Shown: in pieces, positions 1 to 64,000 of the stretch
How the letters are laid out: each line of letters starts with the position of its first letter
How positions within the stretch are numbered: position 1 is the stretch's first letter
NCBI GenBank assembly: GCA_035906255.1
Contig: JAMIFM010000022.1
Span: forward strand, 6,856-70,855
Length of the DNA stretch: 64,000 nucleotides
Direction of reading: 5' to 3'
DNA from: Bacteroidia bacterium
Lineage (GTDB): Bacteria; Bacteroidota; Bacteroidia; UBA8524
Notes under the pieces: model-generated
What the model was told of the DNA's origin: nothing
The model's database searches: none
The model's input: only the letters and a program-made list of their open reading frames with translations
Position numbers and translations under genes: made by a program

Positions 1-56
1 GGATACTACTTACTGCCCGTTTTTCTTTTCCATACATTGATAATGTAGGCGATACG

Positions 57-815
57 TTGAATAAAAATACCTGTGTGATTTTTCAATTAAACGATAGTTT
101 ACAAATAAAAGAGTACTGGGTAGCCTCTTTAAGTCATTTGCCAAAAGATTTTTATATTACCCATAATGCCGATGCAGCTAAGGTATTGCTGAAAGGGGAT
201 ACAGTTTTTTTACCTGTGGCGTATATTTATCATAATACTGAAGCTGCTGATAAAAAATACAATTACGGAAAGTTTATTTTAAACAATAACCACGAAATTG
301 TATTTTATTCTTTTTTACCCTTTGAGGTACCTGTTGAAAAGGCCGCAATTATGCCCGACTATAACTTCATCCACATGCACCTATTGCAACACGGTAATGA
401 TGTTGTGGGTAGTTACATAACGTTTCCGGGTATTTATAATCTTTCAACAAATACAAAAATTGCCCATATTGATTTTATCGGAAGTCCTAAACGAAAGTGG
501 GATGAAAACGATTCAATACTGTTTGCTAATGATATTGATAACTTAAAATATATAGTAACGTATTTTGATAAATACTTGGACAAATATTACCTGATGCAGG
601 CAAAAAATGCAACTTGGAATACCTACACATTGTTTGACGAAAATATGAAAGCAATTAAAGTGGTGTATTCATCACCAGCGTATCTTGATGCAGGAAATGC
701 GTTTTATGCAAAAGATGATACGTTGTACGTGCTAAAAGCCGGAACAAAAAGTAATAGTGATTTGTATGTCCATAAATACATGCTAAGTTCAATTTTCAGG
801 CAGGAAATTGATTAA
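57..815 (+). CDS. hypothetical protein (no recognisable motif)
   Basis: Complete 252-aa ORF with a coding-like composition. No signal peptide and no motif I can place. Confidence 0.4.
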   Translation: MNKNTCVIFQLNDSLQIKEYWVASLSHLPKDFYITHNADAAKVLLKGDTVFLPVAYIYHNTEAADKKYNYGKFILNNNHEIVFYSFLPFEVPVEKAAIMPDYNFIHMHLLQHGNDVVGSYITFPGIYNLSTNTKIAHIDFIGSPKRKWDENDSILFANDIDNLKYIVTYFDKYLDKYYLMQAKNATWNTYTLFDENMKAIKVVYSSPAYLDAGNAFYAKDDTLYVLKAGTKSNSDLYVHKYMLSSIFRQEID

Positions 816-910
816 TCGAAAAAGATACCGATATACTAACGAGTTGGCTAATCAACCAACCGTTTTCGTATAATTAAACTATCCAAATTATTTGTATTCG
901 CAGCATTCAT

Positions 911-984
911 CGGGGTGTAGCGCAGTCTGGTAGCGTGCTTCGTTCGGGACGAAGAGGTCGTAGGTTCGAATCCTGCCACCCCGA
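911..984 (+). tRNA. tRNA-Pro (anticodon CGG)
   Basis: The cloverleaf was folded by hand. The acceptor cggggtg/caccccg is perfect. The D arm is gcgc...agcg and the T arm is gtagg-ttcgaat-cctgc. The anticodon loop is ttCGGga. CCA is not encoded. Confidence 0.8.
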
Positions 985-1064
985 CTTACTTATAACCTCA
1001 AAATAATCTGTTTATAGTTACCCTCCTCGCATCACTTGTTAAAAGTTGCCGTATTTTTGATGCT

Positions 1065-1796
1065 GTGAGCATGAGTGAAATAATACATAGCAAAGCTGTT
1101 GCCGAGGCTCTATTACAAAATGCTATTGGCACGGCAGGGATTGAAAATATCTCCGCTCTTGCTGTGGCAGTTAACAAGGAAGTACTTAACCAAAAGATAA
1201 AATTTCCGGCACTTGAACATTGCGCAAAAGTGTTGTGTAATACACTGCCAAACGATTTACATTTTTTGTTTAATAAGGAGCTGATAAAGTACAAAGAAAT
1301 AGGAGGTTGGGTGGTTTCAGGTATGATACTGCAACAACACCTGAATAACCAGTTACTAAAGTGTGTTGATGAGGCAATACATTATATAATTGAAGGGAAT
1401 GAGTGGTATGTGTGTGATATAGTTGGCGAACGTGTGATAGGGCATGGATTACTGAAATACCCTGAAATGATGCTACCTATACTGCCTCAATTAGCAGCAC
1501 ATAACGATAAGTGGATAGTCCGTTCGGTAGGCGTAGCCGCACATTATGCCACAAAAAAAGGAATGCAGGCGTACCATGCCGAAGAAGTTTTCAAACTCTT
1601 ATTATCACAGGCAAATACAACAGATTTTCATACAAAAAAGGGGATAGGCTGGGGGGCAAAAACCATTGCCAAGTACCACCCGCAGATTATTGATAAATAT
1701 AAAGCCCAAATATTTGATAACCCCGAAGTGAAACGTTGGTTTGTAACCAAAGTAAACATCGGCATCAACTGGCGTAAATACAAAGGAAAAGAGTAG
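1065..1796 (+). CDS. HEAT-repeat protein, probably DNA alkylation repair (AlkC/AlkD-like) family
   Basis: 243 aa. The helical-repeat composition and the WYVCD segment resemble the DNA_alkylation family. It looks paralogous in type to the ORF at 50387. This is a call from memory. Confidence 0.4.
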   Translation: MSMSEIIHSKAVAEALLQNAIGTAGIENISALAVAVNKEVLNQKIKFPALEHCAKVLCNTLPNDLHFLFNKELIKYKEIGGWVVSGMILQQHLNNQLLKCVDEAIHYIIEGNEWYVCDIVGERVIGHGLLKYPEMMLPILPQLAAHNDKWIVRSVGVAAHYATKKGMQAYHAEEVFKLLLSQANTTDFHTKKGIGWGAKTIAKYHPQIIDKYKAQIFDNPEVKRWFVTKVNIGINWRKYKGKE

Positions 1797-1848
1797 TTTT
1801 AGACAATAGAAAGGGCTTAGCGACTTAGTGCCTTTGTAGCAAATTAAT

Positions 1849-2733
1849 ATGCAAGAAATAACCGCCAAAACCATACTAAATAAAACCAAACGGCGCGACC
1901 CTTGGTTTTTGGATGATTATACGCTGAACCCATACAGTGGGTGTAGCTTTAATTGCAGGTATTGCTACATACGCGGCAGTAGATACGGTGAGCACTTGGA
2001 AATGAAAACAAGTGTTAAAACCAACGCTGAAGAATTACTGGACAAACAACTTGCTTTACGGGCTAAAAAAGGGCAATACGGAATAATAGTATTAGCCAGT
2101 GCTACCGACCCGTACTTGCATTTTGAGGCGGAGCAACAACTAACCCGACGTTTGTTGCACATTATTGCCAAACATCGTTTTCCGGTGCATATTATTACCA
2201 AATCACCAATGGTGGAACGTGATTTTGATATTCTGAAAGAGATTGACCAAACTGCAATACTTCCTGCTGATTTACAAGGGAAATTAACCAACGGGGCTGT
2301 TATTACCTTTTCGTTTTCAACCGTTAGCGATGAAATCAACCGCATTTTTGAGCCCGGTGCACCCATTCCTTCGGAACGTATCAAAGGGTTAGAAAAAGCA
2401 GCTCAGGCGGGATTTAAAACAGGTGTAAGCATGATGCCTTTATTGCCCTACATTAGCGATACAGGTGAGCATTTACACCAAATGTTTGCTACATTTAAAG
2501 AAGCCGGAGCCCATTATATTTTCCCTGCCACTATCACCTTATTTGGGTCTGCACCATCCGATAGCAGAACGTTAATGTTTGAAGCTGTTAACAAGCATTA
2601 TCCGCATTTATTACTCAAATATCAAAAGCTGTTTAGCAACAGTGTGCAATTGCCAGCTTATTACAACAAGGCTTTTTATGCCAAAGCTCAAGAGCTTAGT
2701 TTGCAATACGGTATCAAAAACAGTATTATTTAA
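1849..2733 (+). CDS. radical SAM protein, spore-photoproduct-lyase / DNA photolyase-like (COG1533)
   Basis: A CxxxCxxC motif (CSFNCRYC) lies near the N-terminus. The ~290-aa size and overall layout are typical of the SPL-family radical SAM DNA repair enzymes. Confidence 0.7.
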   Translation: MQEITAKTILNKTKRRDPWFLDDYTLNPYSGCSFNCRYCYIRGSRYGEHLEMKTSVKTNAEELLDKQLALRAKKGQYGIIVLASATDPYLHFEAEQQLTRRLLHIIAKHRFPVHIITKSPMVERDFDILKEIDQTAILPADLQGKLTNGAVITFSFSTVSDEINRIFEPGAPIPSERIKGLEKAAQAGFKTGVSMMPLLPYISDTGEHLHQMFATFKEAGAHYIFPATITLFGSAPSDSRTLMFEAVNKHYPHLLLKYQKLFSNSVQLPAYYNKAFYAKAQELSLQYGIKNSII

Positions 2734-2810
2734 CAGATATTGTCAAACTTCTATCATCATTTCTAAAGAACGTTTAAGCAATATTTCAATTACTTAAATT
2801 TGATATACAA

Positions 2811-2884
2811 GCCTTCTTAGCTCAGTTTGGTAGAGCATCTCATTCGTAATGAGAGGGTCGCGGGTTCAAGTCCCGTGGGGGGCT
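2811..2884 (+). tRNA. tRNA-Thr (anticodon CGT)
   Basis: Canonical D arm (gctc-agtttggta-gagc), T arm (gcggg-ttcaagt-cccgt) and anticodon loop ttCGTaa. The acceptor stem gccttct/ggggggc closes only with three G-U wobbles, which is unusual. A TAAATTTG (-7-like) motif lies ~10 nt upstream. Confidence 0.7.
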
Positions 2885-2890
2885 CAAATG

Positions 2891-3448
2891 TTATTTCATC
2901 CCGTCGGTAAAGTGTTTTTGTTCTTTATCTTTTGCAAACTTTTCAGCATTAAACTCTTTTGATTTATTGCGGGGTATCGAGAGACTCGTCCATTGTTCGT
3001 CCCTCAACATCTTAGCTATATACACTATCTGCCCCACATGATAAGGGTAGTGCGCCAACTGCCTATTAATGGCATCTTGGGCTGTATGCCCCTCATTTCG
3101 TATAAAAACTATTTTATCTAAATCGTTTTCAGTCAAACTGTTTAATGCGTCAAACAGGCATTTCCATCCCGCTTCCCATTTTTCAAGCATTTCGGCTTTT
3201 GTGGTAATATCGTTCTCAAATTCTGCATCTCTTTCCCGCCAAGGTTTTTCCCCATCAGTAGTTAAAAAGTCAGTCCAGCGGCTTAGCATATTGCCCCAAA
3301 TGTGTTTCACAACCATCGCAATACTATTGCTTTCGGCATTGTATTGCCATTGTATATCATCGTCGCTAAGTTGGATAAATGTTTTATCGCCAAGGCTTTT
3401 ATAGTAACCAAATAATTTAATTACGCCTTCTAAGTATGTAGGTTGCAT
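2891..3448 (-). CDS. DinB-like / DUF1572 family protein
   Basis: 185 aa. Segments such as NSIAMVVKHIWGNMLSRWTDFL...GEKPWRERDAEF match my memory of the DUF1572 (DinB_2-like) family. Confidence 0.6.
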   Translation of the reverse strand: MQPTYLEGVIKLFGYYKSLGDKTFIQLSDDDIQWQYNAESNSIAMVVKHIWGNMLSRWTDFLTTDGEKPWRERDAEFENDITTKAEMLEKWEAGWKCLFDALNSLTENDLDKIVFIRNEGHTAQDAINRQLAHYPYHVGQIVYIAKMLRDEQWTSLSIPRNKSKEFNAEKFAKDKEQKHFTDGMK

Positions 3449-3647
3449 TAATATCAGGGGTTAAGGTGTTTGATGTAAACTAAGTCCAAAATTCATCAAT
3501 CAGTCACATTTGAAGGATGGACAAAACGTGAATTTGACTGGAAGAATGAGAATATGGGGTTGTGCGTTTCATTTTGCGTATTTATAAAGTTTCAAAACAA
3601 AAAACCTTATATATTCGCAGCCGTAACCAAAAAAACTGCCTGATAGC

Positions 3648-3884
3648 ATGAAGAAATTTGCTGTTATTTTAGCTGCCGTAACCGTAGCCGTTAGTGCCTG
3701 CCATTATGGTAAACCCGAAGCTCACTCGTCTTTAGAGCGCAATAAAGAATATAAAGAAAAGGCTGCCGACCAAGGCCCTGAAATTAATCCTGATTATGTT
3801 AAGGGTGGTGCAAAACCTGCTGCAACCGATTCAGCTAAAACTGATTCTGTTGCCCCTGTAGCTGCTACTCCTGCGGCACACTAA
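3648..3884 (+). CDS. small secreted/lipoprotein, hypothetical
   Basis: 78 aa. N-terminal signal peptide with a lipobox-like AVSAC. The rest is low complexity and Ala/Pro/Lys-rich. Confidence 0.4.
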   Translation: MKKFAVILAAVTVAVSACHYGKPEAHSSLERNKEYKEKAADQGPEINPDYVKGGAKPAATDSAKTDSVAPVAATPAAH

Positions 3885-3886
3885 AT

Positions 3887-4369
3887 ATGGAAGAACTGGT
3901 AATACACTCTTCGGCAACAAAAGAAGAGAAGTATAAATCCCTTTTACCGCAAATTGATGCGTTGATTGAGCCTGAGGACGACCTTACAGCCAATTTAGCC
4001 AATATTACAGCAGCCCTTCACCAAACCTTCGGGTTTTGGTGGACGGGCTTTTATCTTGTTAAGGATAACCAACTGGTGCTGGGGCCGTTTCAAGGCCCTG
4101 TGGCCTGTACACGCATAGCCCTTGGAAAAGGGGTGTGCGGTACCGCTTGGCAACAAGCACAAACTATCGTAGTGCCTGATGTGGATGAATTTCCGGGACA
4201 TATTGCGTGCAGTTCGGCTTCAAAATCTGAAATTGTAGTACCTGTGTTTGCTAATGGAAAAGTGGTGGCAGTGCTGGATGTGGATAGCGAGCACCTTGCT
4301 TTTTTTGACGAAACCGATAAAATTTATTTAGAGCAAGTGGTTCAACTTGCAGGAAAAAAGTTTATTTAG
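3887..4369 (+). CDS. GAF domain protein (free methionine-(R)-sulfoxide reductase-like, COG1956)
   Basis: 160 aa. The GKGVCG...VVPD...E(I)VVPV pattern is typical of the fRMsr/GAF family. Confidence 0.65.
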   Translation: MEELVIHSSATKEEKYKSLLPQIDALIEPEDDLTANLANITAALHQTFGFWWTGFYLVKDNQLVLGPFQGPVACTRIALGKGVCGTAWQQAQTIVVPDVDEFPGHIACSSASKSEIVVPVFANGKVVAVLDVDSEHLAFFDETDKIYLEQVVQLAGKKFI

Positions 4370-4395
4370 CAGTTCATAACTAACTGTGAACCTGA

Positions 4396-5670
4396 ATGCA
4401 GAAAACAAAAAACGTTTCGCTGTTGATAACAGTGGCCGCTTTGGGCTACTTTGTAGATATATACGACCTTATTCTTTTTAATGTAATTAAACTCAAAAGC
4501 CTTGAGGCGTTAGGCATTACCGGTCAGCAGCAATTTGAATACGAAAAACTGTTGTTTAACTGCCAAATGGGCGGTATGCTTATAGGCGGTATTTTATGGG
4601 GCATTTTGGGAGATAAAAAAGGCCGTGTTTCGGTGCTTTTCGGCTCAATTCTTTTATATTCATTAGCAAACATTGTAAATGCCTTTGCCACAGGTATTGT
4701 TGATTATTCGATATACCGTTTTATAGCAGGGGTGGGGCTTGCGGGCGAATTGGGTGCAGGGATTACCCTTGTTGCCGAAACCATGCACCGCGAAAAACGC
4801 GGATACGGAACGATGATAATTGTAACGTTTGGCGCATTAGGAGCTGTTTTAGCGGCTACAATAGGAAAAGAGGGAGAGAACATTGCCCGATGGTTAAACG
4901 GGCTGCTATCAGTTAATTTAATGGGTTGGCAAATAGCGTATCTGTTAGGTGGTATTTTGGGTATGTTGCTGTTGCTGATGAGGGCAGGTGCATACGAATC
5001 GGGAATGTTTGAAAGTTTACACAAAACTTCTACTGTACCTAAAGGGGCATTTTTATCACTGTTTACTGAGCGTAAACGCTTTGTAAAATACCTGAACTGT
5101 ATATTAATTGGTTTGCCGATATGGTTTGTGGTGGGGGTACTTATTAATTTTTCGCACAAGTTTTATGCAGAAACCTTTGCGGGACTTGAAAAACAGCAAC
5201 TGGTGGCTGATGCTATTATGTACACCTACTTGGGGCTATCTTTCGGTGATTTGATAAGCGGTTTATTAAGCCAATGGTTTAGAAACCGTAAGAAAATAGT
5301 GTTGGGGTATATCATCGGTATTATTGTGCTGGTGGTGGTATATTTACTGCGTTTTGATATATCGTACCGTCAGTTTAATCTGCTGTGCTTCTTATTGGGC
5401 TCTGCAACGGGTTATTGGGCGTTGTTTGTAACCATAGCCGCCGAGCAGTTTGGTACCAATTTGCGCAGCACGGTTACTTCAACTGTTCCCAACTTTGTAC
5501 GCGGGGCAGTAGTGCCTATTACTTTCTTTTTCGGGATGATACTTAACAGTGCAGGTGCTGTTACAGCAGCTATTGTAGTAGGTTCGGTTTGTTTGGGTTT
5601 GGCCTTTATTGCCACCCTTGCCGTTCCCGAAACCTTCGATAAAGATTTGGATTATTTGGAAACTATATAA
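4396..5670 (+). CDS. MFS transporter
   Basis: 424 aa with ~12 predicted TM helices and the GDKKGR MFS loop motif. A TAACTAACT..AACCT motif lies immediately upstream (see findings). Confidence 0.75.
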   Translation: MQKTKNVSLLITVAALGYFVDIYDLILFNVIKLKSLEALGITGQQQFEYEKLLFNCQMGGMLIGGILWGILGDKKGRVSVLFGSILLYSLANIVNAFATGIVDYSIYRFIAGVGLAGELGAGITLVAETMHREKRGYGTMIIVTFGALGAVLAATIGKEGENIARWLNGLLSVNLMGWQIAYLLGGILGMLLLLMRAGAYESGMFESLHKTSTVPKGAFLSLFTERKRFVKYLNCILIGLPIWFVVGVLINFSHKFYAETFAGLEKQQLVADAIMYTYLGLSFGDLISGLLSQWFRNRKKIVLGYIIGIIVLVVVYLLRFDISYRQFNLLCFLLGSATGYWALFVTIAAEQFGTNLRSTVTSTVPNFVRGAVVPITFFFGMILNSAGAVTAAIVVGSVCLGLAFIATLAVPETFDKDLDYLETI

Positions 5671-5694
5671 GGGTTAAACGTGAACTTTGTTAAT

Positions 5695-6612
5695 TTAATC
5701 ATTAATGTGCTGCTCATAAATAGCTCCAGAACTAGAATGTATAAAGGGGTCTAACTCAGTCCTTAGATTACTTAAATCATCTAATTGATTGATAAATAAC
5801 TTAACAAATAGCATTTCTTCTTTTGTTAAATGGTTGTTTATAGCAAATCTTAAATAATCAAGTTTATCAGATGGTATATTACTATGTAAAATACACTTAT
5901 ATACTGCAATAAATTTATAAATAAGCGATTGAATATCATTATAGTACTTTTCTTTTTTTAAGGTGTTAAACATTGCATTAATAAGTTTATCAACTAATTT
6001 GTCACGTTCTTTAACACTTTTAAGTTCTAAGTTAGAATAATGTTGTTCAGCTATAGCATTTGTAAAACAAAGAGTAAGAAGAGTATTTTTAACTGTCTTA
6101 AAAGCATTTATTCCTTTATTATTATCAATAACAAAATTATCTCTACTATTCTCATACTTCTCAAGCAATTTGAATACGATACTCTCCAGCCGTTCTAATT
6201 TTGCGTTTTGTTCAGTGCGCTCCATGATAGCAGCACTGTTTTTCATTTCTTCAACAGATTGTTTTAGTGCATCCGATGCAGTTTTAAGTTCTTCTTTCTG
6301 CACTAAAAAGGAATTGTAAAGTAGTATAATAGTAATGAGGGATAATACAGGGGCAGCTATCCCATTAAAGAAATTACCTATTTTATCGAACTCTTTAATA
6401 CAAAGCAATTGGTTGATTACAATAAATAAAACAATCAATACGATGGTAATACCTATCACCCAACCAGTAAAGTTTCGACTCTTTTTATATTTAAATAAGG
6501 ACTTAAAATCATCTATTTTAGTAGCGTCTTCAATATGACTTGACAATTTTCTATACGAAAATAGAAACTCATAATTGGAATTTATTAACAAAAGGTAATA
6601 GCTTCTTGTCAT
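5695..6612 (-). CDS. low-GC membrane-anchored protein, possible abortive-infection (putAbiC-like) family; paralog of 51087..51836
   Basis: 305 aa. An N-terminal TM segment is followed by a conserved G-IAAPVLSLI-LLY-FL-Q block that is shared with the ORF at 51087, then a long coiled-coil-like region. Codon usage is very AT-rich relative to its neighbours. Confidence 0.45.
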   Translation of the reverse strand: MTRSYYLLLINSNYEFLFSYRKLSSHIEDATKIDDFKSLFKYKKSRNFTGWVIGITIVLIVLFIVINQLLCIKEFDKIGNFFNGIAAPVLSLITIILLYNSFLVQKEELKTASDALKQSVEEMKNSAAIMERTEQNAKLERLESIVFKLLEKYENSRDNFVIDNNKGINAFKTVKNTLLTLCFTNAIAEQHYSNLELKSVKERDKLVDKLINAMFNTLKKEKYYNDIQSLIYKFIAVYKCILHSNIPSDKLDYLRFAINNHLTKEEMLFVKLFINQLDDLSNLRTELDPFIHSSSGAIYEQHIND

Positions 6613-6845
6613 TCTGACCGAAGGGAAGAATCCTATTATAATTGTGTTAACAAAGCGATATAAGATGCTTCACTACCGTTCAGCAGGACAGGTAGTGAAC
6701 AATATTTGCTCCCTATGAACAGGTTGTCTCGTCAGCAGAAGACGAATTCCTCACAATGGTGCAAAGGATTAACCAATTTTTAAATTTTAAAATCTCCAAA
6801 TCAGTTAATTAAAGCAAATCGTCCTTCGGCAAGCTCAGGAGGGAT
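6605..6845. repeat. copy A of a mosaic intergenic repeat family
   Basis: It contains the modules gtcattctgaccgaagggaagaatcc and tccttcggcaagctcaggaggg. These recur at 11090-11610, 13030-13095, 41972-42180 and 49985-50345. Confidence 0.6.
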
Positions 6846-9800
6846 CACATATTCCGCCTATATTGGCCGCCAACTTCAAACAAAGCGTTGGTTATTTGTC
6901 CCAATGAGCAGTATTTAACCGCTTCCATCAGTTGTTCAAACAAGTTGCGGTTTTCTATGGCTGCTTTTTGCAGTTCGGCAAGCAGTTGGGGGGCTTTGTC
7001 GGCGTGTACCTTGTGCAACGCTTCCATAGCGGTAATTTGGTAATCTTTTTCCTCCTTGGTACTACGTATTACCTCTTGGGGAACAACGGTAGGCGAACCT
7101 TTTGACGATAAGAAAGTATTTACCCCAATTATCGGGAACTCTCCGGTATGTTTTAACGTTTCGTAATACAGGCTTTCCTCTTGTATTTTGTTACGTTGGT
7201 ACATGGTTTCCATTGCACCCAGTACACCTCCGCGCTCGTTAATACGATCAAACTCAGCCAATACAGCCTCTTCTACCAAGTCGGTAAGCTCTTCAATGAT
7301 AAACGCCCCTTGTATTGGGTTTTCGTTCTTAGCCAATCCCAACTCTTTGTTAATAATCAATTGGATGGCCATTGCACGGCGTACACTTTCTTCGGTAGGT
7401 GTAGTAATAGCCTCGTCATAGGCGTTGGTATGCAAACTTTGGCAGTTATCATAAATAGCATACAATGCCTGCAAAGTGGTGCGTATATCGTTAAAATCAA
7501 TCTCTTGTGCGTGCAATGAGCGTCCGCTGGTTTGAATGTGGTATTTCAACATTTGGCTGCGCTCGTTGGCTCCGTATTTGTTTTTCATGGCTTTTGCCCA
7601 AATACGGCGGCTTACACGGCCTATCACGCTGTACTCAGGGTCGATACCGTTGCTAAAGAAAAACGATAGGTTAGGAGCGAAGTCGTTAATGTCCATACCC
7701 CTGCTCAAATAATACTCTACATACGTGAAACCATTTGATAATGTGAGTGCTAACTGCGTAATAGGATTGGCTCCGGCTTCGGCAATGTGATACCCGCTAA
7801 TTGACACCGAATAGAAGTTACGCACGTTCTTATCAATAAAATATTGTTGAACGTCGCCCATTACCCTCAAACTGAACTCTGTGCTAAAAATACAAGTGTT
7901 TTGGGCTTGGTCTTCTTTCAATATATCAGCCTGCACAGTACCGCGTACTGAAGCAAGGGTTTTTATTTTTATAGGCTCATACACTTCGGCAGGTAATACT
8001 TGGTCGCCTGTAACGCCCAACAGCATCAACCCTAAACCGTCATTCCCTTGTGGCAGATCGCCTTGGTATTTAGGTTCGGGCAAACCTTTAGCGGCAAAAA
8101 TAGCGTGCACCTTTTGGCGCACTTCTTCTTCTAAGCCGTTTTGTTTGATGTATAGCTCGCACTGCTGGTCGATTGCGGCATTCATAAAGAATGCGCAGAT
8201 AATGGCCGCAGGGCCGTTTATCGTCATAGATACCGAAGTAGTAGGGTCGGCAAGGTTAAAGCCTGAATACAATTTTTTAGCAGCATCCAAACTCCATACC
8301 GATACACCCGAGTTACCTACTTTACCATAAATATCGGGGCGGTAATCAGGGTCTTGGCCATATAGGGTTACTGAATCAAATGCAGTAGAAAGGCGTTTGG
8401 CAGGCATACCCAAACTTACGTAGTGAAAACGGCGGTTGGTACGCTCAGGGCCACCTTCGCCCGCAAACATACGGGTAGGGTCTTCGTTCTCACGTTTAAA
8501 GGGGAACACGCCCGAAGTGTATGGGAACTCACCGGGTACGTTTTCTTGCAACATCCAGCGCAATAAGTCGCCCCACGCTTGGTATTTGGGCAATGAAACT
8601 TTAGGAATACGGGTATGGGATAATGACTCACTAAACGTTTTGATTTTCAGTTCTTTATCACGTACTTTAAAGATGAAATAATCGGCTTTATAGCTCGCTA
8701 CTTTGGCTTCCCACTCCTCTAACAACTTCTTGTTTTTAGGGTCGAGGTTTAATTCAACCTCTTTGTAAGCAGCTTCTAAAGCGGCTATCAAATTATCTTT
8801 GTCAGCCGTTTTGGTTTCTTTAATCGTTGCAATGCTTTGGTGCAGGCTATACAGCTTTTGTGCAGTAGCTACCTGTTGATCCACCCAACGGTCATACGAA
8901 CGGTTACTTTCGGTAATCTCGCTCAAATAGCGGGTACGTTCGGGGGGAATGATGTATATCTTTTTCGACATTTCTGCCGATACTTCAAACGTTGATTGTA
9001 ATGGAGCACCTGTTTTAGCCACCAACATATCAATAATGTTGCGGTACAGGCGGTTCATGCCCGGGTCGTTAAACTGCGAAGCAATCGTTCCAAATACAGG
9101 TATTTGCTCATCGGGCGTGTCCCATAACTGATGATTGCGTTTGTATTGCTTTTTCACATCGCGGATAGCATCCAATGCACCACGCTTGTCAAACTTGTTC
9201 AAAGCAATAATGTCCGCAAAATCCAGCATATCAATTTTCTCTAACTGTGTGGCCGCACCGTATTCGGGGGTCATCACATACAGGCTCATATTGCTATGCT
9301 CAATAATTTCAGTATCGCTTTGCCCTATCCCCGAAGTTTCAAGGATAATAAGGTCAAATTTTGCAGCCTTTACAATATCTACCGCTTCTTTCACATACTT
9401 GCTAAGGGCAAGGTTACTTTGGCGGGTAGCCAACGAACGCATATACACACGCGGGTTGCGGATGGCGTTCATGCGGATACGGTCGCCCAGCAATGCACCA
9501 CCTGTTTTACGTTTAGAAGGGTCAACCGATATAATGGCGATGGTTTTGTCTTTAAAATCAATTAGGAAACGGCGCACCAACTCATCCACCAATGACGATT
9601 TACCTGCACCACCCGTACCCGTAATACCCAACACAGGGGTTTTAACGTCGTTGCTCAGTTGCTGTATTTCAGTCAGCATGGGGGCAGCTTCGGCATAGTC
9701 GTTTTCGGCTGCTGAAATAAGGCGAGCAATGGCTTTTACATCGCGCTCGGCAAGGTGTTTCACTTGACCGTTCAGGTTTTTACCCGTAGGGAAGTCGCTT

Positions 9801-10234
9801 TGGGTTAGCAAGTCGTTTATCATGCCTTGTAAGCCCAATTCACGCCCGTCGTCGGGAGAATATATACGGGCAATGCCGTACTCGTGCAGTTCTTTAATTT
9901 CTTCGGGAAGTATTACCCCGCCGCCGCCGCCAAAAACGCGTATATGACCGCAACCGCGCTCGTTCAGCAGGTCGTACATGTACTTAAAGTACTCCATGTG
10001 TCCGCCTTGGTAGCTGGTAATGGCAATGGCCTGCGCATCTTCCTGTATGGCGCAATCCACAATCTCGGCCACGCTACGGTCGTGCCCCAAGTGTATCACC
10101 TCGGCACCGCTACTTTGCAGTATGCGTCGCATGATGTTGATAGCAGCGTCGTGCCCATCAAACAAGGCAGCAGCAGTAACAATACGGATTTTGTTCTTTG
10201 GTTGGTATATCTCTACGGCGGTAGCTGTACTCAT
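6845..10234 (-). CDS. icmF: fused isobutyryl-CoA mutase (IcmF: B12-binding + MeaB-like GTPase + mutase)
   Basis: 1129 aa. The N-terminal B12-binding domain has the DxHxxG pattern (DGHDAAIN). The central P-loop GTPase has [12 protein letters not shown]. The C-terminal region is a methylmalonyl/isobutyryl-CoA mutase TIM-barrel. Confidence 0.9.
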
Positions 10235-10341
10235 GGTTTACAGTTTAAGAAACCGCAAAGGTAAGGAATTTTGGGGGATGTGGGAATTTGAACGTTTATT
10301 GGATATTCTTCTATCTTTGTTTAGGAATATAACACTGAAGA

Positions 10342-11073
10342 ATGAGTAAGGTAAGAATAAAAATTGCATTCTTAGGACATGTGCAACACAATATTAGTAA
10401 GGAAAAAATTTTGCGATGGAAATCCTCGTTATTTCTAATAAATGCTCCAATAGATACTTACACAATAAATAACAATTCAGATATAGATGATTGGAGTTAC
10501 TCGGATGTAACAATCCAAAATGAATTACCCACTAATTTCGACGGGGATATTCTAATAGCTATAACAAATGTACCGATAGAAGATAATTATTTTGCACGAA
10601 GGTTAACGAATAATAGACTTTGCCTCAGTTTACATGAAATGAGTGATATTTTAAAGTTAGATAATATACCACTTGAAAATTTGATTTTCAGAGTATGTTA
10701 TGCTTTATCTTTAATTTTCAAGGAATGCAATAAACTCCCCACAATAGCTGAATATTCTAAATTTACTCATGATGAAACCAAAGGATGTATCTTTGATATG
10801 AATGGTATAAAAACAGATATTATTTATTCTACGAATAAGCCAATATTATGTGATTCATGCAAAGAACGATTGAAAAAAGTGAAAATAGAAAGTAATCTTA
10901 TTGATGATATTCAGAGTGAACTAAACAAAATTAATAAAACATTATATTATAGAATTACTGACTTTGTGAAAAAAGAACCTGTTTGGTCTATACTTATCTC
11001 ATCTTTAGCTGCTATTGTATTAGGGACTATTGGTTCTTTAGTTGCGTCAGTTATTTTCGAAAAAATAAAATAA
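10342..11073 (+). CDS. hypothetical protein, soluble N-domain with single C-terminal TM anchor
   Basis: 243 aa and very AT-rich. The C-terminal hydrophobic helix is SILISSLAAIVLGTIGSLVASVIF. Cys pairs are present (CDSC). I recognise no family. Confidence 0.4.
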   Translation: MSKVRIKIAFLGHVQHNISKEKILRWKSSLFLINAPIDTYTINNNSDIDDWSYSDVTIQNELPTNFDGDILIAITNVPIEDNYFARRLTNNRLCLSLHEMSDILKLDNIPLENLIFRVCYALSLIFKECNKLPTIAEYSKFTHDETKGCIFDMNGIKTDIIYSTNKPILCDSCKERLKKVKIESNLIDDIQSELNKINKTLYYRITDFVKKEPVWSILISSLAAIVLGTIGSLVASVIFEKIK

Positions 11074-11089
11074 TTTTATATTTTAATTC

Positions 11090-11610
11090 TCCCGATTGGA
11101 GAATGTCGAAGTGGAGCAGAGGTGATGGTTGTTGCGGATAGAGAGAAAAAAGCAGAAACAATTTTCGTCATTGCGATAAAACCGTCTTCGGGTTTAGAAG
11201 CAATCCGTTTGCATAGTTTCAACGGGATTGCTTCAACCAAGCTGCGCAAGGCATTGCAATGACGGGGTGGTGTGTTTCTTAACTCACCCCAGCTATTGGC
11301 AAGACTTCGATTACTCAATTTCTCCCTCTCTATGCAAAAGAGAGGGACGACGTGGTGAACGTCGGGCTTTGTAATTATTCGGGGGTGAGTTAAAAGGCAC
11401 ACCTCCCTCAATCCCTCTTTATTCAAGGAGGGGAGCCACCCTGCAAGCCATTTACAGACGTACGAATATTTTGTCTAACCTGATAACTTTTAACAGATAA
11501 CCAATCTGTGAGCCAGTGCCGTTGCCAAGTTCCCCTCCTTGGTTGAGTTTGCGGGAAAGGCAAGGAGGGGTTAGGGGAGGGTCTTTTAAATCAACCTGCT
11601 TAGGCAATAC
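11090..11610. repeat. copy B (largest) of the mosaic intergenic repeat family
   Basis: GC-rich palindromic modules gtcattgcgataaaaccgtcttcgggtttagaagcaatccg, ggaggggag/ctcccctcc and agagggacgacgtgg. Its reverse complement is found at 50240-50290. Confidence 0.6.
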
Positions 11611-11613
11611 CGT

Positions 11614-12870
11614 TTATGTTCCCGGGGCTTGTAACTCAGCGTAAAAACCCTGAGGGTCTTCGCCAATATAGGTTATTGTACCTTTAAGCGTTTGCCCGTG
11701 ATTAAATGATGAAATATTAATGGCTTTAAGGTATCTACGAGGATTAAGTCCCATAAGCCATGTGCCGCTCGGCTTCCATATCGATCCCGCCGAGGGGTAA
11801 TACGCCTCTTTTACCATATAGCTATATTTATTGACAAGTGTAGCAATAACTTCCATTTCAGGCATGCTATCGTATTGTAAAGTACCTTTTAGCGTTTCTC
11901 CGTGATCATCACTAAATATATTCAGCTTTATTACGTGTTGTTTTAGGTAGCCGAATGTCCATCTGTTGATGGGGTTTTCCGGTAATTCTCCCAAGTCGAT
12001 TTGAACTTTATAATTGTTATGTATCAGTGCGTAAAGTACCTGCTGCTGGGTTTGCTCAAACATAAAGTTTCGCGTATTAAGACACCAGTTAATATAGTTT
12101 TTGAGTTGGAAATTCTCGGTGTTTGCTATATATGCATCTAATGCGGTTTGCGGCCCATCATCAAACTTAGACTTAACAATATAGGGAGCTTCAAACTCAG
12201 CCCCGTAAGTAAATAGTTGCTTGATTACCCCCCTAAAGAGATTTAATACATGATCGTGTCTACCTAATCTAAGGTTTACAAAATCAATATAGTTATTTAT
12301 GGTTGCTGTATCGGTATTACGATTGGTGGCGGGCGAAAGGGATAAGTAATAGGTGCCGTTCCAATTCCTAAAGTTTTCACTAATTATACTAAAAAAATAT
12401 TTAAAGTGATCTATACCGGTAGCTTCGCTAATGGGATTGTCCCAGAATACATCCAGTGCGTTTAATTTGTGATAAGACATAAATCCATAAAGATTGCTTG
12501 CAAATCGGTTTATATCTCTTTTAGGGTCGTCGGATACAAATAACTGGTTAATCATGTTTTTATCATTAGAAGCTAATGTAATTCCCAGTTTAATATTAGA
12601 GTTGTTTTCTTTGGCATCGCGTGTGAGGTTCTTCATATATATCGGACTGTCTGTTTGCAAGGTATATGAAGAACCATCCCCTTGGGGTATGGTGTATGCA
12701 CTTGTGGGAACAATCTTTACTGAGTACATATATAAAATATCTATACTTTGGTAAACATCATATTTGATAAGGTTTTGATAGCTGCTGTCAGGGTCGTCGT
12801 ACTTGGTTCCAAAAATGTCGTGCTCTAAATAAATCCAAGCGTTGGAAAGGTTTTGCGGGGTTGTTTGCAT
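11614..12870 (-). CDS. two-domain protein: GH18 (chitinase-like) TIM-barrel lacking the catalytic Glu, plus a C-terminal OAA-family lectin
   Basis: 418 aa. The N-terminal ~280 aa follow the GH18 strand pattern: AWIYLEH, IDILYMYSVKI, KLGITLAS and LNALDVFWDNP. The last is in place of DGxDxDWE. The C-terminal ~135 aa hold two internal repeats, SDDHGETLKGTLQY and NHGQTLKGTITYIGEDPQGF, that align with OAA repeats (GDDGQTLNGTMTYAGEGPIGF). No signal peptide. Confidence 0.6.
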   Translation of the reverse strand: MQTTPQNLSNAWIYLEHDIFGTKYDDPDSSYQNLIKYDVYQSIDILYMYSVKIVPTSAYTIPQGDGSSYTLQTDSPIYMKNLTRDAKENNSNIKLGITLASNDKNMINQLFVSDDPKRDINRFASNLYGFMSYHKLNALDVFWDNPISEATGIDHFKYFFSIISENFRNWNGTYYLSLSPATNRNTDTATINNYIDFVNLRLGRHDHVLNLFRGVIKQLFTYGAEFEAPYIVKSKFDDGPQTALDAYIANTENFQLKNYINWCLNTRNFMFEQTQQQVLYALIHNNYKVQIDLGELPENPINRWTFGYLKQHVIKLNIFSDDHGETLKGTLQYDSMPEMEVIATLVNKYSYMVKEAYYPSAGSIWKPSGTWLMGLNPRRYLKAINISSFNHGQTLKGTITYIGEDPQGFYAELQAPGT

Positions 12871-13382
12871 AATGATAAGGTTTAGTTAGTTAGCTGTATA
12901 ATTAATAGTTTATCAAATATATTAAAACATTAGATGTTTTTAAGTGTTTATTTTTTTTAAATAATATTCTTAATAACTATTAGGTAGAGCTTAAAGCGTG
13001 AGGTATTAGTGTATGGACATAGTATATATTTGCCCGAAGTTTCCTCGCTACGCGTCGGAATGACAGGATGGGTGATGACGTTTTTGGGAGGTGTTTATCT
13101 CAAATGCAAAAAATGCATCAGAAAATTTTTAAATGCTGTGTTTGTTCTTTAGCATTTCCAATTATATGGGAGTGAATGTTCTTTGATTTGAAACCCGACC
13201 GGAAGAAACCCTTGGTAATAGCGTAACAAAAATAACAATGTAACCGAGTAACATCGTAACACGGTTGTTTTTACGAGGTTAATACACCGTAAATCAAAAT
13301 CGCGTATACTTTAAAATTTGAGGGGCAGGTGAGGCTTAGTGTTGTATATTGTAGTATTTGCTATTTGGAAATGAGCTATAAA

Positions 13383-13415
13383 CAAAAACTCCCGACGAAC
13401 AAAGTTCATCGGGAG
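13383..13415 (-). terminator. rho-independent terminator downstream of nrdA
   Basis: A 12-bp stem (ctcccgacgaac/gttcatcgggag, one mismatch) is followed on the minus strand by a T-run. Confidence 0.6.
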
Positions 13416-13486
13416 CGGAGATTTATATCAGACAATTTGAAACAGTGACTTGGAGCAAGATTCCGAAACAAGTTCGGGATGACTTT

Positions 13487-15985
13487 TTAGCTTCCGCACA
13501 TTTCGCAGCCCTCAGGATTATCCAGCGAGCAGGCAATAATGGCCATCGCTTCATAATCGGGGGTAGCATCTTGTGCGTTGTGCATTTTTTCTATCTCTGC
13601 CTTATCAATGGTAGGGGCAGATGTAGTAGTAGTAGGTATTGTAGCCGTTGCGGTAACTTTTTCGTTTGCAAGATCAAAAGCGGCATTTTCAGCAGTGGTA
13701 ACATCCATCACTTGTGGGTTTTCTTTTACCACAGTAAACTTAATCGCATCAGTAGCAGCCTTGGTGCGCAAGTAGTACATACCTGTTTTCAAGCCTTTTT
13801 CCCATGCGTAGAAGTGCATACTGGTTAGTTTACCAAAGTTGGGGTTTTCCATAAACAGGTTCAGCGATTGTGATTGGTCGATAAATGCACCACGGTCGGC
13901 AGCCATATCAATAATCACTTTTTGCTTAATCTCCCAAACGGTTTTGTAAATCTCTTTTATGTGTTGTGGAATTTCATCAATGTTTTGGATTGAACCATTG
14001 CTCATGATGATTTTTTGCTTCATACTGTCGTTCCACAAGCCCAAATCCACAAGGTCGTGCATCAGGTGTTTGTTCACAATCACAAACTCACCCGATAGTA
14101 CGCGGCGAGTGTAAATGTTGCTGGTGTATGGTTCAAAACACTCGTTGTTACCCAATATTTGTGCAGTACTTGCTGTAGGCATAGGTGCTAATAGCAAGCT
14201 GTTGCGCACACCGTATTGTTTAATTTCTTCGCGCAATACATCCCAGTTCCAGCGGCTGCTTGGAGTTACTCCCCACATATCAAACTGGAAGATACCTTGT
14301 GATATGGGCGAACCTTCGTACGATGCGTAGTGACCTTCTGCTTTTGCCAAATCTTTTGAAGCTACTAACGCAGCGTGGTAAATGGTTTCAAAAATCTCAG
14401 CGTTTAGTGTTGCCGCTTCGGGCGAATCGAAGGGCATACGCAACATAATAAAGGTATCGGCCAAGCCTTGCACACCAAGCCCGATAGGACGGTGGCGCAT
14501 ATTGCTGTTGCGGGCTTCTTCAACAGGGTAGTAGTTACCGTCGATGATGCGGTTTAGGTTGATGGTTACTTCGTAAGTAGCATCAAACAAGGCATCATGG
14601 TCAAACTTACCGTTGATAATGTATTTAGGCAACGCCATTGATGCAAGGTTACATACGGCAACTTCATCAGGGGCGGTGTATTCTATAATCTCGGTGCACA
14701 GGTTGCTGCTTTTAATGGTACCCAAGTTCTTTTGGTTGCTTTTGCTGTTGGCAGCATCTTTATACAACATATAAGGGGTACCGGTTTCAATCTGTGATTC
14801 AAGTATTTTGTTCCACAGTTCGCGGGCTTTAATGGTTTTGCGTGCGCGGCCTGCTTCTTCGTAGGTGTGATAAAGGTCTTCAAACACTTCGCCGTAGCAA
14901 TCGGCCAAACCTTTTGCTTCGTTCGGGCAGAACAGGCTCCATTCACCGTCTTCTTTCACACGCTTCATAAACAAATCAGGTATCCACAAAGCGTAGAATA
15001 AGTCACGTGCACGCAATTCTTCTTTACCGTGATTTTTCTTCAAATCCAAGAAATCGAAGATGTCAGCGTGCCAAGGTTCAAGGTAAATAGCAAATGAACC
15101 TTTACGCTTGCCGCCACCTTGGTCAACATAGCGGGCAGTATCGTTAAATACGCGCAGCATAGGTACAATACCGTTGCTGGCACCGTTTGTACCGCGTATG
15201 TATGAACCGGTAGCACGTATATTGTGTATGCTAAGCCCTATACCGCCTGCGGTTTGTGATATTTTAGCACATTGTTGCAGGGTATCAAAAATACCTTCAA
15301 TGCTATCGTCTTTAGTGGTTAGCAAAAAGCAGCTGCTCATTTGCGGGTTGGGTGTACCGGCATTGAAAAGGGTAGGTGTTGCGTGAGTAAACCAACCTTC
15401 GCTAAGGCGATTGTAGGTTTTTATCACGTTTTCAATATCGCCTTTGTGTATACCGATGGCCACACGCATATACATGTGCTGAGGGCGCTCGGCTACTTTA
15501 CCGTCAAGCTTTAGCAAATAGCTGCGCTCAAGGGTTTTAAAACCAAAGTAGTCAAAATTATAATCGCGGTCATATATAATAGTACTGTCAAGCAATTCTG
15601 CATTGTCAACAATTACCTCATATACATCATCGGCAATAAGCGGAGCTTTTTCACTCGTTTTTGGGTTCACGTAGTTAAACAACCTGTCCATAATCACACT
15701 AAAATGCTTATCAGTGTTTTTGTGCAGGTTACTTACCGCAATACGGCTGGCAAGGATTGCATAATCAGGGTGTACCGGAGTCATACTTGCAGCAGTTTCG
15801 GCAGCAAGGTTATCTAACTCAGTGGTAGTAACACCGTCATATACTCCTTCAATTACTTTCTTCGATATTTTTATAGGGTCAACAAAATTAGTATCAAGCG
15901 CATACGACAGTTTGTTGATACGCGCGGTAATTTTGTCAAACATAACGCTCTCGCGTTTTCCGTCTCTTTTAATTACATACATCAT
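13487..15985 (-). CDS. nrdA: ribonucleoside-diphosphate reductase alpha subunit (class I)
   Basis: 832 aa. N-terminal ATP-cone ([16 protein letters not shown]), the catalytic core and a C-terminal CxxC tail (CEMCGS). Confidence 0.95.
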
Positions 15986-16039
15986 AGTAAGGTCCTCCGG
16001 TAAAGGTTGTATTTATTGGCAAATATTTTCAGGGTTGTA

Positions 16040-17086
16040 TTAAAAATCTTCGTCGGTGCTAAAAGTGTCGGCAGTATCCCCACCTGTTTTTCGGTTGGCT
16101 ACAGCGGCTTTTTGATATTCGCCCACCCGTTTTTCAAAGAAGTTGGTTTTGCCTTGCAGCGAAATCATCTCCATAAAATCAAACGGATTGCTTGCATTAT
16201 AGATGCGTGGGCAGCCTAATTCTACAAGTAAGCGGTCGGCTACAAACTCAATGTATTGGTTCATCAAATCTGCATTCATACCTATTAACCTCACGGGCAA
16301 GGCATCAGTAACAAACTCTTTTTCAATTTCAACAGCATTGCTTATTATCTCAATAATACGTTGCTGAGGCAGTTTGTTCACAATGTGCTTATTGTATATG
16401 TGACAGGCAAAATCACAGTGCATGCCTTCATCGCGGCTTATTAATTCGTTGCTGAAGCTAAGGCCGGGCATAAGACCGCGTTTTTTCAACCAAAAGATTG
16501 AACAAAAACTACCCGAGAAGAAAATACCTTCAACGGCAGCAAAAGCTATCAAACGTTCGGTGAAACTTGCATTGCTAATCCAACGCAATGCCCACTGGGC
16601 TTTTTTCTGCACGCAATCAAGGGTATCAAGGGCGTGGAAAAGGCCGTCTTTTTCAGCAGGGTCTTTAATATAAGTATCTATCAACAACGAGTATGTTTCG
16701 CTGTGGATATTCTCCATCATAATCTGGAAACCGTAAAAGAATTTTGCCTCGGGGTATTGTACCTCAGCCACAAAGTTCTCTGCAAGGTTTTCATTCACAA
16801 TACCATCGCTGGCAGCAAAAAAAGCCAGTACGTGTTTAATAAAGTGACGCTCGTTGTCGTTAAGTTTATTTTGCCAATCAGACAAGTCTTGTTGCAGGTC
16901 TATCTCTTCAGCAGTCCAAAAGCTGGCTTCCGACTTCTTATAGAATTGCCATATATCATCGTGCTTAATAGGGAAAATAACAAAGCGGTCTTTGTTTTCT
17001 TTTAATATGGGTTCTTCGTTCACATTCATAATCGTTGCTGCGGGCACCGCTTGGCTTAGGGAAACTACTTCGGGGCGTTCATCCAT
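16040..17086 (-). CDS. nrdB: ribonucleoside-diphosphate reductase beta subunit (class I R2)
   Basis: 348 aa. It has the ferritin-like diiron ligand pattern (E..H / E..H) and the R2 C-terminal tail. Confidence 0.95.
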
Positions 17087-17788
17087 GGCTTTAGCTGTGT
17101 TTTGGTTACTACTTCCTAAAGGGTAATTTTGTGCTTCTTTCTTCTAAATCAATTAGGTACCGATAAAAATTGCCCTGTCGTTTCCAACAGGACATACTGG
17201 CCTAATTGCCTATACAAATCTTCGTTTATTAAATAGTTTTACCAACCCTGAGATTTTCACATTTCCACAAAAACAGAGTGTATAACTAATTATCAACACG
17301 ACGGCCTTAGAAGCAGTGGTAACAGAGGGCTACAAAGGGAGTTTATCTACACGTAATGTTTGCTTAATATTTTTATAATGTGAAAAGAGTGTGTTAAAGA
17401 TGTACTACAACCATTGAAAACAGTAGGTTTTTATAGCTAAAAATGACTGAGTGGTATTAAATACACTGCTTTAGCCCTTATTTTTATAGACAATCGGCTG
17501 TATGCCTTTATTTATAAAGGATTGAGGGAAACGAACGTTTAACCAATGGTTATGGGCTTACGTAGCAGGGATTTACGGGTAAATGACTAAGTGGTCTTTT
17601 ACTAAAAAGTTAAAAGTTTTAGAAGAAAAGCAATGTGGATAGAGTTTTTTAGAAATATTACCCTGTGTTTTAGAAAAGAAACAATTGTTGCTTTATAGTA
17701 CCGTTTTACCGTTTCATTCACATTTTGTAAAAAGTGTTTCAAGGTAAATTAGTACGTTTGCCAAACAAATAAACTAAACGCAACCACT

Positions 17789-18229
17789 ATGTACGAGTTT
17801 TTGAGAGGTACGCACTCTGTTCTTCGCTATGTTATTCTGCTGGGCGGTATTGGTGCTGTAGCAACCATACTTATGAATGCTAAAAGCAGGGTACGCTTGT
17901 TTTCAACCATTTTTATGGTTTCGTGCCACATACAGTTTGTAATCGGATTTGTATTATACTTTATTGTAACCGATTGGTTTAAACTGCTAAAAGAAAATGC
18001 AGGAGAGGTAATGAAAAACAGCACGTACCGCTTTTTTGCTGTTGAACATTGGTTAATGATGCTGATAGCTATTGTTATGATTACAATCGGGCACGGTAAG
18101 GCAAAAAGGGCATTGGTAAACAATACTCCGTTGCGCCCAACACTTATACTTTATGTAATAGCCCTATTGGTGATTTTTGCGGCAATTCCTTGGCCGTTTA
18201 GAGAAGCACTTGGTCGCGGCTGGTTATAA
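17789..18229 (+). CDS. hypothetical membrane protein
   Basis: 146 aa with four predicted TM helices and no catalytic motif. Confidence 0.45.
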   Translation: MYEFLRGTHSVLRYVILLGGIGAVATILMNAKSRVRLFSTIFMVSCHIQFVIGFVLYFIVTDWFKLLKENAGEVMKNSTYRFFAVEHWLMMLIAIVMITIGHGKAKRALVNNTPLRPTLILYVIALLVIFAAIPWPFREALGRGWL

Positions 18230-18237
18230 TAGTTACA

Positions 18238-18723
18238 ATGGAAACCTTTGAGGTTTTGTTATTGTTGGTTGCGGGTCTGCTAATATTGGCGGGCATTGCA
18301 GGCTCGGTTTTGCCTGTGTTGCCGGGACCTCCCATAGCCTACGCAGGATTGTTGATAACCCACTTATTTACTCCCGTTTCGTTCTCAGTAGTATCGTTGG
18401 TGATTTACGGCATTTTTACTTTGTTAATTGTGGCCGTTGATTACTGGCTACCCGCGTATTGGGTAAAGAAAACAGGAGGGACAAAATGGGGTAGTTACGG
18501 AAGCATTACAGGTATGTTGGCAGGGATATGGTTTTTTCCGCCGCTGGGTATGCTTGTAGGAACGTTTATAGGAGCTGTGGTAGGAGAGTTGATGGCAGGA
18601 AAAGATAACGACGCTGCGCTAAAATCAGGTATCGCTACATTTTTTGGCTTTTTAGCAGGCACTTTATTAAAAGTGGCATTTTGTTTGGTGATGTTGATAC
18701 ATTTTGTAATAGCACTTTTTTAA
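18238..18723 (+). CDS. DUF456 family membrane protein
   Basis: 161 aa. The VLPVLPGPP motif and TM topology are typical of DUF456. Confidence 0.6.
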   Translation: METFEVLLLLVAGLLILAGIAGSVLPVLPGPPIAYAGLLITHLFTPVSFSVVSLVIYGIFTLLIVAVDYWLPAYWVKKTGGTKWGSYGSITGMLAGIWFFPPLGMLVGTFIGAVVGELMAGKDNDAALKSGIATFFGFLAGTLLKVAFCLVMLIHFVIALF

Positions 18724-18749
18724 TTCTTGCCCTATAGGGCGCATTCATT

Positions 18750-19613
18750 TTGAATATAGGTATCAGATATATGCTCATAGCAACGTTTTGCTTTGCCATT
18801 ATGAACGTTACTGTGAAAATGCTGCCCAACATCCCCATTTTCGAGATTATTTTCTTTCGTAGCGTTATCACGCTGGGTATGGCCATGTTGGCTCTTAAGC
18901 AAAAAGGCATCCCAATGTTTGGCACCAATAAAAAGCTGTTGCTGTTACGCGGCTTGTTCGGCTCAATAAGTTTGCTGCTTTATTTTATCACTCTTCAAGA
19001 AGTGCCGCTGGCATCAGCAGTTACCATACAATACCTGTCGCCCATTTTTAGCACCTTAATAGCCATCTTTATATTAGGGCAGCCCATGAAACCTATTAAG
19101 TGGCTGTTTTATGCCATAGCTTTTGCAGGTGTATTTGTAGTAAAAGGGTTTGACGACCGTATATCGTTGTTAATGTTCCTTTGCGGGGTTGGTTCTGCAA
19201 TACTCTCCGGCTTTTCGTACAATACCATTGCCAAGTTGAAAAATGAAGACGACCCTTTGGTAGTAGTGATGTACTTTCCGTTAGTTACATTACCCTTATC
19301 AATAATACCAACAGCAATGACATGGGTGACACCTACATGGACAGAATTATTTTGGCTGTTGATTATGGGCGTATCTACTCAATTAGGTCAATTGTATATG
19401 ACAAGGTCGTATCAGGTTGAAAACATAGGCAAAGTTGCCATATTTCAATACATAGGGCTGGTATTTGCCTTAATGTTCGGATACTTTTTGTTTGATGAAA
19501 CGTTTAATACCCAAAGCATATCAGGTATGGTGTTGTTAGCAGGCGGGGTTATTATGAGTGCTATTTATGGTACTATCGAAACCAAAAAACTAAGTGCTGT
19601 GTCTAAAAACTAA
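18750..19613 (+). CDS. DMT (EamA-like) family transporter
   Basis: 287 aa with 10 TM helices and a duplicated EamA-like pattern. Confidence 0.7.
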   Translation: MNIGIRYMLIATFCFAIMNVTVKMLPNIPIFEIIFFRSVITLGMAMLALKQKGIPMFGTNKKLLLLRGLFGSISLLLYFITLQEVPLASAVTIQYLSPIFSTLIAIFILGQPMKPIKWLFYAIAFAGVFVVKGFDDRISLLMFLCGVGSAILSGFSYNTIAKLKNEDDPLVVVMYFPLVTLPLSIIPTAMTWVTPTWTELFWLLIMGVSTQLGQLYMTRSYQVENIGKVAIFQYIGLVFALMFGYFLFDETFNTQSISGMVLLAGGVIMSAIYGTIETKKLSAVSKN

Positions 19614-19617
19614 AGGG

Positions 19618-20514
19618 CTATTTAACTGCAATAAATTTCCACGATTCTATCAACTCCTTAGGGCCTTCTTTAAGGTAGCGAAGGTAAATAGCGGTTTGGT
19701 GTGTGCCCGTTGTTGTATTGTGTAAATACACATAGTAGTCTTGCAACTCAAAAATATCCGCATTGGTGTATAGCTCAGGATTATCCACCTGCTGTTTAAT
19801 CATTTGGCGTATCCCTGTAAGTTCCTGAGCACCGTTAGTTTCATCGGGCAGGGTAAACAATTTAACTTCAATTAAACCGTTTTCGTCCTTGGTTTCTAAT
19901 GTAGTAGTTGCGGGTAAATACTCAGTATTGTAGGGGTTCTTCATCTCATCCGCATAGTCAAAAGTACTTTTGCGTTTAAGCTGGCTGCCATACAGCATAA
20001 AAAAGAATTCAATCTCTTCGGCAAAGTACTTTTCAATTTCTTCCTTGCTGTCCAGCTTCTGTTTCCAATAGTCAAGCTCCGCAACATCTTCACCTTTTGA
20101 GAATTTCTTTTTTTGGTCGGCAACTTCAAAGCACTTGTTTTTTAACTGTTCCCAATTCTTTACCCCATAGTATTTTCCTGAACTATCAAGCAATAAAACA
20201 ATGGGTTGTGTTTTTTTTACGTCTTTCACAAAAGCAGCAATGCCCATTGTTGCATAAAGAGGTTCAATGCTTTTGGTGTAGTTGTACTTTAGTTCAATTT
20301 CAGTACCTTTTTTGCTGATAGATAGCACTTTAAATGTGGCAATAACAGTATCCTTATCTTGTATATAGGTTGAGTCTTTGGGAGTGTACTTATTCTTAAA
20401 AAAGTAATAGCTATACACATCGTTTGCCTTCCAATTGGGTAAAAAATGATGAGTTTGGGCATTGCCGGCCAACGTACAGGCAGCAAGTGTGAAAAATAAG
20501 GCTAATTGCTTCAT
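19618..20514 (-). CDS. secreted hypothetical protein
   Basis: 298 aa. Signal peptide MKQLALFFTLAACTLAGNAQ. The mature part is Lys/Glu-rich. Confidence 0.45.
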   Translation of the reverse strand: MKQLALFFTLAACTLAGNAQTHHFLPNWKANDVYSYYFFKNKYTPKDSTYIQDKDTVIATFKVLSISKKGTEIELKYNYTKSIEPLYATMGIAAFVKDVKKTQPIVLLLDSSGKYYGVKNWEQLKNKCFEVADQKKKFSKGEDVAELDYWKQKLDSKEEIEKYFAEEIEFFFMLYGSQLKRKSTFDYADEMKNPYNTEYLPATTTLETKDENGLIEVKLFTLPDETNGAQELTGIRQMIKQQVDNPELYTNADIFELQDYYVYLHNTTTGTHQTAIYLRYLKEGPKELIESWKFIAVK

Positions 20515-21143
20515 ATAAGAGTGCTAATAAGTTTGGCCGCATCTATTAAGGCCAGCAGCAAAAATAATCCGCCGATTATTTTATTAAAACTTTTCCCCGC
20601 TTTTTTCAAAATCCACTCTTTATAGCGTCCGGCAACCATAATAAAGGTAAGCTGTAACAAAAAAGCCCCGGCAGCACTTCCGGCAATAAAAGCCCCTTTT
20701 TCAAGCCACGATGTATCAATCAAAAGATTTTTGGTTCTTAAAAAGGCTATTATCAGCAGCCAAAAGGTAATTAACTGCGGATTAAGTGAGGCTAACACAA
20801 AGCCTTCCCAAAAGCCTTTATGGTGCGGGGGCGGCACATTGCTAATATCTGCGGGCGTGTTCTTTTTACGCAGATTATGGATGGCTAAAAACAAAAACAC
20901 GGGCAGTGTGATAAAGTGCATCCACTTTTGTCCAAACTGTTCTGGGTTAATTAATTCAATAATAAAAAAGGCAAGGGCAGTGTAAAACAGTTCGGGCAGG
21001 CAGCCTCCCAAACCCACCCGCAAGGCATAGGCTTTATTAAACTGCACGGTACATTGTATTACCCTTAAGTTCACAGGGCCTAACTGTACTGAAGCAATGT
21101 AGCTTATTACCGTAGCAAGTATGAAGTATAAAAGGGCTTCCAC
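20511..21143 (-). CDS. LysE/RhtB family amino-acid exporter
   Basis: 210 aa with six TM helices and LysE-type N-terminal LGPVN-like motifs. Confidence 0.7.
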   Translation of the reverse strand: MEALLYFILATVISYIASVQLGPVNLRVIQCTVQFNKAYALRVGLGGCLPELFYTALAFFIIELINPEQFGQKWMHFITLPVFLFLAIHNLRKKNTPADISNVPPPHHKGFWEGFVLASLNPQLITFWLLIIAFLRTKNLLIDTSWLEKGAFIAGSAAGAFLLQLTFIMVAGRYKEWILKKAGKSFNKIIGGLFLLLALIDAAKLISTLI

Positions 21144-21149
21144 TGTGTT

Positions 21150-22184
21150 TTAGCGGCGGTTTTTGAAAAAATGACCGTATAAGGTACTTAAAAATTCTTT
21201 TTTGCTTGAATAAGGTACACCAAACTGCCGGTGGTTCATAACGGCAATGGTGCATATTGTACTCATGTTTTGGTATATATCTCGGTATGCTTTCCATAAA
21301 TTCATGGTTTGCATATCGTATATATGGCCGGGTTCGCTGGTGGTGCCGTTCACCTCCATCACTGTTATACCTTGTCCTTTTTGCAAGGCTTCATCACTTG
21401 GGGCTTTTATATCAAACCTGCCAAAATAAAAACCGGGCATAGCATCTGCTATTTTTTCAAATTCCGCAATCAATTCATTGGTTATCAGTTTATTTCCGTT
21501 TATAAAGGCCGTGCCTTTGCAGTGGTTTCCAATAGGCTCAACCAGTTTTTTTTCACCTTCAGGCAGTACTTCGTTTAAATTGATAGTTGGCTTTTGTGCA
21601 AGCGACGGCAACTGAAACCTTGCTCTGTCGTTCTTTTGCAATAGTTCAAGAAGTGTGCTTTTTCCGTCACCCGTTGCGGTTAAAAAACCTTTTTTTACAA
21701 TAGAGGTAATTCCGCTTTTGCTGCCATCGGGAAGTTTATAAAACATCACCCCGTACTCTTCGGGGTGGGCAATAAATTCTTGTATGATTATATCGCCCGC
21801 ATATCGCTCTAATTGTTTTACCAACTGCGCTTCATTTTCAATTTTAGCCACATCGTTTCCCCGTTCACCCACATTGGGTTTTACTATCAGTGGATAAGTA
21901 AAACCTTGTTCAGCTATCAGTGTTGCAGCATCTGATAGCTGAGAGTGTACTATAAGCAGGGTTTGGGGTAAGTATTGTTTGGGTATACTTTTTATAATAT
22001 CAAACTTCTTTTCACCGAAAAAACCTCCTAACGGAATACCGGGATTGGCTGCCGTAAAGTATAACAACGCCCTTGCCCGTATAGCCAATATAGGCCAAAA
22101 CAATAGCGTAGGCGGTAAAAAAAAGAACCACACCGGCCAATATTCATATCGAGTCCATTTTATCCACCAAAGCGGCTTTTGCAT
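21150..22184 (-). CDS. ATP-grasp domain protein with N-terminal TM segment
   Basis: 344 aa. ATP-grasp signatures are present: PLIVKPNVGERGNDV and a Mg-binding region MEVNGTTSEPGH. The N-terminus is hydrophobic. Confidence 0.55.
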   Translation of the reverse strand: MQKPLWWIKWTRYEYWPVWFFFLPPTLLFWPILAIRARALLYFTAANPGIPLGGFFGEKKFDIIKSIPKQYLPQTLLIVHSQLSDAATLIAEQGFTYPLIVKPNVGERGNDVAKIENEAQLVKQLERYAGDIIIQEFIAHPEEYGVMFYKLPDGSKSGITSIVKKGFLTATGDGKSTLLELLQKNDRARFQLPSLAQKPTINLNEVLPEGEKKLVEPIGNHCKGTAFINGNKLITNELIAEFEKIADAMPGFYFGRFDIKAPSDEALQKGQGITVMEVNGTTSEPGHIYDMQTMNLWKAYRDIYQNMSTICTIAVMNHRQFGVPYSSKKEFLSTLYGHFFKNRR

Positions 22185-22190
22185 ACGGTT

Positions 22191-22895
22191 TTATAGCGTT
22201 ATTGTGTGGCGTTTGCTTTCTATCAGGTCTTCGTAACAAAAGGTGTTAACGTTTTGGCGTTTTTCAAAGCTGCTAATGCTCACAGTTTGCACCCTGTTGT
22301 TGCGGTTCATTACCAAATCAGTTTCAATATTACCTGTACCTCCAAAGTGATGGAAACGCAAAATGTTATCAACGGTATATTCATTGCCTTCGTTTTTCCA
22401 TTGCTCAAACCAAATTTCGCGGCGTTTCCGGGTTTCAGAATCGTACAAGGTTGCTGATGACCATATATGACTGTCTTCAAAGTCTTTTTCTATCAACTCA
22501 GGCATTTTTTCATCCCACCTGAATTGGTGTAGTGTTTTTAAAACAGGGTTGATAATTACCAATGTAAAAGGCTCTATTCCTTCAAAATTATACTTGTAGG
22601 CATATTCAGCAGGGTTTGCGTAGCTATAAAAATCAAGCATTACCAAGCCTCTGCTTTTTCTGTAAGGAGGGGTGTGATGGTGTTTGTGAGCTGCTCCGTT
22701 TAGTAATACAAGGGTGTATGTTTTTGATGCTGCAAACCAAGTGCCTCCTGCCTCAGCGTCTTTTGGAAAATAAACCTCGCTTCCAAAAATGTTGTAAGGT
22801 GCAGGGGGAATGGTGTTTCGGGTTTTTCGCTCATCGCGGTTCGATGTGATAATAAAATCACCTTGCCCCAGAGGCAGAAATGTTACTGTGCACAT
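22191..22895 (-). CDS. NRDE family protein (DUF833/TANGO2-like)
   Basis: A literal NRDE motif (SNRDE) is present. The family begins Met-Cys, so I take the start as MCTVTF, which is the ORF-track ORF 22191..22937 trimmed by 14 codons. Confidence 0.65.
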   Translation of the reverse strand: MCTVTFLPLGQGDFIITSNRDERKTRNTIPPAPYNIFGSEVYFPKDAEAGGTWFAASKTYTLVLLNGAAHKHHHTPPYRKSRGLVMLDFYSYANPAEYAYKYNFEGIEPFTLVIINPVLKTLHQFRWDEKMPELIEKDFEDSHIWSSATLYDSETRKRREIWFEQWKNEGNEYTVDNILRFHHFGGTGNIETDLVMNRNNRVQTVSISSFEKRQNVNTFCYEDLIESKRHTITL

Positions 22896-23412
22896 GGTTT
22901 TGTTGCTGGTAGCGGAGGGTTGATGCCGCAACGCCAAATCCTTCTTCTAATTCAATGTCTTTAAAGTAGTTTTTTACTACCATTTGTAATATAGCCATGT
23001 GGTGCACGGCGTGCTCAATATTATAAGCCAATTCACGACCAAAGCTGGTAGTTACACAAATGGCTTCAGTTCCTGTTTCCGAAAAATCTGCGTTGTAATA
23101 CAATTGCCTGTCGGCTATTTTTTCAGCGTTAAGTTGTGTTACTATTTCCTCAATGATTGAGTTAGCTATCACAGGGCTGTTTTCTATATCTGTATTGCGC
23201 AACCGTTTGTCATAATTTACCACTTCGGCATCTCTCATCAGGCATTGGTAAAACTCAATAATATGCCTGTAATGTTTGCCTATTGTATTACCCCCAAGTA
23301 AATCAAGCGGCATAGTATATTGTGTAGTGGAAAGTGAGAGTGCTAAACGGTGTAGTTGCGTTAATACACCATGACTGGCAGATAAAAGCGTTTGCAGGGC
23401 GTTGTTTTGCAT
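22858..23412 (-). CDS. DinB-family (DinB_2-like) protein
   Basis: 184 aa. It has the His-containing helices (HHMAILQ) typical of the DinB/YfiT four-helix bundle. Confidence 0.5.
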   Translation of the reverse strand: MQNNALQTLLSASHGVLTQLHRLALSLSTTQYTMPLDLLGGNTIGKHYRHIIEFYQCLMRDAEVVNYDKRLRNTDIENSPVIANSIIEEIVTQLNAEKIADRQLYYNADFSETGTEAICVTTSFGRELAYNIEHAVHHMAILQMVVKNYFKDIELEEGFGVAASTLRYQQQNHVHSNISASGAR

Positions 23413-23612
23413 ATAGAGTTTTCAGAAGTAATATACGACTTAATAGTGCCGTTTAGTTTTATTATTGTTGGTTTAATGTTACGTTTTAGCGTATCAAATT
23501 TTCACCCAAAAATCCCACTTGTTCACTTTCAGGGATAAATGTACAATAAAAATCACTTTTTGTGTGTTTTTTTGCAGTTTAGCATCGGATTAGTTTAAAC
23601 ACCTGTTAAAAA

Positions 23613-24062
23613 ATGAAGATAGAGCAGGAAATAAGGCAGAAAAAATTTAGGAATGATTGGCAAAAGGCTGTAATCAACCTTCTATTCACCAGTAGTTGGT
23701 TGCAGTTGAAGATGAAAGATTTTATGAAGGGGTATGGTATTACCCCGCAGCAATACAATGTATTAAAGATACTGAAAGGGCAACATCCTAATCCGGTATC
23801 TACCAATTTGGTGCGCGACCGTATGCTGGATAAAATGAGTGATGTGAGCCGCATTGTAGCAAGGCTGCAAGAAAAGGGGCTGGTGGATGTGTGCAGAGCC
23901 TGCCATGATAAGCGCCTTGTGGATATTGTGATAAGCGATAAAGGACTTGCTTTGGTTGCTGAGGTTGATAGCAGGGATAATGAAATGGATGGATTTTTAA
24001 AGCAGATAACTAAAGAAGAAGCTGCTGAACTAAGCCATTTGCTGGATAAGCTGCGCGGATAA
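23613..24062 (+). CDS. MarR family transcriptional regulator
   Basis: 149 aa. The winged-helix segment ITPQQYNVLKIL...DRRLV is diagnostic of MarR. Confidence 0.8.
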   Translation: MKIEQEIRQKKFRNDWQKAVINLLFTSSWLQLKMKDFMKGYGITPQQYNVLKILKGQHPNPVSTNLVRDRMLDKMSDVSRIVARLQEKGLVDVCRACHDKRLVDIVISDKGLALVAEVDSRDNEMDGFLKQITKEEAAELSHLLDKLRG

Positions 24063-24069
24063 TTACATA

Positions 24070-24600
24070 TTATTTTACTAACACAGCTTTTTGATACCCT
24101 GTTATTGGGTAAACAATAACAGCCGGTATATCATTTTCGGGCAGGTTGCCTGTTTCTTTTGTGTTGTTTGCCGAACCGGTGGTAACTTCAAACACAATAC
24201 TATCGCCCTCTAACTTATAGGTAATAAGTAACAACGTTTCTCCTACGGCAAAGCGGGTTGCCAACACATTACCTATCATACGCCCATCAATCAAAATCCC
24301 GTTTTTTTCATCAATGGTGTATTTCCCTTTGGCTGAATCAACAACAACTAATTCGTAATTACGTTGGTCGGGAGTTTTGCCCTCAGGTAAGTAGCTAATT
24401 ACCCAAGCCCATTTATTAGCACTGTCGGTTGTTTTAATACTTAAACTCATGGGTATTTTGCCCACGTTTTTCACACCCGCACTATAAATATATAAGTCAC
24501 CTTTCCAAGTTCCTTCATATCCTGCGGGGAAGTTTTTTTGAGCTAAGGATAACTTATAACCGGCTAACAAACAAAGTAGTATAAGCGATATGCGTTTCAT
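24070..24600 (-). CDS. secreted hypothetical protein
   Basis: 176 aa with a signal peptide and a beta-rich composition. Confidence 0.4.
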   Translation of the reverse strand: MKRISLILLCLLAGYKLSLAQKNFPAGYEGTWKGDLYIYSAGVKNVGKIPMSLSIKTTDSANKWAWVISYLPEGKTPDQRNYELVVVDSAKGKYTIDEKNGILIDGRMIGNVLATRFAVGETLLLITYKLEGDSIVFEVTTGSANNTKETGNLPENDIPAVIVYPITGYQKAVLVK

Positions 24601-25265
24601 TACACAAAGTTAGAAATCAGCAGCAACGATATATTATACAGGCAAAAAACTACCTGTATTATCAGCACTTTTTGTTCACCTTTGGTAAGTATGTTGCTAT
24701 AAGTTGGGTTTAACAATATATGTGCAATAAGCCCGGTGGTAAAATAGTTTGCAAACCCTGAAACAGAAACGGCTTCCATAGCTTGTTCAGAAGTTTGCAC
24801 AGTTTGAGTAACGGCTTGCATAAGCAAGAGAATTACCAACCCGATAAACACTGTACTTGAGTTTTCAAGCGATTCACGATTTCTATACAAGCGTATTGCA
24901 AGGGCGGCTGCAAATACGGTAATAGCAATTTTGCCCAATAGCAATGCCGCCTCCGCTTTACTCACCTCAGCCATTAGGTTAAAATATAAACCTGCTGCAC
25001 CACCGGAAAGTCCTAATAGTATTAGCGAATAGTAATTACGTAAGACAGCCATGTGGAAGATGAACAATAAAGCCCAAGAGATAAAAAATGAATACGCTAA
25101 ATAGTGCGTGTATTGCCAGCCTGAAATGGCTCCAATAGTAAGAGCGGTTAGGCAAATTATAGGCAACGATGTTAAAATAATTTCAATACGTTTCATACAG
25201 TATGCGGCAAAATAAACAAAAGCATCGTGATAAACCGACTGTATAAAAACCAAAAGTCCCATCAC
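24600..25265 (-). CDS. hypothetical integral membrane protein
   Basis: 221 aa with at least six TM helices. The start is uncertain; an alternative is the Met at 25196. Confidence 0.4.
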   Translation of the reverse strand: MMGLLVFIQSVYHDAFVYFAAYCMKRIEIILTSLPIICLTALTIGAISGWQYTHYLAYSFFISWALLFIFHMAVLRNYYSLILLGLSGGAAGLYFNLMAEVSKAEAALLLGKIAITVFAAALAIRLYRNRESLENSSTVFIGLVILLLMQAVTQTVQTSEQAMEAVSVSGFANYFTTGLIAHILLNPTYSNILTKGEQKVLIIQVVFCLYNISLLLISNFV

Positions 25266-25487
25266 GTCGGACGGGACTTATTGGCTCAAACCTACCTTAT
25301 CGCTTTTTACCAACCTGACTTACAACGGATTAACCGTTAAAGTCACGTGCAATGGGTGTTATCCCAACTCCGACCGCACTTTAGCATACGGAAAAAACTA
25401 TTTACATAGACCCACTTTTGATGTAAAAAGTTGGATGCTATTTGAAAAAAAATCAAAAAAAGTTAATTGTAGATAAAATGTTAACTC

Positions 25488-25501
25488 TGACTAATCAGTC
25501 A
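25488..25501. promoter_or_regulatory. 14-bp perfect palindrome TGACTAATCAGTCA upstream of the TetR gene (operator candidate)
   Basis: It was read directly from the sequence, about 60 bp before the start at 25560. Confidence 0.45.
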
Positions 25502-25559
25502 TTAGTACTTTTGTTATAGCTGTAGTAGCTATGTTGAATACACACGAAACAATAACGGA

Positions 25560-26216
25560 ATGCCTAAACCCACATTTATAAACTTAACAAAGGCCAAACG
25601 TGAGCATTTTTTGGCGGTAGCCCTTGAAGAGTTTGCAATGAATGATTATGACCATGCGTCCATAACACACATTGTGAAAGTGTTGGGGATAGCTAAGGGC
25701 AGTGTGTATCAGTATTTTGAGAACAAAAAAGACCTGTATGGTTATTTGCTTGAGCAGGCCACACAACGCAGGCTTGAGTATGTAAAAAACCTGCTGCGCA
25801 CACCGCCACAAAACATATACGATTTGTTCTCGTCGTTGTTTGTACAAACAATACAATTTGATATTGAAAATCCTTTGTACAGCAGATTGCTGGCAAACGC
25901 AAACAACGAAAAGTTTAGTAAAGACCTTGGAAATGCTATGATAGAGCAGCGTAAAAAATCAATGGATTTTATGCGCGGCTTATTAGAAAGGGAAGTATTG
26001 ATGGGTGGAATACGGTTTGATTTGAATATTGACCTCACGAGCTACCTTTTGGCACAGATAAACACAAACATTCTTGATTTTTTGGTAATACAAAATAAGA
26101 TAGAAAGCGATACACTGCTAAATCCGAAGAAGCTAAAAAAGGCAATTACCGAAACGGATATTCAAAGCACTGCCCGGCAAATTGCTGATTTTATGCGAAT
26201 AGGAATGAAGGCTTAA
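25560..26216 (+). CDS. TetR/AcrR family transcriptional regulator
   Basis: 218 aa with an N-terminal HTH (HASITHIVKVLGIAKGSVYQYFENKKDLY). Confidence 0.8.
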   Translation: MPKPTFINLTKAKREHFLAVALEEFAMNDYDHASITHIVKVLGIAKGSVYQYFENKKDLYGYLLEQATQRRLEYVKNLLRTPPQNIYDLFSSLFVQTIQFDIENPLYSRLLANANNEKFSKDLGNAMIEQRKKSMDFMRGLLEREVLMGGIRFDLNIDLTSYLLAQINTNILDFLVIQNKIESDTLLNPKKLKKAITETDIQSTARQIADFMRIGMKA

Positions 26217-26220
26217 TGTG

Positions 26221-26565
26221 CTATCCCAGCTTTTGCTTTACTTCTGCCATTAGTTCAACAGCAACTTTTAAATCAAGCATTGCGTTTTGCAGTCGGTTTT
26301 CGGCCAGTTGAAGGGTGTTTTTTAAAGCTGTTGTATCGGCAACTATCTCTTTTTCCATTTCACCTTTTCCCATCAGTAACCATTCAGCCCGTATAGTAGG
26401 ATAGGTTTGTAGTATTTTTTGCAGCAATTCAACCCCCGGCTTATTTCTACCTGTGCTTATATGAGTAAGCACCCCTTGTGATATATCTAACTCCGCAGCA
26501 AAAGAAGTTTTATTCACAGCCATCTTAGTTACCACCTCCATAAACCGAATATTCAATGCATCCAT
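26221..26565 (-). CDS. HTH DNA-binding protein (XRE-like)
   Basis: 114 aa with an N-terminal HTH and a C-terminal coiled coil. Confidence 0.55.
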   Translation of the reverse strand: MDALNIRFMEVVTKMAVNKTSFAAELDISQGVLTHISTGRNKPGVELLQKILQTYPTIRAEWLLMGKGEMEKEIVADTTALKNTLQLAENRLQNAMLDLKVAVELMAEVKQKLG

Positions 26566-26582
26566 ACCTGCAATTTTACGAA

Positions 26583-26622
26583 TGTAAAATTGGTTTTACA
26601 AGTGTAAAATTAAGGTTTTACA
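26583..26622. promoter_or_regulatory. two tandem palindromes TGTAAAA-N4/6-TTTTACA at the HTH gene promoter (operator candidate)
   Basis: The two sites are tgtaaaattggttttaca and tgtaaaattaaggttttaca. A third half-site, attttac, lies at 26573-26579. Confidence 0.5.
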
Positions 26623-26965
26623 GATGTGTATTTCTGTGTATTTGTGGGTTTTAGTGTAGTGGGTTTTTTATTACATTTATACTTTAAGTATATGTAATTT
26701 AATATTGATTTTTAATACGTTAAGTGTTAAATTAAACAGACTTATGGGTAACACGAAATGTGTTGTCAAAATGGCAGAAAAACACAGCGTATCGTTTTAC
26801 AGTACTGTATTTTTAGGAGCTAATAGCTGTTAAAAAGTGCTGTTTTAAGGCAGTTTTTGGCAGAACATGAGTTGATGAGTGTATGCGGAAAGAAAGTTTG
26901 TTAAAAGGGCTTAAATTGATTTTCGCTCTGCTGAATGCTTAAATTTGAAACTTAAGAAAACAAAA

Positions 26966-27000
26966 AAGCGGACAATGAACTTAATCATTGTCCGCTTTTG
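26966..27000 (-). terminator. bidirectional rho-independent terminator
   Basis: A 13-bp stem (aagcggacaatga/tcattgtccgctt) is flanked by A-runs and T-runs. Confidence 0.65.
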
Positions 27001-27021
27001 AAAATTTGTAATTGGTAAAGT

Positions 27022-27522
27022 TTATATCCTCTTGTATGTTAATGTAACATTTGGTATGCCGTCAAACTGTTTAACAAACTCATTAAACACCTCTTTAGAA
27101 GTAGATGCAATTTTAGTATAGAGTACTTGCCCGCTAATATCAGGTCCTTGGCGAGCGTCTTGATAAAATGTACCTGAAAGTATTACCTTGCTGGTTACAC
27201 CATCTTTTATACTTACAACATTAAGGTTCATGGTTATGTTATCGTAATTTTTGTATTGACGGGGTTTTGCGCTGGCAAAACCGTTCACGCGGTCAATTTC
27301 TTCAAAAGTATAACCATTAACTTTTAGATTATTGATAACCTTATCAAATAGCAAGCTGTCTTCAGATGTGCCGATAATTTGGTTTGCACCGCTAAAAGGG
27401 GTTGTCCCTGTGGTTCCAATCGGTTCATACACTGCGCAAGACGATAACAGACTTACAGTGCAAATAGTTAAAATTAGTAGTTTGGGTAATTTCATAGTGC
27501 AAAGAAGTAAATATTGCGCCAA
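27022..27522 (-). CDS. lipoprotein, hypothetical
   Basis: The signal peptide plus lipobox (LLSSC) begins at the internal Met (MKLPKLL, about 27492). Confidence 0.45.
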   Translation of the reverse strand: MAQYLLLCTMKLPKLLILTICTVSLLSSCAVYEPIGTTGTTPFSGANQIIGTSEDSLLFDKVINNLKVNGYTFEEIDRVNGFASAKPRQYKNYDNITMNLNVVSIKDGVTSKVILSGTFYQDARQGPDISGQVLYTKIASTSKEVFNEFVKQFDGIPNVTLTYKRI

Positions 27523-27734
27523 TACATTACCATGCTGCCGCCATCTTTGGTCGAAAAGCCAAGGGAAACGCCGTTATCCACACCCTTTGCAAAACTTCTT
27601 AGTAAATACAGGGCTTTTAGCTATATTTTTACCAGTCGATTTTGTTTAAAATCTAAACAATAACCGGTTGTAAAGTATCGGTAGGCTTTATTCTTAGGCT
27701 GCTGATAACTTAGAAATCAATAACTAATAGCAAG

Positions 27735-29600
27735 ATGGCTGAACCTAATAATTCACAATATACCGAAAACGAGATACGCTCACTGGACTGGCGCGAGCAT
27801 ATCCGTTTACGTCCCGGTATGTATATCGGTAAATTGGGCGATGGAGCTTCGCCCGACGACGGTATTTATATTCTTATCAAAGAAATTATCGACAACTCTA
27901 TTGATGAGTTTGTAATGGGCAATGGTAAGAAGATAGAAATAAAAGTAAGCGACCATAAAGTGGTTGTGCGCGACTACGGTCGCGGTATTCCTTTGGGTAA
28001 AGTGATTGATTGTGTTTCTAAAATCAACACCGGAGGTAAATACGATAGCAAAGCATTTCAAAAATCAGTAGGATTGAACGGTGTGGGTACCAAGGCCGTA
28101 AACGCATTATCTTCATTCTTCCGTGTGCAGTCAATCCGTGACGGTCGCACTAAAATAGCTGAGTTTGAACGCGGCGTATTGGTAAACGATGCCCCCGAAG
28201 AAGCTACTAATGAGCGCAACGGTACAATAATGACCTTTGTGCCCGATGATACCATTTTCCGTAATTTCCATTTCAGGCCTGAGTTTCTTGAAGAACAGAT
28301 TTGGAACTACGCTTACTTAAATGCAGGGCTTAGTATTCATTTCAACGATACTATCTATATGTCGAAAAACGGCTTGTTGGATTTGCTACAACGCAAAACC
28401 AACGCCGAGGCAATTCGCTATCCGATTATCCACCTGAAAGGAGAGGATATTGAAATAGCTATGACGCACGAAAACCAGTACGGTGAAGAGTATTACAGCT
28501 TTGTGAACGGACAACATACCACGCAAGGCGGTACACACTTGCAAGCTTTTCGTGAGGCGGTTGTTAAAACCGTGCGTGATTTCTACAAGAAAGATTTTGA
28601 TGTAGCGGATATACGGGCATCAATTATTGCAGCCATTAGTGTGCGTGTGCAAGAGCCTGTATTTGAAAGCCAAACCAAAACCAAGTTAGGTTCATTGGTG
28701 ATGTATGAGGGTGGACCGAGTTTAAAGAGCTTTATCGGGGATTTTGTATCCAACGAGTTTAATAACTTTTTACATAAACACCCTGAAACTTCTGATGCGC
28801 TTTTAAAACGCATCCAACAATCGGAACGCGAGCGAAAGGATATGGCAGGTATTAAGAAACTGGCCAACGAAAGAGCTAAGAAAGCAAACCTGCACAACAA
28901 AAAGCTACGGGATTGCCGCTTGCACTTAGACGAATCGAAGAGCGAAAAGAAATACGATACCACTATTTTTATCACAGAAGGAGACTCGGCCAGCGGTTCA
29001 ATCACCAAATCGCGCGATGTGGAAACACAAGCCGTTTTCAGTCTTCGCGGAAAGCCCCTAAACTGCTTTGGCTTAACCAAAAAGGTGGTATATGAAAACG
29101 AAGAGTTTAACCTGTTGCAACACGCGTTGAACATTGAAGAAGGGATTGAAGGCTTACGATACAACCGCGTAGTAATAGCTACCGATGCCGATGTTGACGG
29201 TATGCACATCCGTTTGCTGATACTTACCTTCTTTTTGCAGTTTTTCCCTGATTTAGTGAAAAACGGCCACGTTTACATATTAGATACTCCGCTGTTCCGT
29301 GTACGTAACAAGCATAAAACCATTTACTGTTACAGCGAAGAAGAGAAACAAAAAGCCATACAAAAACTGGGTGGCAAACCTGAGATTACACGTTTTAAAG
29401 GATTGGGGGAAATATCGCCCGAAGAATTCGGAATGTTTATAGGAGAGGATATGCGTTTAGATCCGATTATCCTTAAACCCGATATGTCAATCCGTAAACT
29501 GCTTGAATACTACATGGGTAAAAACACTATGGAACGCCAGCAGTTTATTATCAGCAACCTTAAAATAGAAAAGGATGCGGTGTATGAAGATGTTGCTTAA
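27735..29600 (+). CDS. parE: DNA topoisomerase IV subunit B
   Basis: 621 aa. GHKL ATPase plus Toprim domains. It is short, with no GyrB-specific insert, and is adjacent to parC. Confidence 0.85.
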
Positions 29601-29641
29601 ATAATGGAAGTATAAATGCCGCTTAGGAGCAAACAGAAGAA

Positions 29642-30031
29642 ATGATGAGTGATAAAGTAATTATAACACCATTAACAGTATACGCCGAACATGAACGGGG
29701 CAAAACCCTATTGTTCGATAATCAACGTAAGGGTGAGTTTATTTTAGGGTACAGGATAAAGGACAGCATTAGCGGCAGGCATTACCACAAGGGGTTAGCA
29801 GATTACAAAAATCCTGAGATTTTGATACTTGTTTCAGGGAGTATTCAGTTAAAAACCATTGACTTAGAAACTAAAAATGAGCAGTTGGTCATAATAATGG
29901 AGCCGAGCCGTATTGAGATTTCAGCAATGATTTGGCATGAGGTGCTGGCACTAACTGATTGTGTATTTTTAGAAATGAACAGTATAGCCGATTGTGAGGC
30001 AGATACCCATAAATTGGAACAAACAGCATGA
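29642..30031 (+). CDS. WxcM-like (FdtA-type) cupin domain protein
   Basis: 129 aa. It has the cupin motif GRHYHK...ILVSGS...WHEV. Its stop overlaps the parC start (ATGA). Confidence 0.55.
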   Translation: MMSDKVIITPLTVYAEHERGKTLLFDNQRKGEFILGYRIKDSISGRHYHKGLADYKNPEILILVSGSIQLKTIDLETKNEQLVIIMEPSRIEISAMIWHEVLALTDCVFLEMNSIADCEADTHKLEQTA

Positions 30032-32712
30032 GTGACGAGCACATAAATAACGACGAATTACCCGAAAACGAGGAAAGTACAAGCCCTTCGGAAGAAAACG
30101 AGACCCTGCAAGGCGCATTACCCGTTAGCGGGATGTACGAAAACTGGTTTTTAGAGTACGCATCGTATGTAATCTTAGAGAGGGCAGTACCCCACGTAAA
30201 CGATGGCTTGAAACCCGTACAAAGGCGTATTCTGCATGCAATGTACGAGATGGATGATGGCCGCTACAACAAAGTGGCTAACATTATCGGGCAAACCATG
30301 CAGTACCATCCGCACGGTGATGCCTCTATCGGCGATGCACTGGTGGGGTTGGGACAAAAAGACCTTTTGATTGATACACAGGGTAATTGGGGAGATGTGC
30401 GCACCGGAGATGATGCCGCAGCCCCCCGTTATATTGAAGCAAGACTTTCTAAATTAGCGCAAGAGGTTGTATATAACCCAAAAACTACCGAATGGCAGTT
30501 AAGCTATGACGGCCGTAAACGTGAGCCTATAACGCTACCCGTAAAGTTTCCGTTACTGCTGGCACAAGGAGTTGAAGGTATTGCGGTAGGTTTGGCTACC
30601 AAAATTATGCCTCACAACTTTTGCGAGTTGTTACAAGCATCCATAAACCTGCTTAAACACAAACCTTTTGAGCTGTATCCCGACTTTCAAACAGGGGGTA
30701 TGGTAGATGTAAGTAACTACCAAAAAGGGGAGAGGGGGGGCAAAATACGTGTTAGAGCAAAGATTGAAGAAATAGATAATAAAACATTATCTATTAAGAA
30801 TATACCTTTTTCTACTACAACTAATAGTTTAATTGAAAGTATCATTAAAGCTAATGATAGCGGAAAGGTTAAAATTAAGAAAGTTATTGATAATACTGCT
30901 AAAGATGTTGAGATAGTAATTCATTTGGCTCCGGGTGTGTCGCCGGGTATAGCCATCGACGGATTGTATGCCTTTACTGATTGCGAAGTATCTATATCAC
31001 CTAACGCCTGTGTAATTGTTAACGATAAACCCGTTTTCCTTTCAGTAGATGAAATACTAAGGTTGTGCACAGAAAATACCAAGCAATTGCTGAAAAGCGA
31101 GCTTGATATACGCATGGGTGAATTGGAAGATAACTGGCATTATTCATCGCTTGAAAAGATATTCATCGAAAACCGCATCTACCGTGATATAGAAGAAGAG
31201 GAGACTTGGGAGGGGGTTTTAACCGCAATCGACAAAGGATTAAATCCTTATAAAAAGCTATTGCGCCGTGAAGTAACGCAGGAAGACATCATAAAGCTGA
31301 CCGAGATACGTATTAAGCGGATTTCTAAGTTTGATTCGTTCAAAGCCGATGAGCACATCAGAGGCTTAGAAGATGAAATGAAAGAAGTGCAGTTTAACTT
31401 AGACAACTTGGTGGATTATGCTGTGAAATACTATGAAAACTTGTTGAAGAAATTTGGCAAGGGTCGCGAACGCCAAACCGAAATACGCACTTTTGATACC
31501 ATACAGGCTAACTTGGTGGCCGTAAACAATCAAAAGCTATACGTGAACCGAGAAGAAGGCTTTGTGGGTTATGGTTTGAAGAAGGACGAATACGTGAGTG
31601 ACTGCTCAGACATTGATGATATAATTGTATTCCGCAGCGATGGTAAAATGCTGGTTACAAAAATCACCGAAAAGTCGTTTGTGGGCAAAGATATTATCCA
31701 TGTAGGCGTTTTTAGAAAAACTGATGACCGTATGGTTTTCAATATGATATATGCCGATGGTAAAACTGGAACTTCAAGGGTAAAACGGTTTAATGTGGGG
31801 GGGATTACTCGTGATAAAGAATACGATTTAACCACCGGAAAAAAGGACTCTAAAGTACTTTATTTTACTGCCAACCCTAATGGTGAAGCTGAAATTGTGA
31901 GTGTGCAGCTAAGTACGTTTTCAAAAGCTAAAAAGCTTGCCTTTGATTTTGATTTCAGCACACTGGCAGTAAAAGGACGTGGCTCACAGGGTAATATACT
32001 TAGCCGTCACTTGGTTAAAAACGTCAAGTTTAAACAAGCGGGTGTATCTACCCTCGGCGCGCAAAAAATATGGTATGATACCAGTATAGGCCGTTTGAAT
32101 ACAGACGAAAGAGGATTATATATAGGCAGTTTTGACGGAGAAGATAAGATATTAGTGGTGTTTAAAAACGGTGATTATGAGCTTACCAACTTTGAATTAA
32201 CCAACCACTACGAATCAGCCGACGTTATATTTATCCGCAAATACAATCCTAACAAGGCCGTTACGGTAGTATATTTTGACCACGAAGGGGGCAATTACTA
32301 TATCAAGCGGTTTATGATTGAAACACTAACCGTTGATAAGAAGTTTCGCTGTATTGCTGACGGGGACAAAAATTATATTGTGGCCGCTACCGATAATGCC
32401 GAGCCTGAACTGCAAATAACATACGGTAAAAAGAAAGAAGCTACCGAAGAAACACTGCAATTGGCAGAGTATGACGTGAAAGGCTGGAAAACTGTAGGCA
32501 CGAAGTTGAGCGGTAAGGACGTTACGGCCATGCAATTGATTGAAAAGGTTGAAGAAGAGGAAGAAGTTGAAGCCGAAGATGGTGACGACGGTGAGGAGGA
32601 TGGTTCTTTAACAGCCCCGACTGATGACCCTGTTTTGGATGAAATGCTTAAAAACCGCCCCAAACCACCTGCTGACGGTACTATAAAAATAGAACAAAGC
32701 AGTTTGTTTTAA
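30028..32712 (+). CDS. parC: DNA topoisomerase IV subunit A
   Basis: 894 aa. The catalytic region is GyrA/ParC-type (GLKPVQRRIL...HPHGD). The C-terminus is acidic. Confidence 0.85.
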   Translation: MSDEHINNDELPENEESTSPSEENETLQGALPVSGMYENWFLEYASYVILERAVPHVNDGLKPVQRRILHAMYEMDDGRYNKVANIIGQTMQYHPHGDASIGDALVGLGQKDLLIDTQGNWGDVRTGDDAAAPRYIEARLSKLAQEVVYNPKTTEWQLSYDGRKREPITLPVKFPLLLAQGVEGIAVGLATKIMPHNFCELLQASINLLKHKPFELYPDFQTGGMVDVSNYQKGERGGKIRVRAKIEEIDNKTLSIKNIPFSTTTNSLIESIIKANDSGKVKIKKVIDNTAKDVEIVIHLAPGVSPGIAIDGLYAFTDCEVSISPNACVIVNDKPVFLSVDEILRLCTENTKQLLKSELDIRMGELEDNWHYSSLEKIFIENRIYRDIEEEETWEGVLTAIDKGLNPYKKLLRREVTQEDIIKLTEIRIKRISKFDSFKADEHIRGLEDEMKEVQFNLDNLVDYAVKYYENLLKKFGKGRERQTEIRTFDTIQANLVAVNNQKLYVNREEGFVGYGLKKDEYVSDCSDIDDIIVFRSDGKMLVTKITEKSFVGKDIIHVGVFRKTDDRMVFNMIYADGKTGTSRVKRFNVGGITRDKEYDLTTGKKDSKVLYFTANPNGEAEIVSVQLSTFSKAKKLAFDFDFSTLAVKGRGSQGNILSRHLVKNVKFKQAGVSTLGAQKIWYDTSIGRLNTDERGLYIGSFDGEDKILVVFKNGDYELTNFELTNHYESADVIFIRKYNPNKAVTVVYFDHEGGNYYIKRFMIETLTVDKKFRCIADGDKNYIVAATDNAEPELQITYGKKKEATEETLQLAEYDVKGWKTVGTKLSGKDVTAMQLIEKVEEEEEVEAEDGDDGEEDGSLTAPTDDPVLDEMLKNRPKPPADGTIKIEQSSLF

Positions 32713-32826
32713 CAGAAAACACATACTTCCAGTGTTTTAAAACTGATTTTTTGTGATGGTTTCGTATGTATGGTTACAACCTTTATCCATAGTTTTTCGA
32801 TTAAAGGGTATAAACTAACCAATACA

Positions 32827-33519
32827 ATGAAAAAATTTTTTACTCTATCAGTAGGGCTGTGCTTTGCTATTTCAGCTTTTGCCCAAAAAGACGTTGAGAT
32901 AACGCTGATTAGCCCGAAAACAGGCGACAAAATCTATGTAATGGAGGCATTATCCCTTACTTACAGTGTTAAAAATGTAGGAGTTGATGTTCTTACAGCG
33001 ACCGACTCGATATTTGTGAATATGAAAATGGATGGTGATTATGTGCTCGGGGCGTTTTATCACAGATACGTTCCGCACAACACACTTGCTGTAGGTGATA
33101 GTGTTTTTTACACCATAAGTTTTGTGTTTACTCAGCAGGAAATTGATGATTTTCCTTTTTGTTTTGAATTGGAAACAAGCAACAACGGGCAGCCTTTTGA
33201 TTCACAATCAGCTAATAATGAAAGCTGCGCTATGATTACCGTTGATGAACGCACGGCTGCCGGTATTGAGGATGTCAAGCACAATGGAGTAAAATTATAT
33301 CCTAACCCAGCAACCAACACTATAACAATTGAAAGTTCGTTACTAAATGTATCTAAGGCAGTTATTACCGATGTTTTAGGGGCGGTGAAAACAGAAGTTG
33401 ATTATGTGACTGGCAGTAGCTTATCAGTTAACTACCTCAGCAACGGAATTTACTTTTGCCGATTGACTGACGATGCAAATAACATAGTTGGTATAATTAA
33501 ATTTATTGTAGCACGATAA
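32827..33519 (+). CDS. secreted protein with T9SS C-terminal sorting domain
   Basis: Signal peptide MKKFFTLSVGLCFAISAFAQ. The C-terminus is KLYPNPATNTITIE...IKFIVAR. The ORF-track start at 32770 is probably too far upstream. Confidence 0.6.
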   Translation: MKKFFTLSVGLCFAISAFAQKDVEITLISPKTGDKIYVMEALSLTYSVKNVGVDVLTATDSIFVNMKMDGDYVLGAFYHRYVPHNTLAVGDSVFYTISFVFTQQEIDDFPFCFELETSNNGQPFDSQSANNESCAMITVDERTAAGIEDVKHNGVKLYPNPATNTITIESSLLNVSKAVITDVLGAVKTEVDYVTGSSLSVNYLSNGIYFCRLTDDANNIVGIIKFIVAR

Positions 33520-33540
33520 AACACAACATATAGATACGAA

Positions 33541-33580
33541 AAAGCCCCATTCAAAAAAGGATGGGGCTTTTATTTTTTTG
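33541..33580. terminator. bidirectional rho-independent terminator
   Basis: A 9-bp stem (aagccccat/atggggctt) is followed by a T-run. Confidence 0.6.
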
Positions 33581-33591
33581 GCGATACTACC

Positions 33592-34815
33592 TTACAAACT
33601 TGAGCGCGAAGCAGTAGGATTAGTCATAGCATTATAATACACAAAAGGCCAATGTTGCCACCATTCCTGCATTAGCGAATTAGTGGGCACATTTGCGTCA
33701 TTGTTGCCGGGGAAAAGGCTGGCAGGTAAAGTGCTACCTTCATACACCACAGGAAATTCTCCTTGTACCACATAAGAATTACCAACGTGTACATAATTAA
33801 AGTTAGGGAAACCGTTGGGGAACAATTCTTTCAGTTTTTCGGCCAAGTCTGCTATAAATGCGGGAGGTTTTATAGGTAACAGGGCTTTAATCATACTTGG
33901 ATTGTTCAAATCGTTTATCCACTCAATGGTTGGTGGTATTTGGGGCACGGTATCCAAGTTGTTTACCACACGGTAAATCATGTTGCTTTTAGTTAAGCCG
34001 TTGTCAAAGTTATTAGCAAGCGCATCATTAGCCCATTTGGGTGAGGCAAATGTATATGTTTTAAGGTTCACGGTAGTGATACCCGCAGCTTGCAATCCTC
34101 CGGCCTGTACCCAAGCCGAGAAAACGCCTGCCATTGCAGCACCCAAACTGTGTCCTGTTACAAACAAGTTAATACTGCTTTTGCCCAACGCTTGGAAAGA
34201 CTCAATAAGGTTATGTAATGACCCGTTTGGAGCCTTCACTGTATATTCTTCAACAGCAACACGGAAACCGAAGTGCATGCAAGGCTCAATCACAGGAGGT
34301 TGTTTAGGGTCGGCAGGTTGGTTGTAATAGTCAGGGTTTACAATATAGGTGGCCGAACTGTTATAAAATGAGTAATCAAGCGGCCCAGCAGGTACAGGAA
34401 CAAACGAAACGTCTTCTAAAACGCCTGTTAGATTTTCGGTTCCGGCAAAGGCAACTGCATACGCATCTAACGATTCGTTGTAGGTAACAATCACATTGTT
34501 AGAACCAAATTTAAGATTGGCAATAATAGGAGGGATGTTAGCTGGGGCAGCTTGCAAAATTGAGCGGTGCCAAACATTATATAACAAAGTATCCCAAACG
34601 GGGAAACCGGGAGTCCAGCCTGATGGCCAAATAGGGTCAACGGGATAGGGGTGAACGGTTCCATTGTCATCCGGAATAGGATTGTTACGGTTGTTTGCAG
34701 GTTTTGTTACAATAAAACCTTTTCCGTCAGGGTTTTTGTGCGAGCCAAGTATATCGGCTGCATACGATAGCGCCAGCATTTGCTGTGCTTCCGTTAAATT
34801 AAAATTCGGTTGCAT
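33592..34815 (-). CDS. lipase class 3 (alpha/beta-hydrolase) family protein
   Basis: 407 aa. It has a GHSLGAA nucleophile elbow. No signal peptide. Confidence 0.65.
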   Translation of the reverse strand: MQPNFNLTEAQQMLALSYAADILGSHKNPDGKGFIVTKPANNRNNPIPDDNGTVHPYPVDPIWPSGWTPGFPVWDTLLYNVWHRSILQAAPANIPPIIANLKFGSNNVIVTYNESLDAYAVAFAGTENLTGVLEDVSFVPVPAGPLDYSFYNSSATYIVNPDYYNQPADPKQPPVIEPCMHFGFRVAVEEYTVKAPNGSLHNLIESFQALGKSSINLFVTGHSLGAAMAGVFSAWVQAGGLQAAGITTVNLKTYTFASPKWANDALANNFDNGLTKSNMIYRVVNNLDTVPQIPPTIEWINDLNNPSMIKALLPIKPPAFIADLAEKLKELFPNGFPNFNYVHVGNSYVVQGEFPVVYEGSTLPASLFPGNNDANVPTNSLMQEWWQHWPFVYYNAMTNPTASRSSL

Positions 34816-34928
34816 TTGAATGTGTGAGGTTTAGTTAGTTAAATATGTGCAATTTGACATTACGCAATCGCTGTAGTCAGTTGCTAAATTATAACAAAAC
34901 CCTCTACGCACAATAACCTTATTGTAAA

Positions 34929-36032
34929 TTATTTATATTGCTCATTCACACGGTTTTGGTCGTAAATTCTACCGTCAAGCAATGCTGAATATTTCTTTGC
35001 TTTTTTGCTGCCATATTCTACGTAGGCTTTATTTGCCCACAGTTTAGCATCGTCAAGATTTCCTAATACCTCATTGGCTACTGCAATGTTATAACATATA
35101 CGGGCGGCGTCTTTATCGCCAATGCTTTGTAATAGCGAACCTTTCCATGTCTCAAGTGCCGCAGCCCAATCGTTTACTTCTGCCTGTTTGCTTCCTGTTG
35201 CTACTGAGGCCACGTGCTTACTCTTTTTATAATACTTTCGAGTAAGTGTAATTGGCATCGGTGCAATTTTGTATGCGTATGAGTTTCCTGCCAACTGGCT
35301 TACATACCTTGCCGCATCAGATTTAGCGATTAGTTTTGTTAAAGCATCCTGTACGCTGTTACCTGTGGTTTCCCAAGTATTGCTTTGGGTAATCAATTGT
35401 TGGTCTAATATGGCTTTTTCAACAGGGTCATATATTCTAAATCCTATGGTAACATTGCCTACACCTTTGGCATAAAACTCATTGGTTTCAACGGTCTTTT
35501 TCACACCATTTTCTGTAATTTCTTTCTTCACCAATCGCTTACCATCGGTAACAATAAAATCGGTATCATAAATCTCAATCGCCATCACAGCGTTTGTATG
35601 GTATTTGCTGCAAAGGTTTTCAATATCACCCCAACTGATAGGTTCAGGAAAAGCCCTGCTGATACTGTTTCCCGGGAAAATCTCAGCAGCATTTTTCACT
35701 ACATACCTGTTTGAGAAATTGATGGTGCTTTGAAAAGCGTTGATAGCAGCTTGGGTTCCTGCGCGGTCTTCCCCGGGCAATTCACCTGTTAAAAGACCTT
35801 CAATAATACCTACTGCCTGAGAATTAAAATAAGTGCGGTTGAGGATGAGCAGCGTATCAACGTGTGAGGGTAGGGTTACATCAGCGGGACGTGTAGCTTT
35901 GATGCTAACGGTACGCATACTGCATGATGATAGGGTAATTGCAACGACAATGGATGCAGTTACTAAAAAGCGGTAAATGTTTAAGCTATACATAGTTTGT
36001 GTTTTGTATAGCTTAAACATTATTGATGCCAA
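34929..36032 (-). CDS. lipoprotein with C-terminal TPR-like helices
   Basis: The lipobox LSSC follows the internal Met (MYSLNIYRF..., about 35993). A TPR-like region lies at the C-terminus. Confidence 0.45.
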   Translation of the reverse strand: MASIMFKLYKTQTMYSLNIYRFLVTASIVVAITLSSCSMRTVSIKATRPADVTLPSHVDTLLILNRTYFNSQAVGIIEGLLTGELPGEDRAGTQAAINAFQSTINFSNRYVVKNAAEIFPGNSISRAFPEPISWGDIENLCSKYHTNAVMAIEIYDTDFIVTDGKRLVKKEITENGVKKTVETNEFYAKGVGNVTIGFRIYDPVEKAILDQQLITQSNTWETTGNSVQDALTKLIAKSDAARYVSQLAGNSYAYKIAPMPITLTRKYYKKSKHVASVATGSKQAEVNDWAAALETWKGSLLQSIGDKDAARICYNIAVANEVLGNLDDAKLWANKAYVEYGSKKAKKYSALLDGRIYDQNRVNEQYK

Positions 36033-36033
36033 A

Positions 36034-37284
36034 TTATTCTTTGGGTGCAGAGGTAGCGTATTTACGCAAAGGCCTTATTAATAATGCGGTACTTATAAAA
36101 GTTAATACGGCACCTACAATAAATGCAGCTCCCGGAAAAACAAACGGAGTATCTTTTCCTGTGAAGTAATTAAAAACACCGTTCATTAATACAGGGCCGA
36201 TAATGGCTGATAAACTCATCAACGAAGTTAGAGTACCTTGCAATTCTCCTTGCTCATTAAGCGGTACTTGGGCACTTACCACACTTTGCAGCGCAGGACC
36301 GGCAATGCCACCTAAACAATACGGTGCTAAAAAGGCAAACATCATCCAGCCTGCATTGGCAAAGCCAAAGCCTACCAATCCTACACCGTACAATATAAAA
36401 CCAATAAATATGCTGGTTTTAAGCCCCCATTTGGGTAGTATAATTCGTATTAACCCACCCTGAACAATAGCAACTAAAATACCTACTACAGCCAACGACC
36501 AACCTATATCAGCTTTAGACCAATCAAAACGGTACTTGGTGTAAAACGTCCAGTTAGATTGTACGGCATGAGCAGCCACATAAATACACAAAAAGGCAAA
36601 TAGCATACTTTGCAGTACAGGAAATTTTTTAAGGTTAAAAAGTGTGCTAAAAGGGTTTGATTGCGCAATGCTAAACGTTCTGCGTTTTTCTTTAGGTAAT
36701 GATTCGGGAAGGATAAAATATCCGTACAATACGTTTAATAAGCTAAGCACCGCAGCGGCATAAAAAGGCATACGGGTTCCGAAATGGTCGCCCAACCAAC
36801 CGCCCAGCGCAGGCCCGATAATAAACCCTACACCAAAAGCAACGCCTACCATACCAAAGTTTTGGGCACGGTTTTCATTCGTGCTAATATCAGCAATATA
36901 GGCATTTGCTGTTGTAAAACTCGCTCCAAAAACACCTGCCAAAATACGGCCTGCAAACAGCCAAGCTATAGTAGGGGCAAAGGCACTTAACAAATAATCG
37001 ATGCCGAGACCTAATAAAGAAAGTAGTAACACAGGCCTACGTCCATATTTATCGCTAAGTGCTCCCAAGATGGGTGAGCATAAAAATTGCATCAAAGCAA
37101 AAGAAGCCATTAGTAAGCCCCCGATACCCGATGCTTCATTCACTTCTTTTCCGGTCAGTTCTTTTAATAAATCAGGAATAATTGGAATGATAATGCCAAA
37201 ACCGATTACATCAATTAATACGGTGGCAAAAATGAACCCCATCGACGCAGCGCGTTTGGAGTTGTTGTTTTGGGTTGTTTCCAT
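36034..37284 (-). CDS. MFS efflux transporter, TCR/Tet family
   Basis: TetA-like motifs GxLSDRxGRRPVLL are present. The start is taken at METTQNN. Confidence 0.7.
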   Translation of the reverse strand: METTQNNNSKRAASMGFIFATVLIDVIGFGIIIPIIPDLLKELTGKEVNEASGIGGLLMASFALMQFLCSPILGALSDKYGRRPVLLLSLLGLGIDYLLSAFAPTIAWLFAGRILAGVFGASFTTANAYIADISTNENRAQNFGMVGVAFGVGFIIGPALGGWLGDHFGTRMPFYAAAVLSLLNVLYGYFILPESLPKEKRRTFSIAQSNPFSTLFNLKKFPVLQSMLFAFLCIYVAAHAVQSNWTFYTKYRFDWSKADIGWSLAVVGILVAIVQGGLIRIILPKWGLKTSIFIGFILYGVGLVGFGFANAGWMMFAFLAPYCLGGIAGPALQSVVSAQVPLNEQGELQGTLTSLMSLSAIIGPVLMNGVFNYFTGKDTPFVFPGAAFIVGAVLTFISTALLIRPLRKYATSAPKE

Positions 37285-37413
37285 AGTTTGGTAGTTGACG
37301 TGCGAAAATAGGAAAGCCCGCCTACATAGCAACTCTTACAATGTGATATTTTTAAAAAAATTGCGGCACAAGAAAACATCCTGTGCCGCATATAAGTAAT
37401 TAATAAACAATAC

Positions 37414-39057
37414 CTATTGTGTCTGTTTTGATTGTTGCGTAGCGTTGATTTTGGGCAATGTGTTTGGCCAAAAAATGCTGTTTGGCATGGTTCCCAACTC
37501 ATCCATCACTAGGGTTAGCTTTTTGTGCAAACGCTCCCATTCAATATTTGATGCAGGGGTAGCGTATGCGGGGTTGGCTAAGTTATATACTTCTTCAGGG
37601 TCGGCATCAGGCGCAATATTGTATAACTCGTATTCTGTGGGTTTGCCTTTGTTCGGGTCAAAATACACCGCGTACTTCCAGTCTTTTTCTACAATAGCCC
37701 GTATATGTCCTGCGGCCGGCACAGGGAAGTACATATCATCGTATGTATAATGTATATAATCCTGCACCGTAGCATTGGGGTTTTTAATAATAGGAGTGAG
37801 GTCTTTACCTTTAAAATACCACTTCTTACGATTTTCGCCTTCAATCCCCACAATAGAGGCAAGTGTGGGCATTATATCAATTAAACTCGCAAGCGATTCA
37901 GTTTCCTGAGGTTCAGGAAAAAGTTTAGGGTTTGAGATAATAAAAGGCACTTGCAGCGTCTCTTTGTACATATTGTACATTTTTTGGCGTTGATACCCGT
38001 GCGATACTTTCATATCGCCGTGGTCGCTAATCCTTATTATTACCGTATCATCTGTTAACCCTTTTTTATCCAACGCTTCCAACACTGCATTCAATTGCTT
38101 ATCCACCATGCTGTTCAGGTATGAATAGAATTGCAGGTATTCTGTTTGCGCCTGTTCATGGGCAAGGCTGCCGTTGGTAATGTTGCAAAAATCCCTCCAC
38201 TGCCTTTGAGCCTGTGGTTTGGTAGATAAATCTTCATCAACGGTAGAGGGCAATACTACCGGAATGGTATTAAAATCCTCAAGTTTATAGCCACCCCGCA
38301 CATAATTAGGTTCCTCGCCTTGTGCCTTCATTTTGGCATTAGTACCCGGATAGGATAACACATCGTGCGGGTTTACCAATGAAACAATAAGGCAAAAGGG
38401 CTTATCCGTTTCAGGATTGTATTTTTCAAAGAAAGACAACACGCTTTCTTCGTATAACTTCTCTTTGGGTTGGGGACCGTATAAAGCAGCTTCCCCGTTT
38501 CCGCTCACAAAACGGCCGTCGTTGTTTACCGTGCCGCCACCAAAGTTAGCAATGTTCATATTGTCGCCCGCATCAGGAGCATTCCAAGCATTAAAACCCC
38601 AGCGTTCACTAATATGCTTCACATCTTCGGCTGTCCAATACAATTGATTAATCCCCAATTCTTCATCAACAATATAGTTAACGGGCTTTGTTAAGTGCCA
38701 TTTGCCTTTAAAAACAACATCATAGCCTGCTGATGCCATCATTTTACCCATATTCGGCAAATTGCTCGACATCATTACCTGCATTTGTTGTTTCACTGCG
38801 TTACTTCCATCGGGGTCATCAAATTCCAATACCTGTATTACTCCGTGTTGAGCAGGGTATAATCCTGTAAATAAGGTAACACGACTGGGTGAACATGTGC
38901 AAGAATTGATAGTACCGCGTTTAAAGGTAAGGCCGTTCTTTTTAAGCCTGTGCATTGCAGGGAAGTTGGCAGCACCCCATTCTTCAGTCCACGAGGGGAC
39001 AGCACTTTGCTGGTCGGTAATTAAGAACAGGATGTTTGGTTTTTTTGATAGTGTCAT
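37414..39057 (-). CDS. sulfatase (formylglycine-dependent)
   Basis: 547 aa. The signature is CTCSPSR with downstream GLYP. No N-terminal signal peptide is apparent. Confidence 0.75.
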   Translation of the reverse strand: MTLSKKPNILFLITDQQSAVPSWTEEWGAANFPAMHRLKKNGLTFKRGTINSCTCSPSRVTLFTGLYPAQHGVIQVLEFDDPDGSNAVKQQMQVMMSSNLPNMGKMMASAGYDVVFKGKWHLTKPVNYIVDEELGINQLYWTAEDVKHISERWGFNAWNAPDAGDNMNIANFGGGTVNNDGRFVSGNGEAALYGPQPKEKLYEESVLSFFEKYNPETDKPFCLIVSLVNPHDVLSYPGTNAKMKAQGEEPNYVRGGYKLEDFNTIPVVLPSTVDEDLSTKPQAQRQWRDFCNITNGSLAHEQAQTEYLQFYSYLNSMVDKQLNAVLEALDKKGLTDDTVIIRISDHGDMKVSHGYQRQKMYNMYKETLQVPFIISNPKLFPEPQETESLASLIDIMPTLASIVGIEGENRKKWYFKGKDLTPIIKNPNATVQDYIHYTYDDMYFPVPAAGHIRAIVEKDWKYAVYFDPNKGKPTEYELYNIAPDADPEEVYNLANPAYATPASNIEWERLHKKLTLVMDELGTMPNSIFWPNTLPKINATQQSKQTQ

Positions 39058-39225
39058 AATTGATAGTATTAAGAAACATACAATATATAACGATGCTTAG
39101 CAAAACAGATTACCTCTTTGTAAAATCAATTGCAATAAATAAAAATAAAGTGTGTTAAATAATTGTATTACAAGTGTTTAAATGAACCATAAATTAATAT
39201 GTGCTGAAATATTCTTTAAAATGTT

Positions 39226-39270
39226 TTGTAGCTAAATAGCTACACTTATATTTGTAGTCATTTAGCTACG
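39226..39270. promoter_or_regulatory. triple GTAGCTAAAT inverted-repeat operator candidate upstream of the first ArsR
   Basis: The palindrome is gtagctaaatagctac, followed by gtagtcatttagctac. It abuts the start codon. Confidence 0.45.
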
Positions 39271-39272
39271 CA

Positions 39273-39599
39273 ATGAACCTAAGAAGAGATGTTTTTCAGG
39301 CTATAGCCGACCCTACAAGGCGGTCGATATTAATATTACTTGCTTCTCAAACAATGACAGCAGGGGCAATTGCCGAAAAATTTAATACTGCCCGGCCAAC
39401 CATATCAAAACATATACAAATTCTCACGCAATGCGGGTTGGTTGATTCGAACCAGCAAGGTAGGGAAATACATTACCACCTTAGATTGGATAAACTTAAC
39501 GAAGTTGATATATGGGTTGAACAAATAAAAAAGATTTGGGAACAGAGGTTTGATGACCTTGATAAGTACTTAGAGCAAATCCAGTCAAAAGCAAAATAA
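39273..39599 (+). CDS. ArsR/SmtB family transcriptional regulator
   Basis: 108 aa. Wing-helix signature [13 protein letters not shown]...ISKHIQIL. Confidence 0.8.
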   Translation: MNLRRDVFQAIADPTRRSILILLASQTMTAGAIAEKFNTARPTISKHIQILTQCGLVDSNQQGREIHYHLRLDKLNEVDIWVEQIKKIWEQRFDDLDKYLEQIQSKAK

Positions 39600-39605
39600 T
39601 ACACT

Positions 39606-40049
39606 ATGGAAAACAGAGAAATTAGAATTACACGGGTGTTTAAAGCACCAATTGAACTTATGTGGGATGTGTGGTCAAAACCTGAGCATATTGCTAATTG
39701 GTGGGGGCCCAACGGTTTTACAAACACAATACACAAAATGGAGTTTAAAGAAGAAGGGGAGTGGACACTAACTATGCATGGGCCTGACGGAACTAACTAT
39801 CCAAACAGGATTGTGTACAAAGAAATTGTACAGCATAAGAAGATTGTGTTTGAACATTTTTACCCGTACTTTTTTACAACGGTTATTTTTGAAGCAAGGG
39901 GTGAAGAAACCTACATTGACTGGACAATGGAGTTTAATACTGCTGAAATGAAAGAGATAATTATTAAAGCACACAAAGCAGATGAGGGTCAAAAACAAAA
40001 CCTCGACAAGCTGGGTGAGTATCTTAACGGCGTAGCTATAGATAGCTAA
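39606..40049 (+). CDS. SRPBCC (AHSA1-like) domain protein
   Basis: 147 aa. It begins ITRVFKAPIELMWDVWSKPEH..WWGP. Confidence 0.7.
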   Translation: MENREIRITRVFKAPIELMWDVWSKPEHIANWWGPNGFTNTIHKMEFKEEGEWTLTMHGPDGTNYPNRIVYKEIVQHKKIVFEHFYPYFFTTVIFEARGEETYIDWTMEFNTAEMKEIIIKAHKADEGQKQNLDKLGEYLNGVAIDS

Positions 40050-40160
40050 TAGGTTATTGTTATATAAATTTAAAAGGGTTTGAGGGATTGCCTTCAAACC
40101 CTTTTTATTTATGCTACTCATTATCAATGGAGTTAGACAAATAATATGAGATTTTCTTGC

Positions 40161-40204
40161 GCAGTTAAGTGACTGCATTTATATTTGCAGTCAAATAACT
40201 GCAT
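40161..40204. promoter_or_regulatory. overlapping GCAGT-N-ACTGC palindromes upstream of the second ArsR
   Basis: tgactgcatttatatttgcagtca plus flanking gcagt/actgc arms. It shares TTATATTTG with the first ArsR operator region. Confidence 0.45.
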
Positions 40205-40529
40205 GATGGAATTACGTAGAGATGTTTTTCAAGCAATAGCCGATCCTACAAGAAGGGCAATTATTGCATTGGTAGCTATAAACGCGATGACACCGGGAGC
40301 TATAGCCGAAAATTTCGACTCGTCAAGACAAACAATATCTAAGCACATACAAATTCTTACCGAATGCGAATTGCTTAAGCAGGAGCAAAACGGCAGGGAA
40401 ATTTATTATCACTTTAATCCCATTAAAATGAAAGAGATAGCAGATTTTATTGAACCTTTCCGCAATATGTGGGACGACAGGTTTAATACACTGGAAAGCA
40501 TAATGAAGAATTATACCCCTAAGAATTAA
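40203..40529 (+). CDS. ArsR/SmtB family transcriptional regulator (paralog)
   Basis: The start is placed at [18 protein letters not shown] by alignment with the paralog at 39273. The ORF-track start at 40185 falls inside the operator palindrome. Confidence 0.75.
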
Positions 40530-40534
40530 AAAAT

Positions 40535-40999
40535 ATGGAACGTAAGACCAAAGTAGCCGCTGAAAGCGGCAAGCAAGAACTTATTGTAACAAGAGAATTT
40601 GATTTACCTGTTAACTTACTGTTTAAGGCATACGTAGTGCCTGAAATTGTAGAACAATGGATGGGTACAAAAGTGCTGAAACTTGAAACTAAGAGACACG
40701 GAAGTTACCAGTACATTACTACCGACCCTATGGGCAACCAACACGGATTTAACGGCACAATACATGAGTTTGTACAAGACGAAAAAATTACCCGCACGTT
40801 TGAGATGGAAAACACCCCGTTTCCTGTGCAGATTGAATACTTAGCGTTTGAGCCTTTAACCGAAAACACCAGTAAACTAACCATGCAAATAGTGTATAAA
40901 TCAGTTGAGCACAGAGATCAAATGCTAAAAATGCCTTTTGCACAAGGTATTAATATGGCGCATAACCGATTGCAGGAAATAGTAAACCAACTAAAATAA
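40535..40999 (+). CDS. SRPBCC (AHSA1-like) domain protein (paralog)
   Basis: 154 aa with the same fold signature as the ORF at 39606. Confidence 0.7.
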   Translation: MERKTKVAAESGKQELIVTREFDLPVNLLFKAYVVPEIVEQWMGTKVLKLETKRHGSYQYITTDPMGNQHGFNGTIHEFVQDEKITRTFEMENTPFPVQIEYLAFEPLTENTSKLTMQIVYKSVEHRDQMLKMPFAQGINMAHNRLQEIVNQLK

Positions 41000-41005
41000 A
41001 CCGAT

Positions 41006-41389
41006 ATGAAAAAATCACACAAAATAATTTATTGGATTGCCACTGTTTGGCTATCCTTGGGTATGGTAGCTACGGGAGTAGTACAATTAATGGGCATGAA
41101 AGAAGAAGCAGATAACTTTGCAAGTTTAGGCTACCCTTTATACCTGATGACCATAATAGGTGCATGGAAAATAGCAGGCGTTGTTGCAGTGCTTATACCA
41201 AAGTTTCCATTGCTGAAAGAATGGGCATATGCGGGCTTCTTTTTTGCAATGTCGGGGGCAATAATTTCACACGTTGCTGTAGGGCATGGTGTAGCTCAAA
41301 TTTTCGGCCCTGCGTTATTGTTAGTTCTTACCGTTGTATCTTGGTATTTCAGACCTGTTGAAAGAAAAACCGTTTCAGTTAATCAATAA
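41006..41389 (+). CDS. DoxX family membrane protein
   Basis: 127 aa with four TM helices and a DoxX-like layout. Confidence 0.7.
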   Translation: MKKSHKIIYWIATVWLSLGMVATGVVQLMGMKEEADNFASLGYPLYLMTIIGAWKIAGVVAVLIPKFPLLKEWAYAGFFFAMSGAIISHVAVGHGVAQIFGPALLLVLTVVSWYFRPVERKTVSVNQ

Positions 41390-41392
41390 ACC

Positions 41393-41971
41393 ATGAATCC
41401 TAAAGTTAACTTCTTTTTTGATAAGGCCAAACAATGGAAAGAGGAGTATGCCCTATTGCGTTCGCTTATACTTAAATGGGGTCTTACTGAGGAACTTAAA
41501 TGGGGCACGCCTTGCTATACATATAAAGGTAATAACATTGTATTGATACATGGGTTTAAAGAATATTGTGCGTTGTTGTTTTTTAAAGGAGCTTTATTAA
41601 AAGATACTGAAAACATCCTTATTCAACAAACTGAAAACGTACAGGCGCAAAGACAGGCACGGTTTACCAACTTGCAACAAATTATTGAACTTGAACCTGT
41701 GTTGAAAGCATACGTGTATGAAACTATTGAAGTAGAGAAAGCAGGCTTAAAAGTTGAGTTTAAGAAAACCAAAGAGTTTACAATGGTGGACGAGTTTAGG
41801 GAAAAATTAGAGGAACTACCCGGACTGAAAACCGCTTTTGAAGCCCTTACACCCGGACGGCAACGGGGCTACCTCTTGTATTTTTCTTCAGCCAAACAAT
41901 CAAAAACCCGTGAAGCGAGGATTGAAAAGCATATTCCGCAAATTATGATAGGAAAGGGGTTGGATGATTAG
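41393..41971 (+). CDS. YdeI/OmpD-associated family protein
   Basis: 192 aa. The N-terminal region is DUF1801-like and the C-terminal segment GRQRGYLLYFSSAKQSKTREARIEK is typical of the family. Confidence 0.6.
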   Translation: MNPKVNFFFDKAKQWKEEYALLRSLILKWGLTEELKWGTPCYTYKGNNIVLIHGFKEYCALLFFKGALLKDTENILIQQTENVQAQRQARFTNLQQIIELEPVLKAYVYETIEVEKAGLKVEFKKTKEFTMVDEFREKLEELPGLKTAFEALTPGRQRGYLLYFSSAKQSKTREARIEKHIPQIMIGKGLDD

Positions 41972-42180
41972 TGCCTTGGATTTCCTGAGTTTGCCGAAGG
42001 AGCCCTTCGACAAGCTCAGGAACCCGATTATCGTCATTGCGAGGAGGAGGCACGACGACGTGGCAATCTGTTTATATAGTTTGGACTGGATTGCTTCGGG
42101 AAGACCCTCGCTATGACGATAAAACACTGTCATGCTGACGTAGGAAGCACCTTATCCCGTTTTGTTAATAACAGTTGTAA
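41972..42180. repeat. copy D of the mosaic intergenic repeat family
   Basis: Modules ccttcgacaagctcagga, tcgtcattgcgaggagg, cctcgctatgacg and gtcatgctgacgtaggaagcacc. The last is the reverse complement of 50085-50110. Confidence 0.6.
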
Positions 42181-42262
42181 TAAGGTTCTTTCCTGTAGTC
42201 AGAAAGACAGGGGTATTTAGGGGTTAATTACAAATTGCTTATCTTTGCAAACTTTATAAAAA

Positions 42263-43573
42263 ATGCAGAAATCGGTAGCCTTTTATACACTTGGGTGTAA
42301 GCTGAATTTTAGCGAAAGTAGTGCCATCGCCCGCCAAATGGAGGGTGAAGGTTTTGACCGCAAAGAGTTTACGCAAGGAGCTGATTTGTATGTGATAAAT
42401 ACCTGCTCGGTAACTGATAATGCGGATAAAAAATGCCGCAAGGTGGTTAAAGAGGCGTTAAAATATAATCCTGCCGCCAATGTGGTGATTATTGGATGTT
42501 ATGCCCAGCTGAAACCGCAGGAAATTGCCGAAATACCCGGTGTGGATATGGTATTGGGTGCTGCTGAGAAGTTTAACCTTGCCCACCACTTAAAGGAGTT
42601 GGGCAATGCTGAAAAAGCCATTGTACACAATAGTCCGATTAAAGAGACCAATGTGTTTGTGCCCGGCTTTTCGTTTGGTGACCGCACCCGTACTTTCTTA
42701 AAAGTGCAAGACGGTTGTAACTATTTCTGCTCGTTTTGTACTATTCCTTTGGCGCGTGGTTTTAGCCGTAGCGATACCATTGAAAAAACGGCAGAACAAG
42801 CCCGAAACGTAGCCCAAACAGGAGTGAAAGAAGTGGTACTTACGGGGGTGAATATCGGGGATTTTGGTCGCCAAAACGGGGAGACTTTTTTTGACTTAGT
42901 GAAAGCATTGGATGCTGTGGAGGGGATTGACCGCTTCCGCATCTCGTCGATAGAGCCTAATTTGTTGAACGAGGAGATTATTGATTTTGTGGTCAACTCG
43001 CAAAAGTTTGTGCCCCATTTTCATATTCCGCTACAAAGCGGAAACAATAAGATTTTGAAGCTGATGCGTCGCCGTTATGTGCGCGAGTTGTATGCCGACC
43101 GTGTGGCACGCATTAAGGCTGCTATGCCCAATTGCTGTATTGGTGTGGATGTGATTGTCGGGTTTCCGGGCGAGACAGAGGAAGACTTTTTAGATACCTA
43201 TCGTTTTATTAACGAGTTGGATATATCGTATTTACACGTGTTTCCATACAGCGAGCGTGAAAATACCACTGCGGTGCGCATGGAAGGGGTTGTGCCCCAA
43301 AAAGAACGTGCCCGCAGGGCAGAGATGCTGCGTATTTTATCAGAGAAGAAACGCCGTAGCTTTTACGAACAGCATATTGGCGGCACATTTACCGTTTTGT
43401 TTGAGGCCGAAGAAAACGGCGGTATGATGAACGGTTTTACCGAAAATTATATCAAAGTGAAAACTCCTTATGACCCTTTGCTGGTGAATGAACTGGTGGA
43501 GGTGAAACTAACAGGTATTGATGCTGACGGTGAGGTCACAGTTGAAGAAACGGCCATACCTGTGGCTCATTAA
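42263..43573 (+). CDS. mtaB: tRNA (t6A37) methylthiotransferase MtaB
   Basis: 436 aa. N-terminal MTTase domain, radical SAM CxxxCxxC (CNYFCSFC) and a TRAM domain. The length and composition fit MtaB rather than MiaB. Confidence 0.8.
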   Translation: MQKSVAFYTLGCKLNFSESSAIARQMEGEGFDRKEFTQGADLYVINTCSVTDNADKKCRKVVKEALKYNPAANVVIIGCYAQLKPQEIAEIPGVDMVLGAAEKFNLAHHLKELGNAEKAIVHNSPIKETNVFVPGFSFGDRTRTFLKVQDGCNYFCSFCTIPLARGFSRSDTIEKTAEQARNVAQTGVKEVVLTGVNIGDFGRQNGETFFDLVKALDAVEGIDRFRISSIEPNLLNEEIIDFVVNSQKFVPHFHIPLQSGNNKILKLMRRRYVRELYADRVARIKAAMPNCCIGVDVIVGFPGETEEDFLDTYRFINELDISYLHVFPYSERENTTAVRMEGVVPQKERARRAEMLRILSEKKRRSFYEQHIGGTFTVLFEAEENGGMMNGFTENYIKVKTPYDPLLVNELVEVKLTGIDADGEVTVEETAIPVAH

Positions 43574-43591
43574 TCAAAATACATCTTTATT

Positions 43592-44764
43592 TTATCGACT
43601 GATAATCATTTTTGATACGGTAGTGTTTCCATTAACAGTTATAGCTACGGTATACATTCCGTTGGGTAATTCACTTATGTTTATTGCGTTTTGTGAATGC
43701 TTTACCGTAAGGCAAGGTTGCCCTAATAAGGAGTAAACCGTTACCTCGTCCACAGCTCCTTCAATGTAAATAGTTTCATTAGCGGGATTAGGATAAACAC
43801 CCACTTTTGTTGATGTTTGAGGCTCATTAATTCCTACTGATGGGGGTGGTTTGGGGTTGGTAGTAAGTCGCTTCCAATCAAAAAAAGCATATACAGGATA
43901 ATGGTCTGATGTATTGTTGCTAAAATTGGCAATGTAACTGCCGGCATTGTCAAAAATCTGCGAAGAAGCTGGTATGTATAAACTATCCAAGCTTTTTGCC
44001 ATCATAATATGGTCAATCATTTTATCGCCAAAAGCCCACGAGTTTTTGCCTGCATCCGTCAGTTGTTTAGTTGCAAACAGGTAACCGTCGTTCAAAAACT
44101 GCGCATAAGGCGTAGGCATATTATTATACAGCGATGTATTTAAGTCGTCGTTCCAATCGCCCAGTATAATGTATTTCTTTCCGGCAAGGTATTGCTCCAC
44201 ATACGTTTTCAAATAGCCTGCCGCTTCCTTACGTTTATTGTACGAATCCTGTTTTTCAGTGGCTGTACCTGTATGTGCCTTCATGTGCACTACAATACAA
44301 TATAAAGTGTCTATTCGGTCATTTTGTTTAGTTCTCAGAGCCACCTGCAATGGTGGGCGTGTGGCAAAAGCACTGTTTGCATACTGGTTCAGTATGTTTT
44401 TGCTTAAATCGGGTATCAATTCAAACATACTTTTCTTATACAGCAAACACATTTTTTGGGTAGCCTGAAAAGTAGAGTTTATACTACCGTAGGTACTAAA
44501 CAAGGCATCGCTAAGGTTAAAAAAGGTGTTGGTATTTGCCATTTCCTGTAAGGCAATGATATCAAACCCTGCTTGACTGATTACGGTTTTTATGTTGTTA
44601 AATTGCAGGTTCTCGTCAGTGGGACCATAACCGCTTTCGCCTAACCACTCCACGTTCCAAGTGGCTACATCCAGCAAGGTATCGTTGCCCAATCTGGGTA
44701 TTTGTGCAAACACCGAAGCCGAAACTGTAATCATCGCCAACGCAAAGCAAAACCGTTTTATCAT
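43592..44764 (-). CDS. endonuclease/exonuclease/phosphatase-family protein with T9SS C-terminal sorting domain
   Basis: The signal peptide begins at MIKRFCFALAMITVSASVFAQ. The EEP catalytic pattern is WNVEW...DHYPV and the C-terminus is VGVYPNPANETIYIE...KMIISR. Confidence 0.65.
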   Translation of the reverse strand: MIKRFCFALAMITVSASVFAQIPRLGNDTLLDVATWNVEWLGESGYGPTDENLQFNNIKTVISQAGFDIIALQEMANTNTFFNLSDALFSTYGSINSTFQATQKMCLLYKKSMFELIPDLSKNILNQYANSAFATRPPLQVALRTKQNDRIDTLYCIVVHMKAHTGTATEKQDSYNKRKEAAGYLKTYVEQYLAGKKYIILGDWNDDLNTSLYNNMPTPYAQFLNDGYLFATKQLTDAGKNSWAFGDKMIDHIMMAKSLDSLYIPASSQIFDNAGSYIANFSNNTSDHYPVYAFFDWKRLTTNPKPPPSVGINEPQTSTKVGVYPNPANETIYIEGAVDEVTVYSLLGQPCLTVKHSQNAINISELPNGMYTVAITVNGNTTVSKMIISR

Positions 44765-44900
44765 ACTGCAAAGGTAGTAGATTGATGGCTGTTGATTACA
44801 CAACGCTTTCTCAACAGCGCCGGGTTTTACACCCGACGCATGGAGCAGAAACAAAAAAGGCCGCCTTTAGGGCAGTCTTTAATTATACGTTTTAAAGATA

Positions 44901-45464
44901 TTACTTCTTCACACGTTCCATGTACTCGCTGGTGCGAGTATCAATACGGATAATTTCACCGGTATCCACAAACAAAGGCACGTTTACAATTGCGCCTGTT
45001 TCCAACGTAGCGGGTTTCAATGTGTTGGTAGCAGTATCACCCCTCACACCGGGTTCAGTGTATGTAATTTCAAGTTCAACAAATGTTGGGGCTTCAGCAG
45101 CAATAGGAGCATCTTCTTCAAAAGAAATCTTCACGGTCATGCCCTCTTTCATAAACTTAGCACCGTCGCCAAACATAATCTCGTCCACATATATCTGCTC
45201 AAAAGTATCATTGTCCATACAAACAATGCTATTGCCGTCTTTATACAAGTATTGCAGTTCGCGTACTTCCACACGTACAATTTCAACTTCTTCGCCGCTA
45301 CGGTAGCGGTATTCTACTAATTTCCCTGTTTTTACGTTGCGCATTTTTGCCTGATAGAAAGCACGCAAGTTGCCGGGTGTGCGGTGCATATATTCTATAA
45401 GTTGCACCAACTCGCCGTTGTGGCGCAAAAACATTCCTACTGAAACATCTGATGTATTTGCCAT
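44901..45464 (-). CDS. efp: elongation factor P
   Basis: Three OB/KOW-like domains with the EF-P consensus. The start is taken at MANTSD. Confidence 0.9.
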   Translation of the reverse strand: MANTSDVSVGMFLRHNGELVQLIEYMHRTPGNLRAFYQAKMRNVKTGKLVEYRYRSGEEVEIVRVEVRELQYLYKDGNSIVCMDNDTFEQIYVDEIMFGDGAKFMKEGMTVKISFEEDAPIAAEAPTFVELEITYTEPGVRGDTATNTLKPATLETGAIVNVPLFVDTGEIIRIDTRTSEYMERVKK

Positions 45465-45536
45465 TGTGTAAATTTTGGAGGCAAAAATAGGTTTTACCAT
45501 CTAATTGGCAAAACACTGCCTTTTATTAAACCTTGC

Positions 45537-46004
45537 CTATTTTAAAATCGAAGCCAAATCAGCAGGGCTGTAATTAACCGATTTCATGGTTTTATTATCG
45601 CTGGTACGATATACTAGATATAAGCCTTCTACTTCTTTATAATAACAGTCTTCGCCCTTTTTCTCTTTAAAATGCAAAACAGTTGCTTGGGCTTCTTCTT
45701 CGGTTTGGCAGGCTTTGCTCATATTACTGCGCTGCACCTCATCAAACAGTTCTTTAAATTTGTTACCTAAGCCAAATTCAAGTATAGCACCGCTTAGTAC
45801 ATATTGTATATCACACAGCGCATCGGCAATTTCTACAATATTGTTATCGGCAATGGCTTGGCGCAACTCGTCCAGTTCTTCGGCTATCAGGCTCACCCTT
45901 AGTTCGCTGCGGGCAGCACTGGGTATAGCGGGTTGTTCAATTATAGGATGGCGGAAAGTGCGGTGAAATTCTGCTACTTGTTTAAGGCTTTGTGGTTGTT
46001 CCAT
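45537..46004 (-). CDS. MazG-like nucleotide pyrophosphohydrolase family protein
   Basis: 155 aa. The EExxE/D helix pattern is ELDELRQAI...IADALCDIQYVL. Confidence 0.6.
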   Translation of the reverse strand: MEQPQSLKQVAEFHRTFRHPIIEQPAIPSAARSELRVSLIAEELDELRQAIADNNIVEIADALCDIQYVLSGAILEFGLGNKFKELFDEVQRSNMSKACQTEEEAQATVLHFKEKKGEDCYYKEVEGLYLVYRTSDNKTMKSVNYSPADLASILK

Positions 46005-46089
46005 GCCTCAAAAATAGCAAGCAGCAAGGCTTACGTTTTTTACATTTTATTAACAAAACAGGATGTGTGAGGCAGAAAAGAAAGCAGAA

Positions 46090-46620
46090 TTAATCCAATA
46101 CCCTGCGGATACCCATGTAACGTTTTTTGTAGTAAGGGGTTTGGTTGGTAGAGTATGAGATACCCAAGTTTACCGAGGCATGGATAAAATAAATGGTGCC
46201 GTCTTTTATTTCGGTAATGATGCCTACATGGCCGGGACGTTTTGAACGTGAGTTGCGGCCTGTGAAATAAATAATATCACCGGGGCGGGCGTCTTCTTTA
46301 TCTACTTCTGAGCCTATAGTGCGAACTGCTGAAGAGGATGGAGAAGTTTTGTACCCGAATTTACCAAATACGTAATAAACAAAACCTGAACAGTCAAAAC
46401 CTTTTGGAGTTTTGCCGCCGCTGCGGTAGCGGGTGCCTAAATAATTATCTGCGTAATCTAAAAGAGAATCAGTAAGAGAGCATTCTACATATACAAGACT
46501 ATCCACTGCCTCAGAACTATCGGCAGGAGTGTTGCCTGTGCGCCCGAATGCCGATACCGACATTATCATGGCCACAAGCATAGCTAGTGCGTATATGTAT
46601 AACTTACTGTACAAGAACAT
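46090..46620 (-). CDS. NlpC/P60 (C40) family peptidase
   Basis: It has a Cys-His core (FDCSGFVYYVF ... GHVGII) and a signal peptide. Confidence 0.8.
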   Translation of the reverse strand: MFLYSKLYIYALAMLVAMIMSVSAFGRTGNTPADSSEAVDSLVYVECSLTDSLLDYADNYLGTRYRSGGKTPKGFDCSGFVYYVFGKFGYKTSPSSSAVRTIGSEVDKEDARPGDIIYFTGRNSRSKRPGHVGIITEIKDGTIYFIHASVNLGISYSTNQTPYYKKRYMGIRRVLD

Positions 46621-46954
46621 AACCGTGCGTAGTTCGGTTGTTTAAAAGTCGAGGGCAAATATAAGGCCAAAAGTCAAAAGTGGTGAAACAAGCAGGTGAA
46701 ATCACCCCCTATAGTTGTCCATTTGTTTTCCACAATCACCTTAAACAGAGTGGCTTCAGCGATGTTAGATTTTTTGTGTGAATAAAGATGCGATGCAGTA
46801 CTGCTAAAGGTTGTATAACGGTGCAAAAGTCTCAAAATGGCTACGGATAATCTAATAATGAGAGATTAAAAGCATCATCGCTCAACTATTTTTCGCATTA
46901 TTAATGCAAAACCTTATTTTTGCCGTCCTGTAAAAAATCGTATTTATAGACTAT

Positions 46955-49381
46955 ATGGAAAACCTTATCTACTTAATACCCGCACTTGGCGTGGTTGGAT
47001 TGCTGGTGATGGCCATCAAATCAGCATGGGTGAGCAAGCAAGACGCGGGCGACGAAAACATGAAAGAATTGGCGGGTTACATTGCCAAAGGTGCAATGGC
47101 CTTTTTGAAAGCCGAATGGAAAGTACTATCGTATTTTGCTGTTATTGCCGCAGTATTGTTGGCATGGAGCGGTACCATTCCTTCTGCCAACTCGCATTGG
47201 ATTATCGCCGTAGCATTTTTAATTGGAGCTGTTTTCTCGGCAGTAGCCGGATACATAGGTATGAATATAGCTACCAAAGCCAACGTGCGTACTACACAAG
47301 CAGCACGTACCAGTCTTGCACAAGCACTTAAAGTATCGTTTACCGGTGGTTCGGTAATGGGCTTGGGTGTTGCAGGTTTGGCAGTTTTGGGTCTTGGCTC
47401 ATTGTTTATCTTATTCTACGTAATGTTTGTAGGCGAAAACGGTAACGTGAACGGTGCTGAAATGGCAAAAGCCCTTGAAGTATTGGCAGGTTTTTCGTTG
47501 GGTGCTGAAAGTATAGCCCTGTTTGCACGTGTGGGCGGTGGTATTTATACCAAAGCTGCCGACGTAGGTGCTGACCTTGTGGGTAAAGTAGAGGCTGGTA
47601 TCCCTGAGGACGACGTTCGTAACCCTGCTACTATTGCCGATAACGTAGGCGATAACGTGGGTGACGTTGCCGGTATGGGTGCTGACCTTTTCGGTTCTTA
47701 TGTTGCAACCATCCTTGCTACCATGGTATTAGGCCGCGAAATTGTATCTGCGGATAACTTCGGAGGTATGGCTCCTGTATTACTGCCAATGTTGATGGCA
47801 GGTTTGGGTATCATATTCTCTATCATCGGTATGTGGTTTGTGAAAGTGAAAGATGATAAAGGTAACGTACAAAATGCTCTTAATATGGGTAACTGGTCAT
47901 CAATTATTCTCACAGCAATAGCCTCTTATTTCATAGTTGATTGGATGCTTCCACAAGATTTAAATTGGATTGATGAGGCGAGAGGAGAAGGATTTACTAA
48001 AATGGGAGTTTTTTGGTCTATAGTAGTTGGATTGGTTGTTGGGGCATTGATGAGTATTGTAACTGAATACTATACCGCAATGGGTAAACGTCCTGTGCTT
48101 TCAATTGTTAAACAATCAGGTACAGGCCATGCAACTAATATCATTGGTGGACTTTCAGTAGGTATGGAGAGTACAGTACTACCAACACTTATTTTGGCCG
48201 CAGGTATAATAGCTTCGTATTCTTTTGCTGGTATATACGGTGTGGCAATTGCTGCCGCAGGTATGATGGCGACTACTGCTATGCAGTTGGCAATTGACGC
48301 TTTTGGCCCTATTGCTGACAATGCAGGCGGTATTGCTGAAATGAGCCAATTGCCCGAAGAAGTTCGCGGACGTACTGATAATTTGGATGCTGTAGGTAAT
48401 ACTACTGCTGCCACAGGTAAAGGTTTTGCCATTGCTTCAGCAGCACTAACTTCGTTAGCTCTTTTTGCCGCATTTATAGGTGTTGCAGGCATTAGTGCCA
48501 TTGATATATTCAAAGCTCCTGTTTTAGCAGCGTTGTTTGTAGGCGGTATGATACCTTTCATATTCTCATCATTGGCAATTGCTGCGGTAGGCCGCGCTGC
48601 TATGGATATGGTAAACGAAGTTCGTCGCCAGTTCCGCGAAATACCCGGTATTATGGAATACAAAGCCAAACCTGAGTATGAGAAATGCGTTGAAATTTCA
48701 ACCAAAGCTTCTATCCGTGAAATGATTATGCCCGGAGCAATTGCTCTTATTGTACCTGTATTAGTTGGTTTTGGGTTTAAAGGAGTTTTTAAAGATGTAA
48801 GTTCTGCTGAAATATTGGGCGGGTTATTAGCCGGTGTTACCGTTAGCGGTGTATTGATGGGTATGTTCCAAAGCAACGCAGGAGGTGCATGGGATAACGC
48901 TAAAAAATCGTTTGAAAAAGGCGTAGTTATTAACGGCGAAACCTTCTATAAAAAATCTGAGCCACACAAAGCATCAGTAACCGGTGATACCGTAGGTGAC
49001 CCATTTAAAGATACATCAGGTCCTTCAATGAACATTTTGATTAAATTAATGTCAATCGTTTCATTGATTATTGCTCCACACATCGCTGTTAACGGCGGTC
49101 ACGGTGCAAGTGCTGCTGATTGCTGCACTGACGGTGGCAAAGCTAAAACTGAGGCTTGCTGCTCGATGGGCGGTGACCATCATGCAAGTGCCAACGCTAA
49201 ATGCGACATGGACAAGTGCATGAACATGACCCCCGAAGAGTGTGCTGCTTATTGCGATAGCGTAGGTTGTACCCCTGAACAAAAAGCTGAATGTGTGAAG
49301 CACGCTAAAGGCAAAAAAGACGGTGCTGCTGAACCTCATCAGCACGATGGACATGGACATGATGGCCACAAACACGAATAA
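46955..49381 (+). CDS. hppA: membrane pyrophosphate-energised H+/Na+ pump (K+-dependent subtype) with a Cys/His-rich C-terminal extension
   Basis: 808 aa with the canonical 16-TM M-PPase motifs. The GNTTAA motif indicates the K+-stimulated class. The last ~100 aa, after ...SLIIAPHIA, are Cys/His-rich and not part of the normal fold. Confidence 0.85.
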   Translation: MENLIYLIPALGVVGLLVMAIKSAWVSKQDAGDENMKELAGYIAKGAMAFLKAEWKVLSYFAVIAAVLLAWSGTIPSANSHWIIAVAFLIGAVFSAVAGYIGMNIATKANVRTTQAARTSLAQALKVSFTGGSVMGLGVAGLAVLGLGSLFILFYVMFVGENGNVNGAEMAKALEVLAGFSLGAESIALFARVGGGIYTKAADVGADLVGKVEAGIPEDDVRNPATIADNVGDNVGDVAGMGADLFGSYVATILATMVLGREIVSADNFGGMAPVLLPMLMAGLGIIFSIIGMWFVKVKDDKGNVQNALNMGNWSSIILTAIASYFIVDWMLPQDLNWIDEARGEGFTKMGVFWSIVVGLVVGALMSIVTEYYTAMGKRPVLSIVKQSGTGHATNIIGGLSVGMESTVLPTLILAAGIIASYSFAGIYGVAIAAAGMMATTAMQLAIDAFGPIADNAGGIAEMSQLPEEVRGRTDNLDAVGNTTAATGKGFAIASAALTSLALFAAFIGVAGISAIDIFKAPVLAALFVGGMIPFIFSSLAIAAVGRAAMDMVNEVRRQFREIPGIMEYKAKPEYEKCVEISTKASIREMIMPGAIALIVPVLVGFGFKGVFKDVSSAEILGGLLAGVTVSGVLMGMFQSNAGGAWDNAKKSFEKGVVINGETFYKKSEPHKASVTGDTVGDPFKDTSGPSMNILIKLMSIVSLIIAPHIAVNGGHGASAADCCTDGGKAKTEACCSMGGDHHASANAKCDMDKCMNMTPEECAAYCDSVGCTPEQKAECVKHAKGKKDGAAEPHQHDGHGHDGHKHE

Positions 49382-49402
49382 TAACTCACGTTAAAACTAT
49401 AC

Positions 49403-49430
49403 AAGCCCCGCCCAACCGCGGGGCTTTTTT
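49403..49430 (+). terminator. rho-independent terminator after hppA
   Basis: agccccg...cggggct stem followed by TTTTTT. Confidence 0.7.
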
Positions 49431-49445
49431 GTTATATTAGCTACA

Positions 49446-49970
49446 ATGAAATATGTATTGCTATTTTTATTTGTGAGTGTGGTGAGTTTTATAGATGCTC
49501 AATCGCAATCAAACAATGTCGATAGTGTGAGAATACATGCTAAACGGATTTTAGACGGCGAAATAACCCCAATAGATGATAACTTAACTATTTCTTGCTT
49601 AGATAGTTTATTATCTACCAACCCATCAACAAGAGAGTATTACAGTGTTGTTTTTAGTGTTATTATCAGTAAATCCGACGGAGCACTTTCTGAAATAATT
49701 GGCCAGTACTGCATTAACTACCTTGATATGTTTCCCAAAGAATTTATAACACACTATCAAGTTCAATCTGCAAACAATAAGGAGTTGTATGCAAATGTTA
49801 TTGCATTTGAGTTTTATGCTGAAGCAGCCGACTTTAATCAGGCGTACTTATCTCTTAAAAAGTTCATTTGTGCTATAAAAAGTCGTGAGGAAATGGATAA
49901 AAAAGACATCGCTAACATTGGTATCATCGAGGATGCTGTTATGGTCAATCTACAATCATACAACGATTGA
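49446..49970 (+). CDS. secreted hypothetical protein
   Basis: 174 aa with a signal peptide. AT-rich. Confidence 0.4.
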   Translation: MKYVLLFLFVSVVSFIDAQSQSNNVDSVRIHAKRILDGEITPIDDNLTISCLDSLLSTNPSTREYYSVVFSVIISKSDGALSEIIGQYCINYLDMFPKEFITHYQVQSANNKELYANVIAFEFYAEAADFNQAYLSLKKFICAIKSREEMDKKDIANIGIIEDAVMVNLQSYND

Positions 49971-49984
49971 TAAAAGTCCTCTCA

Positions 49985-50345
49985 TTACTTTGCGTTGGTT
50001 TATGTGTTGATTTGCTTATCTCATCCCTGTCCTTCTGAGCGATAGCAAAGAATCCTACACCAACTGTGTTTACAAAGCGGGATAAGGTGTTTCCTTCGTC
50101 AGCATGACAATACCCCCTAAATCCCCTGTGGGGACTTTACCAACGACGTACCAGCGCGGTTGCCATCCTGAGAATGCCGAAGGGTGCGGCTGTTTCCCTC
50201 CTTGGGTGGTTAGTGGGTTGGTAAGAAGGGACTAAGGGAGGTGTCAAACGGATTGTTTCTAAACCCGAAGACGGTTTTTCGCAATGACGATAGTTGAGCG
50301 AGTGCGGGGCAGTTCTCCTGAGTTTATCGAAGGAGCGCGTATAGT
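49985..50345. repeat. copy E of the mosaic intergenic repeat family
   Basis: It contains the reverse complements of modules in copies B and D, and ends with the ctcctgagtttatcgaaggagc module that begins copy D. Confidence 0.6.
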
Positions 50346-50386
50346 TATAAAAACAAAATAGTAAATTTGACAGAACAGGATTAATA

Positions 50387-51052
50387 ATGAATGTACAAGA
50401 AGTTCTTGCCCAACTGGAAGCCCTTGGCAATGCTAAACTGCGCGAGCAAAACAAAAAACGCGGTGCCGGTGAAAACCAATTTGGGGTAAAAATGGGTGAT
50501 ATACGCACCGTGGCTAAAAAGATAAAGACCAACCATGACCTTGCGCTGGAGCTATGGGAAACGGGAAACGTTGAGGCACGGCAAGTGGCAATATTAGTCG
50601 CAAACCCTAAAAAGCTGTCGTACGACGAAATAAGTCACTGGGTAAAATCAGAGAAATATACGTGGGTGGCTGACTGGCTATATTCATATATACTGAAAGA
50701 CAGGGCTGATAAAGAAACCCTGCGCCAAGAATGGATGCAAACCGACGATGTGATGGCTGCCCGCGCAGGCTGGAGTTTTACCAGCGGTTGTGTGGCACGC
50801 CAGCCTGAATTGGTGGATATACCCGCCCTGCTTGACCGTATTGAAAAAGAAATGCCCACCGCTACACCCGAAGTGCAATGGACAATGAACAGCACGCTGG
50901 CTAATATTGGCATACACCACCCGCAATACCGCGAACGTGCCTTGGCAATAGGGGAGAAGCTGGGCATTTACAGGGATTATCCCGTTTCGAAAGGCTGCAC
51001 TTCTCCCTTTGCCCCGATATGGATTGGGGAGATGGTTAAGAGGCAGGAGTGA
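50387..51052 (+). CDS. DNA alkylation repair (AlkC/AlkD-like HEAT-repeat) protein
   Basis: 221 aa. The segment DLALELWETGNVEARQVAILV...WVADW fits the DNA_alkylation family. Confidence 0.65.
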   Translation: MNVQEVLAQLEALGNAKLREQNKKRGAGENQFGVKMGDIRTVAKKIKTNHDLALELWETGNVEARQVAILVANPKKLSYDEISHWVKSEKYTWVADWLYSYILKDRADKETLRQEWMQTDDVMAARAGWSFTSGCVARQPELVDIPALLDRIEKEMPTATPEVQWTMNSTLANIGIHHPQYRERALAIGEKLGIYRDYPVSKGCTSPFAPIWIGEMVKRQE

Positions 51053-51086
51053 GGGAAGCTAAAAAATTTGATATTAACATTTTATA

Positions 51087-51836
51087 ATGAAAGAAAATCT
51101 TGATTATGCAATTTGGCTTTTGATAACAGGAATACTTGTTATTGTCCTTATGCCTATACTTTTGACTTCAAATTCATTTTGTGAGAGTCTAAATTTTACT
51201 AATACAGGACAAATTGGAGACACAATTGGGGGTATCACAGCTCCATTTTTGAGCTTAATTGGTTCTTTCCTAGTATATTTTGCTCTAAGAGCGCAAGTAA
51301 AAGCTAATGAATTAATTCAAACACAAATTGATGATACAAAAAAAGAAAAAACTAATGAAAGTGAAGGTGAAAACTTAAATCAGCTATACTTATATCTTAC
51401 AGAAAGTATTGATAATTTTCGTTTCAAATTCCTATCAATAGGCCATGTAGATAATACTAATGATAAGGAAACAGGTATAGAATACAAGGGGAGTGAGGCT
51501 ATTTATTATCTTTTTTCAAATATTTTTTGTGATTATCACGGTTCAGATGAGGATTTAAATTGTAATCCATCAGTTTCTGAACTATTAAGTACTTTGAAGA
51601 TTATGGATATATTGCTTGATAAATTGGAAAAAGCGGAAAGTAAGAATAAAGAAATTTTAATGATACTAGTAAGACATCAATTTAACTATAAAATTGAAAC
51701 TAGAATAAAGGAAGAGGATGAGGATGGGTTAAATCGCAAACAGTGTTCAATATGCAATTTTGAGCACGGGATTCCCAAAGAATTAAAAGACTTGATTATA
51801 AGTATAAGGAAAAAATTAACACATAATCTACGTTAA
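51087..51836 (+). CDS. low-GC membrane-anchored protein, paralog of 5695..6612 (possible abortive-infection family)
   Basis: 249 aa. An N-terminal TM segment is followed by the shared block IGDTIGGITAPFLSLIGSFLVYFALRAQ, which matches GIAAPVLSLITIILLYNSFLVQ in the ORF at 5695. Very AT-rich. Confidence 0.45.
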   Translation: MKENLDYAIWLLITGILVIVLMPILLTSNSFCESLNFTNTGQIGDTIGGITAPFLSLIGSFLVYFALRAQVKANELIQTQIDDTKKEKTNESEGENLNQLYLYLTESIDNFRFKFLSIGHVDNTNDKETGIEYKGSEAIYYLFSNIFCDYHGSDEDLNCNPSVSELLSTLKIMDILLDKLEKAESKNKEILMILVRHQFNYKIETRIKEEDEDGLNRKQCSICNFEHGIPKELKDLIISIRKKLTHNLR

Positions 51837-51841
51837 GCACA

Positions 51842-52270
51842 ATGCCAATGCCCACCCCTAAATCAAAACTTGTAGAAATTAAGACCAAGCCCACAGTCAT
51901 GAGCGTTGCGGAGTTTATTAGCAACATCAGCGAAGAGCAAAAGCGTAAAGACTGCCTTGTGATTTTAGAACTGATGAAAAAAGCTACAGGCGAAGAGCCT
52001 GTGCTGTGGGGTAACGGGACAATCGGGTTTGGAAATCTGCGGTATAAAAGCCCCGCAACGGGTAGGGAAGTGGATTGGTTTAAGATTGGGTTTGCTGCCC
52101 GCAAGGCCAATTTATCGCTGCACCTTACTATGGATATACAAAAACAAGCTGCAATGCTTGAACGGTTGGGCAAGCACAAAACAGGGGTGGGGTGTTTGTA
52201 TATCAACAAGTTAAGCGACGTTGATATAAACGTTTTGAATGAAATGATAGTACTTTCGGTAACAAAGTGA
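51842..52270 (+). CDS. DUF1801 (YdhG-like) domain protein
   Basis: 142 aa. The pattern VAEFI...KRKDCLVILELMKKATGEEPVLWG is typical of the family. Confidence 0.65.
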   Translation: MPMPTPKSKLVEIKTKPTVMSVAEFISNISEEQKRKDCLVILELMKKATGEEPVLWGNGTIGFGNLRYKSPATGREVDWFKIGFAARKANLSLHLTMDIQKQAAMLERLGKHKTGVGCLYINKLSDVDINVLNEMIVLSVTK

Positions 52271-52334
52271 GAGCAAACTACTTGTCAATTACCTATCTTT
52301 ATTTTTAAAATAGTAAGGGCAAGAAGATTGTAGT

Positions 52335-53174
52335 ATGCTAAAAGCGCTTTTTTTAAACAGGAATGAAACAACTGATGCTCTTCGTAAAAAGTCAGTTTTG
52401 ATAAACATAATTTTTTGCATAAGTGCTATGCAAACAGTTGCGCTAACCATCAATATGTTTGTTCAGCCTACATACATCGAACGGTATTTTCTTATTATCT
52501 TTTTGATTTATTCGTCAGGTTTTTTAGCCTATCTGCCTGCAAAAAGAGGTTATATATTTCTTAGCTCGTTTATTTATGTTGTGTTTTTGCTACTTCTGAT
52601 TTTTGTGTTTGCTTGGACGGGGGGAGGTATCCGCGCGCACGGAATGATTATATTGCCCGTTGTTGTAATGGTTGCCGGATTAACATTGGGACGCAAAGCC
52701 GTATGGGTTTTCGGGATATTTTCAACGCTGGGTGGGTTGGGTTTGGTGATTGCTGAATATTATTCATTACTACCATTAACACAGCCAATTGGCAAAACAC
52801 CATTGATTTATTGGATTTTTAACACTGCAAACGTTATCCTTATTTGTTTCCTACAATATTTGGGGGTTAAGGAATTAGTTGCGGCACTTAACGAAGCTAA
52901 AAAAGAACTTAAGCTGCGGAAAAAATCAGAAGAGGAGTTACGTATTAAGAATGAGCAGCTTACTGAGATTGCTTTCCTACAGTCGCACATCGTAAGAAAA
53001 CCCATTGCAAACGTACTTGGGGTTGTTAATTTAATAAACAAAGAGAACCCGCAAGACCCTGAAAATATTGAATTGATTTTGCAACTTGAGTTTGTTGTGG
53101 GAGAATTAGATGCAGCTGTTTGCGAGATTGTAAAAAATACATCAACAATAACACAAAAAGAAAACAAGCAATGA
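52335..53174 (+). CDS. polytopic membrane protein with a C-terminal HisKA-like segment but no ATPase domain
   Basis: 279 aa with six to seven TM helices, then a coiled coil, then FLQSHIVRKPIANVLG, which is an H-box-like phosphoacceptor. The ORF ends with no HATPase_c domain. Confidence 0.45.
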   Translation: MLKALFLNRNETTDALRKKSVLINIIFCISAMQTVALTINMFVQPTYIERYFLIIFLIYSSGFLAYLPAKRGYIFLSSFIYVVFLLLLIFVFAWTGGGIRAHGMIILPVVVMVAGLTLGRKAVWVFGIFSTLGGLGLVIAEYYSLLPLTQPIGKTPLIYWIFNTANVILICFLQYLGVKELVAALNEAKKELKLRKKSEEELRIKNEQLTEIAFLQSHIVRKPIANVLGVVNLINKENPQDPENIELILQLEFVVGELDAAVCEIVKNTSTITQKENKQ

Positions 53175-53731
53175 TAAAGAAAGATATATCCGTAATTCAA
53201 TTTACTGATTTACTGGAGGTTTTAAAAGTTAGATTCAATAAAAACATGAATCGTCATAAAGATATAGAATGGGCTAAAGTTCATGCAAAGCTGGAGGCTA
53301 ATATTGAGAAACTATGGAGTTTGAGTGAAATGGAAAACACCGGAGGAGAACCTGACGTTGTAGATTATGTTAAACAGATAGATGAATATATCTTTATGGA
53401 CTGTTCACCCGAAAGTCCTAAGGGGCGTAGAAGTATTTGCTATGACCATGAGGCACTGAATGCCCGCAAGGAGCATAAGCCGGCCAACAGTGCTATGAAT
53501 ATGGCAGCCGAGATGGGTATTGAAGTGCTGAACGAAGAACAATACAAACAATTGCAACAGTTGGGTAAATTTGATTTGAAAACATCAAGCTGGGTACAAA
53601 CGCCCACAGAAATCCGTAAGCTTGGCGGGGCCATTTTTTGCGATTGCAGATATAACCACGTATTTACGTACCACAACGGTGCAGAATCGTATTATGCAGC
53701 CAGAGGTTTTCGCGGGATGTTAAAAGTGTAA
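53171..53731 (+). CDS. DUF4256 family protein
   Basis: The start is taken at MIKKDIS, giving a 4-nt overlap with the upstream gene. The motif IEWAKVHAKLEAN...MENTGGEPDVV matches my memory of DUF4256. Confidence 0.55.
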   Translation: MIKKDISVIQFTDLLEVLKVRFNKNMNRHKDIEWAKVHAKLEANIEKLWSLSEMENTGGEPDVVDYVKQIDEYIFMDCSPESPKGRRSICYDHEALNARKEHKPANSAMNMAAEMGIEVLNEEQYKQLQQLGKFDLKTSSWVQTPTEIRKLGGAIFCDCRYNHVFTYHNGAESYYAARGFRGMLKV

Positions 53732-53920
53732 ATCTATTCGTTCAAATTTTTAATCATTCGCCCTAACTCAAGTTTGTTCTCAAATATTGAAGTATATGTC
53801 GTTATACTTTATGTCTCATTGCTGTAATAATCAAATTACATAATATACCAACCTGTAACCTGTAATAGTTATTCTTAAATTGTTTCATAATTTATATTAT
53901 GTTAAATATAAACCTGAAAT

Positions 53921-53945
53921 AAAAAGGGCACTTGGCCCTTTTCAA
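53921..53945 (-). terminator. rho-independent terminator after the TPR gene
   Basis: aagggc-acttg-gccctt hairpin with a minus-strand T-run. Confidence 0.55.
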
Positions 53946-53956
53946 TATTTTTAGCA

Positions 53957-55306
53957 TTACTCTCCTGTTCTTAGCTTACGGAACTCTTCTGATCTCTCCT
54001 TGTTACCCAACTGTGAATAGGTTTGTTGCAACGCAAGTAACACTCCTTGATCTTCGCTTTGAATTTCGTATGCCTTTAGCAATTGCTCCAACGCTTTTTC
54101 ATATCCGGCTTTCATTGAATCTTCAAGTTTCTTTGATTCTTCAGTTGCTCCGGGCGCGTTTAAATCCAAGTAATTGTATTTGTCTACTAATATCTTGTTT
54201 TTGTTAAAGTGCAATACACCCAAGTTAAACAGCGCATCAAAATAATTAGGGTCAATCAACAACGCTTCAGTAAAATCCTTTTCTGATATATTAAACTTAT
54301 CCAAAGCTAAAGTATAAATGCTGTCTCGGGTTTTTACAAAAGCATCTGTTTCTGCCTGAAACTTTTTCTTATCCGCAGGTGTTTTTGCTGAACGCAGCTT
54401 GCGACGCACACTGCTGGCCGAATCTGAAAACGAAGGTCCGTTCTCCATAATTTTAGAAGCCATATCGCTAACGATTGTACCCCTGTAATAACGATACAAT
54501 ATGTTATTTGGTTCAGCTTCAATTACTTCGCTCAGCTTTTCAACCAATATATTGGTCTTACCTAATTGTGAGTAGATGGCTATCTCTTGGTTAAACAAGT
54601 CTTTGTTATCAGGTACTTTTTTACGGCCTTTGTCAACAATGTTCAACGCTCCTGTGGTATCCCCCTCTTCCATCATCATGCTCGACATTTGAAGGTATGC
54701 GTTAGCACTAAGATACTTAGGGTCGTCAATCATCATGTTCAAAAACTTCTTGGCTTGAGCCTTATCATTCAATTTGATTGCAAGGTTAGCGCAATACTGA
54801 ACAATATCATTTTTTGCTTGCTGCAATGTTTTTGCCACACCACCCTCAGCATCGGTATCGTATGCTTTTAGTAATAGCTCATAATACTCAAGAGCTTTGG
54901 TAAAATTACTTTCTTGGTAGTGCGCATAAGCCCTGTAATATGCAGAAACACTTGCTTGACGAAGCCCTTTAAGAGCATCTTCGGTATATTTTTGTTTCTT
55001 CTCTAATTTATCAGTTTCAACACTGCTGATATAGCTTTGAAGTGAAACCGAAGCTGCTTCGGGAGCCAAGTGCGTATATAAAGAATCTACGGATATGCTG
55101 TAATAAACATCTCCCCTAACTTTCCACATCCAAGGGCTGTTAGCCGTTTTGGGATTAGTGGCTGCTACGTCAATATCTTCCTTAGCGGTTTCAAGATTTC
55201 CGTTGGTAAGAGATATTTCAGCATCTGTAATTTTATAATTCTGAGCAAAAGCCCCTACTGTAAACAGCGCGGTTACAAGTGTTAGAACTATTCTTTTTTT
55301 CATCAT
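53957..55306 (-). CDS. tetratricopeptide-repeat protein, secreted
   Basis: 449 aa with a signal peptide and multiple TPR-like helical pairs. Confidence 0.65.
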   Translation of the reverse strand: MMKKRIVLTLVTALFTVGAFAQNYKITDAEISLTNGNLETAKEDIDVAATNPKTANSPWMWKVRGDVYYSISVDSLYTHLAPEAASVSLQSYISSVETDKLEKKQKYTEDALKGLRQASVSAYYRAYAHYQESNFTKALEYYELLLKAYDTDAEGGVAKTLQQAKNDIVQYCANLAIKLNDKAQAKKFLNMMIDDPKYLSANAYLQMSSMMMEEGDTTGALNIVDKGRKKVPDNKDLFNQEIAIYSQLGKTNILVEKLSEVIEAEPNNILYRYYRGTIVSDMASKIMENGPSFSDSASSVRRKLRSAKTPADKKKFQAETDAFVKTRDSIYTLALDKFNISEKDFTEALLIDPNYFDALFNLGVLHFNKNKILVDKYNYLDLNAPGATEESKKLEDSMKAGYEKALEQLLKAYEIQSEDQGVLLALQQTYSQLGNKERSEEFRKLRTGE

Positions 55307-55353
55307 AAATTATTTGTGTGTTGAAACTATTTCAAAAAACTGGCCGCAATATA

Positions 55354-57900
55354 CTATTCGGCAGTATTATCAGTTGGTGTAATATTTTCTCCGTTCACTC
55401 CCTCTTCGCCATTGGTTTCCTCTTCATCTTCGGCACGTTCTACTTTGGCTATCGAGGCAATTTCATCCCTGTCGCTCATCTTAATCAGTCTTACACCTTG
55501 AGTTGCACGACCCATTACCCTTAAATCAGCTACGTGCATACGGATTGCCATGCCCGATTTTAGAATAATCATCAAGTCGTTTTCATCAGTAACGTCTTTT
55601 ATACCGATAAGGTTGCCGGTTTTTTCGGTAATGCTAAGAGTTTTTACTCCTTTTCCTCCCCTTCCGGTGATACGGTAATCTTCTAAATCGGTACGTTTAC
55701 CATAACCTTTTTCAGATACCACCATTATAGTAGTGTCTGTATTAGTAGGATTTACACTTATCATGCCAATCACTTCATCGTTGGCGTTCTCAAGTTTAAC
55801 ACCTGTAACACCGCTGGCAGTACGACCCATAGGGCGAACAAGGCTCTCGTTGAAACGGATTGCCTTACCGCTATGCTTGGCCATGATAATTTCTGACTTA
55901 CCATCGGTTAGCAGTGCTTCTAATAGAGTATCACCTTCCCTAACCGTGATGGCGTTAATACCGTTCTGACGTGGACGAGAGTATGCTTCAAGAGTTGTTT
56001 TCTTGATAATACCTTTTTTGGTACACATGATAATCACGTTGTTTTGCAAATACTCTTCATCTTTCAGGTTTTCTACCGTAATGAAAGCTTTTACCTTATC
56101 GTCAGGTTCAATATTAATAAGGTTTTGTATGGCGCGGCCTTTTGCTGCACGGCCTGCTTCGGGTATTTCATACACCTTTAGCCAGTAGCACTTACCTTTT
56201 TCGGTAAAGAACAGCATATAGTTGTGGGTGGTTGCCACAAACAAATGTTCAATAAAGTCCTCGTCGCGGTTAGCAGCACCTTTATTACCGCGTCCTCCCC
56301 TGTTTTGTACCCTAAATTCGGTAAGTACGGTACGTTTAATGTATCCCATGTGGCTGATGGTTAGCACCACCTGCTCATTAGGAATCATATCTTCTATGCT
56401 TATATCGTCAGATGCGGGAACAATATCAGTACGGCGTTCATCGCCATACTTATCACGCATCTCAATTAACTCATCTTTAATAATTTGCATTCGCAAACCT
56501 TCATCGGCCAATATGCTGTTCAAATAATCAATCAACTTCATTATCTCAGCATATTCATCGCGTATTTTATCACGCTCAAGGCCTGTTAAACGCTGCAAAC
56601 GCATATCCAAAATGGCGCGTGCCTGTATTTCGCTTAACTGGAATTTTTCAATCAATCCTTCGCGGGCTTCATCAGGTGTTTTTGAACCGCGTATCAGCGC
56701 AATTACCTCGTCCAAATGGTCAAGGGCAATCAATAAGCCCTCTAAAATGTGGGCACGCTTTTTAGCCTCATCCAGTTCAAACTGGGTACGACGAACAACC
56801 ACCTCGTGGCGGTGTTCAACGTAATGTTTGATAAGGTCTTTCAGGTTCAGCAACATAGGGCGGCCTTTTACAAGGGCAATGTTGTTTACGCTGAATGAAC
56901 TTTGGAGTTGAGTGTATTTATATAGTTGATTAAGGATGATGTTTGGTATGGCATCTTTTTTCAAATCGAAAACAATGCGTAAACCGTCACGGTCACTCTC
57001 ATCCCTCACATCAGATATGCCTTCAATTACCTTTTCGTTCACCAAATCCACCGCTTTTACAATCAGCTGGTTGGGTTGGGTCATAAAAGGTATTTCAGTA
57101 ATTACAATTTGGTCTTTACCGGTTCTGGTAGTATCAAAGTGAGCTTTACCACGAATAACAATACGTCCGCGGCCTGTTTCAAAAGCATCTTTAATACCGT
57201 TCATACCATATATTGTACCCCCTGTTGGAAAATCAGGGCCTTTAATATGGGTCATCAACTCACTAATCTCAATGTCGCGGTTATCTATGTATGCTACAGT
57301 AGCATTGATAGCTTCAGTAAGGTTGTGAGGGGCCATGTTTGTGGCCATACCTACCGCAATACCGCTTGCACCGTTTACTAAAAGGTTGGGTATTTTAGCA
57401 GGCATTACCGACGGTTCTTCCAGCGAATCGTCAAAGTTGGGAGTAAAGTCAACGGTATTTTTATCAATATCCGTCATCATTTCCTCGGCCAATCTTCTTA
57501 AACGTGCTTCGGTATAACGCATCGCTGCCGGAGGGTCACCGTCAATCGAACCAAAGTTACCCTGCCCGTCAACCAGCATATAACGCATACTCCAAGGTTG
57601 AGCCATACGCACCATTGCATCGTAAACGCTACCGTCGCCGTGCGGGTGATACTTACCCAACACCTCTCCTACTATACGTGCTGATTTTTTATACGGACGG
57701 CCACTACCTAAGCCAAGCTCGGTCATACCATACAATACCCTGCGGTGTACGGGCTTTAAACCGTCGCGCACATCAGGAAGTGCACGTGAAACAATTACCG
57801 ACATCGAATAATCGATGTAGGCGGTCTTCATTTCATCTTCAATGTTAATGGGGATTATTTTTTCTCCCAACTCGTCGTTCAGGTTGTTCTCCTCTGCCAT
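55354..57900 (-). CDS. gyrA: DNA gyrase subunit A
   Basis: 848 aa. N-terminal catalytic Tyr region ([11 protein letters not shown]...HPHGD) and C-terminal beta-pinwheel repeats. Confidence 0.95.
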
Positions 57901-58049
57901 AGTACTTTAACGAAGCCGCTAAAATAGTTCATTTTACCTTTTGTTAACGCAAAAGAATGCCCACACCAATTGTGGAAAACACATTAAACAGAAATAGGAT
58001 TGTTTTATTGGCAGCTAAGTATATTTACCTAAAAGTAAATCAATTAAAT

Positions 58050-58721
58050 ATGTTATCAAAATACATTAACGCAGGGGGATTGGGTTTCATTCTTATTTGT
58101 TTTTTGTTTCCCTTTATCTCAATAAAATGTAACGAGCAAACGCTTGCAACTGTTAAAGGGTACGAAATGATTACCGGAAAAAGCAACTTGCTGGGTGATA
58201 ACTCAAAACTTGACAACTTGTTTGGCGATAACAAGAAGGAAAAACAAGAAAATGATGATACCGATAACCCAATTGACGGGCATAGTGAAGAAGAAACAAA
58301 TACTAATGTTGAGGAGGATACAAATAGCCCAACCGATACCGACGGAAATGACAAAAAAGGATTAAAACCAAGTATGGTAATGATAGTATTGGCGGGACTT
58401 GCATTGATAGGTATTCTGATAATGCTTGTGGCTAAAGATAAAATACACCCGCTTGGTTTAGGATTATCAATTGCTATGCTACTTTGTTTATTGGTACAGG
58501 TGATACTGTTTGAAATTGAGCTTAGCCAAATGGGCAAGAGCAGCAACGGAATGTTTAGTATGGTGATTAAGATTGGTTATGAAACAGGTTTTTGGTTAAT
58601 GCTGATTTGTTTATTAGCACTAATGGCGTACAACATCTATTCAATGAAAAAGACCCCAAAGACTTTTGCGGGTTCTTTACCTGTTGAGCCTGATAATACT
58701 ACTGAGGCTACCGAAGGATAA
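58050..58721 (+). CDS. hypothetical membrane protein with acidic loop
   Basis: TM helices flank an Asp/Glu/Asn-rich loop. The start was chosen at MLSKYINAGG; the ORF-track ORF begins at 57957. Confidence 0.4.
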   Translation: MLSKYINAGGLGFILICFLFPFISIKCNEQTLATVKGYEMITGKSNLLGDNSKLDNLFGDNKKEKQENDDTDNPIDGHSEEETNTNVEEDTNSPTDTDGNDKKGLKPSMVMIVLAGLALIGILIMLVAKDKIHPLGLGLSIAMLLCLLVQVILFEIELSQMGKSSNGMFSMVIKIGYETGFWLMLICLLALMAYNIYSMKKTPKTFAGSLPVEPDNTTEATEG

Positions 58722-58882
58722 CATATCTTAACCAAGTATCGCGCATTGTTGGTTATAGATAACAACAAAAGGAACGTTTGGTGCTGTTATAGCAATATGT
58801 GGTTAATTTGCTATAAAGGTACAATTGCCACCATTTAAAAAAGTGGTAGTTTTGCGCAAAATCATCATACTATATTATATAC

Positions 58883-59791
58883 ATGAAAAATATTACCGTA
58901 ATAGGTTCAGGTACTATGGGCAATGGCATTGCACACGTTTTTGCCCAAAACAACTTTAATGTATCGCTTGTGGATGTAAATGAAGCAGCTTTGCAACGCG
59001 CATTGGCTACTATCGGAAAAAATCTTGACAGGCAGGTTGCCAAAGGCTTGATAACTGAAGAACAAAAAACAGCTACTTTAGCCAATATAACTACCTATAC
59101 ACAACTATCATCAGGTGCAGCAAATGCTGATTTGGTTGTTGAAGCCGCATCGGAAAATTTTGACATCAAAACGTCTATTTTTAAAGAGCTTGATAAGGTA
59201 GCCCCTGCAAATGCTATTCTTGCCAGCAATACTTCTTCTATTTCAATTACACGCATTGCTGCGGTAACCAACCGCCCCGGTAAAGTAATAGGTATGCACT
59301 TTATGAACCCTGTACCGGTAATGAAACTGGTGGAGGTAATAGCAGGGTATGATACTGAAAAGGAAGTAACGGATTCCATTATGTCATTATCAAAAGAGAT
59401 TGGTAAAATACCTACGCTGGTAAACGACTATCCCGGGTTTATTGCCAACCGCATTTTGATGCCGATGATTAATGAAGCTATTTATTCATTATACGAAGGT
59501 GTGGCCGGAGTTGAAGAAATTGATACGGTGATGAAACTGGGTATGGCACACCCGATGGGGCCTTTGCAACTGGCCGATTTTATCGGGTTAGATGTTTGCA
59601 AAGCAATACTTGAAGTAATGTATGAAGGCTTTGGAAATCCTAAATACGCCCCTTGCCCCTTATTGGTGAATATGGTAACCGCTAAAAACTTAGGAGTAAA
59701 ATCAGGTCGCGGTTTTTATGATTACAGTCATGGCGGTAAAGAGTTGGTGGTAGCACCCCGCTTTGCAGTAAACCAATCACAAACAGCATAA
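58883..59791 (+). CDS. 3-hydroxyacyl-CoA / 3-hydroxybutyryl-CoA dehydrogenase
   Basis: 302 aa. Rossmann fold VIGSGTMGNGIA and the C-terminal 3HCDH domain. Confidence 0.85.
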   Translation: MKNITVIGSGTMGNGIAHVFAQNNFNVSLVDVNEAALQRALATIGKNLDRQVAKGLITEEQKTATLANITTYTQLSSGAANADLVVEAASENFDIKTSIFKELDKVAPANAILASNTSSISITRIAAVTNRPGKVIGMHFMNPVPVMKLVEVIAGYDTEKEVTDSIMSLSKEIGKIPTLVNDYPGFIANRILMPMINEAIYSLYEGVAGVEEIDTVMKLGMAHPMGPLQLADFIGLDVCKAILEVMYEGFGNPKYAPCPLLVNMVTAKNLGVKSGRGFYDYSHGGKELVVAPRFAVNQSQTA

Positions 59792-59811
59792 ACATATTTT
59801 CTTTAGTATAT

Positions 59812-59846
59812 GAAGCCGCTTTGTTAAGTCAAAGCGGCTTTTTTGT
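59812..59846 (+). terminator. rho-independent terminator
   Basis: 11-bp stem gaagccgctttg/caaagcggctt plus TTTTT. Confidence 0.75.
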
Positions 59847-60565
59847 TTAAACCAAACTAATAGGGTTCTTTCTAACTCGTTGTTGCGTTTTTACATGGTA
59901 ATCAATCGCTATAAACAATTGATATGCCATTGATTAGTTGTTATGCCAAAAGAGCAAACGGGCACTTTTGTTATAAATATAGCTTAAATAACAGTAGTTT
60001 TTTTGAATAGGTGCATCTTTAAGCATCTTTTTTTGTTGTTTAGAAAGATTTTATATTTTGTATTATATAATCTGTAAATCAATAAGTTAGTGTTTTTAAA
60101 AAAATAAATGTCGTTTTATTGTATGCAATGTTGATTTTTTTTGTAATTTAGCTGTAAGAAAAAGGAAAGAGAGTTTAATATCCCATCAATCCTACCTTAA
60201 GCCTATAGCCGCTCCAATTACTCCGGGAGCGGCTTATTTGTTTACTATCAATTACTTATATGTAAACCATGCTATGTAATATAGTTTACAATTGAGACGG
60301 CAATCATGCGTTTTATTGCACTATAAAAAATTGAACTGGGGTTGGAAGTTTAGAACCATTTTGACATATTTTAAAGGTATAAATGATACTATTTTCACCT
60401 ATTATGAAGTGTTTTTTATTGTTTTAATAAAGTACTGGTATGGATAAGACACCCGTAAATACTGTATAAAAGGTTATAAACCCTGTATTTATTGAACGTG
60501 ATGAGGAGAAGAGCTATTGACAGGTATTTAAAATTTGTGTAGGCGTGCGCTGTGGGAATGCCGCA

Positions 60566-61396
60566 TCAGTCCAAAATCCCTTCCGTTTGTAGTATCGCTA
60601 TGCTGATTTCAATTCTTGAAGCGACAAGACTATCCTTATCAAAGGCAATGTTATTAGCAAAAAAGTAAGGTTTTCCAGCCTTTTCAACCCAGCCTACATA
60701 CCATCCGGTGCTTTTGTTTACCCGTATTCCCCAACCGGTTTTTGCCCGCATTACATAAGGCACGTCTTGCACCAGCATTACTTCTTTAACGGTATTCATT
60801 GTTTTGGCGCTAAAAGGCAAGGCGTTGTTGTATAGTCGTTCTAAAAAAGTAATTTGCTCGTACGGACTTATTTCTAACCCCTCTTCTAACCAAAAATCAT
60901 CAATATGCGGAGTGGTTACTTTGTTGCCGTAACTTACTGTATCCAACCAATGTTGCATACGGGTCTTCCCTGCTCTTCTTGCCAGTTCTTGATAACAAGG
61001 CACACATGAAACCCTAAAGGCTTCTTTTAAATTCATGTCCTTGTTCCAGTTTTCGTTTCTTTGCTTCTCCCCGTCCCATTTAATCATCTCATTTTCATTT
61101 CTTAACACTCCAGTTTCAAGTGCTACTAATGAGTTAAATATTTTAAAAGTAGATGCGGGAGTGAACCGTGTAACAGCCCTTTGCGGGTTAAAAACCCTAA
61201 CTACACTATCGGTTGGGCTGTACAAAACAAAGCACCCCGTTATCCCAACGCTGTCGTAAAACTTTTTCCAATCGGCAACTTCTATTGTATCAATATTCTT
61301 GGATTTAGTTGATGCTGTGACATTAGAAGGTGTTTCAGGCCGACAAGAAACAATGCTCAGTATTAATAGGAAATAAAATGCTACAGAGTGTTTCAT
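60566..61396 (-). CDS. class D (OXA-type) beta-lactamase lipoprotein
   Basis: Class D motifs are present: PASTFK, SCV (the SxV element), YGN, KTG and GWYVGWVE. The lipobox LSIVSC follows the internal Met. The ORF-track start at 61456 adds 20 aa. Confidence 0.75.
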   Translation of the reverse strand: MKHSVAFYFLLILSIVSCRPETPSNVTASTKSKNIDTIEVADWKKFYDSVGITGCFVLYSPTDSVVRVFNPQRAVTRFTPASTFKIFNSLVALETGVLRNENEMIKWDGEKQRNENWNKDMNLKEAFRVSCVPCYQELARRAGKTRMQHWLDTVSYGNKVTTPHIDDFWLEEGLEISPYEQITFLERLYNNALPFSAKTMNTVKEVMLVQDVPYVMRAKTGWGIRVNKSTGWYVGWVEKAGKPYFFANNIAFDKDSLVASRIEISIAILQTEGILD

Positions 61397-61489
61397 GGTT
61401 TGGGTATTTAGCGGTATTTCAAATCTATTTAAAAAATGGCTACCTTGTTTGTTCAATTTGGTGCGATTTATGTTGCATAAAGACGACCT

Positions 61490-64000
61490 ATGAAAAAAAT
61501 TATTTCTGCATTTATTTTACTCTTTTCTACTGCGGTACTTACCGCGCAACCTTCGCCGCCAACATTAATAGCTCCGTCTAATAATGCTACAAAACAAAAA
61601 GCCAACGCACGGCTATTGTGGACTACCCCTGTTGGGGCTGTTCGTTTCCACTATCAGGTAGATACGGTAAATACGTTTAACAGTGCTGCGCTGCTTGAAG
61701 ACACCATTACTGCGTCACAAATGTATATGAACGACCAACTTTTCGGCAAAAAGTATTTTTGGCGGGTAAGGGCGGGCAATGCCACTGTATTTGGTAATTG
61801 GAGCAGTACATACAGCTATACGGTGTATGAAAAACCGGAGGTATATTCAACAGGAAGTAACTTACTTACATCAAGCATCCGTGTGCACCAAATTATCGGA
61901 GCATTTGTAGAATATCAGATGGATACGGTAAATACGTTTAACAGCGGGGCTTTCCGTTCGTTTTCTTCGCTGTATAAAGACAGTGCGTCTGCACGTTATC
62001 AAAACCTGCACTACAATACCAAGTATTATATAAGGGCAAGAGCATACCACGCAAAAGACACCTCTCCTTATACTGCTACAACCAGTCACACCACATTTGG
62101 GCCTTTAACCGTTAAGCCCTCAATTGGTTCAACGGTAAATAATTTCAATTTCGATTTTCAATTCGGCAGGACTACCGCTACTAAAGATACCGTTGAGCGG
62201 GTTGAATTTGAATTAGACAGCAGCAGTAACTTTAACAGCCCCTTGTTGTTTACTACTGTTATAGATACAACTGATATTTTAAAAAGCCCTGCGTCTTTTC
62301 CGTTTTTATACGGCAAAACCTACCATTGGAGGGTACGTTGCCTTCACGCAGAAGACACCAGTAAATGGGTGCAATCAAGGTTTACTATGTTTTCATTCCC
62401 TATGTATAACCTTTCGCAAGTAATCGGCGGACGCTTAAATCCTTCGCGACCCACTATAACAGTAACTTCGGGCAATGGTGCCGATTATTTTATTGTAATG
62501 GTTGATACAGTAAACACATTTGCTAACCCTATATATACCGATACGTTTAGCGGCGTACTAAATCCGGCTAAACAATTACCCTATTTGCGATACAACCGCA
62601 CGCATTTTTTCAGGGTTCATGCGGTAAGAGGTACCGACACTTCGGCTTCAATAATTCAACAGTCAACTACAATACAGTCAAACGCACTTGTTACCCCCTA
62701 TAACTGGTCGGTATTATCAGGTGTGAACGAAACATTTTGGTGGCAAGAGATAGCAGGCAATAATTATGAAGTAGAGTTTGATACCACTCTTGCGTTTAAC
62801 AGTTGGCGAAAAATAACCCGAAGCGGTTTAACAACGGACTCTACGTTTATTGAAGGCTTGGCTTACGGCCAAAAGTTTTATTGGAGGGTGAGAATGACCA
62901 ACCCTGTGGATGTTAGTCTTTGGTCAGCAGTACGTGAGTTTACAACCAAATCATATCCAGCTCAATTGTGGCCAAGTGATAACCAAAAGGATTTTATTGT
63001 AAAAGAATCGCTTTCGTGTGAGGTTATTGATGGTACAAGGTTGTATGAGTTTTATTTTTCAGAAGATTCGTTGTTTAACATTTATGCGGTTGATACATCT
63101 ACAAAGGTGGATATGTTTGGTGATATTGAATTGCCAATGGGTCGCAACAATTTAAAGTACGAAACCAAGTATTTCTGGAAAGTTCGCGCCATACACAGCA
63201 ACGATACCTCAAAATGGTCGCCTGTATGGCGTTTCACCACCCGCAAATATTTACCTCCACCTGTAAAACCTGTGTTAACCAGTCCTGCAAATAATGTTAC
63301 CGGAGTTCCGCACACGCCTTATATTGTTAAACTGATTTGGCAATTGCAGGCTGATGTTGAGTTTGAAATACATGTAGCTAAAAACACCAATTTTAACAAT
63401 CTGGTACTGCACGGTTTCACTGTGGGCAACACTAACAATGAAATGGAAATTGATAGCTTGGAACCCCGCACAACCTATTACTGGCGTGTAAGAGCAACTA
63501 ACGGCGATGATACCAGTGCGTGGTCGGATGTGTGGAAATTTACCACACTGCCCGCTATCCGTTTTCCGCAATTGCTATCACCCGATGGTGTTACCAACGT
63601 AAGCACAAATGTTACCCTTGATTGGGAAGATATTGACGGTGCAAAAGGCTATCGCTACCGTTTATCCACTACCCCATCGTTTATTGGTATTCCTGAGGTT
63701 TCGGTTACCCAATCCGAAGCGCAGGTTAATCTGTTGCCAAATACCAATTACTATTGGATTGTACTTACCTATAACGACTACTTCTTTACCAATTACGGAT
63801 TTACAGCGGCATTCAGAACAGGAAATTCAACCGGAATTGAAGGCACATCAGAGGTTACTACTTATAGTTATCCTAACCCCTTTTCTACAGAGGTTGTAAT
63901 AAGTAGCCCCGATAATACAGTGCAATCGATTGAGTTTTACAATCTGCAAGGGCAACTTTGTTATAGCTACACTCCTGCAAACCCTGCTTTGCAAAACCAC
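61490..64000 (+). CDS. large T9SS-sorted surface protein made of tandem ~95-aa repeats (5' partial; runs off the window)
   Basis: It is not in the ORF track because it runs to the window end without a stop. I translated it by hand. The signal peptide is MKKIISAFILLFSTAVLTAQ. There are eight or more repeats, each carrying Y-x-W-R-V-R-A...(D)TS-x-WS. The final residues (YPNPFSTEVVISS...) look like the start of a T9SS CTD. Confidence 0.65.
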   Translation, partial: MKKIISAFILLFSTAVLTAQPSPPTLIAPSNNATKQKANARLLWTTPVGAVRFHYQVDTVNTFNSAALLEDTITASQMYMNDQLFGKKYFWRVRAGNATVFGNWSSTYSYTVYEKPEVYSTGSNLLTSSIRVHQIIGAFVEYQMDTVNTFNSGAFRSFSSLYKDSASARYQNLHYNTKYYIRARAYHAKDTSPYTATTSHTTFGPLTVKPSIGSTVNNFNFDFQFGRTTATKDTVERVEFELDSSSNFNSPLLFTTVIDTTDILKSPASFPFLYGKTYHWRVRCLHAEDTSKWVQSRFTMFSFPMYNLSQVIGGRLNPSRPTITVTSGNGADYFIVMVDTVNTFANPIYTDTFSGVLNPAKQLPYLRYNRTHFFRVHAVRGTDTSASIIQQSTTIQSNALVTPYNWSVLSGVNETFWWQEIAGNNYEVEFDTTLAFNSWRKITRSGLTTDSTFIEGLAYGQKFYWRVRMTNPVDVSLWSAVREFTTKSYPAQLWPSDNQKDFIVKESLSCEVIDGTRLYEFYFSEDSLFNIYAVDTSTKVDMFGDIELPMGRNNLKYETKYFWKVRAIHSNDTSKWSPVWRFTTRKYLPPPVKPVLTSPANNVTGVPHTPYIVKLIWQLQADVEFEIHVAKNTNFNNLVLHGFTVGNTNNEMEIDSLEPRTTYYWRVRATNGDDTSAWSDVWKFTTLPAIRFPQLLSPDGVTNVSTNVTLDWEDIDGAKGYRYRLSTTPSFIGIPEVSVTQSEAQVNLLPNTNYYWIVLTYNDYFFTNYGFTAAFRTGNSTGIEGTSEVTTYSYPNPFSTEVVISSPDNTVQSIEFYNLQGQLCYSYTPANPALQNH

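What the first reader, a model, noticed from the sequence alone, without database searches (positions are those of the whole stretch)
12878..12892. Identical 15-nt motif AGGTTTAGTTAGTTA just upstream of the lectin-fusion and lipase start codons
On the coding (minus) strand both genes read ...TAACTAACTAAACCT-N7/11-ATGCAAMC... . Both proteins begin MQ. The lectin-fusion copy is at 12878-12892 and the lipase copy at 34826-34840. A related form, TAACTAACTgtgAACCT-2nt-ATG, precedes the MFS transporter at 4377-4393. A 15-mer shared at the same position relative to the start codon of two otherwise unrelated secreted-type proteins, neither with a signal peptide, is very unlikely by chance. It could be a translational or transcriptional control element, or an sRNA or riboregulator target. 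It might mark both proteins as cargo of a common regulon or secretion route. A class-3 lipase and a lectin are both plausible effector-like activities.
Basis: seen in the sequence. Interest (0 to 1): 0.5.

Follow-up and report, generated by a model that had tools for sequence, protein, structure and literature searches.

The report
Shared Bacteroidota ribosome-loading leader word
The 15-base word shared by the lectin and lipase genes is most likely part of the ordinary G-free, A-rich stretch that Bacteroidota use instead of a Shine-Dalgarno site to start translation, and it does not look like a tag for a common regulon or secretion route.

Summary
The sequence facts hold. TAACTAACTAAACCT lies on the minus strand at 12878-12892, 7 nt before the GH18/OAA-lectin ATG. 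The match is exactly 15 nt, so it is not a duplication.

A shared 15-mer alone is at chance level: the window holds 12 repeat pairs of 15 nt or more. Two leaders sharing one is moderately unlikely, at roughly 0.01-0.05 per window.

The window is from Bacteroidota, which do not use Shine-Dalgarno sites. Of these, 27-28 sat within 30 nt upstream of an ORF on the sense strand, against 2 of 54 in other phyla. The gap to the ATG peaked at 6-8 nt. The downstream genes are unrelated: dnaA, TonB receptors, DsbD, peptidases, a sulfatase and transporters.

The 3' half, CTAAA, is a position-specific word at -15 in unrelated Bacteroidota leaders, which fits the known A-rich non-SD ribosome site. Both leaders are G-free and predicted to be unpaired.

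A lineage-specific CTAACTAAC element is not excluded, because that core is conserved in orthologues. Verdict: an ordinary instance of a known kind, of low interest.

The parts
12878..12892 (-). Copy 1 of TAACTAACTAAACCT, in the 5' leader of the GH18/OAA-lectin gene. It occupies -22..-8 relative to the ATG. CTAAA starts at -15, and AAA is at -13..-11.
   Evidence: predicted unpaired
34827..34841 (-). Copy 2 of TAACTAACTAAACCT, in the 5' leader of the class-3 lipase gene. It occupies -26..-12. CTAAA starts at -19, which is 4 nt upstream of the usual place.
   Evidence: predicted unpaired; exact in L015 and 1 substitution in L122
4377..4393 (+). Related form TAACTAACTGTGAACCT, 2 nt before the MFS ATG and 7 nt after the stop of the GAF gene. 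It shares the 9-mer TAACTAACT and then AACCT. Unlike the other two, it lies in a predicted hairpin (GUUCAUA/UGUGAAC).
11614..12870 (-). GH18 + OAA-family lectin fusion gene (418 aa, starts MQTTPQ).
33592..34815 (-). Class-3 lipase gene (407 aa, starts MQPNFN). The N-terminus is conserved in 16 homologues, so the start codon is well placed.
4396..5670 (+). MFS transporter gene.
12914..12921 (-). TATATTTG, a perfect match to the Bacteroidota -7 promoter consensus TAnnTTTG, 21 nt upstream of copy 1. It is conserved in the 60%-identical orthologue locus L129. This places the motif inside the transcribed leader.
13388..13416 (-). Intrinsic-terminator-like hairpin (13 pairs plus a T run) after the ribonucleotide reductase gene. 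It implies that the lectin gene is its own transcription unit.
34884..34891 (-). TAATTTAG, within ttataatttag. It is a one-mismatch -7-like box conserved in L015, L122 and L123, and is a candidate promoter for the lipase gene. This is inferred only.

Best explanation
The 15-mer is not a discrete regulatory site. It is the core of the Shine-Dalgarno-less translation-initiation region of two unrelated Bacteroidota mRNAs.

Its 3' half (CTAAAcc) is an instance of the phylum's position-specific A-rich 'non-SD ribosome binding site'. Its 5' half is a short (CTAA)n-like, G-free tract.

Together they keep the 25-30 nt before the start codon single-stranded. With no G present, the stretch cannot contain AUG, GUG or UUG. 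In the lectin gene they also place adenines at -11 to -13, where they favour 30S loading, possibly through bS1.

The 15-nt identity between the two genes is best explained as coincidence or convergence within a narrow, low-complexity leader vocabulary, helped by its microsatellite-like form.

Shown here: location in the leaders, absence of G, lack of predicted structure, phylum-specific association with start codons, and the fixed spacing. Inferred: the effect on translation, and the coincidence argument.
For: 1. The window is Bacteroidota. It has a T9SS Por_Secre_tail domain and DUF6340. Those MFS homologues that carry a source name are mostly named Bacteroidia/Bacteroidota.

2. Both leaders are the most G-poor in the window, with 0 and 1 G in -30..-1. 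From the motif to the ATG they are predicted to be fully unpaired.

3. Of 120 exact hits in one genome per species, 66 are Bacteroidota. Of these, 27-28 lie within 30 nt upstream and in the sense orientation of an ORF of at least 60 aa, against 2 of 54 in other phyla (Fisher p = 9e-7).

4. The spacing from the motif end to the start codon is 6-8 nt in 16 of 30 cases, with the mode at 7. That puts CTAAA at -15.

5. In 423 Bacteroidota leaders that lack TAACTAAC (and so were not selected through the searched motif), CTAAA starts at -15 in 11 cases. It starts at -16 in 5 and at -17 in 5, against a background of 1.4 per position (Poisson p = 3e-7). It is not seen there in 256 leaders from other phyla.

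6. The same set reproduces the A peak at -14..-10 and the depletion of G.

7. This matches published work. Adenines at -11..-14, -6 and -3, and avoidance of AUG, promote initiation in Flavobacterium johnsoniae (PMC6847099). GeneMarkS-2 'group B' describes an A-rich non-SD RBS, with a TAAAAA core and a spacer of about 7 nt in Flavobacterium (PMC6028130).

8. In the lectin leader, A falls at -3, -6, -11, -12 and -13.

9. The downstream genes are functionally unrelated.

10. All nine lipase orthologue leaders have 0-1 G in -30..-1, while the exact word survives only in close relatives.

11. G-free 15-mers with stops in all three frames are themselves concentrated in leaders in Bacteroidota: 5 of 29 loci, against 1 of 39 elsewhere.
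Against: - In the lipase gene the A-run sits at -15..-17, 4 nt off the preferred place, with C at -3.
- The 5' core CTAACTA(AC) is rare in general Bacteroidota leaders (1 of 319). Yet it is kept in orthologues whose proteins are only 60-68% identical (lectin L129; lipase L123, L125, L244), and it occurs in three leaders of one window. That hints at sequence-specific constraint beyond base composition.
- The motif's association with start regions (27 of 66) is higher than the class control (5 of 29). The Fisher p is 0.03, or 0.13 after collapsing orthologues.
- The spacing is more sharply peaked than a position-independent profile predicts (binomial p = 5e-5).
- No expression or ribosome-profiling data were available.
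Confidence: 0.6

Rival explanations
1. A specific cis-element with core CUAACUAAC in the mRNA leader (or CTAACTAAC in DNA) is recognised by a trans-acting factor such as an RNA-binding protein, an sRNA or a repressor. It would define a small lineage-specific regulon that includes the lectin, lipase and MFS genes.
For: - CTAACTAACTA is one of three conserved blocks in the lectin leader when the window is compared with L129, whose protein is only 60% identical.
- (C)TAACTAAC or CTAACTA persists in 6 of 9 lipase orthologue leaders.
- Three of the four TAACTAAC occurrences in the window lie in leaders in the sense orientation.
- CTAACTA is rare in unrelated Bacteroidota leaders, at 1 of 319.
Against: - Its distance from the ATG drifts from -15 to -33 among lipase orthologues, and it is lost in 3 of 9.
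- No complementary partner exists in the window.
- The MFS copy lies in a hairpin, unlike the other two.
- The three gene functions are unrelated, and no regulator gene lies next to them.
- The three-leader count is post hoc.
- The conserved blocks may simply reflect constraint on a good unstructured leader.
Confidence: 0.2
2. Pure coincidence with no functional meaning for the shared word. Two AT-rich intergenic stretches happen to share 15 nt.
For: - The window has 11 other repeat pairs of 15 nt or more.
- The pattern with mismatches occurs at the chance level.
- The expected number of leader pairs sharing 15 nt or more is 0.01-0.06 per window. Scaled to a whole genome of several thousand genes, that implies many such pairs (my arithmetic).
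Against: - Both copies are conserved in relatives: L001, L015, L122 and partly L129 and L123.
- Across the phylum the word has a fixed spacing to start codons. The sequence is therefore under constraint where it sits, even if the identity between the two genes is accidental.
Confidence: 0.12
3. The word is a promoter element for an alternative sigma factor or for leaderless transcription.
For: It lies close to the start codon and is AT-rich. A sigma-70-like hexamer pair from the generic scan overlaps it.
Against: - It does not match the Bacteroidota -33/-7 consensus.
- A conserved perfect TATATTTG box lies 21 nt upstream in the lectin gene.
- In other genomes the word also occurs directly after terminator hairpins and between closely spaced genes.
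- Its spacing is tied to the ATG.
- The generic scan found fewer hits than in shuffles.
Confidence: 0.04
4. The word is a remnant of a local duplication, a mobile element or a cloning artefact (an engineered three-frame stop cassette).
For: TAACTAACTAA carries stop codons in all three frames. In the literature it appears only as an engineered stop cassette or within primers.
Against: - The match is exactly 15 nt with unrelated flanks.
- The same leaders occur in independent metagenome assemblies (L001, L015, L122).
- Coverage by three-frame stops is not enriched in Bacteroidota leaders beyond what composition predicts: 51 observed against 44.8 +/- 5.8.
Confidence: 0.02

Closest known systems
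A-rich non-Shine-Dalgarno ribosome binding site of Bacteroidetes (GeneMarkS-2 'group B'; TAAAAA core with a spacer of about 7 nt in Flavobacterium; PMC6028130)
   Same: - Same phylum.
- Sense strand, a few nt upstream of the start codon.
- A-run preceded by T.
- Spacer mode of 7 nt.
- Present before first genes of operons and before internal genes alike.
   Different: - The word here is longer (15 nt), C-containing and repeat-like, (CTAA)n + ACC, rather than a plain A-run.
- The lipase copy is 4 nt further upstream than the usual place.
Upstream-adenine / Kozak-like determinants and AUG avoidance in Flavobacterium johnsoniae translation-initiation regions (Baez et al. 2019, PMC6847099)
   Same: - The lectin leader has A at -3, -6, -11, -12 and -13.
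- The leaders are G-free, so no competing AUG, GUG or UUG is possible.
- The leaders are predicted to be unstructured.
   Different: - Those determinants are single positions, not a conserved word.
- The lipase leader has C at -3 and lacks A at -12 and -13.
T7 gene 10 'epsilon' translational enhancer (UUAACUUUA). This is recalled from memory and was not tested.
   Same: It is an AU-rich, C-containing, G-free enhancer-like word upstream of the start codon.
   Different: Epsilon is proposed to pair with 16S rRNA helix 17 in E. coli. No pairing partner was tested here because the window has no rRNA gene, and the sequences differ.

Membership tests
Bacteroidota non-SD A-rich translation-initiation region | The host is a member of Bacteroidota/Bacteroidia. 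| tested here: met
   Por_Secre_tail (T9SS) and DUF6340 proteins are present. Named MFS homologues are mostly Bacteroidia/Bacteroidota MAGs. Orthologous loci share the synteny.
Bacteroidota non-SD A-rich translation-initiation region | Sense-strand location within about 5-25 nt upstream of the start codon, with no GGAGG-like Shine-Dalgarno sequence. | tested here: met
   The motif occupies -22..-8 (lectin) and -26..-12 (lipase). There are 1 and 0 G in -30..-1.
Bacteroidota non-SD A-rich translation-initiation region | An A-run at about -14..-11 (T/CTAAA starting near -15). | tested here: inconclusive
   Met for the lectin gene (CTAAA at -15, AAA at -13..-11). Not met for the lipase gene (CTAAA at -19). 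The reference profile was built from 423 leaders that lack TAACTAAC.
Bacteroidota non-SD A-rich translation-initiation region | Low secondary structure around the start codon, and no competing AUG nearby. | tested here: met
   Motif-to-ATG is unpaired in the MFE and centroid folds. The lectin leader has MFE -0.8 kcal/mol over 70 nt. The stretch is G-free, so it contains no start codons.
Bacteroidota non-SD A-rich translation-initiation region | Mutating the A-rich stretch lowers translation. | not testable with these tools
   This needs reporter assays or ribosome profiling.
Bacteroidota primary promoter (-33 TTTG / -7 TAnnTTTG) | A match to TAnnTTTG about 7 nt upstream of the transcription start. 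| tested here: not met
   The motif has no such match. A perfect TATATTTG lies 21 nt upstream of copy 1 and is conserved in L129.
Dispersed repeat, mobile element or local duplication | Similarity extends beyond the core, or there are terminal repeats or multiple longer copies. | tested here: not met
   The exact match is maximal at 15 nt and the flanks are unrelated.
Known cis-regulatory RNA (Rfam 15) | A covariance-model match at or near the site. | tested here: not met
   No hit at the gathering threshold in the window, and none at E<=1 around either site.
Regulon operator or sRNA target shared by functionally linked genes | The motif is enriched before one functional class of genes, or a complementary RNA exists. 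| tested here: not met
   Across the phylum the downstream genes are heterogeneous. No complement is found in the window. The source genome as a whole could not be tested.

The most novel reading that the evidence does not exclude
TAACTAACTAAACCT, that is (CTAA)n followed by AAACC at a fixed 6-8 nt from the start codon, could be a discrete translational enhancer that evolved convergently. Alternatively it could be the binding site of an unknown Bacteroidota leader-binding factor. It would then be used before dnaA, TonB-dependent receptors and other genes across several orders, and in this lineage before the lectin, lipase and MFS genes.
Probability: 0.15. Interest if true: 0.45.

Novelty: new member of a known kind. 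Interest (0 to 1): 0.15.

Why it matters
As it stands, this is an ordinary instance of how Bacteroidota start translation without a Shine-Dalgarno site. It should not be used to link the lectin and lipase functionally.

Two by-products may be useful:
- CTAAA at -15 is a sharp, phylum-specific positional word. It could refine start-codon calling in Bacteroidota.
- The exact 15-mer recurs at fixed spacing before many unrelated genes. That makes it a cheap candidate for a portable, unstructured ribosome-loading leader for Bacteroidota expression constructs.

Tried and rejected
1. Longer duplication or mobile element: rejected, because the match is exactly 15 nt.

2. Selection for three-frame stop codons (TAACTAACTAA): three-frame stop coverage and TAA counts in 408 Bacteroidota leaders equal the shuffled expectation. 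The stops are therefore incidental.

3. Known RNA families: none found.

4. Literature search for the word: it appears only as engineered stop cassettes or primers.

5. Viral contigs: 32 hits, of which 3 have an ATG 5-9 nt downstream, which is the chance level. This is uninformative for Bacteroidota, and planned composition-matched control scans were dropped.

6. Metagenome scan with the lipase alignment, meant to collect many orthologous leaders: it returned only distant class-3 lipases (24-41% identity), because the peptide patterns were generic. That scan was wasted.

7. Conservation test for the MFS copy: the nearest non-identical homologue (63%) is not syntenic and its upstream region is unrelated.

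8. Unbiased 6-mer enrichment in leaders outside the searched sites: the motif's hexamers are at most 2-fold enriched (AACTAA ranks 39 of 2796). There is no strong phylum-wide TAACTAAC motif.

Full report
**Observation**

On the minus strand the window reads ...cagcTAACTAACTAAACCTtatcattATGCAAACA at 12892-12878, upstream of ORF 11614-12870. It reads ...atattTAACTAACTAAACCTcacacattcaaATGCAACCG at 34841-34827, upstream of ORF 33592-34815. Pfam confirms a GH18 + OAA-lectin fusion, a class-3 lipase and an MFS transporter. The related form TAACTAACTGTGAACCT is on the plus strand at 4377-4393, 2 nt before the MFS ATG. The exact match cannot be extended beyond 15 nt and the flanks are unrelated. This removes the 'local duplication' refutation. 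'Both begin with MQ' is true but weak, because 8 of 58 ORFs in the window do.

**Chance**

A shared 15-mer is not remarkable in 64 kb.
- The window has 12 maximal repeat pairs of 15 nt or more, most of them inside unrelated coding regions.
- The pattern with up to 3 mismatches occurs 4 times against 3.94 expected.
- TAACTAAC occurs 4 times against 3.5 expected.

What is unusual is the placement. Among the 1540 pairs of the window's 56 leaders (-40..-1), the longest shared word is 15 nt and the next is 10. Counts fall about 3-fold per added base, which gives about 0.01 expected. Non-orthologous Bacteroidota leaders from different genomes share 15 nt or more at about 2-4e-5 per pair, or 0.03-0.06 per window. 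The coincidence is therefore unlikely in one window. Scaled to a whole genome of several thousand genes, it would be expected many times (my arithmetic).

**Organism and setting**

GC content is about 40%. A T9SS C-terminal sorting domain and DUF6340 are present, and named homologues are mostly Bacteroidia/Bacteroidota MAGs. These place the window in Bacteroidota, a phylum whose ribosomes ignore Shine-Dalgarno sequences (PMC6847099; PMC6028130).

The lectin gene follows a strong terminator of the ribonucleotide reductase gene (13416-13388). It also has a perfect -7 promoter box, TATATTTG, at 12921-12914, which is conserved in a 60%-identical orthologue locus. The motif therefore lies in the 5' UTR.

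The two leaders are the most G-poor in the window, with 1 and 0 G in 30 nt. They are predicted to be unpaired from the motif to the ATG. The MFS copy is different, because it sits in a small hairpin. Rfam finds nothing at either site.

**Distribution elsewhere**

- 66 hits are Bacteroidota (including Balneolaceae and Ignavibacteriaceae) and 54 are from other phyla.
- In Bacteroidota, 27-28 of the 66 lie within 30 nt upstream and in the sense orientation of an ORF of at least 60 aa. In other phyla the figure is 2 of 54 (Fisher p = 9e-7).
- The gap between the motif and the start codon is 6-8 nt in 16 of 30 cases, with the mode at 7.

The genes behind the motif are unrelated. They include DnaA, three TonB-dependent receptors, DsbD, M14 and M28 peptidases, a sulfatase, NagB/PIG-L, an amidohydrolase, MFS_2 and a Pfam-less 92-aa family. 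Cytoplasmic, inner-membrane, outer-membrane and secreted proteins are all represented. The word therefore cannot mark a secretion route or a functional regulon. Other Bacteroidota hits lie just after terminator hairpins or antisense within coding regions. In viral contigs the word shows no link to start codons.

**What the word is**

I collected 408-423 Bacteroidota leaders from the fetched loci, leaving out any that contain TAACTAAC, so the set was not selected through the searched motif. They reproduce the published profile:
- A rises to about 0.5 at -13..-11.
- G falls to about 0.12-0.14, against 0.19 in the whole sequences.
- TAAA starts preferentially at -15/-14.
- CTAAA starts at -15 in 11 leaders, and at -16 and -17 in 5 each, against 1.4 per other position (Poisson p = 3e-7).
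- No such peak exists in 256 leaders from other phyla.

With the modal spacing of 7 nt, the CTAAA inside the 15-mer starts exactly at -15. The lectin copy does this, and it also has A at -3 and -6. These are the positive determinants measured in Flavobacterium johnsoniae (PMC6847099). The lipase copy is 4 nt further upstream.

The 5' half is a (CTAA)n-like tract. The lectin leader reads gCTAACTAACTAAacc, which is three CTAA units. The three-frame stop codons it creates are incidental, because three-frame stop coverage in Bacteroidota leaders equals the shuffled expectation.

A class control shows that much of the start-codon association belongs to the class of sequence and not to this particular word. 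G-free 15-mers with stops in all three frames, taken away from the searched sites, lie in leaders at 5 of 29 loci in Bacteroidota and 1 of 39 elsewhere. The motif's 27 of 66 is higher, but only modestly (p = 0.03, or 0.13 after collapsing orthologues).

**Orthologues**

The lipase leader was compared across relatives.

| Locus | Protein identity to window | Leader word |
|---|---|---|
| L015 | not measured (start of protein near-identical) | exact 15-mer |
| L122 | 89% | TAACTAACTAAAtCTa |
| L123 | 68% | cTAACTAACaacac |
| L125 | 63% | CTAACTA, at a shifted position |
| L244 | 63% | CTAACTA, at a shifted position |
| L243 | 65% | no trace |
| L127 | 62% | no trace |
| L245 | 61% | no trace |

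All nine leaders, counting the window, have 0-1 G in the last 30 nt.

The lectin leader in L129 (60% identity) keeps TATATTTG, CTATTAATT and CTAACTAACTA as three conserved blocks. It rebuilds the A-run with a different sequence. L130 (47% identity) has none of these.

The most durable property is therefore the G-free, A-rich character. However, the CTAACTA(AC) core lasts longer than neutral sequence should, and it is rare in unrelated Bacteroidota leaders (1 of 319). This is the main evidence for the rival reading that a specific, lineage-restricted element exists. I could not test that reading genome-wide.

**Verdict**

Most likely (0.6), the 15-mer is part of the ordinary Shine-Dalgarno-less ribosome-loading region. 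Its identity between two genes would be a coincidence or convergence within a narrow leader vocabulary.

The alternatives are:
- a specific CUAACUAAC element bound by a factor (0.2)
- meaningless coincidence (0.12)
- a promoter element (0.04)
- a duplication or artefact (0.02)

The closest known descriptions are the GeneMarkS-2 'group B' non-SD RBS (PMC6028130) and the upstream-adenine determinants of Baez et al. (PMC6847099). Membership features are met for the lectin copy and only partly for the lipase copy. Novelty is that of a new member of a known kind, and interest is low.

Noticed in passing
window 12881-12885 (-), 17774-17778 (+), 40991-40995 (+), 61407-61411 (-); fetched Bacteroidota loci: CTAAA starting exactly at -15 from the ATG is a sharp, phylum-specific positional word. 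It occurs in 11 of 423 leaders that lack TAACTAAC, against a background of 1.4 per position, and is absent at that place in 256 leaders from other phyla. Four genes in this window carry it.
   Followed up: partly
L033 1737-1751, L055 689-703: The exact 15-mer precedes dnaA (12 nt before the ATG) in two Flavobacteriaceae MAGs.
   Followed up: partly
L011, L022, L086, L097 (Aquimarina), L062 (Tenacibaculum): A Pfam-less family of about 92 aa (MRRVIVDYKKLN...) carries the exact 15-mer 7-10 nt before its ATG in two genera, while the flanks differ.
   Followed up: no
L015 (CALRQL020000021.1): This contig is titled as an Agrobacterium sp. MAG. It is a close relative of the Bacteroidota lipase locus in this window, so it is probably mis-binned.
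   Followed up: no
window 32770-37332; L122, L123, L125, L127, L244: The gene order MFS, DUF6340, class-3 lipase, then a T9SS C-terminal-domain protein on the opposite strand is largely conserved in relatives (the T9SS-domain gene is present in L122, L123 and L125; an MFS gene is absent from L123). The ribonucleotide reductase genes next to the GH18-lectin are also conserved in L129.
   Followed up: partly
window 32813-32829: The T9SS-domain protein (listed as 32770-33519) more likely starts at ATG 32827 (MKKFF...). That ATG is preceded by AACTAAC at 32813-32819, which is conserved in L015 and L122.
   Followed up: partly
window 11178-11199 and 50257-50278: There is an exact 22-nt inverted pair, AAAACCGTCTTCGGGTTTAGAA, which is hairpin-like. 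Both copies lie inside TTG-start ORFs that may not be real genes; the one at 11076-11426 has no Pfam match, and the other was not scanned.
   Followed up: no
window 61661-61683 and 61922-61944; 35976-35992 and 36005-36021: There is a 23-nt direct repeat inside ORF 61490-64000. There is also a 17-nt inverted repeat at the DUF6340 / MFS gene junction.
   Followed up: no
L061, L072, L088; L050, L093, L120: In Marinilabiliales-type loci the 15-mer follows a conserved CCGGGCGGCTCCATCCTTTTACT tail. In Salibacteraceae-type loci it follows a terminator hairpin, apparently between convergent genes. Rfam finds nothing there.
   Followed up: partly
window 4372-4391: The MFS 'related form' lies in a predicted hairpin (GUUCAUA ... 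UGUGAAC) in the 26-nt gap between the GAF-domain gene and the MFS gene. Fold z-score is -1.6.
   Followed up: partly
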